From Deltaproteobacteria bacterium (GTDB lineage Bacteria; Myxococcota_A; Polyangia; Fen-1088), in NCBI GenBank assembly GCA_033763315.1, contig JANRKS010000009.1:320001-384000 (forward strand): DNA of 64,000 nt, in the 5' to 3' direction. The notes below the pieces were generated by a model. That model was not told the origin of the DNA and searched no databases. It saw only the letters and a list, made by a program, of their open reading frames with translations. A program made the position numbers and the translations under genes. Below, piece by piece: positions 1-64,000 of this stretch. Positions within the stretch are counted from its first letter, which is position 1. Each line of letters starts with the position of its first letter.

Positions 1-59
1 CAGTACCCCTCGACGTCAGACCCGACCTCGTCGGCCTCGTCTTCGAACATCAAATCCAT
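1..59 (-). CDS. 5' end of an unidentified gene running off the window (MDLMFEDEADEVGSDVEGY...)
   Basis: ATG at 59 (minus) preceded by GAGG; frame open to the window edge; acidic, protein-like sequence. Confidence 0.5.
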   Translation of the reverse strand, partial: MDLMFEDEADEVGSDVEGY

Positions 60-441
60 GCAATTGCCTCGATGTTCCCCTAACGACTTTCGCTCAGTAA
101 CACAGCTCGAGTAACACGGCTAAGTGATAGCTGCAACAAATTGAAATCAGGGCAGTTGTTTTGATCCCACCCGCCTGCATTCGGTTACCGGGGTGACCCG
201 GGCCTCACTTGGGCGGCACGCACGGTTACAGTAGCGTTAGGTCCCCGCTTTTGTCTATAAGTATCGAATATCCGGGCACAAATGAACGCACTGTTACGAG
301 GCGACAACGGGCCAGCGCCAAAGCGCCCCCGGGCGCCGCGACGCCCGTTACGCCTCCGGTCCGTTACAAACGAATGTCACGTGTTTCGTAGGTCATTGAA
401 ATCACAGAGGAATGTGATTAAACCCAATGTTTACTGTTTAG

Positions 442-831
<390 letters not shown>

Positions 832-889
832 CAAGCCCCTCCTTTGCGCTCCGTTTCGGCGGGGTGTCAGTTGTGAGGTCGATAGAACT

Positions 890-944
890 GCCGCAGGCGC
901 GGGAGCCTTCACCGGAGGCGTCCGATACCTGCGGCTTTTTCTTT
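890..944 (+). terminator. Probable intrinsic terminator after P-II gene
   Basis: GCCGCAGG (890-897) pairs with CCTGCGGC (928-935); inner stem GCCTTC/GGAGGC; followed by TTTTTCTTT. Confidence 0.65.
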
Positions 945-971
945 GTGCGCGAAATCCGGTGGCCATCGCTT

Positions 972-1000
972 TTGACCCCCGCGATGCCGGACACTATGTT
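972..1000 (+). promoter_or_regulatory. Sigma70-type promoter for psd
   Basis: TTGACC-17 nt-TATGTT, ending 11 nt before ATG 1012. Confidence 0.6.
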
Positions 1001-1011
1001 GACGGTGGCTT

Positions 1012-1881
1012 ATGACTTCGCTTCCTTTCAGAGATCGCCTCGCTCGCCACCTTTGGCGGCTCACCCCGCAACGGACGTTATCGGATTTCATCGGCTGGTG
1101 GGCGTCAGTGAACGTGCCCAAAGGTTTGCATAGCCGCGTGCTCGAAACCTTTGTCGCGAAATACAAGATCGACGTCAGCGAAGCTGAACTGCCGTTGTTG
1201 GCCTATCCTTCGGTCAACGAGTTCTTTACGCGCAAATTGAAGCCAGGGGTGCGACCCATCGATCCGGATCCGGCGTCGATCGTGTCTCCTGCCGATGGCA
1301 AGATTGTGGCCACCGGGTTGGTCTCCGCCACCGGTACCATTGAGGCGAAGAACATTGCGCTGACCACCGCGGCCCTCCTGACGGACGAAGCCTTGGCCAA
1401 GAAATTCGTGGGTGGCGCCTTCGCTGTCACCTATTTATCGCCGCGCGATTACCACCGCGTTCATACGCCTGCCGCTGGTTCCGTTCTATGCTGGCATCAC
1501 GTGCCCGGGCAGCTCTTTCCTGTCAACGAAGCGACGGTGCGACGTGAACCCGATTTGTTTGCTCGCAACGAACGCTTCGTGTCGGTGTTTGAAGGCGATG
1601 TCGGCACGTTCGCTGTTGTGATGGTGGCCGCCGTTGGCGTGGGACACGTGACAGCGGCGTATGACCCTGAGGTTCAAACCCACAAAAACGCACCTGCGGG
1701 GCAAGTGCTCACCAAAGTCTTTGCGACGCCCCCACACCTTGGCAAAGGCGATGAAGTTGGGATCTTTCACTTGGGCTCAACCGCAATTATCCTGTTTGAG
1801 CCCGGTCGGGTTATCCTAGAACCCACCGAGGCCGCGAAACCCATTCGAATGGGTGAGCGCGTAGGCCGCCTCGCTCGCTGA
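1012..1881 (+). CDS. psd: Phosphatidylserine decarboxylase proenzyme
   Basis: FFTRKLK, SPADG, YLSPRDYHRVH, FARNER and LGST self-cleavage motif. Confidence 0.93.
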   Translation: MTSLPFRDRLARHLWRLTPQRTLSDFIGWWASVNVPKGLHSRVLETFVAKYKIDVSEAELPLLAYPSVNEFFTRKLKPGVRPIDPDPASIVSPADGKIVATGLVSATGTIEAKNIALTTAALLTDEALAKKFVGGAFAVTYLSPRDYHRVHTPAAGSVLCWHHVPGQLFPVNEATVRREPDLFARNERFVSVFEGDVGTFAVVMVAAVGVGHVTAAYDPEVQTHKNAPAGQVLTKVFATPPHLGKGDEVGIFHLGSTAIILFEPGRVILEPTEAAKPIRMGERVGRLAR

Positions 1882-1891
1882 ATACCACCGC

Positions 1892-3370
1892 ATGTCGAAA
1901 CTCGACAACACGACCCCAACCCCACTTCCTGTGGCAATTCACGATCAAAACGACGGTGCGGCAGCGATGGGAGAAATTCCGCGCGAAGCTGACAACACCG
2001 AGGAATGGGACGTGGGCGCTCCTCCGGGGCGCGAATTGGCCGTGGGCGAAACGCCTGTGGCGCACGATCACGTGGATACGTTGCCCACCGTCGATGTATC
2101 TGTGTTCTCTGTCGAGAACGCCGTTGGCTCATCGCCCGAAGGCCCCGAGCTTCCCCCTTTAGTTGAAACGCCCACGTCGCCTTTGCCGCTCGATGAAGCG
2201 GAAGACCTTGCCACGGGCGAAATCGAACTTGCAGAGGTTGATGATTTGGTTGAGGCCGCGCAAGCGCAGCAAGCAAATAGCGGTTCGATAACGCCGCCGC
2301 CCGTTCGTGAACCTGTGCGCCTGTCGGCCGAAAGCCGGCAAAACGTGGCCACGCCGATTGTGCCGCCGCCGCGGATCACTGCGTCTGTGGCGCCCGCATT
2401 CGCTCAAGCCATGGAAGAATCAGTGTCGGACGAGGTGGAATTGGTCGAGGACGCCGCAGCCTCGACGTCCATCACACCGCCACCTGTGCCCGCCACCGCA
2501 CCGCCTTCCCGAAGCCGCCCGGTGATGCCGCCTTTGCCGGTGGCGCCCGTGGTGCCGTCATCCGACCCGGCGTCCGAGACGTGGGCCGAGCCCTTGGCCG
2601 CACGCCCTCGGCGCAAGCGAACCAAGCCTTGGTACGAAGAAGTTTTCGACGAAGACTACCTGCGCACGCTGCCGTTCATGACGGCAGAACAAACGCTGCG
2701 AGAGGTGAATTTCATCAAGGCTTCACTCGAACCGCCTGAAGGCGGCGAGATTTTGGATGTGGCGTGCGGCTATGGCCGGCATTCGATCGAGCTGGCCCAG
2801 CGCGGACTCAAGGTGACTGGCATCGATCTGTCTTTGCCGTTGCTCATTCGCGCCGCCGATGAATCACAGCGCCGAGCGCTGTCGGTGAATTTCGTTCACG
2901 CGGACATGCGGGAGATGTCGTTCGACAACCAGTTCGACGGCGCGTGCTGCATGATGACCTCGTTCGGCTACTTCGACGAGGAGACGAACCTCAAGGTGGC
3001 GCAGGGCATTTTCAAGGGGTTGAAGCCGGGGGGCCGCCTGCTTATCGACGCCATCAACCGCGATTACATTGTGACTGACCTGCCCACCCGCGTGTGGTGG
3101 GAAGGGGACGGTTGCGTGGTGTTGGAGGAAGTCGACTTCAGCTTCAACACCAGCCGCATCTCCGTGCGGCGGTCCGTGGTGTTCCAGGACGGCCGCCAGA
3201 TTGAACAGGATATTTCGATTCGCGCCTACAGCTTGCACGAGCTGGGGCGGTTGTTTCGGCAAGCAGGCTTCCGTGTAACGGAAGTCTCGGGCAGTTTGGC
3301 GACCCGGGGGCACTTTTTTGGAGCCACCTCGCGCAACCTGCTGATGCTCTGCGAAAAGCCACGTCAGTAA
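1892..3370 (+). CDS. Class I SAM-dependent methyltransferase with long acidic/Pro-rich N-terminal extension
   Basis: ILDVACGYGRH, VTGIDLS, ADMRE, TSFGYF, LKPGGRLL in the C-terminal half. Confidence 0.88.
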   Translation: MSKLDNTTPTPLPVAIHDQNDGAAAMGEIPREADNTEEWDVGAPPGRELAVGETPVAHDHVDTLPTVDVSVFSVENAVGSSPEGPELPPLVETPTSPLPLDEAEDLATGEIELAEVDDLVEAAQAQQANSGSITPPPVREPVRLSAESRQNVATPIVPPPRITASVAPAFAQAMEESVSDEVELVEDAAASTSITPPPVPATAPPSRSRPVMPPLPVAPVVPSSDPASETWAEPLAARPRRKRTKPWYEEVFDEDYLRTLPFMTAEQTLREVNFIKASLEPPEGGEILDVACGYGRHSIELAQRGLKVTGIDLSLPLLIRAADESQRRALSVNFVHADMREMSFDNQFDGACCMMTSFGYFDEETNLKVAQGIFKGLKPGGRLLIDAINRDYIVTDLPTRVWWEGDGCVVLEEVDFSFNTSRISVRRSVVFQDGRQIEQDISIRAYSLHELGRLFRQAGFRVTEVSGSLATRGHFFGATSRNLLMLCEKPRQ

Positions 3371-3615
3371 GCGGACTTAGCTGCGTTGTTGCACGAATGG
3401 CACCTACGGGTATTGGTGTGCCTTACGTATTTTATCGACACGAATTCAGTGTCTTCTTGCTTACGAAGTCTAAATACCACAAGCCATGCGACCGATGATC
3501 TATTTCGAGCATCAGAAAAGGGCGGGGGGCGAGGCGGCGGGAATAATCTACGGTCGACGCGCGTAATATCAACGTGAAAGCAAAGAGCGCGAAGCTTAGC
3601 GAAAGGGTCGTCATC

Positions 3616-5253
3616 ATGGCGAAGACAAGCAGCTCGATGAGCAAGAAGTCCCGGGAACCCGGCAAGACATTGACGGGCCCGGCCAATACAACCTCGAACG
3701 CGGCCAGCCATCTGGCCAGCAAGTCGGTGACAGGTAAGCGCTCTGGTGAAGCTTCTGCGGGCAGCGAACCCGCTGTCCTTGGTATGGCCGCACCCACGGC
3801 AGGACGCAAGGGCGAGCTTGCGTCTTCGCGAGGAAAAACGCGCCGACGCCGCAAGGACGACCTTGTGTCAGCCCCTGTCGACGTTGAGGCCGCGGTTCCG
3901 GCCGAGGCTCTCGACGAGGACGCGATGTTGATGGACGTGGCGCCGGGCGGCGAGGCTGAGCCCGTGGAGGACTTTGGCCTGGAGCCGGCGTTGGAAGGTC
4001 CTTTGGGCGACTTGCCCGAGGCTGAACTGCAGCTGGCCGACGTCGAAGAGGCGCCGGTCAAGGCCAACAAAGACGACGAGGCGCAGAGCTTCTTGGCCAT
4101 GTACTTCAAGAACATGGCTGACCTGGACGTTCTGCGCCCAGAGCAGGAGTTCGATTCGGCGCGTGAGATTGAAGCGCTGGAGATTGAGCTTTGGACGATG
4201 CTGCTGTCGTACTTGCCCGGGGCCATGCATGTGGCGAGCGTTGTGGAACGCACGATGGGCAAGGCGTACGAGCCACTTGAGCAATACAAGGTGGCGTTCG
4301 CAAAACTGGGCGGCAAAGCGAAGCCTGCCGCTCGAAAGCAGTTCGACGGCGTGGTTGATGAAGTCTCGAGCAAACTGCGCGAGGTGGACATCGATCGCTT
4401 GTTTGTCGATGCCGTGATGGCGGAGATCCACAAAGCCCGTCGTGGCGTCACGGGTGACGGCGCGCCCGGTTTTGAGGCCACAAGCCCCGCCTTCAATGAA
4501 TTCGCAAACGCGGCGGTTGCAAAAACGGTGGCGATTAAGTCGGCGAAGAACGCGTTCGTGCGTGCAAACCTGCGGTTGGTTGTTTCAATTGCCCGCCGGT
4601 TTAACCATGGCCGCTTGCCTTTAGCCGACTTAATTCAAGAGGGCAACATCGGCTTGATGAAGGCCGTGGAGCGTTACGACTATCGTCGTGGCTTTCGCTT
4701 CTCGACCTACGCCAGCTGGTGGATTCGACACGCGATTAGCCGCGCCTTGGCTGACAAGGGGCGTGCCGTTCGTCTGCCGGTGCACATGATCGATGCGTAT
4801 CACCGCATCGCCAAGAGCGAGCGCGAACTGCAAAGCAAGCTTGAGCGACCGGCGACCAACGAAGAGCTGTCGGCGGCGACGGGGATCGAGCCCGACAAAT
4901 TGGAAAAGATGCGAGGGTTCCTCAACGAATCACCCGTGTCGCTTGATCGACCGATTTCAGATGAAGATGGCCGTAAGCTCATTGACATCCTGGTTTCGGA
5001 CGAAGATGAGGTCACGGCGCCCGAACAGATCATTGTGGGGGAAACCCACCGCGAGATGCTGAAGGTGTTGGGATCGCTCAAGCCCATCGAGGCGGACATT
5101 TTGCGCAAGCGCTTCGGCTTGATGAACGATAAGGAGCAGACGCTCAAAGAGATTGGTGATGAGTATCACTTGTCGCGCGAGCGTGTGCGCCAGCTGCAAG
5201 AGCAGGCCTTGGGCAAGATGCGCAAGGCCATGCAGAAAATCAACGCGGCGTAA
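3616..5253 (+). CDS. RpoD-like (group 1/2) sigma-70 factor, probably a non-primary paralog
   Basis: Region 1.2 [11 protein letters not shown], region 2 [34 protein letters not shown], region 4.2 TLKEIG..SRERVRQ; ATG 3616 follows AAAGGG (ORF track opens at 3574). Confidence 0.92.
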
Positions 5254-5288
5254 GCCACGGCACACGCCACACAAAAAGTGGTGGATCA

Positions 5289-5350
5289 CACCCGCGCATC
5301 AGCCCCGATCGCCCAGCCAGATCGGGTAAGATGCGCGGGTGATTTTATTT
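5289..5350 (+). terminator. Long hairpin plus T-rich tail after the sigma gene, overlapping the eboA start
   Basis: CACCCGCGCATC (5289-5300)/GATGCGCGGGTG (5330-5341); inner CCCGATC/GATCGGG; then ATTTTATTT. Confidence 0.55.
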
Positions 5351-6007
5351 GAAATCGTTAACGCTTTGGTGTCGGCGCGTCTCGCCGATCCGCTGCGCGC
5401 GTGGTGGCAAAGCGCAACCAAGGGGCCCGTGGAACGCTTGCGCTTCTTAGGCGCTTTTTCAGGCGCGGGCCGCCGGCTGGGACGCAGCGAGGTGGCAGGG
5501 GATCTGCCTGAGGTGCCGCGCCTGGCCGCGCATGGCTTGATCGTGGCGGGACGGCCGTGGGCAGAGTTGGGGCGAGTGGGCTTGTTGTTGGGACTACCGG
5601 GGCGGGTTGCGGATCAAGAGCTCATCGGCCTGGTGGAGGAAGCGTACCGCACCGGCGATCTGGAGGAAAAGCAGGCCGTGCTGCGCGCGTTGGCGTTCTT
5701 GCCGCAGCCCTCGTCGTATGTGGCCATTGCCGCGGAGGGGGCGCGATCCAACGCCATGTCGATCGTCGAAGCCATCACCTGCGACAACCCTTTTCCGGCG
5801 CAGCATTTTTCAACGGACGCGCTCAACCAAATGACGATGAAGGCGCTGTTCAACGGATTGCCCTTGCTGCGAATCGTGGGACTGCAGGGGCGCATGAACG
5901 ATGATCTGGTTCGTATGTCCCGCGACTATGGACGCGAGCGCCGGGCCGCGGGCCGCGCTATCTCAAACGACCTGGCCATGCTTGAACAAGGAAGCCTTTC
6001 GTCATGA
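5339..6007 (+). CDS. eboA: EboA family protein
   Basis: FSGAGRRLG, GDLEEKQAVLRAL, NPFPAQHF, NQMTMKALF, ERRAAGR; ebo context. Confidence 0.85.
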   Translation: MILFEIVNALVSARLADPLRAWWQSATKGPVERLRFLGAFSGAGRRLGRSEVAGDLPEVPRLAAHGLIVAGRPWAELGRVGLLLGLPGRVADQELIGLVEEAYRTGDLEEKQAVLRALAFLPQPSSYVAIAAEGARSNAMSIVEAITCDNPFPAQHFSTDALNQMTMKALFNGLPLLRIVGLQGRMNDDLVRMSRDYGRERRAAGRAISNDLAMLEQGSLSS

Positions 6008-6897
6008 AACTTTTCGATCCGCACATTCACATGACCTCGCGCACCACCGACGACTATGAGGCCATGGCCAAGGCGGGCATCGCCGCCATCGTTGAGCCGG
6101 CGTTCTGGGTGGGGCAGCCGCGCACGCACGTGGGCACGTTTGAAGACTATTTTTTGTCGCTGCTGGGCTGGGAGCGGTTTCGTTCGCAGCAGTTTGGCAT
6201 TCGTCACTTTTGCACCATGGGCCTCAACCCCAAAGAAGCCAACGAGCCGCGCGTGTCGGGCGGCGTGATCGAGCTTTTGCACCGCTATCTTGAAAAGGAC
6301 GGCGTGGTGGCGGTGGGAGAGATCGGCTACGACGAGCAAAACGAGGTTGAACACCAGATCTTCAAAACGCAGATCGAACTGGCGCGCGAATACGAGTTGC
6401 CGATCCTCATTCATACGCCCCATCGTGATAAGAAGCGCGGCACTGAGCGCACGATTGAACTCGTCAAAGAGTTGAAGTTTCCGCCTGAGCTCACGCTCAT
6501 CGATCACAACAACGAAGAAACATTGCCGATGGTGCTTGAATCAGGATGTTGGGCCGGTCACTCGATCTATCCAAACACGAAGATGGATGAGACACGCATG
6601 GTGGCTTTGGTAAAGCAATACGGCGCGGATAAGATGATCGTTAACAGCGCCGCTGACTGGGGCGTAAGCGATCCGTTGAAGGTGCCGAAAACGGCGGCGG
6701 GAATGAAGGCGGCCGGTTTCGACGACGTCATCATTTCTAAGGTGCTGTGGGACAACCCGGTTCGCTTCTTTGCCCAAAGTGGCCGCTTGGATTTGGAAGA
6801 CGTGGGCAACGATTTGGTGGTGGATCAGCGCAACCTGTGGGAGGGCAATTCTGTGCTGCGCGGGCAAGCGCCGCGCGTGGATAAATCGAACGGCTAA
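6004..6897 (+). CDS. eboB: EboB TatD-family metal-dependent hydrolase
   Basis: DPHIHMTSRTTDDY, EPAFW, GLNPKEAN, IHTPHRDK, NSAADWGVSDP; ATGA overlap with eboA. Confidence 0.9.
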   Translation: MKLFDPHIHMTSRTTDDYEAMAKAGIAAIVEPAFWVGQPRTHVGTFEDYFLSLLGWERFRSQQFGIRHFCTMGLNPKEANEPRVSGGVIELLHRYLEKDGVVAVGEIGYDEQNEVEHQIFKTQIELAREYELPILIHTPHRDKKRGTERTIELVKELKFPPELTLIDHNNEETLPMVLESGCWAGHSIYPNTKMDETRMVALVKQYGADKMIVNSAADWGVSDPLKVPKTAAGMKAAGFDDVIISKVLWDNPVRFFAQSGRLDLEDVGNDLVVDQRNLWEGNSVLRGQAPRVDKSNG

Positions 6898-6899
6898 TC

Positions 6900-8279
6900 A
6901 TGCAGCCGACGCTGGTGTTGAATGTTGTGGGCATGGCGCGGGCGTTGCTCGCGCACGCGCCAGCGCTGTCGGCGTTGGCTGCGCGTGGAGGGGTGCGCGA
7001 TCTGGCCACGATCACACCCGCGGTGACGTGTTCGGTGCAGTCCACTCTCTTGACGGGCGAGTTGCCGAGCCGCCACGGCATCGTGGGCAACGGCTGGTAC
7101 TTCCGCGATCTGGCGGAAGTGTGGTTGTGGCGGCAATCGAACCATCTGGTGCAAGGACCGAAGGTGTGGGACATCGCCAAGGCCCGCAACGCCGCGTTCA
7201 CCAGCGCCAATATGTTCTGGTGGTACAACATGTACAGCAGCGCCGATCTTTCCGTGACCCCGCGCCCACAGTACCCAGCCGACGGGCGCAAGCTGCCCGA
7301 CGCTTACAGCTGGCCACCTTCGTTGCGCGATGAACTCACGGACAAGTTCGGGATCTTTCCGCTCTTCAAATTCTGGGGGCCGGCCGCAGACATTCAATGT
7401 TCACAGTGGATCGCGCGCGCCTCGGCGTTTGTGCTGCAAAAGTACAGCCCAACCCTGACCTTCGTTTACTTGCCACACCTTGATTACGATCTGCAGAAAC
7501 TGGGGCCGAACCACCCCCGCATCCCTGCTTCGGTGGCCGCGGTGGATGCTTTGGCGGGCGAATTGATCGAACAAGCCGAACGGGCTGGCATGGCTGTGGT
7601 GGCGTTGTCGGAATACGGCATCACGGAGGTCAGCGGTGCGGTGATGATCAACCAGGCGTTGCGCCGCGCGGGACTTTTGGTTGTGCGCCCTGAGAAAATG
7701 GGTGAGCAGTTGGACGCTGGCGCGTCCGAGGCGTTCGCCGTTGTGGATCACCAAGTTGCACACGTGTATGTGAAGCGGCCCGAGCGTGTGGCGGAGGTGG
7801 CGGCTTTGCTGCGTGGGCTCGACGGGGTGGAGCGTGTTTGGTTGGGAGACGAAAAACGCACCCATGGATTGGACCACGAGCGCGCCGGCGACATCGTGGT
7901 GGTGAGCCGTGCCGATCGTTGGTTCGCCTATTATTTTTGGCTGGACGATGACAAAGCGCCTGACTACGCGCGCACGGTGGACATTCACCGCAAGCCCGGA
8001 TACGACCCGGTGGAACTGTTTCTGGATCCACAGCTAAGCGCACCAAAACTGAAGATCGGCATGACGCTGCTCAAGCGTAAGATCGGCTTTCGATCTTTGT
8101 TAAACGTCATCCCTCTGGATACCAGCTTGGTGAAGGGTTCACATGGCCGGGTCACAGACGATCCGGCAGCGGGGCCGTTGTTTATCTCGAACCGACCGGA
8201 CACGTTGCCCGCGGGCTCACAGCTTGCTGCCACCGATGTGCGTGATGTGCTTTTGCAGCATGTGTTCGGCGCGGCCTAG
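6900..8279 (+). CDS. eboF: EboF alkaline phosphatase/nucleotide pyrophosphatase family protein
   Basis: PAVTCSVQST, HGIVGNGWY, YLPHLDY, VDIHRKPGYDP, KGSHG. Confidence 0.88.
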   Translation: MQPTLVLNVVGMARALLAHAPALSALAARGGVRDLATITPAVTCSVQSTLLTGELPSRHGIVGNGWYFRDLAEVWLWRQSNHLVQGPKVWDIAKARNAAFTSANMFWWYNMYSSADLSVTPRPQYPADGRKLPDAYSWPPSLRDELTDKFGIFPLFKFWGPAADIQCSQWIARASAFVLQKYSPTLTFVYLPHLDYDLQKLGPNHPRIPASVAAVDALAGELIEQAERAGMAVVALSEYGITEVSGAVMINQALRRAGLLVVRPEKMGEQLDAGASEAFAVVDHQVAHVYVKRPERVAEVAALLRGLDGVERVWLGDEKRTHGLDHERAGDIVVVSRADRWFAYYFWLDDDKAPDYARTVDIHRKPGYDPVELFLDPQLSAPKLKIGMTLLKRKIGFRSLLNVIPLDTSLVKGSHGRVTDDPAAGPLFISNRPDTLPAGSQLAATDVRDVLLQHVFGAA

Positions 8280-9148
8280 GTGCCGGGCACGTGGCGCTGC
8301 CAAAAGCGTGTGAGTGCAAAGGCGGCGAAACAGGCGCCGACCGCCGCATAGTTGCGCGTGTCGCTCACGAACATGGCGTCCAACAAACTGATCGCCGCGA
8401 TCAAGGCAGGCACAGCTTTCGATGGGTTCGGTTTACCCTTGGCCCCCCAGCCAAGCGCGGGCGCGATGCCAGCACGAAGGGTGTACGCGAAATAAAGCGC
8501 ACCTGCGAGCAACCACGGTGGCGGCAAGAACGCACCCCATAACAAGCTTGGTATGAAAAAGGCAAGCGGCCACAATCGATAAACGCGGCCGCGCGTCTCG
8601 TGCTTTGCGATGTATGTGAGGCCGATGAGATGGCCGAGCAACAAGGCGGCGCCAACGTAGAGCTCTGTGGTGGGGTGTCCCGTCGCGAACCCGGCCACCA
8701 TATAGACGCCCACGCGGCACAGGCCCATCACCACAGGTCCAAATGGATTCGCTTTGTGATGAAGATCGTAATAGACGATGAGTCCAGCGAGGGCGAGAGC
8801 GGCAAGCGCCGCGAGCCAAGGCAACATGTGCAACGCCGCCGCTGCAGCGACCACCAGAACGCCGGCACCGAGTAGAGCAAATCCGATGGTGAAGACGGTG
8901 CGGGCAGAGACTTGCCCCGTCACGATGGGACGATCGGGGCGGTGCTCGCGATCCCAACGCGCGTCGAAGGCGTCATTCAAATACATGCCGCCGATGTATT
9001 GGGCGCTCATGGCGAACGACAGCAGCGCAAATAGCGTGAACGAAAACGGCGCTCCCGATAAGGCGAGGCCCGCGGCCACATTGGTCCACACGGTGGGCAC
9101 GTTCGACACGCGGCCAAGCTTGAGCGCCGTTTTAAGCGTGAGGCTCAT
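8276..9148 (-). CDS. eboC: EboC UbiA-family prenyltransferase
   Basis: RVSNVPT, GMYLNDAFD..D...RPDRPI, YD..HK, MGLCR, several TM helices; ATGA overlap with the eboE stop sets the start at 9148. Confidence 0.87.
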   Translation of the reverse strand: MSLTLKTALKLGRVSNVPTVWTNVAAGLALSGAPFSFTLFALLSFAMSAQYIGGMYLNDAFDARWDREHRPDRPIVTGQVSARTVFTIGFALLGAGVLVVAAAAALHMLPWLAALAALALAGLIVYYDLHHKANPFGPVVMGLCRVGVYMVAGFATGHPTTELYVGAALLLGHLIGLTYIAKHETRGRVYRLWPLAFFIPSLLWGAFLPPPWLLAGALYFAYTLRAGIAPALGWGAKGKPNPSKAVPALIAAISLLDAMFVSDTRNYAAVGACFAAFALTRFWQRHVPGT

Positions 9149-10413
9149 GGCGTGGGCTGGCCAAGCGCTTGCAACGTCCATTGCAATTCGCGCGCGATGG
9201 CCTCGTCAATCGCGAAGGTGCGCAGTTCGGCTGGCAGAACATCCCAGGTGTACGTCTCCACTTCCAGGTGCGGCGTGATTGGCTCCTTGGCGAGCAAAGC
9301 CAACAACTCCCGCAGGAAGTCGGAGGTGCTTTCAAAACGTGTGAAGCTATCGGAGAAACGATCGCTCCATACGGGCACGTGAAAGTGAATGCGCCACTCG
9401 TCCCCAATGTCGCCCAACCCTGCGGCGATCAGAGCATCGGGCAGATCGAGATGGCGCACCAACGCTTCGCCGCGGCGAACGACTGTTTGATGCAGGTACA
9501 CACCTTCAACGAAGGGTTGCAGAGCGGCCAACGCGCGCGGCGTGGGTCCGGGCAAGCGCAGGCCAGCACTGATCTGCACTTTAAATACGGGCACGCCGCT
9601 TTGGCGCAGCAGGGTGAGGGTTTCCTCTGGGTTTTCGTATTCAACGGCCGCGTGGCACGCGTCAAGGCAGATGCCAAGGTGGCGTCGCAAGGCTTCGGCG
9701 GCGGCAACGCGATCGAGCCCCGTCAGCTCAGCAAAACGGAGCGCGCTTTTTTCGCTGTACAAAAAGCGCTCGAAGAAGCCGACCATTTCGGCGGTGGTTT
9801 CGAACACACAATGCGGCTCTGGCTCGAGCGCGAGGCCAATGGTTGGCCCGCCATCGTTGCGGATCCCCACCAAGGTGGCGGCGGCCACCCGCAGGTTCTC
9901 GGCCATCGTGGCAAACGCGTGGCCATCGGCGGCGGCGCGGCCGCGGAAACAGCCGGGCACGGTGCTGATTGAACCATCAAGAGGGCCGATGCGGTTGCCC
10001 CACGGCGTGGACCGATCGGGCAACAACACCGCCAGCACGCCCGCCAGCTCCTGCGTGTAGTGAACGCGTTCGGGCTCCAACCAATCGGGGCGATAAACCG
10101 CTTCCTTTACCGGCTGGCCATGAAAGGGCCCATAGGGAAAGCCATTGAGCGTAAAGACGTAAAGCTCGTTCGCTTCCAAGTAAGACCGGAACTTGATCAA
10201 TTCATCCGGTGCCGCAACCAGCGCCTGGGTGGCTGCATGAGAGAGCCGCAGACCCACGCCCATCGGCTGCGTGGGACACGCGCGCTGTTTCACAGCTTTG
10301 ACGTGGCTGTCGACGTTGGCGAAAACTTCAGGCCACGATTCGCCCGGGTGGATGTTCGTGCAATAGGTAAGGTGCACGGGGCGCCCGCGGACGCTTTGGG
10401 CCTGCAGCTTCAT
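9145..10413 (-). CDS. eboE: EboE xylose-isomerase-like TIM-barrel protein
   Basis: LTYCTNIHP, NGFPYGPFH, VYRPDW, LEPEP, YLHQT, WRIHFHVP, HLEVETYTW. Confidence 0.92.
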   Translation of the reverse strand: MKLQAQSVRGRPVHLTYCTNIHPGESWPEVFANVDSHVKAVKQRACPTQPMGVGLRLSHAATQALVAAPDELIKFRSYLEANELYVFTLNGFPYGPFHGQPVKEAVYRPDWLEPERVHYTQELAGVLAVLLPDRSTPWGNRIGPLDGSISTVPGCFRGRAAADGHAFATMAENLRVAAATLVGIRNDGGPTIGLALEPEPHCVFETTAEMVGFFERFLYSEKSALRFAELTGLDRVAAAEALRRHLGICLDACHAAVEYENPEETLTLLRQSGVPVFKVQISAGLRLPGPTPRALAALQPFVEGVYLHQTVVRRGEALVRHLDLPDALIAAGLGDIGDEWRIHFHVPVWSDRFSDSFTRFESTSDFLRELLALLAKEPITPHLEVETYTWDVLPAELRTFAIDEAIARELQWTLQALGQPTP

Positions 10414-10428
10414 GTATGCTTACTCTAC

Positions 10429-11658
10429 TCAAATTGCAGGCGGGAACGAAGATCGCTTTGTGTCAGTGACCGTGTGGTTCTCGTGCCAGCGCCGCACATC
10501 GACGATGGCCTGCTCCACCAGGGCGGCTTCTATGGTGTGCGTTTCTTCGCCTCGTCCCAGCGCGGTGAGCAGGGTGACAGTGAGCTCACCACCGAGGTGT
10601 TCGCGAAACTCTTCCAGCCCAGCCAACACCGCTAACTGCCCTTGCGCGGTGGTTTGCCCGAGCGCGGGGTGCCACGTGGGCAGTCCCACGGCGGCAATCA
10701 AATGCGCCACCCGATCGAACGCGGCTTCGGTGAGCTGGCCGCACAAAACGGAGTAACGCGTGTCGAGTAACATCCCCAACGCCACAGCCTCTCCGTGGCG
10801 TAATTCATGATGGGTGAGGCTTTCCAGCTTGTGCGCCGACCAATGCCCGAAGTCTAAGGGGCGGGCGCTGCCTTGTTCAAATGGGTCGCCGGCGGTGGCG
10901 ATGTGCCGCAGGTGCAGCTCGGCCGCCCGCCTCACCAGTTGCGCCAACGGCTCGGGATCGCCGGCGGCCAGTGCGGGCGCGTTGGATTCGAGCCAATGGA
11001 AGAATGTGACGTCGCGGATAAGCGCCACCTTGATTGCCTCGGCGTAACCCGCGATGCGCTCTCGCGCGGGCAGGCGGGCCAGCAGATCAAAATCATTAAT
11101 CACGGCGAATGGTGGGGCGAAGGTGCCCCAAAAATTCTTGGCGCCATACGCGTTGACGCCGTTCTTGACGCCCACACCCGAATCGTTTTGCCCCAGCACC
11201 GTGGTGGGCAGCCGCACCACGCGCAAACCCCGGTGCGTGATGGCTGCCGCATACCCGGCAACGTCCAACACGGCGCCGCCGCCGATCATGACCACAAACG
11301 ATTGCCGGTCGAGGTGGGCCTGGGCAAAGGCATCGAGCAAGGTTTTGAGAACCTGGGGATCGTTCTTGGCGATTTCGCCGCCGGGCACCATCAAAGGTGC
11401 GGCGACAAGATGAAGCGCGTGCGCGTGGGCCGAGAAGTACTGCGCGATGCGCTCTTGCATCTGGGGCCACGCCTGCTGGACGTGAGCATCAAGCACCACA
11501 AACACCTTGTGGCGCCGTTGCGGCTCCCGCTGGGCCAGCGTGTTCACCAACAGGGGGTTCAGCGACGAAAACACGTCGCGCGTGAATGCCACCGTGAACG
11601 AATACGGCACAACGAATTGCTGGCTGACGATGCCTTCTGCGCTGGTGGTCGTGGACAT
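10429..11658 (-). CDS. eboD: EboD 3-dehydroquinate-synthase-like sugar phosphate cyclase
   Basis: GGE..KN, GGGAVLD, PTTVLGQNDSGVGVKN, GSARPLDFGHWSAH, HGEAV. Confidence 0.88.
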   Translation of the reverse strand: MSTTTSAEGIVSQQFVVPYSFTVAFTRDVFSSLNPLLVNTLAQREPQRRHKVFVVLDAHVQQAWPQMQERIAQYFSAHAHALHLVAAPLMVPGGEIAKNDPQVLKTLLDAFAQAHLDRQSFVVMIGGGAVLDVAGYAAAITHRGLRVVRLPTTVLGQNDSGVGVKNGVNAYGAKNFWGTFAPPFAVINDFDLLARLPARERIAGYAEAIKVALIRDVTFFHWLESNAPALAAGDPEPLAQLVRRAAELHLRHIATAGDPFEQGSARPLDFGHWSAHKLESLTHHELRHGEAVALGMLLDTRYSVLCGQLTEAAFDRVAHLIAAVGLPTWHPALGQTTAQGQLAVLAGLEEFREHLGGELTVTLLTALGRGEETHTIEAALVEQAIVDVRRWHENHTVTDTKRSSFPPAI

Positions 11659-11834
11659 GGGGCCGAACAGAGGAAAACGGCATGGCCCGTAAAGAGCCCA
11701 AAACGACGACTGACCTTAGCAGCCGCTTTGCTGTGCGACCACGAAAGCCGCTTGCCGCTGCCGAGGTCCCACACGCCGCGACGATTTCTGTGTGACCGGG
11801 CGCAACCTTTGGCGGCGGTTGCCGAAAACCACGC

Positions 11835-14291
11835 GTGCGGTTAGCTGTTCTGGTTTGTGGTTTTGTCTTCGGGGCGCTCGTGGGCGTGGCGGGCACCGTC
11901 GTGTGGTGGTGGGCCTGTGCGGCAGGTTTGGTGGCTTGCTGTGTCTGGTTCGGTCGTCGTCGCGTCTGGATCTTGGCGCTGGCGGCTCTGTTGGGGCTCG
12001 CGGGGCAGGGCTGGGCGGTGTGGCAGGTCGTGGCGGCTCGTGGCTTGGAAGCGGGTCTGAATGCCACGACGCCGGGCACGCCGCTGTGCGTGCAGGGGCG
12101 GGCGTTTAACGTGGGCGAAGCCACAGCGGAGGATGACGGTGGTGATCGGTTTGCGCCGTCGACACAACGATTTCGTGTGGATGGCCATGTGCCGAAGGCG
12201 GCGTGGGGCCAAGCACAGATCCAGCTCAACGTCTTCTGGGTTCGGGCCCCGGATGAAGGTTTGACCGTGGAAGAGGGGGACCAGGTGCAGGTGTGCGGGC
12301 TGTGGCAGCCGCCTTTTGGCTTTTTTAACCCGGGTGCCGGCCCCGGCTGGCCGCAGGTGGCACTCAAGGCGGCCGTAGGCTCGATCCGCGCCACGCGTGT
12401 GAGCGTGCGCTCGCATGCGTCGCGCCTATGGCCGTGGAGATTGGCGGCGCGTTTTCGGCAGGCGCTTTCACATTCGTTTGCGGCGTTGCCCCTAGATCGA
12501 GCGGCGTTCTTGCGCGCCACCGTTTTGGGCGAGCGCGCCGCTGTGTCGGCCGACGTGGAACTCGGTTTTAAAGCGGCGGGCGCCACGCACGCTCTTTCGG
12601 TGTCGGGGCTGCACTTGGCGGCCGTGGCGGCTTTGTTCTTTGTGGGGCTGCGTTGGCTGCTGTTGCGGTCGCTGCACGTTGCCACTGTGGTGAGGGTGCG
12701 TCCCTGGGCCGCGGCGTTGTCGATACCCGCGGTTTTGTTCTACACGTTGGTTACGGGCGAAGCGGTGGCCACGTGGCGCTCGGCGCTGATGGCCGCATGT
12801 TTGTTTGCAGCGTATGCGGTTCGGCGCGCCCCCGCGTTGTCTGCCAGCTTGGCGTTCGCGACGCTGGTGGTTGTGGCGCAATCGCCGTTTTGGCTGTTGG
12901 ACGTATCATTTCAACTCTCTGTGCTTTCCGTATGTGGGCTGGCGGCGTTCGCTGGTCGCCTTGGTCCGAAAGCCGCCGCCGAAGGGGGTTGGTGGCGCCG
13001 CGTTTGGGTGTGGTTTGGCAAGGCCATGGCGGCCACGATGGCTGCGGGGCTCGTCACGGCGCCATTGGTGGCATTTCACTTCGGGGAAGTGACGCCCGCG
13101 GCGCCCTTGGGAAACCTCATCCTTACGCCTTTGGTGGAACTGGTGGTGGTGCCGCTGGGGCTCCTGGGTGCCGCACTTGCCGCTGCGGTGCCTGCCTTGG
13201 CCAGGGTGATGTTGTGGCCCGCCAGCGTGGGCGCGGACGCCACGCTTTGGGTGGCGTCGCGGTTCGCGCACGGCGCGCCTGTGTGGCACGTCAATGCGTT
13301 GGGCGCGTGGGGCACAGCGGCCCTCACAATCGCAGCGGCCGCGATTCTGGGCGCTTGGATCGCCCAAACGAGTTTGCGGCGCAAGCTGCTCTTGATCGCC
13401 GGAGGCCTATGTTTGTTTGCCATGCTTGCGTGGGTGCAACGCTGGTGGCGACACCAGCACAGTCAGGAGATGCAGGTCACCTTCTTGGATGTGGGGCAGG
13501 GTGACGGCGCGGTTGTGCAAGGCCCGCATGGTTTTGTGGCCGTGGTTGACGGCGGCGGCTTGGGCGAAAGCTTCGACACGGGAGCAAGGTTGCTCACGCC
13601 CTACTTGCGCCGCCAAGGCATCAGCCACATCAACCTTGTGGTGCTGTCACACCCGCACCCTGACCACGCGTTGGGTTTATTTTCGGTGCTGCAGAATTTT
13701 GTGATCGACGAGCTGTGGATGCCAGCCAGCGGCGAAGGGCCCGCACATGATGGCGCCTTCATTCGCAACCTGCGGCAAACAGCGCAAGCGCGCGGCACGC
13801 GCGTGGTTGAGCCACATGGATTCACGCGCGATGGATTGAGCGTCGAACCATTTGGTCCGTGGGACGGCGATCATATTGCCGCGCCTGCTGGCTTATCAGT
13901 CAACGATGCGTCTTTGTCCGTTCGTTTCGCGTTTGCGGGGCACGCGATCTTCTTCGCGGGTGATCTGGAAGGACCGGGCGAGAACGAGCTGGCCGAAGGC
14001 GCACGCAGCTTGGGGCGGTGGCCACGCAGCGATGTGCTGAAGGTTCCCCATCACGGCAGCCGCACATCCTCTTCGCAGGAACTTTTCGACGCCGTCGGGC
14101 CAAGGCTTGCTGTGATCTCTGCCGGGCGCGGCAACCGCTTCGGGTTTCCGCACGCCGAGGTGCTGCGGCGTTACGAGCGGCACGCCGTGCCCATTCTGCG
14201 CACCGATCGCGACGGCGCGGTGCAACTGTCTTGGGGGAGGAAGGGGCCTGTGACAGCGACGTGCGTGCGGGGCCCTTGCCCCCCGCTGTGA
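11835..14291 (+). CDS. comEC: ComEC/Rec2 competence DNA-uptake protein
   Basis: HALSVSGLH, SFQLS, TM competence domain; metallo-beta-lactamase motifs LDVGQGD, SHPHPDH, NDAS, GDLE, PHHGS, RTD. Confidence 0.92.
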   Translation: MRLAVLVCGFVFGALVGVAGTVVWWWACAAGLVACCVWFGRRRVWILALAALLGLAGQGWAVWQVVAARGLEAGLNATTPGTPLCVQGRAFNVGEATAEDDGGDRFAPSTQRFRVDGHVPKAAWGQAQIQLNVFWVRAPDEGLTVEEGDQVQVCGLWQPPFGFFNPGAGPGWPQVALKAAVGSIRATRVSVRSHASRLWPWRLAARFRQALSHSFAALPLDRAAFLRATVLGERAAVSADVELGFKAAGATHALSVSGLHLAAVAALFFVGLRWLLLRSLHVATVVRVRPWAAALSIPAVLFYTLVTGEAVATWRSALMAACLFAAYAVRRAPALSASLAFATLVVVAQSPFWLLDVSFQLSVLSVCGLAAFAGRLGPKAAAEGGWWRRVWVWFGKAMAATMAAGLVTAPLVAFHFGEVTPAAPLGNLILTPLVELVVVPLGLLGAALAAAVPALARVMLWPASVGADATLWVASRFAHGAPVWHVNALGAWGTAALTIAAAAILGAWIAQTSLRRKLLLIAGGLCLFAMLAWVQRWWRHQHSQEMQVTFLDVGQGDGAVVQGPHGFVAVVDGGGLGESFDTGARLLTPYLRRQGISHINLVVLSHPHPDHALGLFSVLQNFVIDELWMPASGEGPAHDGAFIRNLRQTAQARGTRVVEPHGFTRDGLSVEPFGPWDGDHIAAPAGLSVNDASLSVRFAFAGHAIFFAGDLEGPGENELAEGARSLGRWPRSDVLKVPHHGSRTSSSQELFDAVGPRLAVISAGRGNRFGFPHAEVLRRYERHAVPILRTDRDGAVQLSWGRKGPVTATCVRGPCPPL

Positions 14292-14425
14292 GAAGCAAAT
14301 GCCTGATTTTGCTGGCGACCAGGAGCCGCTGATGCCGCTGCGGTGGCGCGGCTGGCGAACCGGCATCACACTTATAGAAGTAGCACTCGTTCAACATCGA
14401 CTTACAGCTGACACCGGAGGACTTC

Positions 14426-15007
14426 ATGCGTCGAGCGCGCAAGAGTAAATCACCTCGCCAATCGGTTCGATTGGAAAGCTGTGTAGCCGAAATCATGGGA
14501 ACGAGCCTGTTCACGCTGAGCCCCGACACGGCGGTGTCCGCAGCCTTGCGGCTGGCGTCCGACAAGCACGTGAGCCACTTTTTGGTGGTCGAGGACGGAG
14601 GGCTCACCGGAATCGTGTGCGATCGAGATTTGCACAACGCCGGCAAAGAAAAGCTGGTGGAGGATTGCATGACAACGCCCGTGCTGTGCATCGGCCCTGA
14701 AACCACGATCGAAGAAGCCACGGGCATCATGGAAGAGAACGCTGTGAGCTGCTTGCCGGTGGTCACCGGCACTTTCTTGGTGGGCATGGTCACGCGCGAT
14801 TCGTTGGGCGCGCTGGATCTTGAGGCCGACCGCGACGTGCTTTCACCTGAGCGCGCCGAAGAAGCGTTGGTGGCGGCCACGCCGTTAACATGCGTGGGCT
14901 GCGGTAGCCAACGTCATGTGGCACGCGATGTGCGATCGAATCTGATCCCCATGTGCCAAAAGTGTTTGGGCGGCGATGTGTGGGACGGACGGCGCAAGGC
15001 GAATTGA
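14426..15007 (+). CDS. CBS-pair protein with C-terminal CxxC..CxxC
   Basis: Two CBS repeats (GIVCDRDL; LPVV..VGMVTR); GGAGG RBS; CVGC and CQKC at the C-terminus. Confidence 0.8.
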   Translation: MRRARKSKSPRQSVRLESCVAEIMGTSLFTLSPDTAVSAALRLASDKHVSHFLVVEDGGLTGIVCDRDLHNAGKEKLVEDCMTTPVLCIGPETTIEEATGIMEENAVSCLPVVTGTFLVGMVTRDSLGALDLEADRDVLSPERAEEALVAATPLTCVGCGSQRHVARDVRSNLIPMCQKCLGGDVWDGRRKAN

Positions 15008-15031
15008 GCGGGACCGTTACGACGACGTCGC

Positions 15032-16303
15032 GTGCGTCAGCTACACTGGCGCAGGATTCCGCTGGTGCTTGCGCGCGTTCTTGAAACCATTCTGCAGCAC
15101 CGCCTGATTGAGGCCGGCCAACGCATTTTGGTGGGCCTTTCAGGCGGGCCGGATTCATGTGCACTGCTGCTGGCGCTGCAGAAACTGTCGCCACGGCTCG
15201 GGTTCGAAGTCCGCGCGCTGTGCGTGGATCACGGCTTGCGCGCGGAGTCTGCTGCGGAAGCCGCGCGCGTGGCCGCCATGAGCGCGTCTTGGGGCGTGCC
15301 GTGCGCGGTCGTGCGTGTCGACGTGGCGGCCTTGCGTACGGCGCACGTGTCTTGGCAGGACGCCGCCCGCCGCGCACGTTTGGCGGCGTTGGAAGCGGCC
15401 GCAGAGCAGGGGTGCGACGTGGTTGCCTTGGGCCACAGCGCTGACGATCAGGCCGAAACAGTGTTGTTCCGCATTGTGCGTGGCACTGGACTCCAAGGTT
15501 TGGCCGGAATTCCATACCGCCGAGGTGTGTTCATTCGGCCGTTGCTGGACATCCGCCGTTCTGAGATTGAGGCGTTCGTGGGCCAGCAGGGGGTGACGCC
15601 GGTGCGCGATCCCTCCAACGAAAACGTTCGCTACACGCGTTCGCGGGTGCGCCATGAGTGGATGCCATTGCTCGCGCGGGAAAACCCCCGGCTCGTCGAA
15701 GCTCTATTGGGGCTTGCGGCCGATGCGCAGGCGCTGCCGGGCCGCCCTGCGCCGGCAGGCGTGATCCCGCACGTCAGCCGGCGCGCCGCCAGGCAAATTC
15801 AACGGGCCAGCGCGCGGGGTGGCACGAGCGCCTTTGACGTGACCGGTGGGATCCTGGAAGTCACCTATGGGCGACGCAGTTTTCGCCCACGTTTGGCGCC
15901 TCCGGCCGCGCCGCCCGAGCCGCTTGTCGTGGCCGCGGTTAAGACCGACCTGCACTTCGTGTGGGGCGCGGGAGCCGTTAAGTTTAAAGTCGGCGATGCG
16001 CCTGCGGGTTCAGGCGTGGCCTTTGACCACGAAAAGATTGTATGGCCACTCACGGTAAGACCGTGGCGTGCTGGTGATCGCATGCACCCGCGCAAGGGCC
16101 GAGGCTCCCGCAAATTGCAGGACCTGTTGGTGGACGCGAAGGTGCCCCGCGGTATGCGCGGCCTTTTGCCGGTGCTCGTAGATGCCGATGACAACATCCT
16201 GTTTGTTCCACACCTTCGCGCCGCCCAAGCGGCCTCTCCCACCACCCAAACCAAGACATTCCTGGTCGTTGAGGCAGAAAACTTCGTGATCTCGCCTAAG
16301 TGA
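15032..16303 (+). CDS. tilS: tRNA(Ile)-lysidine synthetase
   Basis: SGGPDS PP-loop, DHGLR, HSADDQAET, RPLL, DPSN, RKLQDLLVDAKVP; exact start uncertain. Confidence 0.93.
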   Translation: MRQLHWRRIPLVLARVLETILQHRLIEAGQRILVGLSGGPDSCALLLALQKLSPRLGFEVRALCVDHGLRAESAAEAARVAAMSASWGVPCAVVRVDVAALRTAHVSWQDAARRARLAALEAAAEQGCDVVALGHSADDQAETVLFRIVRGTGLQGLAGIPYRRGVFIRPLLDIRRSEIEAFVGQQGVTPVRDPSNENVRYTRSRVRHEWMPLLARENPRLVEALLGLAADAQALPGRPAPAGVIPHVSRRAARQIQRASARGGTSAFDVTGGILEVTYGRRSFRPRLAPPAAPPEPLVVAAVKTDLHFVWGAGAVKFKVGDAPAGSGVAFDHEKIVWPLTVRPWRAGDRMHPRKGRGSRKLQDLLVDAKVPRGMRGLLPVLVDADDNILFVPHLRAAQAASPTTQTKTFLVVEAENFVISPK

Positions 16304-16320
16304 CTGGCAACCGCCCCGCG

Positions 16321-16349
16321 TTGACGGCATCGTATCGAAGAAGAATACT
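16321..16349 (+). promoter_or_regulatory. Possible sigma70-type promoter for ftsH
   Basis: TTGACG-17 nt-AATACT; AAGGA RBS before GTG 16377. Confidence 0.4.
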
Positions 16350-16376
16350 TGCCTGCTGTTCTAGAAAGGACTCTAA

Positions 16377-18305
<1,929 letters not shown>

Positions 18306-18317
18306 GCCGCTTCGCTG

Positions 18318-19145
18318 ATGTTTGCCGTTGACGGGCGTCTACGTTCAGGGGCCCCCACCATCGTGGGGGTGCTGAATGTGACGCCCGATTCTTTTTCCGA
18401 CGGCGGCCGCTTCGCCAACGTGGATGAGGCCATTGCGTGCGGCGTGGCGATGGTGGACGCCGGCGCCCATTGGATAGACGTGGGGGGCGAATCAACCCGA
18501 CCGGGCGCAGCGGTGGTGGATGGGGCCGATGAACTGGCGCGCGTGATTCCGGTGATCGAAGGGTTGGCCTCTCGCGTGGCGGGGAGAGCGCTGATCTCCA
18601 TCGACACGTACAAATCCACAACAGCAAGGGCGGCCCTGCAAGCCGGGGCGCGCGTGGTGAACGACATTTCGGCGGGCGTTCTCGATGCGGGGCTGCTGAG
18701 CGTTGCGGCCGCCTTCGATGCGCCCGTGGTCCTCGGGCACCTGCGCGGGCAACCGGCCACGATGATGGACCACGTTCATTTCGATGATGTGGTGGCCGAA
18801 GTGGTGGCGGAGCTGCAAGCGCGGGTCGAGGCGGCGCGCGCGGCTGGGTGCCACCACATTTGGGTGGATCCAGGCATTGGCTTTGGAAAGCGCCTGCCCC
18901 AAAATTTGGCGTTGCTGCGCCACCTGCGTGCGATGCGTGAAGCGCTGCAAGCGCCCATGATGGTGGGCGTGTCCCGCAAGCGATTCATCGGCGAGCTGAC
19001 GGGGCAAGCAGCCTCGGATCGCGGTTATGGCACCGCTGCGGCGTTGGCGTTGGCGGTGGACGCGGGCGTTGAGGCCCTGCGTGTGCACGACGTGGCGCCA
19101 GCGCGGGACGTGGTGGCCGTGGCCAGCGCGATTGCGCGGGCTTAA
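18318..19145 (+). CDS. folP: Dihydropteroate synthase
   Basis: GVLNVTPDSFSDGG, GGESTRPGA, DPGIGFGK, SRKRF, RVHDV. Confidence 0.96.
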   Translation: MFAVDGRLRSGAPTIVGVLNVTPDSFSDGGRFANVDEAIACGVAMVDAGAHWIDVGGESTRPGAAVVDGADELARVIPVIEGLASRVAGRALISIDTYKSTTARAALQAGARVVNDISAGVLDAGLLSVAAAFDAPVVLGHLRGQPATMMDHVHFDDVVAEVVAELQARVEAARAAGCHHIWVDPGIGFGKRLPQNLALLRHLRAMREALQAPMMVGVSRKRFIGELTGQAASDRGYGTAAALALAVDAGVEALRVHDVAPARDVVAVASAIARA

Positions 19146-19224
19146 GCCGATCAGCCGCGAAATCGCACCATCACCGCCCGGCCCAGATGACGTGGCGGAC
19201 CCCTGCGGTTAACATCGGTCCCAG

Positions 19225-20592
19225 ATGTCTGACACGCGCAAATTGTTTGGAACCGACGGCATTCGCGGCAAAGCGAACCAGTACCCTATGACAGCCGAGG
19301 TGGCCTTGCGGCTGGGTATGGCGGTGGCTCATCACTTTAGGCACAAGGATCGCCGGGGCCGCATCGTGATTGGCAAAGACACGCGCCTTTCGGGCTACAT
19401 GCTTGAAAGCGCCTTGGAGGCGGGCATCGTGGCGGCGGGCGCGGATGTGATGCTTGTGGGGCCGTTGCCCACGCCAGGCATTGCGTTCGTAACGTCATCC
19501 ATGCGAGCTGACGCCGGCGTGGTGATCAGCGCTTCGCACAACCCTTACCAAGACAACGGCATCAAGCTGTTTGCCTCGGATGGCTTCAAGCTTCCCGACG
19601 AGGTGGAGGCCGAAGTCGAAGCTGTGATGGCGAAGATCGAAGCGGGCGATGAGGGCCACGCGGCTGGCGCAGACGAGATCGGAAAGGCCCTGCGCATTCA
19701 GGACGCCGAAGGCCGGTACATTCAATCGCTAAAGCAAGCGTTTCCCAAAGATCGCACCTTGGATGGCGTGCGTGTGGTGGTGGATTGTGCCAATGGCGCG
19801 GCCTACCAGGTGGCCCCACGTGTGTTCACGGAGCTGGGCGCCGACGTGATTGAACTTGGCACCAACCCTGACGGTCGCAACATCAACGAACGTTGTGGCG
19901 CTTTGTTTCCCGAAAACGCCGCCGCTGAAGTGCGACGCACGCGCGCAGAGATTGGCGTGTCACTTGATGGCGATGCCGATCGCTTGATCATGTCCGACGA
20001 ACGTGGGCAAGTGGTGGACGGTGATCAGATCTTGGCCATCTTGGGCCGGCACCTCAAAGCGAAGGGCAAACTGGCTGGCAATACAGTGGTGGCCACGGTG
20101 ATGTCGAACTTGGGCTTGGAGCGTGCCTTGGCCGATGTGGGCGCAAATCTGATGCGTGCGTCGGTGGGCGATCGTTATGTGGTGGAGGCGATGCGCGCTG
20201 GCAACTTCACGTTGGGTGGCGAGCAATCGGGACACATCCTTTCGCTTGAGCACGCGAGCACGGGCGATGGCACGATGGCCGCGTTGTTGGTGATGGCGGT
20301 GATGGCCGAGACAGGCAAGACGCTGGGCGAGCTGGCCAAGTGCATGACGCGTTTTCCGCAGGTGTTGGTGAATTTCCGCGTGCCGCAAAAGATACCCATC
20401 GAAGAGCTGCCTGAAGTGCAGAAAATCATCTCGGAAGTGGAGAAACAGTTGGGTAAAGAAGGGCGCGTGTTGGTGCGGTATTCCGGCACCGAGGCCAAGG
20501 CGCGCGTGATGATCGAAGGCACTGACGAGAACTTCATTGCCACACGCGCTGACGACATCGCGCGCGTGATGCAAAAAGCCCTGGTCATGTGA
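19225..20592 (+). CDS. glmM: Phosphoglucosamine mutase
   Basis: [33 protein letters not shown]. Confidence 0.97.
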
Positions 20593-20612
20593 ACGTGGCG
20601 AAGGAGCCCGGC

Positions 20613-22184
20613 ATGGCCAGCGTATTTACCGCCGCCCAAGCGCGGGCGTCAGATCAATTTGTGATGTCCACGTTGGGCTTGCCGGGCGTGGTGTTGATGG
20701 AAAATGCGGGGCGCGGGGTGGCGCGCGTGATTCGCCGGGCGCTGCTCAAGAAGAATCAGACGCTGGCAAACGCCAAAGTTGTTGTGGTGTGTGGTGCGGG
20801 GCAAAACGGTGGCGATGGCTTTGTGATCGCGCGGCACCTGCATCTGATGGGCGCGCGTGTGCAAGTTTATTTGGTGATGCCAGCGGCGAAGATCCAAGGC
20901 GACGCGGCGGTGAACCTGCGGGCATTGCAGGGCCTTGACGAGGTGCCGGTGGACGACGTGAGCGATGTGCTCGACGAAGAAGCCTGGTGGGATTGGCTCA
21001 ACGACGCGGACGTGTTGGTTGACGCGATCTTTGGTACTGGTTTGCGCGCGGACGTTACGGGTGTGCCTGCGGTGGCCATCGCGGCGATGAACGAAAGCCG
21101 CGCGCTGCGTGTGGCTGTGGACGTGCCGTCGGGGCTCAATGCCGACACGGGCCGGGTGCAGGGCGTGGCGGTCAACGCTGACGTCACGGCGACCATGGCC
21201 GTGCGCAAGCTAGGTTTGGTGGTGGATGCCGACGCGCCGGTGGGTGAGGTTGTGGTTGTGGGCCTTGGGGCCCCACCGCATGAGGATCCGGCCTTGGCGC
21301 CGTTTGTGCGTTGGGTGGAACCAGCTTTGGTGAAGGCCTGGCTGCCGGTGTTCGGTGCCGCCGCTCACAAGGGAACACGCGGGCACGTGCTGCTCGTTGC
21401 GGGCTCGGAAGGTAAAACCGGCGCCGCGGCTTTGTGCGGTCGTGCGGCGCTGCGTGCAGGTGCGGGCTTGGTGACTGTGGCCACAACGAAAGCCGCGCAG
21501 ACGGCGGTGGACGCGAAGGTGTGGGAAGTGATGTCAGCGGCATTTACGTCCGTTGATGACGCCACCCCCGACAGCTTCGATGTGGTGATGCGGTTGTCAT
21601 CAAAGATGAAGTCGATCGGCCTTGGCCCAGGTTTGCCCACCGGCCCGGGAACAGCGGCTTTCGTGCAGCGGATGGCGGTGCAATGCGCTTTGCCGATGGT
21701 CATCGATGCAGAAGCGTTGAATCACATCGCTGCCGACCCCGGCGTTTTGATGCAGGCACGTGGGCCCCGCGTATTGACACCGCATCCAGCCGAGATGGCG
21801 CGGCTGTTGGGCGTCACAACAACCGACGTGCAGGCCGATCGCGCGACGGCAGCACGAACGCTGGCGCAGAAAACGCAGGCGATCGTGGTGCTCAAAGGCG
21901 CACGCACCCTGGTTGCTTTGCCGAACGGAACTCTTTATGTGAACCCTGCGGCGTCGCCCGCGCTTGGCACCGCGGGCAGCGGCGACGTTTTGACGGGGGC
22001 AATCGCCGCGTTGTTGGCGCAAGGGCTCACGGCGGAGCAGGCAAGTGTGTGTGGTGTGTTCGTGCACGGCATGGCGGCCGATGACGCCTGTGCTCGCTTG
22101 GGTTTGCAGCACCTTTTGGCCGGCGAGCTGCCTGACGCGTTTGCGCGCGTGCAAGCCGCCCTGCAGTCGGTTCCTCAGATCTGA
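20613..22184 (+). CDS. nnr: Bifunctional NAD(P)HX epimerase/dehydratase
   Basis: LMENAG, GQNGGDG, DAIFGTG, HKGTRG, LTPHPAEM, TAGSGDVL; ATG 20613 follows AAGGAG (alternative GTG 20589). Confidence 0.94.
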   Translation: MASVFTAAQARASDQFVMSTLGLPGVVLMENAGRGVARVIRRALLKKNQTLANAKVVVVCGAGQNGGDGFVIARHLHLMGARVQVYLVMPAAKIQGDAAVNLRALQGLDEVPVDDVSDVLDEEAWWDWLNDADVLVDAIFGTGLRADVTGVPAVAIAAMNESRALRVAVDVPSGLNADTGRVQGVAVNADVTATMAVRKLGLVVDADAPVGEVVVVGLGAPPHEDPALAPFVRWVEPALVKAWLPVFGAAAHKGTRGHVLLVAGSEGKTGAAALCGRAALRAGAGLVTVATTKAAQTAVDAKVWEVMSAAFTSVDDATPDSFDVVMRLSSKMKSIGLGPGLPTGPGTAAFVQRMAVQCALPMVIDAEALNHIAADPGVLMQARGPRVLTPHPAEMARLLGVTTTDVQADRATAARTLAQKTQAIVVLKGARTLVALPNGTLYVNPAASPALGTAGSGDVLTGAIAALLAQGLTAEQASVCGVFVHGMAADDACARLGLQHLLAGELPDAFARVQAALQSVPQI

Positions 22185-24442
22185 ACGCCCAGCACGAATC
22201 CGGGGTACAAGCGGACGGTGGTGTCGCCGTCACGGTAAACCTTCTCAAGCACCCCGAGCCCGGCCTTGTAGTCCATCTTGTTCCAAGACGTTTCCACGTT
22301 GAATGTGGGGCCGAGGGTAAGCGCGAAGTGCTTCGCGACGGAATAACCCAAAACCGCGCGCAAAGTGCCAAGCGTGCTGTCGCGCTCGCCATAGTCGGAA
22401 CTGTTGCCCATCTGCGTGCCGACCACATCGAGATCCACCCACATCGGCCCGCCTGGTGGCGTGATGTGAAAACCAAGACCCAAGTGTGTGCTGTACGTTT
22501 GGCGATCATCGTCGCCCTTGGTGATGCCGCCGCCCAACACAGTGTAGAAGTGTCGCGCGCCGAGTTTCAGGCTCACGTTCGTGCGGCTCGTGTCGCTCGT
22601 ATAGAACGAGAGGCCGTGGTAGCCGTCCCTTACAAAAGGAATGATGCCCACCGAAGCGCCTTCCATAGAATTGGCAACATTCACAACGCCAATCTGCGTG
22701 CCTTTGACTTTTGAGGCCACGTTGACGACGCCAATTTGTGCACCCGTGACAGTGCCACCGATGTTAACCACGCCCATCTGGAGGCTGCCGTCAAGAACGC
22801 CTGCCAGGTTGACGACACCCGCTTGGAACCCCTTGAACTCACCGCGGTTGACGTTTATCACCGCCGGCGCAAAGCCCACGAACTTGCCGCTGTTGTAATT
22901 GATGACGGCCGCTTGCACGCCTTTGAAGTCACCCTCAGACCAATTGAACATCGCGGCCTGCACGCCCGTGAAAGCGCCATGCGATACGTTCAACAGCGCT
23001 CCCGTTTGCAAACCGTAAAAGCCACCCAAGGCCATGTTGACGCCAGATGAGAACTGCGCACCCCTGCCATAGCCGCGTGACAGGTTAAGTCCTGTGGCGA
23101 ATTGGGCGCCATGCATTTCGCCTTCAACGATGTTGCCGCCCAGCGATAGCTGCACCCCGCGCAGTTCGTCTGAATGGCCAAGCAGGCCCAAAACAAACCT
23201 GTGGCGCACCTTTTGTTCGGGATGCCCAGACAGACGCACGCCCGGGGCTGCGACCAGATCGAAAGCCACATCGCGCAGCGGCTGCGCTTCGGATTCACCA
23301 TCACCGCGTAAGGTCGCCACAAACGAAGTGGTGGGCGCAAAGTCGTTCTGTGCCAGCTGACGGCGCTTGCCTTTTTCGAGCGTCACGTTGGTTTCAAAAG
23401 GACGGCCATCGGCATCAAGCAGCACACGGTACGTGCCTGGGCCGAGGCCGAGTTCCACGGGATAAACAGGCTCTTTGCGCAACTCAACCAACAGGCGCCC
23501 GGCGGCGTCTCGCACGTAGATGCGTCCAGAGAGCGTTTCGTTGAGCACCAACGTGGCGTCGGTGGCGCGCAGATCCGTCATCACCAGATCGCCCGTGCCA
23601 GCGAGTTGAATGTCGTACGCAGCATGTTGAGCGCCCGCGTGGCTCTTTTCTGTGCGGCGCAGGGTTTCGTCGTAAGCGAACTGATACGCTTCACCCAACG
23701 TCACCTTGCCGTCGCGGCTGCTGTCGGCGGCGCCGCGCAAACCAGAAACCAAATAATGTGTGAAGAAGGCCGCTCCCACGCGGTCTGATTCTTGGGCCGA
23801 TTCATCGGCGGAGCTGGCCGTTAAGAACGCGTGGCCACGAGCGTCGCTGCTGACGTCTGCAAGGAACGGCGCGCGCATGGCGCCGCCCTTGAGGCGAATC
23901 ATGGCGCCCGACGAACATGAATCCAAAATGGCGATGCGTACGTCGGCGCCCAAATCTTGAATCCACTGGCGAAGCTCGCGGTACGTGATGCGGTCGCTGC
24001 CCAGCAACAGGCCCTCTTCGTCAGAGTGGCCCGAGTAATACACGAACAATTCTTTGCGCGTGCCGGGTGCCTGCGCTTCTTGCAAGCGTGTGCGCAGCTT
24101 ATCAAAGCCGATCTCCACACTGGTGCGGTTGGCGTTTGGCAACATGATGAGATCGCGCGGATCCAATCCGCCCAATTGCATGAGCACATCCGACATGGCC
24201 TTGGCGTCAGAGTTGGCAAAGCGCAATTGTGCGCGGCTGCCACCGCCATTGTTTGAGGAAGCGATGAGCGCGTACCGACGCAGGTGCGATGATGGTGCAT
24301 GCGCATCGGCAAGCGCCGCGCGATCGACGAGGCAAAGCAGCGCAACGACGATCGCAAAAGCCAGAAGCAGACGTGCGATGAACAGCGACAGCGCTTGCGA
24401 TGCAAAGGCGGGCGCGCGAACAACGGTGCGAGAAGGCATCAC
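22175..24442 (-). CDS. Exported caspase-like (C14) peptidase with Ig-like linker, GxQ repeats and predicted C-terminal outer-membrane beta-barrel
   Basis: Hydrophobic signal peptide; YYSGH and ILDSC catalytic dyad; AQESD, FFTHYLVSGLRGAAD; about 12 GxQ...N repeats; amphipathic strands ending GFVLGVQI. Confidence 0.85.
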   Translation of the reverse strand: MMPSRTVVRAPAFASQALSLFIARLLLAFAIVVALLCLVDRAALADAHAPSSHLRRYALIASSNNGGGSRAQLRFANSDAKAMSDVLMQLGGLDPRDLIMLPNANRTSVEIGFDKLRTRLQEAQAPGTRKELFVYYSGHSDEEGLLLGSDRITYRELRQWIQDLGADVRIAILDSCSSGAMIRLKGGAMRAPFLADVSSDARGHAFLTASSADESAQESDRVGAAFFTHYLVSGLRGAADSSRDGKVTLGEAYQFAYDETLRRTEKSHAGAQHAAYDIQLAGTGDLVMTDLRATDATLVLNETLSGRIYVRDAAGRLLVELRKEPVYPVELGLGPGTYRVLLDADGRPFETNVTLEKGKRRQLAQNDFAPTTSFVATLRGDGESEAQPLRDVAFDLVAAPGVRLSGHPEQKVRHRFVLGLLGHSDELRGVQLSLGGNIVEGEMHGAQFATGLNLSRGYGRGAQFSSGVNMALGGFYGLQTGALLNVSHGAFTGVQAAMFNWSEGDFKGVQAAVINYNSGKFVGFAPAVINVNRGEFKGFQAGVVNLAGVLDGSLQMGVVNIGGTVTGAQIGVVNVASKVKGTQIGVVNVANSMEGASVGIIPFVRDGYHGLSFYTSDTSRTNVSLKLGARHFYTVLGGGITKGDDDRQTYSTHLGLGFHITPPGGPMWVDLDVVGTQMGNSSDYGERDSTLGTLRAVLGYSVAKHFALTLGPTFNVETSWNKMDYKAGLGVLEKVYRDGDTTVRLYPGFVLGVQI
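22640..23170 (-). repeat. About 12 tandem 14-16 aa repeats (LA_2272-like, probable beta-helix) inside the caspase gene
   Basis: e.g. ELRGVQLSLGGN, EMHGAQFATGLN, DFKGVQAAVIN, TVTGAQIGVVN, KVKGTQIGVVN; coordinates approximate. Confidence 0.8.
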
Positions 24443-25218
24443 TGTGGGTCCTTTTTGAAGGTCACTTGGAAGCTGGTGGTGTCGGCAGGCAACGCCGCGC
24501 CCGTTTGCAGCGCGGTTGTGATGGTTTGCGATTCAAACGGCGTGGGCGAAAGCACCAGCCAAAACCGTTCAAACCCTTTGGAGTTATCCAACTCGTAGGC
24601 GTTGGGAAGGCGGTTTTCACCGTTGGTTTGCAACGTGGGTGCGCGCCCAGGCACCGAAGGAAGATGCAGCGTGGTGGTGTTCGCTGCGTCGATGGACACG
24701 ATCACGCCATAAGGGGCTGCCGCGCCTTGGGCGTTGGGGGGGACCACGTAAGCCACTTGCAGCACGTCGCCTGGGTGAACAACATCTTGCGCGGTTAGGC
24801 GTTCAGGTGCGCCTTCGCGTTTGCGATAGACGACGAGGTGAGGCTTGGCGCCTTTGATGTTGATTGTTTCTTCGCCCACGTCAGTCACCAAGGTGGTGGT
24901 TGAGCGTGGCGCCACAGCGATGAGGACCAGTGCACCCACAGCGCCGAGCGCGAGGGCCGGTAAGACGAACGGGCGCCGCGCGGGCTTGTTCGTTTGTTGA
25001 CCGGATCGACGACGGATTTCGTTCGCCATCCAGTGCGGTGGGTGACGGGAGAAGATCTCGTCGTCTGACTTGGCCAAGTTTTCCATGGCTGCGGCGAGGC
25101 CGCCTGGTTGTTGTTCAAGTCGTTGCCGTAACTCTTCTGCCTGAGCTTGCGGCAATTCGCCTTTGGCCAGACGTTCAAGCAGATATTGCGGCACGGGCGT
25201 GTGTTGGCGGTTTGTCAT
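24439..25218 (-). CDS. Putative single-pass membrane anti-sigma factor with extracytoplasmic Ig-like (DUF4384-like) domain
   Basis: N-terminal LLERLAKGEL helix, TM FVLPALALGAVGALVLIAV, C-terminal GDVLQVAY..IVSIDA..LHLP..LPNAYELD..GFERF; coupled to the sigma gene by TAATG. Confidence 0.75.
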   Translation of the reverse strand: MTNRQHTPVPQYLLERLAKGELPQAQAEELRQRLEQQPGGLAAAMENLAKSDDEIFSRHPPHWMANEIRRRSGQQTNKPARRPFVLPALALGAVGALVLIAVAPRSTTTLVTDVGEETINIKGAKPHLVVYRKREGAPERLTAQDVVHPGDVLQVAYVVPPNAQGAAAPYGVIVSIDAANTTTLHLPSVPGRAPTLQTNGENRLPNAYELDNSKGFERFWLVLSPTPFESQTITTALQTGAALPADTTSFQVTFKKDPQ

Positions 25219-25739
25219 TAATGCACCAAACTTGCGGGAAGGTCTGTGGCTGCCTCTTGTGGCAGACGTTCTTTGAGCACACGCAAACGCTTGCGCACAC
25301 CCGAAACGGAAAGCCCCACCTCCGCCGCCACCTCTTCCAAGGTCAATCGGTCCACGTAGTGCAAAACGGCGATGAGTTGCGTTGATGGAGGTGTGCCTGA
25401 AAACAGGCGCTGCAACACCCGGCGCCCCAGCGACAAGCTTTCACTGTCGCCGCCTTCGCCGAGCCCACTGATGTGGTGAAGCATCACGGTATCGGGATCG
25501 GTTTCGTGCTCGGGGTGCCGCTTCTCGGTCCGCAGCCGGTTGAGGCACACATTTGTGGCCGCTTTGAGCAGCAGCCCCGCGGGAGCTTCTTGGGTGAGTG
25601 TGTCTTGGCGACGCAGCATTACTACGAATGTGTCTTGCATGGCATCCAGGGCTTTCCCCTCGTCTTTGAGCAGGCGGCGACAGCGCCGCAGGACCATCGG
25701 TCCGAACTGCCTGTAGAGGTTTTCAACGTCGAGCGCCAT
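25218..25739 (-). CDS. ECF sigma factor
   Basis: Region 2 LYRQFGPMVLRRCRRLL..DAMQDTF..ATNVCLN; region 4 LTLEEVAAEVGLSVSGVRKRL; start MALDVE at 25739. Confidence 0.92.
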   Translation of the reverse strand: MALDVENLYRQFGPMVLRRCRRLLKDEGKALDAMQDTFVVMLRRQDTLTQEAPAGLLLKAATNVCLNRLRTEKRHPEHETDPDTVMLHHISGLGEGGDSESLSLGRRVLQRLFSGTPPSTQLIAVLHYVDRLTLEEVAAEVGLSVSGVRKRLRVLKERLPQEAATDLPASLVH

Positions 25740-25741
25740 TG

Positions 25742-25787
25742 GTGGGGTTCTTAACCTGAAACACCGGCGCGGAAAGAAAGTGTTACC
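25742..25787 (-). promoter_or_regulatory. Predicted ECF autoregulatory promoter (copy 1)
   Basis: Minus strand GGTAACA-ctttctttccg-CGCCGGTGTT-N12-CCCCAC; same blocks and spacing as 29410-29455. Confidence 0.75.
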
Positions 25788-25834
25788 GCGAAGATCAAAA
25801 AAATTTTGGCTCCACTGGCCCGGCGCGCTACGCG

Positions 25835-26902
25835 TCACGGGAGGACTTGGATGCTCATCTGTCGCCAGCCGGTGCCGCCACGCAGGTCGCGGACCACCAT
25901 CCACAGTGACACCATGCCGCCGGTGGCAGCCGGGGGAACGTCGGGCGCTGTGAACACGTTGTCGAACGTCTTTGTGAGGGCCGCGGCGGTGCGGTCGGAG
26001 CCCAGGGCACCCGCTGTGGCAAACCACGAGACGACGGGCTGCTCCTTCGTTTCGATGATTTCAAGCCGGCTGTCCTGCAAGGCCGACTCGATGCTTTGGT
26101 AAGGCTCAAACGCGCCCTCTGAAAGGGTGGGCAGCAAGCGCACCTTCTCCTTGGCCCTCATAACCAACGCGCCATCAACGGGCGCAAACGGGAGGCCTGC
26201 TGTGCTTCCGCGGGCAACGGACACGGAGGTGATCTGCGGGTTCTGGTTGGGCGTGCGCGGACGCACGGCAAGGCAACCTGGTACCGGTGCGTTTGCCTCA
26301 CATACCCGAAAGCCGAAAGTGGTCGACAGCTCGGGGTTCCACTGGGATAGGTCCAACGCGTTTAATGTCACGCGCTTTTGCACCGTCACAGTTTGCGGCC
26401 CGGCGTTCACAGTCAACACGGCCGACGGCCACGCCCCGTTGCCCAAGCCCATGGCCGAAGCGTCGAGGTGATAAGTGAACAGCTCTGCGGGCCACGCGGA
26501 AGCAAACGGGGCCACATCTTGCGCGCCGATGCCTTTGTCGGCCGCGGGCGTGCTTGTGCCCGTCATCGCCTGCGCAAACAGGGCGTCCAGCATGGGCCGC
26601 AGGGGCTGGGGCGCTTGATCACGAAGCGCCGGAAAGTTCGTGCACGCTTCGGCAGAATCCACCGGGCAGAACCGCCACGCGAAGGTCGCAGGCGCACCGC
26701 CGCGTGGATCGTCCACCAAGGCGGTGAACGTCACTTGCGGCGCGCTCCAGCCGGCTGTGCGATCGAACAGCACCTCCGGAGGCTCAGCCGCCACGGCCAA
26801 CACGCGCAGGTCTTTGACTTCGGTGGGCTTGTCGCTGGGCTCACCGCAGGCAGCCACAAGCGTCGCGCTGGCTAAGAGTGAGAAAATAAGTGGGGTTTTC
26901 AT
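25835..26902 (-). CDS. Lipoprotein partner of the TonB-dependent receptor
   Basis: Lipobox LVAAC; DLRVLAVAAEPPE, SWFATAG, VVRDLRGG; TGATG overlap with the receptor stop. Confidence 0.8.
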   Translation of the reverse strand: MKTPLIFSLLASATLVAACGEPSDKPTEVKDLRVLAVAAEPPEVLFDRTAGWSAPQVTFTALVDDPRGGAPATFAWRFCPVDSAEACTNFPALRDQAPQPLRPMLDALFAQAMTGTSTPAADKGIGAQDVAPFASAWPAELFTYHLDASAMGLGNGAWPSAVLTVNAGPQTVTVQKRVTLNALDLSQWNPELSTTFGFRVCEANAPVPGCLAVRPRTPNQNPQITSVSVARGSTAGLPFAPVDGALVMRAKEKVRLLPTLSEGAFEPYQSIESALQDSRLEIIETKEQPVVSWFATAGALGSDRTAAALTKTFDNVFTAPDVPPAATGGMVSLWMVVRDLRGGTGWRQMSIQVLP

Positions 26903-29397
26903 CAGATTTCACCTTTCACGCCCACGATGGGCAATACGGGCAGGCCACGAAGCTCGGTGCGCTCTGCATAACGGTAGTCGTATCCAACGGCCTCCACGGG
27001 ACGCCGGTTGTACGTGTTCATCACTTCCAAATAGCTGGTCAAGCTCCAGCCTTTGAAGTCCCAACGCTTGTCGAAGCGCAGGTCCAGGCGATGGAACGTA
27101 GGCAACCGTTCAGACGCACGCGCCACGGAGCCGTTTTGCACTTTATAGGTATCGCTATCAGCGTCGAAGTGGGAGCGGCCCTTCTCAAGTGGCGTTGTAG
27201 GGTTGCCAGATACGAGTTGGAAGCGGAAACCGAGTGACATCTTCCACGGCAATTGCCACGCGCCCACCGCCGTGAGGATGTGTGTTTGATCGAACGGCGA
27301 AAGATACGTGCTGGCCACTTTCGGCAGTTCATAAAGCCGGGCCGATCCTGGATCGACGCTGGCGTATTGGTTGATGCCGCCGAGCGTGGCCGTGCGATCT
27401 GTGCGCGTGGAGCGCGACAAGGTATACGCCACCCAGCCGTTGAAACGCCGGTGCTCGGCCGGGTTGCGCTTCACCATCAATTCAAGGCCATACGAATGCC
27501 CGCGGCCGTCGCTCTTGAACAGCACAGGCGTGGCCTTGCCATCTTTGTAGGTCACTTCATCTGTGGGCGAGGGCAGATTGGATCGCCACACATTGAACAC
27601 CTCGGCGCTTAGGTTCACGGCTTCGAGACTTCGTTCGGCGCCGCTCGTTATATGCACGGCTTTTTCAGCCGAAAGATTGGGCTGGCCAAAACCATCAACC
27701 ATCACGCCCGAAAAAAGATCGGGCAGTTTTTGGTAAACGCCGGCCGAGGCTTTCACCGATGTTTGCTCGTTGATTTGCCAGCGGCTCGCCAAGCGCGGCT
27801 GGAACGTGAAGCGTTCGGTGCTGTCGAAATCCAAGTGATCCACGCGCAAGCCAGGCGTCAAGGTCACATCGGGATGAGGGTTGACGACAAGCTCCGTCCA
27901 ATAGCCCTGGTGCAGATCTGTGTTGCCGTCCTTCCATGGGTCTTGTCGAGTGGGATCCACGATCAACGGCGATGGGTACGTGCGACCGAGGTTCGGCAGC
28001 TCGGTAATGAAGTCGGCGCTCCAATGGTAAAGCTGGCTGTCGATGCCGGCGCGCAACTTTATATAGGGGGAAAACGCATAGGTCGCAGTTTCTTTCCAGC
28101 TCAAGCTTGTGATCGTCACGCCCGAACGGTGTTGCGTATCGAGCTCTGCTGATTTGTCGCCGAAGTCCTGCTTCAGCAAGCCCGGCGTCAGCGCGGATTC
28201 AAGCGTTAGTTTGTTGCCAAAATACGTGTGCCGCACTTGCAAACGGTGAAATTGCACGCCGCCTGAGAGTGAGAAGTCAGCGTCTTCGGCTGATGTGGCA
28301 CGCACGACTTTAAGCGTGTCGCGGGCTCCAAAGGCAAAGATGTCCCAACGTTGGTGGGCGTCGTGGTGTTCAGCTTTGATCTGATAATCAAGGTAGGCGG
28401 GGGTCACGATGGTGGGGCTTTCACCGTCCTTGGCGGCCCCCTCAAGCAGTGCGGGCAAAAACGCATCCACGTAAGAACGGCGCCCGGCGAGCGCGAGCTT
28501 CCACGATCCCAGCGGCACGCACGTGAAGGCTTCTGCATCAATCGGATCGATCGAGGCCAGCGCGCGTGTGCGGTCGCAAGTTAACGGCTTGGTTTGCACA
28601 TCCACGATGCCCGCCGTGGCACGACCATACTGCGCGCCAAAGCCGCCTGGCATGAAGGTGATGCCACCTAAGAACTCAGCGTTGATCACCGACGTTAGGC
28701 CGCCGAAGTGATAAAGCAGCGGCACTTCAACACCATCGATGTACACGCCGCTATCAGCAGGGTTGGCCCCGCGCACGATTAACGCCCCACCAATCCCTCC
28801 GGGCGCGCGGTTCATACCGGGCAGGTTCTCGACCACGCGCACCGGATCGCCCATCGTCCCGGGCACCGTCTTGATTTCACTGTCCGTGAGCACGATCTCC
28901 GTGACTTCACGCTTGGGACGCGACGCTTTTGCCTTCACCTCGAACACCACCGCCTCGGCTTGTGTCAGGCGGTAGCGCACGGGCACGTCCACGTTGGCGT
29001 CGATTTGCACCTCACCGTCTTTCGGATCGTATTCACCGCTCATCACCAACACGCTGTGCGGGCCCGTACGCAAGGGACGCACCAACAGGTTGCCGTCGGC
29101 GTCGGTTTCACCGCGCGCGTCGCCGTCAATCATCACGGTTGCGCCGGGCACTGGCTCTCCCGTCTTCCCGTCAACGAGCGTCAGCCGCAAGCCGCCGTGC
29201 TGTTTGATCTGCACAGGCGGCGGTGGTGCCATTTCGGTTGGTGCGGCGGGCGTCGCCTCGGGCGGGGGCGAGGTTTCCGTGGGCGTGTCGGTTGGCCCTT
29301 CCGCTTGCGGCGGCGCGGGATCCTGTGCCAAGGCGGCGTGCGCCCAGGCAGGCAGGGCGAGCACGCAAGCGATCGTCAGTCTGATTGTCTTCTTCAT
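26902..29397 (-). CDS. TonB-dependent receptor with N-terminal carboxypeptidase-regulatory-like domain
   Basis: Signal peptide; plug PGTMGDPVRVVENLPG, VRG, YHFGG, GGFGAQYG; barrel motifs FQPRL, GWVAYTLS, DQTH, HRLDLRFD. Confidence 0.9.
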   Translation of the reverse strand: MKKTIRLTIACVLALPAWAHAALAQDPAPPQAEGPTDTPTETSPPPEATPAAPTEMAPPPPVQIKQHGGLRLTLVDGKTGEPVPGATVMIDGDARGETDADGNLLVRPLRTGPHSVLVMSGEYDPKDGEVQIDANVDVPVRYRLTQAEAVVFEVKAKASRPKREVTEIVLTDSEIKTVPGTMGDPVRVVENLPGMNRAPGGIGGALIVRGANPADSGVYIDGVEVPLLYHFGGLTSVINAEFLGGITFMPGGFGAQYGRATAGIVDVQTKPLTCDRTRALASIDPIDAEAFTCVPLGSWKLALAGRRSYVDAFLPALLEGAAKDGESPTIVTPAYLDYQIKAEHHDAHQRWDIFAFGARDTLKVVRATSAEDADFSLSGGVQFHRLQVRHTYFGNKLTLESALTPGLLKQDFGDKSAELDTQHRSGVTITSLSWKETATYAFSPYIKLRAGIDSQLYHWSADFITELPNLGRTYPSPLIVDPTRQDPWKDGNTDLHQGYWTELVVNPHPDVTLTPGLRVDHLDFDSTERFTFQPRLASRWQINEQTSVKASAGVYQKLPDLFSGVMVDGFGQPNLSAEKAVHITSGAERSLEAVNLSAEVFNVWRSNLPSPTDEVTYKDGKATPVLFKSDGRGHSYGLELMVKRNPAEHRRFNGWVAYTLSRSTRTDRTATLGGINQYASVDPGSARLYELPKVASTYLSPFDQTHILTAVGAWQLPWKMSLGFRFQLVSGNPTTPLEKGRSHFDADSDTYKVQNGSVARASERLPTFHRLDLRFDKRWDFKGWSLTSYLEVMNTYNRRPVEAVGYDYRYAERTELRGLPVLPIVGVKGEI

Positions 29398-29409
29398 GGT
29401 CCGTCCGAT

Positions 29410-29455
29410 GTGGGGATTCCTCCCAAGAACACCGGCGGATGAAAAAGCTGTTACC
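29410..29455 (-). promoter_or_regulatory. Predicted ECF-dependent promoter of the receptor-lipoprotein operon (copy 2)
   Basis: Minus strand GGTAACA-gctttttcatc-CGCCGGTGTT-N12-CCCCAC. Confidence 0.75.
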
Positions 29456-29530
29456 TAGAACTCAACGCCGTTAGAAGGTGCTGCCGACCCCGGAATAGGG
29501 GTTGCGTCCGGTGCTGGCTGAAGGGCGATG

Positions 29531-30013
29531 TCATGGAACGGACGTCTCTTCGAGGGCCGCCAGCAACCGCAGCAGCGTTGCATGCATGTGCTTCGCATCG
29601 GCGGTCCCAATCACGTTGCCTAGCTGCGCTTCAAGCTCGCCCAACATGGCCAAACCCATGAGCAGCCCCTTTTTCCCGCGTGCCGAAAACATCACCAACC
29701 GCGCGCGGCCATCGGCCGGATCCGCCACTTGCTCAAGCAGGCCCATTTCCACCAGCTCCTCCACCAATTGCCCCACGGCCTGCTTGCTGATACCCACACG
29801 TTCCGCCAAGACACCGGGCCGCGTTCCTTGCAGATCAATATGGGGGAACAAAGCTGTGTGTGAGGGCCGCACGTGTTGTTTGGTCCGTTTTTGCAAAAGT
29901 GCCAGCGCGCGCTCGTTGAGTAGACGCGCACACTTGAACAGCACCTGCGCCCAAGAAGCATTCTTGGCGACGGCAAGCGCGGCGGCAAACTCATCGGAAG
30001 GGGGGGCTGGCAT
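29531..30013 (-). CDS. MarR family transcriptional regulator
   Basis: LAERVGISKQAVGQLVEELVEMG, DPADGRA; ATG 30013 preferred over TTG 30022. Confidence 0.92.
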   Translation of the reverse strand: MPAPPSDEFAAALAVAKNASWAQVLFKCARLLNERALALLQKRTKQHVRPSHTALFPHIDLQGTRPGVLAERVGISKQAVGQLVEELVEMGLLEQVADPADGRARLVMFSARGKKGLLMGLAMLGELEAQLGNVIGTADAKHMHATLLRLLAALEETSVP

Positions 30014-30022
30014 ATGGTCCAA

Positions 30023-30064
30023 TAGTAAAGTGCACTTGACTAATTCGTCAAGTTTGCTTTACTA
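30023..30064. promoter_or_regulatory. Double MarR-type operator overlapping divergent promoters
   Basis: 42-bp dyad: TAGTAAAG/CTTTACTA and ACTTGAC/GTCAAGT share one centre; contains TTGAC -35 on both strands. Confidence 0.8.
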
Positions 30065-30069
30065 AACCC

Positions 30070-30759
30070 ATGCCTGCCACAACGCTTACGGAAATCGCAG
30101 ACGGTTTATGGGGCTTGGAGGATGAGTTGAGCCTGCCTGGTGGCGCGAAGCTGCCCGTCAGAGCCACCGTGGCCGCGCTGGGCGATGGCGGCCTCGCGAT
30201 CTACAGCCCCGTTGCGATGGCCGAACAGGCCGCCGCAGCGGTGGCAAAGCTGGGCCGTCTTCAATATGTGATCGCCCCTTCAGGCCTGCACCACCTTTAC
30301 GTGGCACCCACGCTCGCCAAGTTCCCCGAAGCCAAACTCTATGCATCGCCGGTGGTGGCGAAAAAACGCAAAGGCCTTCGCTTCGATGGCGTGCTGACCG
30401 ATGGGCTGCCGCCAGGGCTGGCCGCGGTGTTTTCCGCGCTGACGATCGAAGGCGCCCCTGCGGTTCAAGAAACGGTGATGGTGCACAATCCCACCGGTTC
30501 GCTGCTCGTTACGGATCTGTTATTCAACATCACGCACCCTCGCGGTTGGATGTCGAAGTTTGTTCTCGGCTGCACGGGCACCAACGGGCGCCTGGCGCAG
30601 AGCCGACTTTGGCAGTTTTACGGCAAAGACAAAGCAGCGCTGAAAACCAGCACGCAAAAGATGCTGGATCTGTCGTGGGACCGTCTGATTCCGTGCCACG
30701 GTGAAGTGTTGGCCACCGGCGCGAAGAACGCCGTGACCGCGGCTCTGCGCTGGAAGTGA
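30070..30759 (+). CDS. DUF4336-like metallo-beta-lactamase-fold protein
   Basis: IYSPV, IAPSGLHHLY, SLLVTDLLFN, LIPCHG. Confidence 0.75.
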   Translation: MPATTLTEIADGLWGLEDELSLPGGAKLPVRATVAALGDGGLAIYSPVAMAEQAAAAVAKLGRLQYVIAPSGLHHLYVAPTLAKFPEAKLYASPVVAKKRKGLRFDGVLTDGLPPGLAAVFSALTIEGAPAVQETVMVHNPTGSLLVTDLLFNITHPRGWMSKFVLGCTGTNGRLAQSRLWQFYGKDKAALKTSTQKMLDLSWDRLIPCHGEVLATGAKNAVTAALRWK

Positions 30760-30763
30760 AGCT

Positions 30764-33088
30764 TTACGGGCGCGTCCAATTCGGAAACGGCAAACCTTGT
30801 TCGCGGTTGTACCCGCGCACGTAAGACACGATCGTGTTTTGTTCATCCACCAAGATGAACGTGGGGGTGGCGCTAATCCCGTACGTCACGAAGGTTGTGC
30901 GCCCTAGATCGCTGGCCACGTTATCCGGGAAGGGTTGTTTGCGCTTGGCGAAGAACGCGTCGAGCGTGCTGCGATCTTCATCCGTCACCGCCAGGATTGG
31001 GATCTTGCGGGCCGTGGAGAACTGCATTAGCTCGGGCACGGCCGCTTTGCACGGCCCACACCACGTGGCCCAGTAAAACAGCACATAGGGCCCCTGCGCC
31101 AGCTTGGCGGGCGCTTGGCCGCGGTAACTTTCGAGCGGAATCAATGATTGCGCGTGTTCGCCTTCTTTGGGCCGCGTGGGCAGCTTCGGCAATTCGGAAG
31201 GGTAGGGCGATAGCGTGATGTTCACGACGCGGCTTTTGCCATCGCGCACGATGACCAGCGGCAACGGCTGCAAGGTCGGGGAGAGCATTGTCCAACTGCG
31301 CACCTGGTTGTTGTCGGCGAACGGCGCGCCCGGCGGTCCCAGCACCACGTCGGAGGCGCGCAGCCCGGCTTTTGCCGCGGGCGAATTGGGGAACACGCGG
31401 CGGATCAAAGAAGCGCCCGAAGGCAGTTTCAAACGCGCGGCCAACTTATCGGCGGGTGGTTGAAACTCAATGCCCAACCATGCGGGAAAAACGGCCTGGG
31501 CTTGTGTGAGGTCGTCTTCGTATGAAGGCAACGTTGGCGCGGCCTTCTCGCCACCGCCTTCGTCGGCGCGCAGCCCCAGCCCGAACTGCTCACACTGCGT
31601 AAGCAGCGCCAAAGCCTTCTTCTGCGCCTCTGTGCCAGCCGTCTCCACCAACACGCGGCCCGCGATGTTGGCCAACACCATGCGCATGCGCAGCATCGCC
31701 GCCAAGCGGACCTCCATGCGGTAAGAAACTTCGTTCACTGTGTCCAATCGGTTGGCCACCAGCATCAGCCGTTTGTGGCGTTCGGCCTGTTGTTCAGTGA
31801 AGGGCACAAGCTCGGCCAGGAGCGCCGACGCCAAAGCGCGGCGTTCGCTTTGTGGCAGCACGTTGATCGCGCGCGGTTGCAAGCGTGCGTTCCACAGCGG
31901 CTTGCTCTTGAGGAAGTCGTGCAGGTTGCCGTTCGTGATGTCGGAAAGTGCGTCGTCCCAAAGTTTGCCATGCCGCTCAAGTTGCTCTTGCGCCTCTTGC
32001 AGCTGTTGCTCGGGCCCAGCCAGTTCCTTTTGGCTGCGCGGCGAGAACAACCCGTAAGAGCGCCCAATCGCATCTAGCAAGCGGATGTCCGGCTCGAAGC
32101 GCGCTTTGTCTCTCCACGCCTTCTGCAGCCACGCATCGATGCCGTCGTCGAAATCAGCGTTCGTTTTTTTTGCGTGGCTTTCCAGCAGATCCAACAAGAA
32201 CACGTCGCTTGTGCGCAAAGGCACGTCGGGCGAATCGTCGTTCACCAAGGTGTCTGTGTGTGCTTTTGCAAAATTGCGGCCTGCTTGCAGCGATTCGAAG
32301 AACCGAAAGGCGTGGCCCACGGCGTCTTGCCCGACGTTCTCGGGGAAACAACCGTAGGCAGGGCGATCCGCGGTGGATGAAAAATACCCGCACACGTTGC
32401 CGCCCGGCAGGCCTTGTTTGCCATGCGTTTGATAAAGGTTGGCAAAGCCGCCCGAAAAGCATTGCGACATCAAAGTCACCACACGCACGCGCGGGTCGAA
32501 CCCCTCCAGCAACACCCGCAATTGCCGCGCGGATATGCCTGCACGCGCGCCCCACAGAGTGATCTGGCTTTGCCACGGATCTTTGGTGTCGTTGTTGCCG
32601 TGGTCCGTGACAAACACCAACAGCGTGTCGCCTGGGGGAATCTTTCTGCGGGCCTTTTGAAACCACTGTGTGAGTTGCCCTTGCGTGGCTGGCTGCAAGG
32701 TGATGCCGGGCAACGTTGAATTGATAAGATCCAACGAAGGCGCCAGTAGCTCTTGCAGTTGGGTTCGATCCAACAGCCACAAGCCCTCCTCGGCCGTGGC
32801 GTCTAACACCGCCAGATCGGGCGCGGGGTCCGCACCATCGCCAGCCAGAACGCTGATGTGATCACGGGGCACATTCGCCTTATCCACCAACGCAAGAAAC
32901 TGTTTGAGGTGCGATAGGTGTGAGCGGAAGTTTTGGTTGGGAGTTCCTCCCCCGCTGACCATCAATACGTGCACGTGCTTCGGATCCACGCCGGCGGGGA
33001 GAGGGGGCGCGGCTTCTACGGGCCGATCGGCGTGGAGGTGGGCCAGAACAACCAGGACAGCAAGACAGGACGGAAGGCGTGAAGACAT
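30764..33088 (-). CDS. Exported clan-CD (C13/caspase-like) peptidase fused to PDZ and TlpA-like thioredoxin domains
   Basis: Signal peptide; FVTDHG and MSQCFSGG dyad; PDZ WLGI..VFPNSPAAKAGLRASDVV; FYWATWCGPC and TPTFILVD. Confidence 0.8.
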   Translation of the reverse strand: MSSRLPSCLAVLVVLAHLHADRPVEAAPPLPAGVDPKHVHVLMVSGGGTPNQNFRSHLSHLKQFLALVDKANVPRDHISVLAGDGADPAPDLAVLDATAEEGLWLLDRTQLQELLAPSLDLINSTLPGITLQPATQGQLTQWFQKARRKIPPGDTLLVFVTDHGNNDTKDPWQSQITLWGARAGISARQLRVLLEGFDPRVRVVTLMSQCFSGGFANLYQTHGKQGLPGGNVCGYFSSTADRPAYGCFPENVGQDAVGHAFRFFESLQAGRNFAKAHTDTLVNDDSPDVPLRTSDVFLLDLLESHAKKTNADFDDGIDAWLQKAWRDKARFEPDIRLLDAIGRSYGLFSPRSQKELAGPEQQLQEAQEQLERHGKLWDDALSDITNGNLHDFLKSKPLWNARLQPRAINVLPQSERRALASALLAELVPFTEQQAERHKRLMLVANRLDTVNEVSYRMEVRLAAMLRMRMVLANIAGRVLVETAGTEAQKKALALLTQCEQFGLGLRADEGGGEKAAPTLPSYEDDLTQAQAVFPAWLGIEFQPPADKLAARLKLPSGASLIRRVFPNSPAAKAGLRASDVVLGPPGAPFADNNQVRSWTMLSPTLQPLPLVIVRDGKSRVVNITLSPYPSELPKLPTRPKEGEHAQSLIPLESYRGQAPAKLAQGPYVLFYWATWCGPCKAAVPELMQFSTARKIPILAVTDEDRSTLDAFFAKRKQPFPDNVASDLGRTTFVTYGISATPTFILVDEQNTIVSYVRGYNREQGLPFPNWTRP

Positions 33089-33261
33089 GGCAGGGTTTGC
33101 GGCAGCGCGGCTCCGCTACGAAAGTCGAGCCCTGTACGGTAGCATCAGCGCGGCGCTTGCCCGAGAAAACCCGCTGGTGGAGCTAGGGTGCCTGAACATG
33201 AATCGTTGACGCTGTGTGTCAGCATGGACGACACCCTTCCGTTCGTGCTACGAGCGTCGCC

Positions 33262-34356
33262 ATGGCACTTTCAGTTGGCATTGTTGGCTTGCCCAACGTT
33301 GGCAAGAGCACCGTCTTTAACGCTTTGACCTCAGGGAAGGCGGCGGCCGCCAACTATCCGTTCTGCACGATCGATCCCAACGTGGGCGTGGTGCCCGTGC
33401 CGGACCCGCGCTTGGCGCGCATCACAAAATACATTCCGCCACAGAAGGTGATTCCCACGATTGTTGAGATCGTAGACATCGCCGGCCTCGTGAAGGGCGC
33501 GTCTCAAGGTGAAGGCTTGGGCAACAAGTTCCTGGCCAACATTCGTGAGACCAGCGCGATCTTGATGATGGTCCGTTGCTTCGAAGACGAGAATGTTGTG
33601 CACGTCTCGGGCAGCGTGGATCCCATTCGCGACATCGAAATCATCGAGCTTGAGTTGGCGTTGGCGGACGTGACGTCGGCCGAGAAGCGCATGAAGAAGG
33701 CGCAGTCGGGCGCGAAGACGGGCAACAAGGAAGCCATCGTTGAAGCGGCCGTGGCGGAGAAGCTGTTTGCCCACCTATCCGATGGCAAAGCCGCCCGCAC
33801 GCTCAAGCTCACCGAAGACGAAACGAAGATCGTTGATACGTTCGGTTTGCTCACCACGAAGCCCGTGCTTTATTGCTGCAACGTCGGTGAAAACGATCTG
33901 CCGAAGGGCAACGCGTGGAGCGACCAAGTGCGCGCGCGCGCCGCGGCCGAGGGCGCTGGCGTGGTTGTTTTGTGTGGCAAGATCGAATCTGAACTCGCCG
34001 AGGTGGAAGAAGCCGAGCGCGCGGAACTGTTGTCTGCTTATGGCTTGGAAGAGCCGGCTTTGGCCACGCTGGCGCGCGAGTGTTACCGCTTGCTGGGCCT
34101 GCAGTCGTACTTCACCGCGGGCGAGAAAGAGGTGCGCGCGTGGACCATCAAGAAGGGCGCCACCGCACCGCAGGCCGCCGGCGTGATTCACACCGATTTT
34201 GAAAAGGGCTTCATTCGCGCGCAGGTGTATACCTTGGAAGATCTCGAGCAATACAAGAGCGAGGCCGCCATCAAACAAGCAGGCCGCATGCGCATGGAAG
34301 GCAAAGAATACGTCGTGGTCGACGGCGACATCATGCACTTCTTGTTCAACGTTTAA
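33262..34356 (+). CDS. ychF: Ribosome-binding ATPase YchF
   Basis: [36 protein letters not shown] domain ending HFLFNV. Confidence 0.97.
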
Positions 34357-34380
34357 CGCCCGCCACACGGCAGCGGAAGC

Positions 34381-34411
34381 GAAGGAACCGGCCACGAGGC
34401 CGGTTTTCTTT
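34381..34411 (+). terminator. Intrinsic terminator after ychF
   Basis: AACCGGCC-ACGA-GGCCGGTT followed by TTCTTT. Confidence 0.75.
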
Positions 34412-34525
34412 GGTCACGTATGTTTCGGTCAGGTTTCGCATAAGTTTCCTGAGTGCTAACTTTGTGGCCGTTGATTGTTTCGGGTTTGAATCCAAAGTGT
34501 GGGATCTGCACTATGCGGCGCCACA

Positions 34526-35983
34526 ATGAACCGCCGTTGCTTACCCGTATTTTTGGTTGCCGCCGTTTTGGCGTTGGGCTCGTCCCTGGCGTGGGCCCAG
34601 TCCCCGGAGCGCACGGTCGTTGCGGCGGAGTTGGCGGCCTCGCAGGCGCAAGTGGCCGCGCTGAACGCTCGTTTGGACGACGTGGAAGCTTACCTGAAGA
34701 ACACGCCACCCAAGGCGTTGTCGGGCGTGCCTGGACCTGGTCACAACGGCTGGATGATGATGTCGGCGGCGCTTGTGTTGTTCATGAGCTTGCCGGGCCT
34801 GGCCCTGTTTTATGGTGGCCTCGTGCGACGCAAGAATGTGCTGTCGGTGCTGGCGCAGTGTTTGGCCTGCGCCGGCGGCGTGATCGTGCTTTGGTGGGCC
34901 TTTGGCTACAGCTTCGCTTTCAGCAGCGGCTCACCGTGGCTGGGTGACTTGAAGTTCGCTTGGCTAAGCGGTGTCACCGCCGCACCCAACGCCGATTATT
35001 CACCATGGGTTTCCCACAGCGTGTTTGCGATGTACCAGCTGATGTTCGCGATCATCACGCCTGCCTTGATTGTGGGCGCGATCGCGGAGCGCATGAAGTT
35101 CTCAGCCATCATGGCGTTTCTGTTTGGCTGGATGTTGTTGGTCTACTTCCCATTCGCGCACATGTTTTGGGGCGTGGATGGTTTCATGAATGGGGTGTGG
35201 AACGCCAAGGCTGGCATCAAGGGGATCGACTTTGCGGGCGGCATTGTGGTGCACATGACATCTGGGTGGTCGGCCTTGGCGCTGTGCTTGATCGTGGGCA
35301 AACGCACGGGCTTTGGCCGCGTGGCGATGATGCCGCACAGCCTCGTGTTAACGATGGTGGGCACAGGCATGCTGTGGTTTGGTTGGTATGGCTTCAATGC
35401 AGGCAGTGCTGTGGCGGCCGACGGCGTCGCCGCCAACGCCTTCATGACCACCACACTTTCTGCGGGCGTGGCCACGGTGGTATGGACCGCGGTTGAATGG
35501 CTTCACCGAGGCAAACCCACCGTGCTCGGTATGTGCTCGGGTGCCATCGGCGGCTTGGCGGTGATCACACCAGGCGCGGGCTTTGTGAGCGCGAGCAGCG
35601 CCGTCATCATCGGCGTGGTGGCCGCGCTGGTGCCCTATTTCGCCGTTATGAAGTTGAAAGGCGTTTTGGGATACGACGATGCGTTGGATACATTCGGCAT
35701 CCACGGCGTGGGTGGCACGATCGGTTCGCTGTTGGCGGCTGTGTTTGCCACAAGTGAGGTGAACCCCAACCTCGCCACCAACTTAGGTGCGCTTATCAAC
35801 CATGGCTTGTGGGTGGAGCAGGTCAAGGCGATGGCGATCACCGCCGTGTGGTCGGTGTTGGCTACCGTGGTGCTGGCCTATGCCATCAAGGCCTTGATTG
35901 GGCTGCGGCCCGACGAAGACACCGAAGAGCAGGGCCTCGATCAGTTCGACCACGGTGAGGTTGGGTACCACGCCGAGGCATAA
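34526..35983 (+). CDS. amtB: Ammonium transporter with signal peptide and short N-terminal coiled extension
   Basis: PGLALFYGGLVR, QLMFAIIT, DFAGGIVVH, WFGWYGFNAGS, DDALDTFGIHG. Confidence 0.96.
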   Translation: MNRRCLPVFLVAAVLALGSSLAWAQSPERTVVAAELAASQAQVAALNARLDDVEAYLKNTPPKALSGVPGPGHNGWMMMSAALVLFMSLPGLALFYGGLVRRKNVLSVLAQCLACAGGVIVLWWAFGYSFAFSSGSPWLGDLKFAWLSGVTAAPNADYSPWVSHSVFAMYQLMFAIITPALIVGAIAERMKFSAIMAFLFGWMLLVYFPFAHMFWGVDGFMNGVWNAKAGIKGIDFAGGIVVHMTSGWSALALCLIVGKRTGFGRVAMMPHSLVLTMVGTGMLWFGWYGFNAGSAVAADGVAANAFMTTTLSAGVATVVWTAVEWLHRGKPTVLGMCSGAIGGLAVITPGAGFVSASSAVIIGVVAALVPYFAVMKLKGVLGYDDALDTFGIHGVGGTIGSLLAAVFATSEVNPNLATNLGALINHGLWVEQVKAMAITAVWSVLATVVLAYAIKALIGLRPDEDTEEQGLDQFDHGEVGYHAEA

Positions 35984-35992
35984 CCTGGGTGC

Positions 35993-37444
35993 TCACTTAA
36001 GCAGCGCTTGCACCACGTGAGCTTCTTCGACGCCCGTGAGCTTCTGATCCAAGCCTTGATACGGGAAGGTGAGACGCTTGTGGTCGATGCCACACAGTTT
36101 CAGCATGGTGGCGTGCAGATCGCGCACGGCCACGCGCTTGTCGGGCAAGGTGTCGTAACCGAGCTCGTCGGTCTCACCGTGCGTAACGCCGCCTTTGATG
36201 CCGCCGCCTGCCAACCACAGTGAAAACGCTTTGATGTGATGATCGCGGCCATCGCCTTGGGCCATGGGCGTGCGACCGAACTCGCCGCCCCAAATCACCA
36301 ACGTGTCGTCTAACATGCCTCGCTGCTTCAGATCGTTGATCAACGCGGCGCTCGCTTGATCGGTTTGTTTGGCGGCCGTTGGCATGTCGCGCGTGAGGTT
36401 GCTGTGGTGATCCCACGCGCGGTGGTAAAGCTGAATGAAGCGCACGCCTCGTTCCGCCAGCCGCCGTGCCATCAGGCAATTCGAAGCAAAGCTGCCATCG
36501 CCCGGCCGCGTGATGCCGTAACTTTGCAGCACGTGCTTGGGCTCGTTGGCAAAGTTGGTGAGTTCAGGCACGGACGTTTGCATGCGCGCCGCCATCTCGT
36601 ACTGGCTTACGCGAGTGGCAATCTCGGGATCCAGTCGCGTTTGGTGTGACAGCCGGTCAAGGTTACGCACCGTTTCGATCACGCGCGCTTGATCATCCTC
36701 GGTGACGCCCGCGGGGCTGCCGGCAAAGTGCACGGCATCGCCCTTCGATTGAAATTGGATGCCTTGAAAGCGGCTGGGCAAAAAGCCCGATGACCATTGG
36801 CGTGACGAGATCGGTTGATCGCCCTGGCGACCCAAGCTGACCATAACGACGAAGCCGGGCAGATCGTCGGCTTCGGAACCCAAGCCATACAGCATCCACG
36901 AGCCCATGCTGGGGCGACCCTTGAGGATCGAGCCTGCATTCATGAAGGCGTGCGCAGGATCGTGGTTGATCTGTTCGGTGTACATCGAGCGGACGATGGC
37001 GATGTCGTCGGCAATGCCGCCAATGTGTGGGAAAAGTTCCGAGATCTCTTGGCCTGATTGCCCCCAGCGCTTGAAGTTCACGAACGAGCCCATCGCGCGC
37101 AATGTTGTGTTCTGCAATTGCGCCAGCTGTTGGCCTTTGGTCAACGACGCAGGAAAGGGCTGGCCGTGCAGCTTCTTGAGCGCCGGCTTCCAATCGAAGC
37201 TTTCAAATTGCGAAGGGGCGCCCGCCATACACAGATGGATCACACGTTTGGCGCGCACAGGAAAATGCGGCTGCGATACCACGCCTTTCCACGCCCCCGA
37301 GGCGCTGCCAGCCATCGCGCGACCCAACCCCAAGCTATAGGCGGCGGTGGCACCCAGACCGTACCCGGCGTTGCGCAAGAACGTTCGCCGCTGCAAAGCC
37401 GATAAGTACGCGCCGACGTTGTTCTCCCCTGTTTGCTTTGCCAT
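35993..37444 (-). CDS. DUF1501 family Tat-exported protein
   Basis: RRTFL Tat motif; AKRVIHLCMAGAPSQ, RPSMGSW, ARRLAERGVRF, WDHH, GEFGRTP. Confidence 0.88.
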   Translation of the reverse strand: MAKQTGENNVGAYLSALQRRTFLRNAGYGLGATAAYSLGLGRAMAGSASGAWKGVVSQPHFPVRAKRVIHLCMAGAPSQFESFDWKPALKKLHGQPFPASLTKGQQLAQLQNTTLRAMGSFVNFKRWGQSGQEISELFPHIGGIADDIAIVRSMYTEQINHDPAHAFMNAGSILKGRPSMGSWMLYGLGSEADDLPGFVVMVSLGRQGDQPISSRQWSSGFLPSRFQGIQFQSKGDAVHFAGSPAGVTEDDQARVIETVRNLDRLSHQTRLDPEIATRVSQYEMAARMQTSVPELTNFANEPKHVLQSYGITRPGDGSFASNCLMARRLAERGVRFIQLYHRAWDHHSNLTRDMPTAAKQTDQASAALINDLKQRGMLDDTLVIWGGEFGRTPMAQGDGRDHHIKAFSLWLAGGGIKGGVTHGETDELGYDTLPDKRVAVRDLHATMLKLCGIDHKRLTFPYQGLDQKLTGVEEAHVVQALLK

Positions 37445-40400
37445 TAGATCCTCGTCACCGTTTCATAGACGTTCAAAAGCACGCGACACACCGAGCTCCA
37501 CGCAGCGGTGGTGGCCGTTGTGGCCCCCAGCGGCAAGACAGGACCGGCGGCTTTCGCAGCGTCTTGTGCGTGTGCCTCATAATGAGCCTGTTGGGCGCGT
37601 AGGTGTGCCAGCAACGCCTGCGCTTGATCGCCCGAGGGCGGGTGCCCCGTGGCCAGCTCGAACCCAAGCTTGATGCGCTGGCTATCGTCGGACACGTGTG
37701 CGCGCAACAGGCGCACTGCCAAGCTCTGCGCGGCCTGCACGAACGTGGGATCGTTGAGCAGCGTGAGGGCTTGTTGTGGCGTGTTGGAAAGGGGGCGATC
37801 GGCCGTACATTCCTCACGCGAGGGTGCATCGAAATTTGCCAGCATCGGGTGCAAGAAAGTGCGTTGCCAATGCATGTAGAGGCCGCGCCGAAACTGCTGT
37901 TCATCGGTCTCGGTGATGTACTTGCGCTGAGGGAATTCGATGTTGTCGTAATAACCTTCGGGTTGATACGGAAAGACGCTGGGGCCCCCGCGTTGCTCGT
38001 TTAACAAACCGGCGATGAACAAGGCATTGTCGCGCACGAACTCCGCGTCCAAACGACGTTGCGATTGCCGCGCCAGCAAGCGGTTAAGCGGATCCACGGC
38101 CATCAATTCGGGGCGCGCGGTGGAATCTTGTTGATAGGTGTTCGACATCACCAGCAGCTTCACCATGTGCTTTACGTCCCACCCTGATTCGATGAACTCA
38201 ACGGCGAGCCAGTCGAGCAGTTCGGGGTGCGAAGGTGGTTCGCCCTGGCCACCCAAGTCATCGAGCACCGCTGACAGACCCGTGCCGAAGAACTGCTTCC
38301 ATAAGCGATTCATGAAAGCGCGCGCTGTGAGCGGGTTTTCCCGCGAGGTGAGCCACCGTGCCAAATCCAATCGGGTGGGGCGGCGCCCATGCGCGGTGGC
38401 TGTGGGGGGCAGGCCAGGGAGAAAATGCAAAACCGCCGGCGTGACGATGGGCCCTGATTCATCTTGCCAGTTGCCACGGGGAAGAATGCGTGTGACCCGC
38501 GGCTTCTGAGGCACCGTGACCACAAGCGGCGCTTTGCCGTCTTTGACCGAAAGCCACTGGCGCCGCTGTTGGTGAAGTTGCGTCAGCAGCTCGGGCGCCG
38601 CTGCGGCGGCCGCACCCGAGAAGGCGAACACTTCCTGCAAGGCTTGGGTGTTTGTGGTGTTGGCCACGAAGCGCGCGGTGGCTGATGGCAGGCGGTTGGG
38701 ATCGGGTAGACCATCATCGTTGCCAAACGGGGGCGGCGCGTGCCGTGCCCCTGTGCTGGCCAGCGGCGACATTGACAAGGTGAAAGCACCCACCGATTCC
38801 GAGCCGACGCGAATCACAAGTTTGTCCGTCGGCTGCAGCTCTTGGGGTTGCGCCAGTTGCCACACGGCACTTACGCGGTCGCGTGCGTAGCCTGGAGGCG
38901 TGCGCCATTCCTCTTTGTTATCGGGAAGCTGGTGCCCGTTGCGGAACACGGGCGCCGCCACATTGGCCTGGGCCGCGTCGAAGGCAAGCTTGATTTCGCT
39001 GTCGCCGCGAACAATCTTTGCTGAGAAGTAAACGCGAGCCTGGGTTCGATCGCTACGAAGGTGGCTGCCGTTGTGTTCGGAATGTGGGATCAAATCAAGG
39101 CGCAAGCTCGCGAGCGGGCCCTGCAGGTTGGTGATCGTCGCGCTGACGCCGGGCACGTCCCAGGCGTCCAGCTTCTTTGTGTTGTGAAGGACGACGATTT
39201 GGTTTTCGACTCTGGCTTCCAGCTTCCCTTCTGCCGCAACCGTGGGTGACAGCGGAAGCCAACCGTCGGGGTGCTGCTTAATGAAGGTGCGCGTGTTTGC
39301 AAGCCACGCATTGAACGCCGACCTCTTCGCCTCCATCGTCTGTCGCACCAACTGCTTTTGCGTGTCTGCCAACCTTTGTTGCAGCACCTTGGCGCGTTCG
39401 ACGAGAAAGGCGTTGCGCACCATGATCTCGGGCGCGAAAGGATCTTCGTTGCCAACGCCTTTGAGATCAGGGTTGGGCGTATAAGGATAATCGGCATAAA
39501 CGCCCCATTCGCGGATGTCGGAGAAGAACGCGCCCATGGAATAAAAATCTTGCGCGTTGATCGGATCGTATTTGTGGTCGTGGCACTGGGCACACCCAAT
39601 CGTTGATCCCAACCACGCGGTGCCAATGGCCCGCACGCGATCGGCCATGTACTTTGCGAGGTATTCGCCGGGTTGGGCGCCGCCTTCGCGGGTCACCATG
39701 TTCAAGCGGTTAAACGCCGACGCCACCCGTTGCTTTTCGGTGGGGCGCGGCAGCAAATCGCCCGCCACCTGTTCAAGCGTGAATTGATCAAACCGCTTGT
39801 TCGTGTTGAACGCGTTGACCACGTAATCGCGGTACGGAAACACGTTTTGGTTTTGATCACCGTGGTAGCCAACCGTATCGGCGAAGCGAACAACGTCGAG
39901 CCAGGGCACCGCCATGCGTTCACCGTAGTGGGGCGAGCGCAGCAAGCGATCGATTTGGCGCTCGACCGCGTTGGGCGTCTTATCCGCCTCGAAGGCGCGG
40001 AGTTGCTCAGGCGTCGGAGGTAAGCCAGTGAGATCAAGTGACAGCCGGCGTAGCAGGGTGCGGCGATCGGCGGCAGGCGAGGGCGCGAGTTTGGCTTTCG
40101 CCAAGCGGTCTTGGATGAAGGCGTCGATCGCTGACTTGGCTTTCGCCGGTACGCGGGGGCGAGTGAGCGGCACGTAAGCCCAATGCGGCTCATATTCCGC
40201 TCCTGCCTCGATCCATCGCCGCAGCAGTGTGATTTCCTCGGGCTTGAGCGCCTTGTGCACATCGGGGGGCGGCATCACGTCGTCCACATCGGTGGCGTTG
40301 ATGCGCTTCCACAACTCGCTCGCTTCTGGCTTACCGGGAACGATGGCCTCGTCTTTAAGGGCGGCGTCGCGCACGTCTAAGCGCAAGCCAGCTTTGCGCT

Positions 40401-40563
40401 TGGCGCTGTCGGGGCCGTGGCAGAAGAAGCACTTATCCGAGAGGATAGGCCGTATGTCGCGGTTGAAGCGGGGCACATCGTCCGGGGGCGCTCCCATCGC
40501 AACGCAAGGAGCGAACAACACGGCGGCCCAAAGAAGTCCCAAAGCGAGCGTTTGCCGGCACAT
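37444..40563 (-). CDS. Planctomycete cytochrome c / DUF1549 / DUF1553 protein
   Basis: RDIRPILSDKCFFCHG, RRLSLDLTGLPP, CAQCHDHKYDP, PSHPELLDWLA, NTPQQAL; TAATG overlap with DUF1501; ATG 40563 gives a signal peptide (ORF track opens at 40665). Confidence 0.9.
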   Translation of the reverse strand: MCRQTLALGLLWAAVLFAPCVAMGAPPDDVPRFNRDIRPILSDKCFFCHGPDSAKRKAGLRLDVRDAALKDEAIVPGKPEASELWKRINATDVDDVMPPPDVHKALKPEEITLLRRWIEAGAEYEPHWAYVPLTRPRVPAKAKSAIDAFIQDRLAKAKLAPSPAADRRTLLRRLSLDLTGLPPTPEQLRAFEADKTPNAVERQIDRLLRSPHYGERMAVPWLDVVRFADTVGYHGDQNQNVFPYRDYVVNAFNTNKRFDQFTLEQVAGDLLPRPTEKQRVASAFNRLNMVTREGGAQPGEYLAKYMADRVRAIGTAWLGSTIGCAQCHDHKYDPINAQDFYSMGAFFSDIREWGVYADYPYTPNPDLKGVGNEDPFAPEIMVRNAFLVERAKVLQQRLADTQKQLVRQTMEAKRSAFNAWLANTRTFIKQHPDGWLPLSPTVAAEGKLEARVENQIVVLHNTKKLDAWDVPGVSATITNLQGPLASLRLDLIPHSEHNGSHLRSDRTQARVYFSAKIVRGDSEIKLAFDAAQANVAAPVFRNGHQLPDNKEEWRTPPGYARDRVSAVWQLAQPQELQPTDKLVIRVGSESVGAFTLSMSPLASTGARHAPPPFGNDDGLPDPNRLPSATARFVANTTNTQALQEVFAFSGAAAAAAPELLTQLHQQRRQWLSVKDGKAPLVVTVPQKPRVTRILPRGNWQDESGPIVTPAVLHFLPGLPPTATAHGRRPTRLDLARWLTSRENPLTARAFMNRLWKQFFGTGLSAVLDDLGGQGEPPSHPELLDWLAVEFIESGWDVKHMVKLLVMSNTYQQDSTARPELMAVDPLNRLLARQSQRRLDAEFVRDNALFIAGLLNEQRGGPSVFPYQPEGYYDNIEFPQRKYITETDEQQFRRGLYMHWQRTFLHPMLANFDAPSREECTADRPLSNTPQQALTLLNDPTFVQAAQSLAVRLLRAHVSDDSQRIKLGFELATGHPPSGDQAQALLAHLRAQQAHYEAHAQDAAKAAGPVLPLGATTATTAAWSSVCRVLLNVYETVTRI

Positions 40564-40735
40564 AGCTAGGGCAATGTTGGTCTGAATGCGGTTGCATGCA
40601 ACCCGGCAGATGCCGGCCGCGTCGTTTGGCGTGACTTTTGACCTAGGCCTTGTGGTCACGGTCACCTCGAGTATGTCTTAAGTGTCTTATGGCACGACGC
40701 GATCGGTCAGTTCACCGTCATGATACGGTGGGGAA

Positions 40736-42430
40736 ATGCTGAGACTTTGCACGCGCGGTTGCCTGTATTTGGGTGCGCTGGTCCTGGCCCTGTGGTCGCC
40801 CCCGGCCTCAGCCTGTGGCGGGTTCTTCTGCTCACAGCTGCCGGTGGACCAAACAGCCGAACGAATCATTTTTGCCCTAACGCCCACCAAAACCACGGCG
40901 TACATCCAAATCAACTATCAAGGCGACGCAGATAAGTTTTCGTGGGTGGTGCCCGTGCAGGCTGTGCCCACCATCAAGCTCGGCAGCCAGAGCACCTTCG
41001 CCGCTTTGGAACCGTTGACGGCACCACAGTTCAACCTCGATTACGAGGGGCTCAATCCCAACGACACGTGTGGCCCTAGCTTCTTGGTTGATGAGGGCGC
41101 ATCGCCACCCAGCAGCAGCAAGGATGTGCAAGTGATCGATGCCAAACAGGTGGGGCCATTCGACACGGTGGTGCTCAAATCGAGGAGCGCGGCCGAATTG
41201 GTGACGTGGCTTTCAACCAACGGCTACACGCAACCCCCAACATCAACGCCACTCATTGATCATTACGTCAACAAGGGAATGTACTTTGTGGCCGTCAAGT
41301 TGAACAAGTCAGCGTCGGTTGGTGAGATCGCGCCGTTGGCATTGGAGATGGACACGCAAGAGGCATGCGTGCCGTTGATTCTCACGCAGATTGCCGCGGT
41401 CCCCAACATGCCGGTCATCATTTACGTGTTGGGCAGCGCGCGCGCGTTCCCGCGCAACTGGTTTCACGTCGAGATGAACCATGCGCAAGTCAATTGGCTG
41501 CAAGGTGGCAGCAATTACGTGAAAATGGCGACGGCCGCCATCAACGAAGCCGCAGGCCATGGGTTTATCACGGAATTCGCAGGGGCAGCTTCCATCGCCA
41601 AAGATCGCATTCTTCAACCGGGCACGCTGAGCACCGTGGGATTGGCCGGCGCGACGTCGCCCACTGCGGTGTTGCAGCAACTTGTTCAGGCGGGCTTTCC
41701 TCGTGACGCCAGCATGCTCGCCATCCTGCGTGAGTTCATTCCGCTGCCCGCCAGCCTTGCCGAGCAGGGCATTGATGACCGGACGTTCTACAACAACATC
41801 GCGCAGTACGAGCCGCAGCTCAATGGGTTCCAGGTGGATAGCGCCGGACTCATCAAAGCGTTGCAGGAGCGCGTTGTTACGCCATTGGTGGAGGCGCAAG
41901 CGATGTTTGACAATGCCACTTACCTGACGCGATTGATGGCCACTGTATCGCCTGACGAGATGAACCGTGATCCCTTGTTCTTGTTGAATCCTGATCTGCC
42001 GCCCGTCTCAAACCTGCACACGGCGAAGGTTGGCGGCATGTGCGGCAACGACGGCGTTGTGAAAAACCTGACGCTTACGCTTGAGGATGGCCAGGTGCTC
42101 TCATTGGGAGACACACGTTTGTTCGACGGCACCGTCACGTGGAAGTACGAGGAGCAACTGCCGCGCGCCAAACGCATTCAATTGGTGGGGGCCACGGGAC
42201 AAGCCGTGACCATCAAGCGAACCGAGGTCAAACGCATCGATCAAGAGTTGAACAAGGAGCTACCCGAAGTCGTACGGAGCCGTGCGATCGCCGATGGCGC
42301 CATCGAGCCTGCCGTTCCTGTGGCCAGTGACGACAGCGGCTGCAATTTTAGTGGCCGTGCGGGCACGCCTTCACTTCTGGCTTTGCTGGCGTTGGCCGCG
42401 CTTGTGGCCCGGCGCGCGCGTCGGACCTAG
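40736..42430 (+). CDS. DUF2330 family protein with MYXO-CTERM-type sorting signal
   Basis: Signal peptide then [33 protein letters not shown]; C-terminal SGC + hydrophobic run + RRARR. Confidence 0.85.
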
Positions 42431-43353
42431 CGCTTTTGATCCGCGTCTAACGCCTGCAAAACGGCGCTGTAGCCGCCGCTGACGACGCGATCAAACTCTG
42501 CGTTGTCAGCAGACATGGCGTTGTCAGCCACGGGATCCACACTTACGGTTACGCTCAACAGTGGGCACTTCATGGCCTGGCTGTGCAACACGGCGTGCCC
42601 ACTGACGTTGACGGCCAGCAGCCGCGCGCGCGGGTACAAGCGGCAAGCGTCTTCCACCGGCACGGCGGCAACCCGGTCGGAACCAGGATCCACGTAACCT
42701 GCTTTTACGGGATCGAAATCCTTAAAGATGAACGGGTTCGCAATGCTGCGTGAAATGGCATCGGCCAAGTCGCCCGTGCGCGCGGTGACAAGCTGCAATC
42801 CGTTGCCTTGCCGTTGTTGATAAAACGTGGCGAACCCGATGGGCAGTTGCTCGATCTGGCGCCCGTCGTAGAACTTCGTGAGCACACCGCTGAAGCGTTG
42901 GATGGCCACGGTGGGTGTGGCGCGCATGCCAGCGGCGGCACCGGCACCTGCGCCCAACGCCAAGGGAACGGCGGCGGCGCCTCCGGTGATCACGGCGGCA
43001 ATGGCGGCGCCAACGAACCCGCCGATCATCGCGTTGCGGCCCACGTCCCATTCCGTTTGCTGGCGATAAAGCGCGATCAGCTGTTGATACCTATGCCTTA
43101 TGGGCGCCGTGGGAGCCGAAGCGTAGAGGCCGCCGACGAGCGCGCCCATGCTGGTGCCAGCGATGCAATCAATGGGGACGTGTCGCGCCTGCATCGCTTC
43201 GATCGCGCCTATGTGAGCCAACCCCGCCGGGCCGCCCGCCGAAAGCACGAGGCACGTGGGGCGCTTGTGCTCTTGTGTCCATGAATGCGCGCATCCCGTC
43301 AGCGTGACAGCGAGCAAAAGCACAAGCGACTGGCGCCGTGGTGACGTGCTCAT
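42427..43353 (-). CDS. Patatin-like phospholipase lipoprotein
   Basis: Lipobox LTGC; [18 protein letters not shown] nucleophile, YVDPG; ATGA overlap with the upstream gene sets the start at 43353. Confidence 0.8.
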
Positions 43354-44231
43354 GGAGCGGCCACCGGCATGCCCAGCGTTTGCCGCACGTGTTTGAACTC
43401 GGGCGTCCAAGCCAACGCGCGCGTGCGCACCGTAAGCGTCGGTGCCGTATGGCGCGTTGACGCCAACACGGTGGCGTGGGTTCCGCACGCAAACAAAGAG
43501 ATCAGCGCCGCCTTGCCTTCGCGCGGAATGACATCTAGTTGCTGCAGCACCTGCAGGCCCAGCTGTGACGTGGCTGACGCCACGCGGGGCGCTTGAGCTG
43601 TGGCCGCGACCATCACGAACAACCCGCCGGGGGCGAGGCAAGGTGCCGCGGCCTGAACATAATCTTCCACGCCTCCTCGGTGTTCAAAACGGCAGGGCGC
43701 GCACTGTGGTTTGGTGCTTTGCACTCCAGCGCGGGCATCGAAATAGGGTGGGGTGCCTGTGATTAAGTCGAATGTGCCAAGCGTTGCACGCGTGCGAAAG
43801 TCCGCTTCGTGCAGCCGCACCCGATCGGTGAGGCCGTTGTACGCCAACGATCGGCGAAGCAGGTCGGCGCTTAACGATTGTGCTTCGATGCCCTCGCTCT
43901 GCAGTTCGGGGAAGCGCCACGCCAGCATCATTAAAACCGAGCCGATGCCGCAACCGAGATCAAGGTGGCGCGTGGGCGGGGCGGGCAGCAGCGTGGCCGC
44001 GAACCACGCTGTGATCAGATCGTCCAACGACCAACGGTGGCCATCTTGACGCTGAAATATGCGGAAATCGCCTGCCAAATAACAAAGATCTTCGCCGGTG
44101 GCGGGCGCCAGATCCGCTCGACCTTGCGGGCCCCGTGGTTGCGGCCCACCCGGTGCCCACCCCAAAGGCCGTCGCGCGGGGCGCACAATGCCCGGCGCTT
44201 GACCTTTATGGTTCTGTGGTGAGGTGAGCAT
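43350..44231 (-). CDS. TrmN6/YfiC-like SAM methyltransferase
   Basis: [32 protein letters not shown]; start uncertain. Confidence 0.8.
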
Positions 44232-44319
44232 CGCTGGCCCGAGTATGGCGTCTGGGCTGGCGTGAGGCCACTGTGCACGCAACTTGAGGTGCGGCTGGGC
44301 TTGGCCTAGTGTGTTGTGA

Positions 44320-45207
44320 ATGACGATGACGACGCGCGCGCGGGAGCCCCTGGTGGCTGTGATTGGCGGCAGCGGCTTTTACGATTTGCCGGGCTGCACG
44401 GACCTCGAAGAAGTGGCGGTGACGACGCCATTTGGGGCGCCGTCGGACAGCGTGCGGCTGGGGCGCATGGCGGGGCGCCGCGTGGCGTTCTTGGCGCGCC
44501 ACGGCCGCGATCACACGCTTTTGCCGCATGAAGTGAACGCGCAGGCCAACATCTATGCCCTCAAAGATTTGGGTGCGACCCACATAGTTTCCGTATCGGC
44601 CGTGGGATCACTGCGCGAGAACATTGCGCCCGGTGATGTGGTGTTGCCGCACCAGTTTATCGATCGAACGGTGCAAAGGCCGCGCACCTTCTTCGGCCAA
44701 GGCGTGGTGGCGCACATCGCGTTTGCGGATCCGATCTGTTTACGGTTGTCGGCGCACATGGAGACAGCGGCGCGAGCCATTCCGGGGCAAGTGCACACAG
44801 GCGGCACGTACGTGTGCATTGAGGGGCCACAATTCTCCACGCGCGCCGAGTCTGAGCTGTGGCGGCAGTGGGGCGCCACCGTGGTGGGCATGACGAATTT
44901 GCCTGAGGCGCGTTTGGCCCGTGAGGCTGAGATCTGTTACGCTACCTTGGCTTTGCCCAGCGACTACGATTGTTGGCGCACGCACAACGAACAAGTCACG
45001 GCGTCTGAAGCCTTCGACACGCTAAAACGAACGGTGGACCGGGCGAAGGCCATTGTGGCGCGGGTGCTCTCAAACGTGGACGCGGCTGCATCTTGTGCCT
45101 GTCAGACCGCGCTGGACGCGGCACTGGTAACACCTGTGGCGGCGATGGGGGCGGCGCAAAAGCAGCGCCTGGCGGCGATCTTGGCCCGTCGGCTGGTCCA
45201 AGCGTAA
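44320..45207 (+). CDS. mtnP: S-methyl-5'-thioadenosine phosphorylase
   Basis: IGGSG, TPFGAPS, RHG, EGPQFSTRAES, VGMT, SDYDCW. Confidence 0.94.
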   Translation: MTMTTRAREPLVAVIGGSGFYDLPGCTDLEEVAVTTPFGAPSDSVRLGRMAGRRVAFLARHGRDHTLLPHEVNAQANIYALKDLGATHIVSVSAVGSLRENIAPGDVVLPHQFIDRTVQRPRTFFGQGVVAHIAFADPICLRLSAHMETAARAIPGQVHTGGTYVCIEGPQFSTRAESELWRQWGATVVGMTNLPEARLAREAEICYATLALPSDYDCWRTHNEQVTASEAFDTLKRTVDRAKAIVARVLSNVDAAASCACQTALDAALVTPVAAMGAAQKQRLAAILARRLVQA

Positions 45208-45306
45208 GGGCGTGGTGGCGCGCGCGGCCGCTTGGTACATTCGCCTGAGGTTGGGCAGCGGCGCGCGCCGCCAAACCTTTTCTTGAACCCGTCAAAGGAG
45301 CGGTCC

Positions 45307-45789
45307 ATGCAAATCGAGAGTCGCAAAGTCGTCACCTTAGAGTACACCCTCACCGACGAGGGGGGTGACGTGCTGGACACGTCCAAAGGCGGTGAGCCAT
45401 TGGTCTACCTGCACGGCTCGGGCAACATCATTCCGGGCCTCGAAAGCGCCCTGGCGGGCAAGGGTGAAGGCGAATCGTTGAAGGTCACTGTGTCGCCCGA
45501 GGACGCTTATGGCGATCGCGATGAGGATCTGATGCAGACCGTGCCGAAGTCGCACTTTGGTGATGAAGAGCTGGAAGTGGGCATGCAGTTCCAAGCCCGT
45601 GGGCCAGAAGGTCCCGTGTTGTTGACGATCGTTCGTGTGCTTGCAGACACCGTCACCTTGGATGCGAATCACCCGCTCGCCGGGAAAACGCTATCGTTCG
45701 ACGTCACCGTTCTTTCGGTGCGCGACGCCACGCTTGAGGAGCTGACGCACGGCCACGTTCACGGTCCGGGCGGTCACCACCATCACTAG
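45307..45789 (+). CDS. slyD: FKBP-type peptidyl-prolyl isomerase SlyD
   Basis: AAGGAG RBS; YLHG..IIPGLE, DANHPLAG, His-rich tail HGHVHGPGGHHHH. Confidence 0.95.
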   Translation: MQIESRKVVTLEYTLTDEGGDVLDTSKGGEPLVYLHGSGNIIPGLESALAGKGEGESLKVTVSPEDAYGDRDEDLMQTVPKSHFGDEELEVGMQFQARGPEGPVLLTIVRVLADTVTLDANHPLAGKTLSFDVTVLSVRDATLEELTHGHVHGPGGHHHH

Positions 45790-45894
45790 CGCGTGTCGCG
45801 GGCGGCGACAAACGCGCGGCCACCACGCGAAACGACCTCGAAAGCAGCGATAAATGCGATAGTGGCTGCGGCCGGCCCCGGGCCGGCAACTCAC

Positions 45895-47241
45895 ATGTTT
45901 GACCTCGCCTTAATTCCCAAAGACGTTCTCGGCGTTTGCCAGCAACTGCACGCCGCCGGACACCAAGCGCATTTGGTGGGCGGCGGCATTCGGGATCTTT
46001 TGTTGGGGCGGGAGCCCGCCGATTTTGACGTGGCCACCGATGCGTTGCCCGATGTGGTGATGCAATTGTTCGGCGCGCGGTATGCGTTGCCCACCGGCCT
46101 GCAGCACGGAACCATCACGGTGCTGGCCGGCACGCCGCCGCGGCACGTGGAGGTCACCACGTTCCGCGGTGAGGGCGAATACCTTGACGGCCGACGCCCT
46201 TCAAGCGTTTCATTTTCCGCGACGCTGCATGAAGATCTGGCGCGGCGTGATTTCACGATGAACGCGATCGCGTTCGATCCGATTGCGGGCGTTTTGACCG
46301 ATCCCTTCCACGGGCAAGACGACCTTGGCCGCAAGTTGGTCAAAGCCGTGGGCGATGCCGTTAAGCGCTTTGAAGAAGATGGCCTGCGGCCCATGCGCGC
46401 GGTGAGGCAAGCCACGGTCCTGGGCTTCGCGATCGAGCCTGCGACGCTGGCGGCGATTCCGCAAACGTTAGATTCTTTTCGCAAGGTCTCCGCCGAGCGC
46501 ATTCGCGACGAGCTTTTTAAAATGTTTAAGGCGCCGCAGCCATCGGTGGGACTGCGCTTGATGTTGCAAAGCGGGTTGCTCGCGCATGTGTTTCCAGAAC
46601 TTGTGGCGTGCGTTGGCTGCAAGCAAGAGCCGTCGCACAGCTTGGATGTGTTCGATCACGTCTTGGCCACGCTCGACGCTTTGCCGGCGCGCTTTGATCT
46701 GCGTTTGGCGGGCTTGCTGCACGATGTGGGCAAGCCCGTGGTGGCGACCCACGCAAATGGCGAATGGACCTTCGCCGGTCATGCGGCGGCGGGAGCCGCT
46801 TTGGTGGCCACGATCGCGGAACGCCTGCGCCTTTCAGTCGCGGAGAAGAGGTTGGTGTGCGACTTGGTGGCGCTGCATGAATTTGTTTATCAACCCGAGT
46901 TTTCTGACGCCGAGGTGCGCCGCTTGCTGCGCTCTTTTACCGCCGAACGCATCGCAGATGTGGTTGCGTTGCGGGTGGCAAACCACGCCTCACATGATGC
47001 CACTTCCAAAGCGCAGGCGATCACATTCGCAGCGCGGGTCGCCGCGGTGATGGCACAACGCCCGCCGCTGGCGACGAAGGAGCTGGCCGTCGACGGTAAA
47101 ACACTGATGCAAGAGCTGAACATCGCCCCCGGAAAACAGGTGGGAGTGATGTTAAATGCGATGTTGGACTACGCGCTCGAGGATCCGACGCGCAACACAC
47201 GTGAAGCGCTTTTGGCGTGGGCGCGCGCGCGTCAGGTGTAG
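45895..47241 (+). CDS. cca: tRNA nucleotidyltransferase (CCA family) with HD domain
   Basis: VGGGIRD, DFDVAT, RRDFTMNA, EDGLR, SAERIRDE, LLHDVGK; CCA- versus CC/A-adding specificity not resolved. Confidence 0.88.
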   Translation: MFDLALIPKDVLGVCQQLHAAGHQAHLVGGGIRDLLLGREPADFDVATDALPDVVMQLFGARYALPTGLQHGTITVLAGTPPRHVEVTTFRGEGEYLDGRRPSSVSFSATLHEDLARRDFTMNAIAFDPIAGVLTDPFHGQDDLGRKLVKAVGDAVKRFEEDGLRPMRAVRQATVLGFAIEPATLAAIPQTLDSFRKVSAERIRDELFKMFKAPQPSVGLRLMLQSGLLAHVFPELVACVGCKQEPSHSLDVFDHVLATLDALPARFDLRLAGLLHDVGKPVVATHANGEWTFAGHAAAGAALVATIAERLRLSVAEKRLVCDLVALHEFVYQPEFSDAEVRRLLRSFTAERIADVVALRVANHASHDATSKAQAITFAARVAAVMAQRPPLATKELAVDGKTLMQELNIAPGKQVGVMLNAMLDYALEDPTRNTREALLAWARARQV

Positions 47242-47243
47242 CG

Positions 47244-49805
47244 TCACTTTTGGATCACAGCGTCCTCGTTGCTGAACGGATGCATCGAATGTGCTTGCCG
47301 CAAAAATGCGTACAAATCGCGGACGCCTTGGACTGTGAGTGTGTCCAGCAAGCCGTCGGGCATCAACGACGCATCGGCTTTCGTTTCTGACACGAGATCC
47401 GCTTTGGCGATCTTCACAAGTTGACCGGCGGCGTTCGCCAACGTGATTGTGCCGTCGGCGGCGACGTTTTTAACCATGCCCACGTATGACGAGCCGTCGC
47501 GCGTTTCAAACTGCCGCGCGCTCCACACAACATCGAGTGACGGGTCTAAGAGCGATTCCAATAGCCGTGCGGGGCGCTCGTCGCCCATGAACGTCAGTGG
47601 GGGCCCGACGTGGCCCCCCAAAAGTGCCACACGATGGCAGCGAGCGCATCCCACGCCAGGGTGAACAAAGGCTCGTCGCCCCGCTTCGGCATCACCGGGC
47701 TTGGCTTGCAAAGCGCGTTGCCATTGTGCTTGGTCCTGCGGCCGTACCTCGGGCGTGACGTCTTCTGTTTGCAAAGCGAAGCGCACTTCTTCACGCAATC
47801 CCGCGTCAGCGCGCGGGGTGGCCAGCGTTTTCAGCGCGGACTCCAAAGCGGCGACCACAAACTTGTCCCCCAAAGCGGCGCGGAGGGCGCGCGCCGTCTC
47901 CACGCGCACGGGACGCGCGGGATCCGCAAGCAGAGGGGCCAAACCCTGCGCGTGGCCGTGCATGGCCAAAACGCCGATCGCATCCGCCCGCACTGTGGTC
48001 GCAAAACGTGCGTCCTTGGCAACCGCTTCTAGGCGCGGCCACATCGTGGCAAGAGGCGTTTGCGCCAACCGCCAAAGCGCCTCCTGCTGAGCGCGAACTT
48101 GAACTGGATTCTGTGCGGGTTGGGCAAGCCGTTGCATCAAGTCATCGGTCGCTGCAACCGCAAGATCAGGAGCGGGCGCATCTTGTAGTAGTGCTGTGGC
48201 TGCTTGATACACATGCCGCAGCCGCAACGACGTGGGCTTGCGACGGGCCGCCCCCGCCAATGCCTCCGCGTCTTGGGCGCTCAACCATCCGGCCTCGGTG
48301 CCGTAGATGATGGCGGCCATGCGCACATCGAGTGCCGCATCGTTAAGCGCACGCAAGATGATTTCTTTTGTCTCAGGTGCACGTCGATCCCACACGTTTT
48401 GTGCCTGCTTGAACGCCAACAAAGCTGCAAGTCGCTGCTTTGCTGACCTGGACGTAAGCCATTGCCTGGCCGTGCGCAGCTCAGGTTCATTGGCAAGCGC
48501 GGTGACAGCCGCGCTGAACGAGAAGGGATCCGCGTCAGTGGCTTTTGTGGCCAAGGCAATTTGCGTTGCACCGAGCGGTCCGGTTGAACCACTGAGCGTC
48601 AATAGCCGCGCGCGTGCGGGTGAAATCGCGGGCGCTGGCAAAGGTGCCGCCGGCTTGCGCGGCGAGAGGCGCCAAATGCGGCCAAGACCGTGAACGCTAT
48701 AGTCACGTTTTACCCAATCAGTAAAGAACACGGAGCCATCGGCCGCCGCCGCCAACGCCACCGGTCGGAAGGAACGGCCGCCCTGCACCAGGATCTGCAA
48801 ATCGGATTTGACGCTCGCGCCACTGGCACGCACCGTGTTCACTTCGATGCGCCGATCGGCCCACGAGGTCACCAATACCTTATTCGCATAACGTTGCGGC
48901 CACCGCAGGTGGACGGTTGAAAGCACGCTGCTGGCGGCTTCGCCGGCCATCCCCGCCATCGGCAGCGTGCCCGGCAACTCGCCGTTCCAAGCGACGAAGG
49001 CATGGTCCGCCGTGGCGCCGTAACGGAAGCGAAAACCGAAATCGCCACCGCGCACCAGATCCAGTAAGCGATTTGGCGGTCGCGTCTCTGGATCGTCGTC
49101 GATGGCCAGCAACATGCCATCGCCGTGAAAAGTAAAGCCGAAGGGATTCCAAAAGCCGGTGGCATAACGCTCAAGCTGTGTGCCATCGGGTTTGCAGCGG
49201 AACACGCCGCCACCTTCACCCTCGCCACCGCGCAACGTTCTGCCATCGCGCCCCTGCAGGGAATATGTGTTCCCTTGGTTGTCACCCACGCCCACGTAGA
49301 GCCAACCATCGGGCCCGAAAATAAGGTTGCCCAGCCCGTTGTGCGGGTAGGTGGTGGCGCTGGTAAGCGTGAGCAGCGTCTGCGATGAATCGGCTTTGCC
49401 GTCGTTGTCTTTGTCTGTCCACGCGGTGACTTTGTTGCGCTCCACCACCACAACGGCCCCGTCTTGCCGGACGGCAAGGTTCATCGCGAATGTGAAGCTG
49501 TCGGCGAACACTGTGCGCGTCTCGAAGGTCCCGTCGTGATCTTTGTCTTGCAAACGCACCACCTGATCGTGCAGCGGCCCTTTGTAAGCGGCAGGGCGAA
49601 AGTGGGTGTGCGACTGCACCACCAAGAGCGCCCCTTGCGCGTCCACGGCCAAACCAATGGGCGTCACAACCGCGGGCTCAGAAGCCACCAATTGCAACGC
49701 AAGATCGGGATCCGAAACGTGAGGAACCTCAATGGTGCCGGCCATGGCCGCAAGCGGCGACAACAACAACGCCATCCAACCGGCGTTCCGAAGGATAAAC
49801 AGCAT
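47244..49805 (-). CDS. PVC-type beta-propeller dehydrogenase-like / HEAT-repeat / c-type heme protein
   Basis: Signal peptide; propeller motifs DKDHDG, GPDGWLY, GFWNP, FRPV, GRIWR; HEAT-like repeats; CARCH, GPPL, SLMPDGL; start 49805 or 49823. Confidence 0.82.
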   Translation of the reverse strand: MLFILRNAGWMALLLSPLAAMAGTIEVPHVSDPDLALQLVASEPAVVTPIGLAVDAQGALLVVQSHTHFRPAAYKGPLHDQVVRLQDKDHDGTFETRTVFADSFTFAMNLAVRQDGAVVVVERNKVTAWTDKDNDGKADSSQTLLTLTSATTYPHNGLGNLIFGPDGWLYVGVGDNQGNTYSLQGRDGRTLRGGEGEGGGVFRCKPDGTQLERYATGFWNPFGFTFHGDGMLLAIDDDPETRPPNRLLDLVRGGDFGFRFRYGATADHAFVAWNGELPGTLPMAGMAGEAASSVLSTVHLRWPQRYANKVLVTSWADRRIEVNTVRASGASVKSDLQILVQGGRSFRPVALAAAADGSVFFTDWVKRDYSVHGLGRIWRLSPRKPAAPLPAPAISPARARLLTLSGSTGPLGATQIALATKATDADPFSFSAAVTALANEPELRTARQWLTSRSAKQRLAALLAFKQAQNVWDRRAPETKEIILRALNDAALDVRMAAIIYGTEAGWLSAQDAEALAGAARRKPTSLRLRHVYQAATALLQDAPAPDLAVAATDDLMQRLAQPAQNPVQVRAQQEALWRLAQTPLATMWPRLEAVAKDARFATTVRADAIGVLAMHGHAQGLAPLLADPARPVRVETARALRAALGDKFVVAALESALKTLATPRADAGLREEVRFALQTEDVTPEVRPQDQAQWQRALQAKPGDAEAGRRAFVHPGVGCARCHRVALLGGHVGPPLTFMGDERPARLLESLLDPSLDVVWSARQFETRDGSSYVGMVKNVAADGTITLANAAGQLVKIAKADLVSETKADASLMPDGLLDTLTVQGVRDLYAFLRQAHSMHPFSNEDAVIQK

Positions 49806-49885
49806 CGGCCTACTAGACGGCACGCGCTTCTCGTCGGCAACCCCACTTTGTTAAGACACCACGCGGCGTGAATCGCAGAGGACCT

Positions 49886-50524
49886 TCAGTGTGATCGATC
49901 TAACAACGATTCCAAAAGCGCTTCGACGCTGGTCACCGTCTTTGTGCGCCGCAACGCTATTGGGGCGCTGATCGATTCGGAAGATCTGCGTATGGCTTCT
50001 GTGGCGATGCCGAGTTCTGGCAGGGTGAACGTGCGAACCTGTGGGGCCGCTTCCTGCATCGGCAAATCCGCTGATGCCGGCACACACGCCACCACGCAGG
50101 GCCACGGCAGCGCCACCGTGGCGATCTGCGAGGCCCCGTGAACGGCCACGTGCATGTGTTTCCCCCGCACATGCGCTGCGTGGGCTTGCGCGACGAACGG
50201 CACGTTCCATTGCACAGCCAAGGCGGCGCCGAGAAGGCCCGTGCCAGCGGCGTTTGAGAGCACGCCGCAAAAAATAGCGTCGCACCCCATGCGTTGCACA
50301 GCTGTGAGCAGGACGTGAGCAAGCGATTGGCTGTGCGGTCGGGCAAGCTCAGGCCCTGTGATCGCCACGACCGAGGCCACGCCGCGTGGCACAGCGTTGG
50401 GCGCGAACGTGTCGTTGCCTGCATGCACCCAGCACACCTCTGCGTTGTCGAGGCCTAGCGCCAACGCGGTGGCGCCCAACGCGGCTGTGCCGGGGTTGGC
50501 CTCCACGCACACAGCAATCTTCAT
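49886..50524 (-). CDS. Divergent electron transfer flavoprotein beta-like protein
   Basis: MKIAVCV, DAIFCG..S..GTG..GAALA..NVP, LPWPCVV; ATGA overlap with the alpha-like gene. Confidence 0.65.
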   Translation of the reverse strand: MKIAVCVEANPGTAALGATALALGLDNAEVCWVHAGNDTFAPNAVPRGVASVVAITGPELARPHSQSLAHVLLTAVQRMGCDAIFCGVLSNAAGTGLLGAALAVQWNVPFVAQAHAAHVRGKHMHVAVHGASQIATVALPWPCVVACVPASADLPMQEAAPQVRTFTLPELGIATEAIRRSSESISAPIALRRTKTVTSVEALLESLLDRSH

Positions 50525-51423
50525 GAGCGTACCCGCGCGCTTTGCCACGCGGCCCATCCCACTTGCGCGTTGATCCGCCAACGAGCGGTGAGCCCCCGCG
50601 TTCCCCGCGCCAAGGCCTGGTCTCCCACCCATCCAAAGGCGGAACCCGGAGACATCATCAACGGAACGGGCCACCAAGCCTTTATGTCGTTGGTGAACAG
50701 CACGGCATGCTGCGGACACAACATGCCGTACATCAAGCGCGCCTCATCCGCGCTCACCCTGCCAGGGCCGTCACCCAACAGCAGGCTGGCGTCCTCGCAG
50801 CGATTGGCCAAAAGCCGCGTCGTTTGCACGGTGAGCTCGGCCTGTGCGGGCAGATCCATAACCTCAAGTTCAGCCGGTTGACCGCCAGTGACCGTTTGCG
50901 TGGTGCCATTGCATAGCGTGACAACGACCATGCGTTCGGCTTCGATCACATCAAGTTGCTCAATGTTGTCGCTCGCCACGCGCTGCAAGCGCAGTGTGCC
51001 CACATCACCCACGTCGAGGTTCGCCGGCCCCACCGTCACCTGTGCGCGCGGAAAAAATTCTGCAGGTAAGCGCGACGCCAACACGGGCGCCAATTGAACG
51101 GCGGGGGATCCGGCGGCAAAGATGAAGAGCCGCGGGCGAAGCTGTTTGGCCATCGCCTCCAAGAATGCGCCGTGAGAGACGTAAAGTGGCAGCGCCCCGG
51201 CCGCTGCGTTTGACCACAGCAGCACTCGATCCGCTCCCGCGCCGCCCAACGCGGCGGCAATCTCATCAAGCGTGGAGGTGTCCACGCCCGGGTGTGCGAC
51301 CGCCGCGTGAATGGTGGCGCCGAGGGCGCGCGCGATGAGCCGGGCCTGCGCCAACGCAAAACGCGCGCCTGGGGTGGGTTGCCGATCCTCGGCAAGCTCG
51401 GTGTAAACCACCAGATTGGCCAT
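50521..51423 (-). CDS. Divergent electron transfer flavoprotein alpha-like protein
   Basis: LVVYTE, GADRVL, QLAPVLASRL; C-terminal FAD-domain motifs not recognisable. Confidence 0.6.
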   Translation of the reverse strand: MANLVVYTELAEDRQPTPGARFALAQARLIARALGATIHAAVAHPGVDTSTLDEIAAALGGAGADRVLLWSNAAAGALPLYVSHGAFLEAMAKQLRPRLFIFAAGSPAVQLAPVLASRLPAEFFPRAQVTVGPANLDVGDVGTLRLQRVASDNIEQLDVIEAERMVVVTLCNGTTQTVTGGQPAELEVMDLPAQAELTVQTTRLLANRCEDASLLLGDGPGRVSADEARLMYGMLCPQHAVLFTNDIKAWWPVPLMMSPGSAFGWVGDQALARGTRGLTARWRINAQVGWAAWQSARVRS

Positions 51424-51581
51424 GGGTGAGGTTTGCAGTCTAGGGGGGCGGGTTGTGGTTAAGCAAATGCAAAGAACCTTTTGCCTTTTGCCTGTTCGCG
51501 TTGGCCAGAACAGCGCGGAAACGTATACTGCGCTCGCGCTGTGGTTTGGCCACGCCACCGCCGCGAAACCCGATAGATTCA

Positions 51582-54500
51582 ATGTCGTCCCGCCCCCCAG
51601 CTCCACCGGACGCCGCATCTAGCCCGTCCGCACCCAGCGGCGCTGGCGATGCCAAGGCCATTGTTTTGCCCGTGGGCAGCGCCGAAGCGTCCGTCTCTGA
51701 GATACCCACGCGCGAGGAAAGCCCCACCGTGGTGCTGGCGCGGGACGAAGTGCACTTGTTGGTGGCCGAGGCCGAAGCCAGTGGCGACAAAGCTTGGTCC
51801 AGCCGCGTCTTCTTTGAGGCTGCTTATCTGCAAGAGACAGCGCTTGAACAGGAAAAGGCCGCCGCCCGCACATACGCGAAGTCACTAACGACGGATCCCA
51901 CCTTCCAGCCAACGGCGTGGCGCTTGCGGCAACAGCTTTCGCGGCAAGGTTTTTGGGAGAACCTCATCCGTGTGATTGAGGCCGAGGCGCGCTTCGCCAG
52001 CAACACGCGATCACAAGATCGGTCGGATTTGCTGCTGGAAAAAGCTTTGCATCAGTGGCATCGGTCGCCACGTCCCGAACTGCCGCGTGACAGTTTTACA
52101 GAGGCGGTGCAAGCGGATCCCAGGAACCGCGCCGCGCTGATGGGTTCGTTGTTGCACGCGCTTGGCGGCGGTCACCTTACGGAAGTCGAACGTGCCTTCG
52201 AGGGCCTGCTGGAAAGCGCCACATCGGCCACAGACACGGCGGCCTGGACGGCCGCTTTGGCCACCTGGCTGTTAACTTCGCAAGCCGCCAACAGCGATCC
52301 TCTGGCCCGTGCTTCGCGCGCGGTAGACGTGCTGCTGCGTGCGTTGGCTTCCGGCGTGCGCGAGCCAACGTTGTTGGCGGCACTCGATCGCTTTTCATTG
52401 GCCGCCGGCGACGAACGCCTACGCTTAGCCGCGTTGCAAGCGTGGGACGACGCCGCACCGGCGGCGCGATCCGCTCACATGGATGCCGCGCGCTTGGTTG
52501 CGTTGCGCGAAAGGGCGCGTCGCCTGGCGGCGCAAGGTGATCTTGTGGGTGCCGCGCAAGCGCTTGACCGCGCGCTTTTGCTCGAGCCTGAGCACCCCGT
52601 GGTCGCCGCCGATCGTTTAGATTTAGCCGTTCTTGCCGGACGCGTGAACGTCTTCGATGCGTGGCCAGGATTCAATGACGATCCTGCCGTGCAAGCCGAA
52701 CTTTTGTTTCGCCGCGCGGATATGGCGGTTCGGCAGGGCGCGTGGGGAGAAGCGATGGGCGCCTTGGGGCAAGTGTCGCCGCACGCCGATTTGGATGACC
52801 TGTGCTTTGCCGAGCGGTTGCGCACGTTGGCAGGCTTGCAAGACGCGCACGGCATGGCGCAAGCCTATGAAGCGCATGCCGATGGTTTGCTCGCGCGTGT
52901 GCCCGCACACGACAACGAAAAGAAGGCGTTGCACGAAGTGGCTCACCAGTACGTGCGCGCCGGCGTGCTGTGGGAGGCCGAGTTGGCCGACAGCGAGCGC
53001 GCCGAGACGCTTTACAGCCAAGCCTTGGCGATGGTGCCTTCATACCGGCCCGCGCTTGAGGGCTTGGCCTCCGTGTTCACGCGCGAAGGCCGCTGGGAGA
53101 GCCTGGTCGATCTTGTAGCCAGCGACGCAGCCGCGGCTTCGAATTCGACGCGCGCTTCAGCGCTGCGTGAGTCGTTGGTTTTGCTGAACCGCGATTTGCT
53201 CTTCGATTGGCAAGCCGCGATGGCGGCGCAGACGGCGCTGCTGCGTGACCACGAGGACGCACGCGGCCTGTTTCGCTGGCTTGATCTTGCGGCCTTGCTT
53301 TCGCAGAAGGATCCTTCGGCGTTGTCTGATGCGTTGGCGGCTGTGTCGCGCTTGAGACAAAACGCGCGTACAGGCACAGGACGTGCGGCGTTGTCTCTTT
53401 TGGGCGCGCGGCTCGTGATGGGCACGTCACGCGACGCCGAAGTTGATGCGCTTTTAGACCGCGCGCTGGCTGACGATCCGCTTTCGTTGTCAGCGGCTTT
53501 CATAGAACGGCGCTCGCGTGGGGAACCAACGCGGGTGCGTATGGCGTTGCAGAAGGAGCTCGATGCCCACGCGCGCGCAGCTGCCACAGCTGATGCTGCG
53601 GCTGTCGATCGTGTGCGTGCCCTGCGTTTTCGTCAGGCCTTTGTCTCGCTGGAAGCGGGGCAGGCGGCGGACGCGCTGTCAGCACTTGAGCCGCTCGTGC
53701 GAGCAGGCGATGTGTTCGCGTTTGCTTGGCAAGTTGATATTGTCCGCCGCTTGCGCGATCCCGCGCTGCTGCGCCGGTTGTTGTTGACACCGCACGCAGG
53801 TCCCGAAGACGCTTGGTCGCAAGCGCAAGCCGCTCACGAGCGCGCTGAGCTTACTCTCCTGCTCGCGCAGTGTTGGGAATCACTCGGACGCCGATCCGAC
53901 GCAGCAGAGACGTTTGCGCAAGCTGCCGCCCTTGCCGAACAAGATGCGTCCGGGGACTTTGCCGTACGAAGCCACTTGGGATGCCTCCGCAGCGCTGCGG
54001 CGGAAACCAACATCGCGGTGACCGTGGCGTCGCTGCAAGCTTTGTCGGACCTCTTCAGTGGCGACCTTGCCGCCAGCTTCGCGCAAGAGGCCCAGCATAT
54101 CTTGCTGGCCACGGGCGGTGCCATAAGCCCGGCCGCGGTTGTGCCGGGTGACGTGAGCCTATCGTGGTTGGCTGCGGCGCGCGGCGATGACGGGCGGCGG
54201 TTTTGGGCGTGTTTGCAGCAAGTGGCGGAGGAATCCGAGCCGAGCGCAGCGCGCGCGGCATTGTGGCTGCATTTGGCGCTTGACGCTGCCATCAATGGAT
54301 ACGGCGATGCGGAACATGCTTTCGCTTCGTCCTACGAAACGGTCGCCACGCCCGCCGTTGAGGTGGCTGTCGCGGATCTACCCGGCATGACCGTGCCGGT
54401 GGCGTTCGTCGAACAGCTTTCATCAGCTCGACTGGCTCGCTTGACGGACGCGGCTCGCGCAGGCGACGAAGCGAGTGCGGCGCTGGCGTCATTGGTGGCG

Positions 54501-56486
54501 CTCGAAAGCGCGCACGCGGCGGAAACGGATGGGCGCCTTGGCGCTGCTGCGGCCACATACGCGCTCGTGCTTGAGCTGCGACCCGATTCACTTGAAGCGC
54601 TTGAGGGCTTGCGCCGGTTGGCGCAACTGGCGGGCGCCCGGGCACACGAAGCGTGCTTGCTTGAACGCATTGGGGATTCATTAACCAGCGCCACGGCTGC
54701 GGCCGCTCACTACGCCGAAGCTGCGTTGCTCGCTGAGGCCGACGGTGAAAACGACGTGGCCGTTCGCCTGTTCTACAAGGTGCTGACACGCGCACCCAGC
54801 GATGACGAAGCATTCGAGCGGTTGTTGGCCCTGCAACGCTCGGCCGAGGCGTGGCCCCACGTGGAAAACCTGCTTGGTTTTAAACTCACGCAACTTGGGC
54901 ACAACCCCAAACGCTGTCTGCCTTTGTGGCTTGAGCGGGCCCGGCTTCGCTACGCTCATTTGAACAAAGTAGAGGCAGCGCTTTTAGATTGGCGACGAGC
55001 GTTGGCCGTCGATGAGGACCTCTTTGAGGCGCAATGGCGGTTGGCGCAGGCCGCGCGCGAACAGGGCGCGATCCCCGCCGCGCGCGCGCGTTTTTTGTTC
55101 GCGTCGCGGTGCCGATGCGACGAGCCCGTCATGCTCGTCGAATGCCTGATTGAACTTGCCGAAGTCTGCCGCGGGCAAGGTGATAGCGCTGCCGCGAGGG
55201 CGGCGCTGAACCGCGTGCCGGAGGTGCTCGAACACGTCACGGAGCCTGCGCTGCAGCGGTTGGTGCCTCTGTGCGTGGCACTTGGCCTTGCGCCGCTGGC
55301 CGAACTTGCCTTGCGCAAAATCGCGGATCAGCACGCGGGGAGCACGCGCGCAGGCTTTTTGTTGCAAGCGGCCCGGGTGCTTCGTGACGCGAATCAGTGG
55401 GATTCGGCTGCGCGCGCCGCGGGTCACGCCATCGCGGCGGACCCGTATGGCGATGCCATCATCGACTTTCTCGATTTCCCGGCGTCAGTTCGCGAAAGCG
55501 CCCCCTTCGATGTCGCGCAGGCGTTAAACGAAGTTCTCGCGGACGTCTGTGGTGAGGGGATGTTTGTGTTGCCCAAAGTGGCGCTGCTCGATGCGTACGC
55601 GAACGTTGCGGGCCAAACGTGGCGCCAGAACGTGGTGGCTCAATTGTTGTTCTTGCTGGGCCAAGGCAACGCCCGCGGTGTGGCGCACACCATTTCAGGC
55701 AGCATCGACACAGATACGTTGTTTGCGTTGGGCGCGCACGAAGAGTTGCCGGCCGTTGTTTCTTCCATCCAGGCTTCGTGGCCCGTCTTGGCGCCCGCCG
55801 TTCACAAGGTTTGGTCCAGTGCGACCAATGCACCTGCTGGTGTGCGTTCCCAACGGATGCAGGCGGCCGAGGAGCCCCGCCTCGATTGGTTCTTGGCAGC
55901 AGCGCGCACCCTTGGCCTTGATGACGTGGCCACCTTTGCCACGCCTGCAGAAACCCCGGTGGCAATCTTGTCCACGCCCACCAACGCCGTCGCGTTGGCG
56001 CCGAGTGTGTTGGGCGGCGATGCTGGCAGCCGGTTTCGCGCGGCTCGTGCGTTGGCGTTGCTGAAGTTGGGCGTGCCCTTCTTGTTGGCGTCAACCGATG
56101 TGCAGCCCACGGTGCCTTGGGCTGTGGCTGCGCTGCGCGTGGTTGCGTCTGGGGGCGTGGCCGCTGGCGACACGGAGCTTGAACAGAAGCTTGCGAAGGC
56201 GATATCCAAAAAAGCGATCAAGGCTGCCTCTTTGGGGAACCTCTCGTTGGCGACTCCATCTGACGTGACACAGTGGCTTGCACAATGCCAACGGGCGGCG
56301 ATCAGGTTCGCCTTGGCCGTGGCGGGCGACCTTCCTGAAGCCACATACGCGCTGGTGGGCTCACGAAAGCTGGAAAACGTGCAAGCCGATGACAACGCGC
56401 GGGCGCTGATTGCGTTTGCGCTTTCGCAGGCGCACCAAGATTTGCGGCAACGCCTTGGCCTTCAAAATGGGGGACCGCGTGGCTAA
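51582..56486 (+). CDS. Giant TPR/alpha-solenoid protein (about 1630 aa)
   Basis: TPR-like units (YAKSLTTDPTF, ALLLEPEHP, LELRPDSLEAL); C-terminal RFALAVAGDL..FALS domain; ORF track opens at 51453. Confidence 0.8.
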   Translation: MSSRPPAPPDAASSPSAPSGAGDAKAIVLPVGSAEASVSEIPTREESPTVVLARDEVHLLVAEAEASGDKAWSSRVFFEAAYLQETALEQEKAAARTYAKSLTTDPTFQPTAWRLRQQLSRQGFWENLIRVIEAEARFASNTRSQDRSDLLLEKALHQWHRSPRPELPRDSFTEAVQADPRNRAALMGSLLHALGGGHLTEVERAFEGLLESATSATDTAAWTAALATWLLTSQAANSDPLARASRAVDVLLRALASGVREPTLLAALDRFSLAAGDERLRLAALQAWDDAAPAARSAHMDAARLVALRERARRLAAQGDLVGAAQALDRALLLEPEHPVVAADRLDLAVLAGRVNVFDAWPGFNDDPAVQAELLFRRADMAVRQGAWGEAMGALGQVSPHADLDDLCFAERLRTLAGLQDAHGMAQAYEAHADGLLARVPAHDNEKKALHEVAHQYVRAGVLWEAELADSERAETLYSQALAMVPSYRPALEGLASVFTREGRWESLVDLVASDAAAASNSTRASALRESLVLLNRDLLFDWQAAMAAQTALLRDHEDARGLFRWLDLAALLSQKDPSALSDALAAVSRLRQNARTGTGRAALSLLGARLVMGTSRDAEVDALLDRALADDPLSLSAAFIERRSRGEPTRVRMALQKELDAHARAAATADAAAVDRVRALRFRQAFVSLEAGQAADALSALEPLVRAGDVFAFAWQVDIVRRLRDPALLRRLLLTPHAGPEDAWSQAQAAHERAELTLLLAQCWESLGRRSDAAETFAQAAALAEQDASGDFAVRSHLGCLRSAAAETNIAVTVASLQALSDLFSGDLAASFAQEAQHILLATGGAISPAAVVPGDVSLSWLAAARGDDGRRFWACLQQVAEESEPSAARAALWLHLALDAAINGYGDAEHAFASSYETVATPAVEVAVADLPGMTVPVAFVEQLSSARLARLTDAARAGDEASAALASLVALESAHAAETDGRLGAAAATYALVLELRPDSLEALEGLRRLAQLAGARAHEACLLERIGDSLTSATAAAAHYAEAALLAEADGENDVAVRLFYKVLTRAPSDDEAFERLLALQRSAEAWPHVENLLGFKLTQLGHNPKRCLPLWLERARLRYAHLNKVEAALLDWRRALAVDEDLFEAQWRLAQAAREQGAIPAARARFLFASRCRCDEPVMLVECLIELAEVCRGQGDSAAARAALNRVPEVLEHVTEPALQRLVPLCVALGLAPLAELALRKIADQHAGSTRAGFLLQAARVLRDANQWDSAARAAGHAIAADPYGDAIIDFLDFPASVRESAPFDVAQALNEVLADVCGEGMFVLPKVALLDAYANVAGQTWRQNVVAQLLFLLGQGNARGVAHTISGSIDTDTLFALGAHEELPAVVSSIQASWPVLAPAVHKVWSSATNAPAGVRSQRMQAAEEPRLDWFLAAARTLGLDDVATFATPAETPVAILSTPTNAVALAPSVLGGDAGSRFRAARALALLKLGVPFLLASTDVQPTVPWAVAALRVVASGGVAAGDTELEQKLAKAISKKAIKAASLGNLSLATPSDVTQWLAQCQRAAIRFALAVAGDLPEATYALVGSRKLENVQADDNARALIAFALSQAHQDLRQRLGLQNGGPRG

Positions 56487-59400
56487 GAAAAATCCCCCCG
56501 CAACGTCGTCTGCCGCGGCACCACCTGAGGCCTTACCCAACCTTGCAGATTGGGAGCAAGCGATTGATACATGGGACGCGTCGATTGGTGGACTTGAAGA
56601 TCTGGCTGAGCCGACGGCCGGCGACCCCGTTGCGGTGAAGCGCAACGAAACGGCGGCACCGTTGGGCGTTGACGCCCCGAGTTTGGGCAACGTTCCCGAT
56701 GTTGCCACAAATGCGAGCCACAGTGACGTTGTGCTGATCCCCGATGTGGCTGCTTTGTCGGCGGCACAAGCGGCACCCGCAGCGCCACCGCCGGTCCTCG
56801 TCGACAATCACGAAGTCAGCACTAAAGATGTGGACGCTGAACCGTCAGTCACACAGACGAGCGCTGACCTCACCGAGCCGCTTGTGCACCTCACGGTGTC
56901 GCCGGAAGAAGTGCTGTTGGCTGAGGACGTCGTGCTGGAGGATGATTTCGATCCATTCAACACGCCGGTTGCGCCCGACGAAGACATCGCCTTACAGCCG
57001 CCGCCGTTCGTCGAGACGCGGCGCCTTGATGGGTTCGTGGGCGATGTAGATTGGCCGTCCGTGGCGGCTCCCGCCACCGGCCCCACAACCGCGTACAAAG
57101 AAGAGCGCCTCGCGCTGTTGGCCGATGAGCTTGAGGCACGACAAGCGGAGGGCGCCGCACCACAGGCGATGGCTTGGGTGGCTGTTGAGGCCGCGCGTGC
57201 CGCGCACATGGCACAATCTTCGGAATTGATGGCGCGCTTGATCGAGCGGGCGTGCACGCTGGATCCACACGCCGTGGCGCCGCGCCGAGAACGCTTGCGG
57301 TTGCACGTGTCGTCGCCTTCGCCCGAAACAGCGTATGCCGCTGAGCTGCTGCCATTGGTCACAGACGTTAGCGAGCGTGCGGGCGCGGAGCGGCAAGCGT
57401 ATGCGGATATATGTGGCACATTGCGCGCGCTTGCCGGTCACCGTGGCGTGCAACGCAATGACGATCTCGATCCAGGCTTAGCGTTGCGCGCGGCCCGCGC
57501 CTACTTGGCTTCGGACGATGTGGTTCGCGCTTCGGATGCCATTGCCAGCGCGGGCCGTGCACTGGGTGGGCGCGTGGGGGCCCAGTTGCTTTTCGTAGGG
57601 GCGCGGCTTCTTGAGACACGCTCCACCGGCGACCGTGGCGTGGCGTTGCGCGAACAAGCGCGTGCGCTTGGGCCTGCGGCGCCCGGCAACTTGATGGCCA
57701 CTTTGCGTTTGGCCGGCGCCTTCTCGGCGAGCGACACTTTGGCTGCCTTGCAACGTTGTTTGGCTGAACTTACCGATGACAAGCTCAAGTCCGCTTTAGG
57801 GCGTTGGGCCGCGAGCTTGGCCGAATCGCTTGGCAACACCGCGCTGGCTGCCGAGCTTTTGGTTGCGGTGGTGGACGGCAAACCGCTTGTGCAGTTGCGT
57901 GTGTCAGAACGCATCTCGCTTTTGCCGTTGCACATCACGGATGTGATCGACAATCCGGAAGGGTGGGCGGAAGGGCTGGAGCCTCAGGATTGTGCGTTGT
58001 TGATGGCTGCGGCCGCTGAGACCGCCTTGCGAATCGCTCGCCCCCACGACGCTGTCGCTTTGCTGCGGTTTGGCCTGGAGGCCGCGCCCCGGGCGGTGTT
58101 CCCAGCGATGCTCGCCGAGCGGCTTTGCCACTCTGTATCGGATGACAGCGTAAAGATGCAAGCCTTGGCCCTGTGGGCCGAAGGCGACCCGGCGCGCACA
58201 GGCTTTGCCTTGCTGCAACGGTGCGCAGAGCTTGCGCACTCACCTGACTCTGACCTGCGCCACAACGAACTTCTTAAAGAGCAGACCGTGGCTTGTGAGG
58301 CTTTGCCTACGGACGCGGCGTTCTTGCCGTTCGCATGGCACGAGCTCACACAGCGGCGTTTCGCCGAGGCCGCCTCCCTGCTCGAACACGGCGCCGCTCG
58401 TTTTGAGGCGATGGGTGAACTTGAGCTCGCAACGTTGCTGCGTGAACGCGCCGAAGACGCCAACGTGGCGCAACTGCCCACGCGCGCCGTGGTACGTGCC
58501 ATGGCGCGTTCATCCACCATGGAAGAAACGCTTGATCACCCTCGTGTGCTGGCGCTGGCGCCGCTTGAGCACGCCGGTGAACCCGCGGCCGTTGCATCGG
58601 TCTACCGGGCCGCCGCTATGGCTTCACGGACGGTTGGCCTGCGGGTCATTGAAGCGTCTGTGTGGATGAAGACCGCTGGCCAGCGCCGCGAAGCCATTCA
58701 ATTTCTGCAGCCGCGTTGGGGGCAAGACAAACCCTCACCCACGTTGAGCTTGCTGCTGCGTGTGCTTACAAACACGTTCGATGATCCCGAATCCGCCGCC
58801 AGTGTGTTTGAACGCTTGGCTGCGTTCGCCGACACCAACGATCACCGTTCTTTCTGGTTGTTCCGCCGTGCGGAAGCGCTAGCAGGGGCAGGGCGTTTTG
58901 CACCTGCCGCAACGGCGCTTGGCGAAGTGGGGCCGGGCCCGCTTCAGGCCGAGGCGCTCGTTGCGTATCGGCGCACGCTGTGGTCCGCCCGTGCATTTGC
59001 GGCGCTTGATGCTCTTTTGCGCGACGAAGCCGATGGCTACCTGGGCGTGGGCCAAACAGATAAAGCGAGCCACGTGCTGGTCGAACGCGCCTTCGTGCGC
59101 GCCGAGGGGCTGCATGATCTTGAGGGCGCGTTGGCGCTCTTTCAAGAAGCGCTGGCGCTCGAACCGTCTGCCGTATCCGTGCCTGCACTCGTGATGGCGG
59201 CCATGCAAAACAATGTGCTCATGGTGCAGCAGTGTTTGTCTGCCTTGGCCGCCTCCGGCGACGGGGACGCAGCCTTGCTTCGCCTCCTGTTTGCTGAGGC
59301 ACGAAACGATTGGGCCGCCGCCTCTTCATGTTTGCTGCAAGCGCGTGACTTGGATCCACAACGTCTCACCCTCATCGCTCGCCAGTTTGGCCCAGGCTTA

Positions 59401-61491
59401 TCGAGTGAAGGATGGCTAGGTTTGGTGCAGGCGTTGTCATCGCGTGTGGACGGTGATCCTCGCTCCGTGCAGGCCTTGCGGGTGCGTGCCGCCGAAGCCT
59501 TGGCACGCGAAGGCGATCTGGCTGCAGCTCAAACGCAACTCACTACGGTTGTGCAAACCGAGCCCACCAACTTTGCGGCCTTGCGCCTACAAACGCGCGT
59601 GGCGAAAGCCGCAGGGGACACCGCCCATGGCCTGTCATCCCTGATTGCGGCGGCGCAGGCGTCGTCGGTGCCCTCACATCAAGCGCAGTTTTATCTTGAA
59701 GCCGTGCACCTCGCGGGCAAAAGCGACGTGCGTATAGAGGCGTGGCTGCGGCAAGCCTTGGCGTCTGAGCCCGCCAATGAAACCGCGTTTTCGGAACTGC
59801 GCGCCTTGTTGGCCGACCGTGAAGATATCGTCGGGCAGGCTGAGCTCATACGCGTGCGTCAGCAGTCGCCCTTGCGCCTAGAAGAAGCCAAAACCTTGCA
59901 TCTTGAGCGTGCCTCGCTGTTGGTGCGCAGCGGTGACAAAGCGGCCGCCAAGACCGAGCTGCGTGCGCTGTTGTCACGCGATCCCAACGATGCCGTGGCC
60001 CTGCGTGAGCTTGTAGAGCTTGAATACCAAGACGGCGCCTATTCGATCGCCGCCGAGATCTATTTGCGTTTGGCGCGCTTCGAAAATGCGCCCGAAAATC
60101 AGATCGAGATCTTCCGTCGTTTGGGCCGCATCTACCACCGGCGGCTCTCAGATCCCAAGCTTGCGGCCGGGGCTTTCGAACGCGTCGTAAAGCTGGCACC
60201 GAACGATCTCGATGCGCTGTCAGGTTTGTCTGACATCTACACCAAGCAAAATGATTTGCCGCGCGCCATCGCTGCCACGGAACGAGCTGTGGCGGTGGAG
60301 CCCGACGAAAAACGCCGCCTTAGCTTGTTGTTGCGCTTGGCTTCGCTTCACGAAAAGAACGGCAACGCGCGTGTGGCGGGCAACCTGTTGCGCCGCGCGC
60401 ACGATCAAGCGCCACGCAGCTTGCAGGCGATCGGTGAACTTGCGCGTTACCTCGAACGCCACAAGGACACACAAGGCAGGCGCGTGCTGCTCGACACTTC
60501 GCTCGGCCGCCTGCACGAAGATTTGCGCCGCTTTCCTGGCGATCTATCAGCGTTGCGCGCCATCGTGCCTGTTCTGCGGTGGTGTTCGCGCGCGGCGGGT
60601 TCGGCGGCCTCCGCGCAACTGCTGGCGGCGCTCAGTGACGATCCGGTCGAACGGCGTGAGCTGCAGGCGTGGTCGGCGCCCGACGCGAAGGGCCGCCGAC
60701 TCACACCTTTGGTCAACCCCGAGGTCGACGAGATGTCGTACCCCAGTTTGTTGCCACCCGGCATCCGCCAAGTCATGCGTGTGCTTGGACCATCGCTGTC
60801 GAAGGCCAGCCGCCCCGATCTGCGCAGCTATGGCGTCACGCGTGCCGAACGCATCGGCGTGGCCGAGGGCCCGCGCGCCATCGTCGACGCTTTGGCCGTG
60901 GATCTCGGCGTGCGCGGCTTCGAGGTTTTTGTGACCACGGACGTACCTCACGCACTGCTGGTCGAGCCGGGCGATCCGCCAGCCATTGTGCTTGGCTCTG
61001 AACTCGTCAAGCGAGGTCCGACGGCCGTTCGTTTCGCCGCGGGTTACACCCTGCGGTTGGTGGCCACGCACTTTGATCTGCTGGCGTCGAGCAACCCGGG
61101 ACCCAAGGTGTTGCTTACGGCCTTGGTGCGCCAATTCTTGAACGTACCCCCAGATGACTCTGTGGACGAAGCGGCTGTGCAGCGGGCGTTGCCCCGGCTG
61201 CTGAAGGCATTGGGGCGCTCGCAGCGTGCTGAGCTGCGACCATTCGTCGCCGAAATCGCCAGCCCGGATAGCCTCGCCCATGTCGGCAACAGCGTGCTTG
61301 AAACCGCGGCGCGCGTGGGCTTGCTGGCGTGTGGTGATCTCGCCACGTCTATCCAAGTGTTATTGGCCGCGGCCGGACAGCCATTGTCGCCCACCAATTT
61401 GGCGGCCTCGCCGGTCGCCGCAGGCCTGTTCGAGTTCGCGTTGTCCGCCGACTACGAGTTGCTGGTGCGCGCCATCGAGTCTGTTTCGTAA
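56479..61491 (+). CDS. Giant TPR/alpha-solenoid protein (about 1670 aa) with acidic N-terminus
   Basis: TPR units (LLSRDPNDAVAL, VVKLAPNDLDAL); C-terminal ETAARVGLLACGDL..FALS domain; GTG start overlaps the upstream stop. Confidence 0.8.
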   Translation: MAKKNPPATSSAAAPPEALPNLADWEQAIDTWDASIGGLEDLAEPTAGDPVAVKRNETAAPLGVDAPSLGNVPDVATNASHSDVVLIPDVAALSAAQAAPAAPPPVLVDNHEVSTKDVDAEPSVTQTSADLTEPLVHLTVSPEEVLLAEDVVLEDDFDPFNTPVAPDEDIALQPPPFVETRRLDGFVGDVDWPSVAAPATGPTTAYKEERLALLADELEARQAEGAAPQAMAWVAVEAARAAHMAQSSELMARLIERACTLDPHAVAPRRERLRLHVSSPSPETAYAAELLPLVTDVSERAGAERQAYADICGTLRALAGHRGVQRNDDLDPGLALRAARAYLASDDVVRASDAIASAGRALGGRVGAQLLFVGARLLETRSTGDRGVALREQARALGPAAPGNLMATLRLAGAFSASDTLAALQRCLAELTDDKLKSALGRWAASLAESLGNTALAAELLVAVVDGKPLVQLRVSERISLLPLHITDVIDNPEGWAEGLEPQDCALLMAAAAETALRIARPHDAVALLRFGLEAAPRAVFPAMLAERLCHSVSDDSVKMQALALWAEGDPARTGFALLQRCAELAHSPDSDLRHNELLKEQTVACEALPTDAAFLPFAWHELTQRRFAEAASLLEHGAARFEAMGELELATLLRERAEDANVAQLPTRAVVRAMARSSTMEETLDHPRVLALAPLEHAGEPAAVASVYRAAAMASRTVGLRVIEASVWMKTAGQRREAIQFLQPRWGQDKPSPTLSLLLRVLTNTFDDPESAASVFERLAAFADTNDHRSFWLFRRAEALAGAGRFAPAATALGEVGPGPLQAEALVAYRRTLWSARAFAALDALLRDEADGYLGVGQTDKASHVLVERAFVRAEGLHDLEGALALFQEALALEPSAVSVPALVMAAMQNNVLMVQQCLSALAASGDGDAALLRLLFAEARNDWAAASSCLLQARDLDPQRLTLIARQFGPGLSSEGWLGLVQALSSRVDGDPRSVQALRVRAAEALAREGDLAAAQTQLTTVVQTEPTNFAALRLQTRVAKAAGDTAHGLSSLIAAAQASSVPSHQAQFYLEAVHLAGKSDVRIEAWLRQALASEPANETAFSELRALLADREDIVGQAELIRVRQQSPLRLEEAKTLHLERASLLVRSGDKAAAKTELRALLSRDPNDAVALRELVELEYQDGAYSIAAEIYLRLARFENAPENQIEIFRRLGRIYHRRLSDPKLAAGAFERVVKLAPNDLDALSGLSDIYTKQNDLPRAIAATERAVAVEPDEKRRLSLLLRLASLHEKNGNARVAGNLLRRAHDQAPRSLQAIGELARYLERHKDTQGRRVLLDTSLGRLHEDLRRFPGDLSALRAIVPVLRWCSRAAGSAASAQLLAALSDDPVERRELQAWSAPDAKGRRLTPLVNPEVDEMSYPSLLPPGIRQVMRVLGPSLSKASRPDLRSYGVTRAERIGVAEGPRAIVDALAVDLGVRGFEVFVTTDVPHALLVEPGDPPAIVLGSELVKRGPTAVRFAAGYTLRLVATHFDLLASSNPGPKVLLTALVRQFLNVPPDDSVDEAAVQRALPRLLKALGRSQRAELRPFVAEIASPDSLAHVGNSVLETAARVGLLACGDLATSIQVLLAAAGQPLSPTNLAASPVAAGLFEFALSADYELLVRAIESVS

Positions 61492-61530
61492 GGTGCCGCG
61501 CCAGCTGTGGGCGTGTTACAGTGGGTCGCA

Positions 61531-62991
61531 ATGGCCGTGGGAGAGCTGCAACCGCCCCAGGAAGAGTCCTTGGTCGGGAAAGTTGTTTCGGACCGCTATC
61601 GCATCATCAAGAAGTTGGGCGAGGGCGGCATGGGAGCCGTGTATCTGGCCGAGCACGTCTTCATCGAGAAGAAGGTTGCGCTCAAAGTTCTCTCCCCGGA
61701 TTTTGCGCGCAAAGCTGATCTCACCGCGCGCTTTCTCCAAGAAGCCAAAAGCGCCTCGCGCATCGGCCACGAGAATGTGATCGACATTTCCGACTTCGGT
61801 CAATCGCCCGAAGGCCTTGTTTACTTCGCCATGGAGTTTCTCAAGGGCGAAGATTTAGGCCAGGCCGTGCGCGGCGGTGGTGCGATGCCCTGGCGGCGTG
61901 CCAAGCCGATCGTCATTCAAATCTGCAAAGCCTTGGGTGCCGCTCACGCCAAGGGCATCATCCACCGCGACATGAAGCCTGAGAACGTCTTCCTGATCGA
62001 AAAGGAGGGGCGGCCGGACTTCGTGAAGCTTTTGGATTTCGGCATCGCCAAAGTGCAAACCGAAGGTGGTGAAGAAGGCCCAAAGCTCACACGCACCGGT
62101 ATGATCTTCGGCACGCCGGAATACATGGCGCCCGAGCAAGCCGAAGGCAAAGTCTGCGATCAACGTGCCGACCTTTACGCCGTGGGCTGCGTCATCAACC
62201 ACCTCATTGCGGGTCAACCACCGTTTCAGGCCGACAATTTTGTGGGCATGCTGACCAAGCACCTGCTTGAGGCGCCCAAGCCACCCAGCGTTCTGAATCC
62301 ACGCATGGGGATCACCGCCGAGCTCGACGCGCTGGTGCTCAAGGCGCTGTCGAAGCAGCCGGAAAAGCGCCACCAAAACATGGCCGAGCTGATGGCGGCG
62401 GTTGAAGCCATTCCCACGGGAGACGAAGACAGCGCGTCTGGATCGGGCACCCGCGGGCCCGTTCGGACGCCCGCCCCCGGCAGCATGACTCGCCCGATGG
62501 GCGGCGCTGAAGTGATGCCGGTCATCGCCACGACCAACCGCACCTCGAACACGGCCTTGCTTTCAGATGGCGATGATTCGCCGCTTCGCGAGCGCACCGA
62601 ATTCGTGGGCGGCAAACGCAGCAACAAAGGTGCGTTGGTGGTGGGCGGCATTGCCTTGGGCGTGGTTGTGGCGCTCGGCTGGCTGCTGTTTGGCCGCAGC
62701 GCAGCGCCGCCAGCAACCGTGGCACCTGCGCCCACCGCGGCCGCTCCCACGCCTGCGGCAGCGCCGGTGCCTGCCGCCCCGCCGGCGGCGGCTCCGACGC
62801 CGGCGTCAAAACCACCCGAGCCTGCAGAGGCCCCGCAAGAGCCACGCGCCGTCGGCAAACATCGTGAGCCGCCTGCGCCCAAATACCGGCGGATTGTGGC
62901 ACCCGATGAGCCGTCAACGCCGCCACCGACGCCAAAAACAAAAGAGCCCGGCAATACACCTGCCGAGCTCAAAGGTTTTCCGGGCGAGTAG
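61531..62991 (+). CDS. Membrane Hanks-type Ser/Thr protein kinase
   Basis: LGEGGMGAVY, VALK, HRDMKPEN, DFG, GTPEYMAPE; single TM helix; Pro/Ala-rich tail. Confidence 0.96.
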   Translation: MAVGELQPPQEESLVGKVVSDRYRIIKKLGEGGMGAVYLAEHVFIEKKVALKVLSPDFARKADLTARFLQEAKSASRIGHENVIDISDFGQSPEGLVYFAMEFLKGEDLGQAVRGGGAMPWRRAKPIVIQICKALGAAHAKGIIHRDMKPENVFLIEKEGRPDFVKLLDFGIAKVQTEGGEEGPKLTRTGMIFGTPEYMAPEQAEGKVCDQRADLYAVGCVINHLIAGQPPFQADNFVGMLTKHLLEAPKPPSVLNPRMGITAELDALVLKALSKQPEKRHQNMAELMAAVEAIPTGDEDSASGSGTRGPVRTPAPGSMTRPMGGAEVMPVIATTNRTSNTALLSDGDDSPLRERTEFVGGKRSNKGALVVGGIALGVVVALGWLLFGRSAAPPATVAPAPTAAAPTPAAAPVPAAPPAAAPTPASKPPEPAEAPQEPRAVGKHREPPAPKYRRIVAPDEPSTPPPTPKTKEPGNTPAELKGFPGE

Positions 62992-63011
62992 CGAAGCCGC
63001 TTGGGCTTCGC
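62991..63011. terminator. Hairpin between convergent kinase and helicase genes
   Basis: GCGAAGCC-GCTTG-GGCTTCGC; no T-tract. Confidence 0.35.
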
Positions 63012-63025
63012 CGAATGGTCAACGA

Positions 63026-64000
63026 CTAGAAGCGCTCGCGCCGCGGCTTTGCCACTTCACACACCAGGCTGCGGCCGTTGTGTTCGCGGCCGTTCAAGGC
63101 CTCCACCAACGCCTGCGCTCGGCCTTCTTCCACGTTGATGTAGCTGTGGGTGTTCATCACCTCCACGGCGTCTCGCGACAAGCGCACGCCCGCACTCTCA
63201 AGCAGGGCAACCACGTCGTCGGACCGCACGCGGTCCTTACGGCCCAGGTTTAAGTACAAGCGCGCGCCCGAAGCCTCGTCTTGCGCTGGTGTTGCGGTGC
63301 GCGGCACTTCGCCGCGCGGGGCGCTGCCGTCGTCCTGCCACACCGCCGCGAAGTCATCAGCCTGCCGCGCGGGTCGCGCCTCGCTTGCCACCGCAGGGCG
63401 CGGGCGTTCCCCGCGATCGCTCCGGTCACCGCGATCGCGTTCGGGGCGTCGTTCGCCACCGTCGCGCTCCGGTCGTCGCTCACCGTCGCGGAACCGGTCT
63501 GGACGTGAGCGCCGGGCGTACCGATCGTCTGCGCCAAGGTCAGCAGGTGCCGTGGTTGGCGCATTCGTGCTTTCAGCGCGCGCCGCCACAGGCGCCGGTG
63601 CCACTACGGGCGGCGCTTGGGGCGCGGAGGTCACAACGGGAGGCCTCGGCGCCACCGGTGCTTGCATCACTGAGGCGCTGGCCGCTTGCTGCTCCAACAA
63701 AGCTTCAGCCGTCACGGGATCTTGGTCCTGTTCGCGCCTCGGCGCACGCTCACCGCGTTCGTAACGTGAGCGAGGACGTTCGCCACGGTCGCGGAAGTTG
63801 CCGCGTTCCCGCTCCCCCCGATCGCGCTCGCCGCGCGGCCGCTCGCTGCGCGTGTGAACCGGCTCGGGGGCGCCCCCCGCGCTTTCATCAGCCGCAACAC
63901 GCTCCTTCACAGGTTCAACGGGCCGCGCTTTGCTCAAGCGCTCCTTCAACAACGCCGCAATTAAGTGCTCCGAGTCGAGCCCTGTCATCACCCGCCGTGC
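63026..64000 (-). CDS. C-terminal part of a probable DEAD-box RNA helicase (DbpA-type RNA-binding domain); 5' end outside the window
   Basis: RLYLNLGRKDRV..EVMNTHSYINV..LNGREHNGR..CEVA; frame open to the window edge; helicase core not visible. Confidence 0.72.
   Translation of the reverse strand, partial: ARRVMTGLDSEHLIAALLKERLSKARPVEPVKERVAADESAGGAPEPVHTRSERPRGERDRGERERGNFRDRGERPRSRYERGERAPRREQDQDPVTAEALLEQQAASASVMQAPVAPRPPVVTSAPQAPPVVAPAPVAARAESTNAPTTAPADLGADDRYARRSRPDRFRDGERRPERDGGERRPERDRGDRSDRGERPRPAVASEARPARQADDFAAVWQDDGSAPRGEVPRTATPAQDEASGARLYLNLGRKDRVRSDDVVALLESAGVRLSRDAVEVMNTHSYINVEEGRAQALVEALNGREHNGRSLVCEVAKPRRERF

Follow-up and report, generated by a model that had tools for sequence, protein, structure and literature searches.

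The window, i.e., the whole 64,000 nt stretch of DNA analysed, has five co-directional genes on the minus strand at positions 22175–29455. They encode a receptor, a lipoprotein, an ECF sigma factor, a single-pass anti-sigma factor and an exported caspase-fold protein (Table 1). The last three form a module consisting of a presumably autoregulated ECF sigma factor, a DUF4384-like anti-sigma factor and an outer-membrane-tethered metacaspase-like protease that may cleave the anti-sigma factor; cleavage is the preferred mechanism and is proposed tentatively. Judging from gene neighbourhoods, the trio is a conserved cassette that is widespread across myxobacteria. Computation shows the genes and their couplings, a trio and catalytic residues that are both conserved, the promoter-like motif, the folds and the exported, outer-membrane-anchored architecture.

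Table 1. Features of the locus, in the order of transcription (positions refer to the window)
Feature	Position	Strand	Remarks
Promoter-like motif (ECF-type) GGTAACAGCTTTTTCATCCGCCGGTGTT	29428–29455	-	30 nt before receptor start codon
TonB-dependent receptor, 831 aa	26902–29397	-	signal peptide, Pro/Thr-rich spacer, CarboxypepD_reg (71–144), plug (170–263), barrel (372–787)
Lipoprotein, 355 aa	25835–26902	-	lipobox-like LVAAC (read from sequence); TGATG-coupled to receptor
Second motif copy GGTAACACTTTCTTTCCGCGCCGGTGTT	25760–25787	-	20 nt before sigma start codon; presumed autoregulated promoter
ECF sigma factor, 173 aa	25218–25739	-	sigma-2 at 8–74, sigma-4 at 118–153
Single-pass anti-sigma candidate, 259 aa	24439–25218	-	structure model
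Transmembrane segment of anti-sigma, residues 84–103	24910–24969	-	
K122-G123 codons of anti-sigma	24850–24855	-	linker/folded-domain boundary, 19 residues after transmembrane segment; putative cleavage site
Exported caspase-fold protein, 755 aa from GTG, 754 aa from ATG at 24439	22175–24442	-	signal sequence, metacaspase domain, beta-sandwich, beta-helix, 8-stranded barrel
Metacaspase-fold domain, residues 53–291 (ATG numbering)	23567–24283	-	His codon 24026–24028, Cys codon 23915–23917, then invariant R-x-K-G-G loop
Beta-helix stalk, residues 388–606	22622–23278	-	LA_2272-type, pentapeptide-repeat-like units
C-terminal 8-stranded outer-membrane barrel, residues 603–754	22178–22633	-	fold match

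The genes form two translationally coupled units, receptor/lipoprotein and sigma/anti-sigma/caspase, and the sequence GGTAACA-N15-CGGTGTT heads each of them. The receptor/lipoprotein junction is TGATG, the sigma/anti-sigma junction is TAATG and the anti-sigma/caspase junction is GTGATG. All five minus-strand ORFs and these junctions confirm the initial annotation, which described five co-directional genes in two coupled units. The sigma factor has Pfam matches to Sigma70_r2 and r4_2 and scores 56.6 bits against TIGR02937 (cut-off 42.9). None of the five proteins matches a PADLOC model, and none of the neighbouring genes examined is a cas gene.

The trio was compared with loci of other genomes, first with an anti-sigma profile. 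The 29 best-scoring loci all have an adjoining caspase gene, and 28 have the sigma gene as well. The caspase survey covered the best 80 of 575 confirmed loci from species-representative genomes. In all 80 of these best loci the gene immediately upstream, in the same orientation, is that of the anti-sigma; sigma is adjacent in 56, contig ends cut 9, and 15 have room but no sigma gene. These neighbourhoods support the three core genes of the initial annotation as a conserved unit.

The structure model of the anti-sigma candidate shows a four-helix N-domain (residues 11–73) predicted to be cytoplasmic, the transmembrane segment, a disordered linker and a periplasmic DUF4384-like Ig-type sandwich (127–256). 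The N-in orientation is read from an RRR/K/RR cluster before the transmembrane segment (positive-inside), and the N-domain is without Cys. No Pfam or NCBIfam model is above threshold for the sequence in the window. Within its family (n = 18) there are matches to two anti-sigma models, PRK13920 (5 sequences) and NF052375 (3 sequences), and weak DUF4384 matches in 10. Two paralogous anti-sigma factors of the source genome score 31.8 and 26.7 bits against Pfam DUF4384, the second just below the cut-off of 27. K122-G123 is invariant in 18/18 family members and in all 77 sequences that cover the position; it is part of a motif [T/I/V]-[R]-h-K-G, where R is present in 50/80. Cyanobacterial orthocaspases are described as carrying a fused DUF4384, and the DUF4384-caspase fusions include variants without catalytic residues (PMC7475262).

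The caspase-fold protein matches Peptidase_C14 with 32.5 bits (cut-off 21.4). Its metacaspase domain resembles Arabidopsis metacaspase 4 (Z 19.9, VIA-align) and Yca1 (2.7e-6, Foldseek). A signal peptide, as previously annotated, is predicted from AALA/DA in the sequence and from helix 13–38 of the model. The intact His-Cys dyad is also borne out: residue 176 (GTG numbering, codon 23915–23917) is Cys, and His and Cys are invariant in 55/55 caspases of a smaller alignment. His, Cys, Asp-2 and K-G-G are each kept in 80/80 caspases from the best 80 of 575 loci. In the loop following the Cys, T-R-x-K-G-G, the K and both G residues are found in 80/80 and the R in 78/80. According to these alignments an active enzyme is kept, and it is because His, Cys and Asp are invariant that catalysis is argued to matter.

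The beta-helix region matches NF047436 (8.9e-15), a beta-helical antifreeze protein (Z 18.4) and, by profile, designed pentapeptide-repeat proteins (8.2e-7). The outer-membrane anchor proposed earlier is supported by the fold of residues 603–754, which is that of 8-stranded barrels: OprF N-domain (Z 13.4), NspA (12.2), OmpA (11.8), and also OmpW and PagL (Z 11–13). The family consensus of the barrel ends in ...GLQF. The termini of OmpA-type 8-stranded barrels are periplasmic. Because of this topology, the modelled architecture argues for a protease that faces the periplasm and is tethered to the outer membrane.

The pattern GGTAAC-N16-GGTGTT has only 2 matches in the window, where 0.14 are expected and 2 of 100 shuffles reach 2; the 7.6 Mb genome has no further N16 copy. 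The copy at the receptor, GGTAACAGCTTTTTCATCCGCCGGTGTT, fits the family consensus G-GTGACA-N15-C-GGTGTT derived from 103 distinct sites. This consensus keeps positions that are not forced by the search pattern, i.e., G at -1 (88/103), A after GTGAC (95/103) and C before GGTGTT (90/103). In 25/28 other loci the motif lies within the 200 nt that precede the sigma gene. In the 15 caspase loci without sigma it is right before the anti-sigma gene in every case, and where the caspase gene is divergently transcribed (L047, L048) it has its own copy. Three complete myxobacterial genomes have 11, 9 and 4 hits compared with 0, 0 and 0 in controls. In the source genome, loosely written versions are not enriched (3 vs 6 in the control; 7 vs 28), and the strict form gives only 4 vs 1. 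The shared promoter-like motif of the initial annotation holds at both unit heads, at other loci and by enrichment in three genomes, and it is a genuine family-wide promoter-like element.

In E. coli, the sigma-E anti-sigma factor RseA is cleaved first in the periplasm by DegS and then in the membrane by RseP, and the sigma-E envelope-stress regulon includes proteases and outer-membrane factors. RseA is likewise a single-pass protein with a cytoplasmic sigma-binding N-domain. However, the site-1 enzyme of sigma-E is an inner-membrane serine protease encoded elsewhere, whereas the candidate here, whose gene lies in the sigma operon itself, is a cysteine protease on an outer-membrane tether. The site-1 proteases DegS, PrsW and Prc are not known to be encoded in the operons of their sigma factors. 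FecA/FecR/FecI is similar in that an ECF sigma system is tied to a TonB-dependent receptor, but the receptor here has no STN domain and looks like a target rather than a sensor. The anti-sigma has no Pfam match to FecR and is not FecR-like.

Closer parallels are described for other caspase-family proteins. A caspase-like module in DdvA of M. xanthus was proposed in 2024 as a site-1 protease ahead of RseP (PMC11506125). As described there, DdvS/DdvA belong to the same phylum and also comprise an ECF sigma factor, a single-pass anti-sigma factor and a periplasmic caspase-family module with a His-Cys dyad. DdvA unites protease (TPR-CHAT, ~900 residues) and anti-sigma in one protein and has a zinc-binding ZAS as its N-domain, whereas here a separate C14-type protein is anchored in the outer membrane and the small anti-sigma has a Cys-less N-domain and a DUF4384-like Ig domain. 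DdvS controls CBASS/CRISPR defence; the regulon predicted here consists of envelope proteins. In the type III-E craspase (Csx29 TPR-CHAT, Csx30, Csx31, RpoE), a linker cut by a caspase-family protease similarly frees an ECF-type sigma factor. Csx30 is the anti-sigma-like substrate of caspase-like Csx29, and one group of its C-terminal domains is DUF4384 (bioRxiv 10.1101/2022.08.17.504292). That system is cytoplasmic, RNA-guided and CRISPR-associated, whereas here both partners are predicted to be exported or periplasmic, with a C14 protease in place of TPR-CHAT.

In a 2012 survey by Asplund-Samuelsson et al., four out of five metacaspases of M. xanthus DK1622 were in predicted operons with sigma-70-family factors, an arrangement also reported in Anaeromyxobacter, Haliangium, Sorangium, Ralstonia and Fibrobacter (PMC3501461). 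These operons are probably of the same kind as the present trio; the survey passages concerned give no anti-sigma, promoter, topology or mechanism. According to these sources the module is already known in kind, sigma-metacaspase operons since 2012 and the site-1 idea, through DdvA, since 2024. It is thus not new in the sense of never having been seen, although the initial annotation put it forward as a candidate new system; the trio as a conserved unit stands.

In the tentatively preferred mechanism the protease would hang into the periplasm from the barrel on the rigid beta-helix stalk. An envelope signal would activate it, possibly via self-cutting in its own R-x-K-G-G loop. The protease would then clip the exposed linker of the anti-sigma near K122-G123, immediately beyond the membrane; a site-2 (M50) protease would remove the short stub, and the freed sigma factor would transcribe from GGTGACA-N15-CGGTGTT promoters. 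Sigma/anti-sigma binding, the periplasmic orientation, cleavage and its site, and the signal itself are all inferred. A similar K-G motif is present in the anti-sigma linker and in the caspase loop, in both cases in or beside stretches with pLDDT < 50, and metacaspases and orthocaspases are reported to cleave after Arg or Lys (PMC3501461; PMC6426788). This mechanism is also consistent with the two-way adjacency, the kept catalytic residues, the DUF4384 link, the topology, the promoter motif and the presence of M50 genes, with 8 matches in the source genome. However, T-R-x-K-G is also found in DUF4384-type anti-sigmas without a neighbouring caspase, namely the G000 paralogue (followed by a beta-propeller gene) and the sigma-linked paralogues of Archangium and Myxococcaceae, and the motif may therefore be structural. 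An activator induced by the sigma factor would, in addition, mean positive feedback.

A less probable explanation makes the caspase an output of the regulon rather than its switch. It would be an envelope protease acting on other periplasmic or outer-membrane proteins, as DegP does in the sigma-E response, while the signal would be sensed via the DUF4384-like domain and ordinary site-1 and site-2 proteases, M50 proteases being present, would remove the anti-sigma. In Archangium and Myxococcaceae genomes the sigma factor has its own anti-sigma paralogue elsewhere, and in these Archangiaceae/Myxococcaceae genomes the operon of anti-sigma paralogue and caspase accounts for a single one of the 4 to 11 motif-headed units. 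It thus resembles an ordinary member of the regulon, which fits the protease as output. The other units encode beta-helix-barrel proteins, DUF2807 proteins, lipase-like hydrolases, ExbB, a TonB-dependent receptor and a beta-lactamase-family protein, all of which look like envelope proteins. The source genome also has one paralogous sigma/DUF4384 anti-sigma pair without a caspase. An output protease would, however, not need adjacency and coupling to an anti-sigma-type gene in 80/80 loci, and the association of DUF4384 with proteases recurs independently in the cases described above (Csx30/Csx29; orthocaspase fusions).

Less likely still is cleavage-free signalling by a stable sensor complex of caspase and anti-sigma. 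The DUF4384-like domain might hold or inhibit the protease, as a pro-domain in trans, or the protease might protect the anti-sigma against degradation, in the way that RseB shields RseA; the signal would arise through loss, mislocalisation or ligand engagement of the partner tethered to the outer membrane. Strict adjacency, translational coupling and an architecture with one partner per membrane are compatible with such a complex, as are the reported fusions in cis, some lacking catalytic residues, but the invariance of His, Cys and Asp in 80/80 argues that catalysis matters. Least probable is surface display of the caspase domain in the manner of an autotransporter passenger, targeting prey, kin or matrix and never meeting the anti-sigma: the beta-helix resembles adhesin passenger/secretion domains (HMW1, EtpA, Ag43, UpaB; Z 13–15) and its repeat family is named 'surface repeat-containing' in NCBIfam, but the barrel of ~150 residues matches 8-stranded and not the 12-stranded autotransporter barrels, a pore of 8 strands is too narrow for polypeptide passage, and the protein has no Autotransporter Pfam match.

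The receptor has Pfam matches to CarboxypepD_reg, Plug and the TonB_dep_Rec barrel, and none to STN at E<=0.01, in agreement with the initial annotation. The lipoprotein matches no Pfam family; its own family is restricted to Myxococcota, and its atlas clusters are named 'hypothetical protein' and are commonest in Myxococcota. A homologous receptor is directly upstream of the lipoprotein relatives in 11/11 loci, and at L034 the homologous receptor has its own motif copy. The link of this pair to the trio, as first annotated, holds in that the motif heads both units. Of 20 other loci examined, one has the pair adjoining the trio, and the motif is absent from the homologous receptor-lipoprotein cassettes of 10 other genomes. 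One distant Myxococcaceae genome has a motif-headed TonB-dependent receptor and ExbB gene. From this distribution, receptor control is lineage-specific wiring, with the pair outside the conserved system. Since the motif heads both the trio operon and the receptor-lipoprotein cassette, the output in the source genome would include outer-membrane uptake, and the trio cassette there appears also to switch on an outer-membrane uptake receptor.

The segment at 22175–29455 consists of five genes on the minus strand, arranged in two translationally coupled units. This arrangement, proposed in the initial annotation, is confirmed by the open reading frames and by the TGATG, TAATG and GTGATG junctions between them. 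The neighboring genes on both sides are unrelated, namely a convergent NAD(P)H-hydrate repair gene and one of phosphoglucosamine-mutase type downstream, and MarR-family, DUF4336 and thioredoxin-like genes upstream. The 3' ends of the caspase gene and the repair enzyme gene overlap by 10 bases (22175–22184), and there is no terminator-like site between the two. No sigma-70-type promoter was found within positions 22000–29700, and terminator-like sites are not in excess there. None of the five proteins (0/5) matches a PADLOC anti-phage defence model at E ≤ 0.001.

Coordinates of the genes and promoter-like elements, and segments of the caspase-fold protein
Feature	Position	Strand	Length	Remarks
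Promoter-like element ahead of the receptor gene	29428–29455			GGTAAC-N16-GGTGTT
TonB-dependent receptor	26902–29397	−	831 aa	signal peptide, Pro/Thr-rich spacer, CarboxypepD_reg, plug, barrel (Pfam)
Lipoprotein, no named family	25835–26902	−		ATG overlaps receptor TGA as TGATG
Promoter-like element ahead of the sigma gene	25760–25787			GGTAAC-N16-GGTGTT
ECF sigma factor	25218–25739	−	173 aa	separated from lipoprotein gene by 95-nt gap
Single-pass membrane protein (anti-sigma candidate)	24439–25218	−	259 aa	TAATG junction with sigma gene
Caspase-fold protein	22175–24442	−	754/755 aa	GTGATG junction with anti-sigma gene
N-terminal hydrophobic helix of caspase protein	residues 13–38			ends AALA/DA; model and sequence
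Metacaspase-fold domain	residues 53–291			Z 19.9 to Arabidopsis metacaspase 4; Foldseek 2.7e-6 to yeast Yca1
Beta-sandwich	up to residue ~362			model
Beta-helix	residues 388–606			LA_2272-type pentapeptide-like repeats
8-stranded barrel	residues 603–754			like OprF N-domain, NspA, OmpA, OmpW, PagL; Z 11–13

The sigma factor is a member of the ECF (group IV) sigma-70 family by its domain matches (Pfam Sigma70_r2, 8.4e-10, and r4_2, 2.5e-5; TIGR02937, 56.6 bits with the cut-off at 42.9). In silico it also shows the ECF trait of a coupled anti-sigma gene together with a predicted autoregulated promoter of AAC-type -35. The AlphaFold model of the anti-sigma candidate has a mean pLDDT of 81 and displays four helices at residues 11–73, with pLDDT values of 82–94 over residues 11–60, 74 over 61–70 and 55 over 71–80. 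The helices are followed by a low-confidence stretch, which includes a hydrophobic segment (residues 84–103) and a linker, and then by a confident beta-sandwich (residues 127–256). A basic cluster precedes the hydrophobic segment, and as read from the sequence the N-terminal domain is predicted to be cytoplasmic. There is no cysteine in residues 1–83, so the H-x3-C-x2-C zinc motif (ZAS) is absent.

The anti-sigma candidate of the window stays below the Pfam and NCBIfam thresholds. Of 18 members of its family, five match PRK13920 and three match NF052375, both of which are anti-sigma models; the window protein matches neither. Its score against DUF4384 (PF14326) is 12.6 bits (E 0.15, gathering cut-off 27), and weak matches to this domain are found in 10 of the 18 members (best E 0.0029). 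Of two paralogous anti-sigmas in this genome, one scores 31.8 bits, above the cut-off, and the other 26.7 bits, just short of it. The window protein is probably a divergent DUF4384 member. In a Foldseek search with its model the matches were all generic Ig-like sandwiches, RhoGDI (3.7e-3) and an AGS-C domain among them, and none reached E ≤ 0.001; the family profile against PDB sequences gave a best E of 0.35, with three chance-level rows at E ≤ 1. Longer fused relatives are absent from the 8000 candidates scored, which is weak evidence. An apparent anti-sigma-caspase fusion in one locus (L130, 3158–6439), where both read as a single open frame, was rejected; the anti-sigma profile is split there over two frames, which represents a frameshift within the anti-sigma, due either to misassembly or to gene breakage.

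The window's own genome has three more paralogous sets, on contigs C28 (locus L061, 6027–10374), C11 (L063, 5983–10572) and C24 (L062, 5092–8268). Two of these consist of an ECF sigma, a DUF4384-type anti-sigma and a shorter caspase (536 and 538 aa), the caspase being followed by an unknown protein of 425 or 604 aa. In the third, the sigma and DUF4384 anti-sigma genes are followed by an SGL-type beta-propeller in place of the caspase.

The model of the caspase-fold protein has a mean pLDDT of 85.6. The caspase domain superimposes on Arabidopsis metacaspase 4 with an rmsd of 2.9 over 200 residues, and Peptidase C14 (PF00656) is matched at 32.5 bits (cut-off 21.4). With its caspase-hemoglobinase fold and His-Cys dyad, the protein belongs to clan CD, metacaspase-orthocaspase type. 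The score against NF047832 (caspase, EACC1-associated type) is 64.5 bits, below the curated cut-off of 140. The single caspase domain has no match among PDB sequences, and the family profile matches only pentapeptide-repeat designs and one metacaspase (2.2e-4) there. The outer membrane anchor predicted in the initial annotation is supported by the fold: the C-terminal ~150 residues match 8-stranded barrels in a fold search with the whole-protein model. The family consensus ends in ...GLQF, and there is no match to the Autotransporter Pfam family on this protein. In 8-stranded barrels of the OmpA-like type both termini are periplasmic and there is no translocation pore. On the basis of the model, the likeliest placement would thus be that of a protease hanging from the outer membrane into the periplasm.

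The arrangement of sigma, anti-sigma and caspase is conserved. A search with the anti-sigma profile covered 401 genomes of the same phylum, the Myxococcota, of which 135 have a match. In the best 29 loci from other genomes the anti-sigma gene is adjoined by the caspase gene in all 29 and by the sigma gene in 28. Twenty loci on long contigs were examined with flanks of 10 kb, and of these the caspase is present in 20/20 and the sigma in 19/20; the caspase gene is divergent in two of them and is preceded there by a separate copy of the promoter motif described below. The reverse search, starting from the caspase in species-representative genomes, gave at least 599 pattern matches and at least 575 confirmed relatives. 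In the best 80 of these loci the anti-sigma gene without exception immediately precedes the caspase gene on the same strand (80/80). A sigma gene adjoins in 56 of the best 80; nine loci end at contig ends, and fifteen have room for a sigma gene and lack one. These fifteen are mostly from Archangium, Vitiosangium, Citreicoccus, Myxococcus and Pyxidicoccus, and the promoter motif stands immediately before the anti-sigma gene in every one (15/15). In three complete genomes of this group a sigma orthologue (53% identity) is located elsewhere, together with a second anti-sigma paralogue, downstream of the same motif.

The caspase family comprises 4328 clusters at E ≤ 0.001 among 8000 candidates scored. 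Where the source records give its members a name, it is 'caspase family protein' or hypothetical. Among the contigs that carry the module, including L106 and L095, some have the record title 'uncultured Enterobacteriaceae bacterium', and the titles of others name Spirochaetaceae, Leptospirales, Fermentibacteria or Eiseniibacteriota. Some of these non-Myxococcota titles are probably mislabelled.

A single promoter-like motif, GGTAAC-N16-GGTGTT, precedes both units, as had been noted earlier. Its two sites are the sole matches in the window, where 0.14 are expected and two copies were reached in 2 of 100 shuffles, and they are also the only copies of this form in the 7.6 Mb genome. The related pattern GT(G/A)AC-N15-17-GGTGT(T/C) is found no more than 200 nt ahead of the sigma gene in 25 of 28 other loci. 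The motif stands at the operon head in 18 of the 20 wide loci and is present in 62 of the 80 caspase-derived loci; 10 of the 18 that lack it are cut upstream by contig ends. The consensus of 103 distinct sites is G-GTGACA-(C/G)-N-T-N11-C-GGTGTT, which conserves positions beyond those fixed by the search pattern.

In complete genomes a strict form of the pattern occurs 11 times in Archangium minus, nine times in a Myxococcaceae strain and four times in A. gephyra, with no occurrence of the reversed control in any of the three. The window's genome has four copies against one in the control, and looser patterns show no enrichment there. The genes that follow additional motif copies encode beta-helix-barrel proteins resembling the C-terminal half of the caspase, DUF2807 and DUF4097 beta-helix proteins, TSP3-repeat proteins, lipase-like hydrolases, a beta-lactamase-family protein, DUF4833, ExbB and a TonB-dependent receptor. 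From these products, the predicted regulon is made of envelope proteins.

Two of the strict copies in the window's genome precede small genes. The copy at 238088–238114 of contig C34 is before a 179-aa protein (locus L060, 1537–2076) with a weak match to YfaZ, an outer membrane barrel (E 0.0018), and the copy at 132910–132936 of contig C24 (locus L059) is before an unknown 164-aa ORF. Both proteins are possible additional members of the regulon. Several motif-headed genes in Archangium minus (loci L169 and L172) and in the Myxococcaceae genome (L179) encode proteins of 142–164 aa with no Pfam family, and the motif copies before them have the common extended form GT(A/G)ACAGTTTCGCG.

The first unit encodes a TonB-dependent receptor, with PF07715 at 33.4 bits and PF00593 at 74.9 bits, both over their cut-offs. 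The receptor has no STN domain (PF07660) match at E ≤ 0.01, in agreement with the initial annotation, and so is not a FecA-type transducer by this measure; its N-terminal extension is made up of a Pro-rich spacer and CarboxypepD_reg. The spacer is TonB-like and has no TonB_C match. Two motif-headed receptors in two other genomes (L034, 13744–16164, and L189, 1539–3026) have an N-terminal TonB_C (PF03544) ahead of the plug.

Receptor and lipoprotein represent a conserved two-gene cassette, with a homologous receptor upstream in 11/11 loci where the lipoprotein was found. The cassette adjoins the trio in only one of 20 other loci, namely L034, whose genome belongs to the same class as that of the window, and it has its own motif copy there; the motif is absent from the cassette in 10 other genomes. 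The shared promoter-like motif noted earlier is present in the window and L034, and the unit is not a part of the conserved system. In a distant Myxococcaceae genome the motif heads a receptor and an ExbB gene. Such scattered motif-headed receptors and motif-less cassettes indicate that, as far as the predicted promoters tell, control of TonB-dependent uptake is a recurrent, lineage-specific output outside the core.

The catalytic residues of the caspase are maintained throughout. The His-Cys dyad, reported as intact from the outset, is invariant in 55/55 sequences of one alignment and 80/80 of a second. The Asp that precedes the Cys by two residues (D-S-C-x-S-G), which is presumably the metacaspase S1 residue, is likewise invariant (80/80). 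Nine residues after the Cys there is an R-x-K-G-G sequence in a loop of pLDDT below 50, with K, G and G each conserved in 80/80 and R in 78/80. The anti-sigma has an invariant K122-G123 (18/18, and all 77 sequences that cover the site), preceded by R-h in 50 of 80. This pair is 19 residues past the membrane segment, where the disordered linker meets the first strand. Cleavage by metacaspases and orthocaspases takes place after Arg or Lys (PMC3501461, PMC6426788). The T-R-x-K-G common to protease and neighbor would fit self-processing together with cleavage of a substrate. The same motif is present in 4/4 anti-sigma paralogues without an adjacent caspase. It was therefore rejected as a mark restricted to caspase-linked anti-sigmas, and it may simply be structural.

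It is proposed, tentatively and at somewhat less than an even chance, that the caspase is the dedicated site-1 protease of the anti-sigma. Adjacency is obligatory in both directions, the active site is retained, a basic-Gly motif is common to exposed segments of both partners, and the predicted topology would place both in the periplasm. In addition, an association of DUF4384 with proteases is independently found in the C-terminal domains of Csx30 (parts of bioRxiv 10.1101/2022.08.17.504292) and in orthocaspase fusions (passages in PMC7475262). The window's genome also encodes M50 site-2 proteases.

The foremost alternative, which is rather unlikely, is that the caspase is an output of the regulon. 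A non-cleaving sensor complex of caspase and anti-sigma is less probable still. Complex prediction with alignments for caspase residues 45–370 and anti-sigma residues 100–259 gave ipSAE values of 0.00 and 0.01 (mark 0.32, used without controls), which speak neither for nor against binding. Display of the caspase on the cell surface, suggested by the resemblance of its beta-helix to adhesin passenger domains, is improbable. Type Va autotransporters export the passenger through a C-terminal 12-stranded barrel, and the ~150 C-terminal residues here match, in the search with the whole-protein model, 8-stranded barrels, which lack a translocation pore.

A more specific form of the site-1 protease reading, which is speculative and perhaps rather doubtful, is a trans-envelope sensor of new design. 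The barrel and the rigid pentapeptide-type beta-helix would hold the metacaspase-like protease at a fixed depth under the outer membrane, and it would meet the juxtamembrane K-G of the inner-membrane anti-sigma solely when outer membrane assembly or envelope spacing is disturbed, with TonB uptake as the output here. Such a sensor, if true, would represent a cysteine-protease class of site-1 protease.

Related arrangements have been described. Four of the five metacaspases of M. xanthus DK1622 are in operons with sigma-70-family factors, and the arrangement is also found in other deltaproteobacteria, Ralstonia and Fibrobacter, in passages of a 2012 survey that give no mechanism (Asplund-Samuelsson et al. 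2012, PMC3501461). In the anti-sigma DdvA (2024) a periplasmic TPR-CHAT domain is part of the protein itself, and self-cleavage ahead of RseP has been proposed (PMC11506125). In DdvA-type proteins TPR-CHAT and anti-sigma are in one polypeptide, whereas in the window protease and anti-sigma are separate genes, which are thus not of the DdvA type. According to a review, CHAT proteins occur in the genomic neighborhood of ECF54 (PMC8999054). The words 'caspase', 'CHAT' and 'C14' do not appear in the main text of the paper that reclassified the ECF sigma factors (PMC7826278), and its supplementary group descriptions may cover such a context. In the literature found on ECF sigma/anti-sigma pairs with caspases or metacaspases there is no description of the trio or of the split, outer membrane-anchored form. 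What the window adds in particular is a receptor-lipoprotein unit preceded by the same promoter motif.

Caspase homologues are abundant in bacteria, and the literature found describes no target for the present family and no physiological substrate for a bacterial caspase homologue. In the module the adjacent anti-sigma is a specific candidate substrate, for which a candidate site can be named, and the dedicated promoter motif provides a defined read-out. Species-representative genomes contain at least 575 loci of the family, and the module is carried by cultured, non-pathogenic myxobacteria, among them M. xanthus, Archangium and Anaeromyxobacter, so the idea is directly testable. If cleavage is true, a cysteine-protease route would join the regulated proteolysis of anti-sigma factors, the DdvA self-cleavage proposal would be supported, and the logic of the cytoplasmic CRISPR craspase-Csx30 system would be tied to an envelope counterpart via DUF4384. 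If the caspase is only an output, the regulon would still define an uncharacterised envelope response in myxobacteria.
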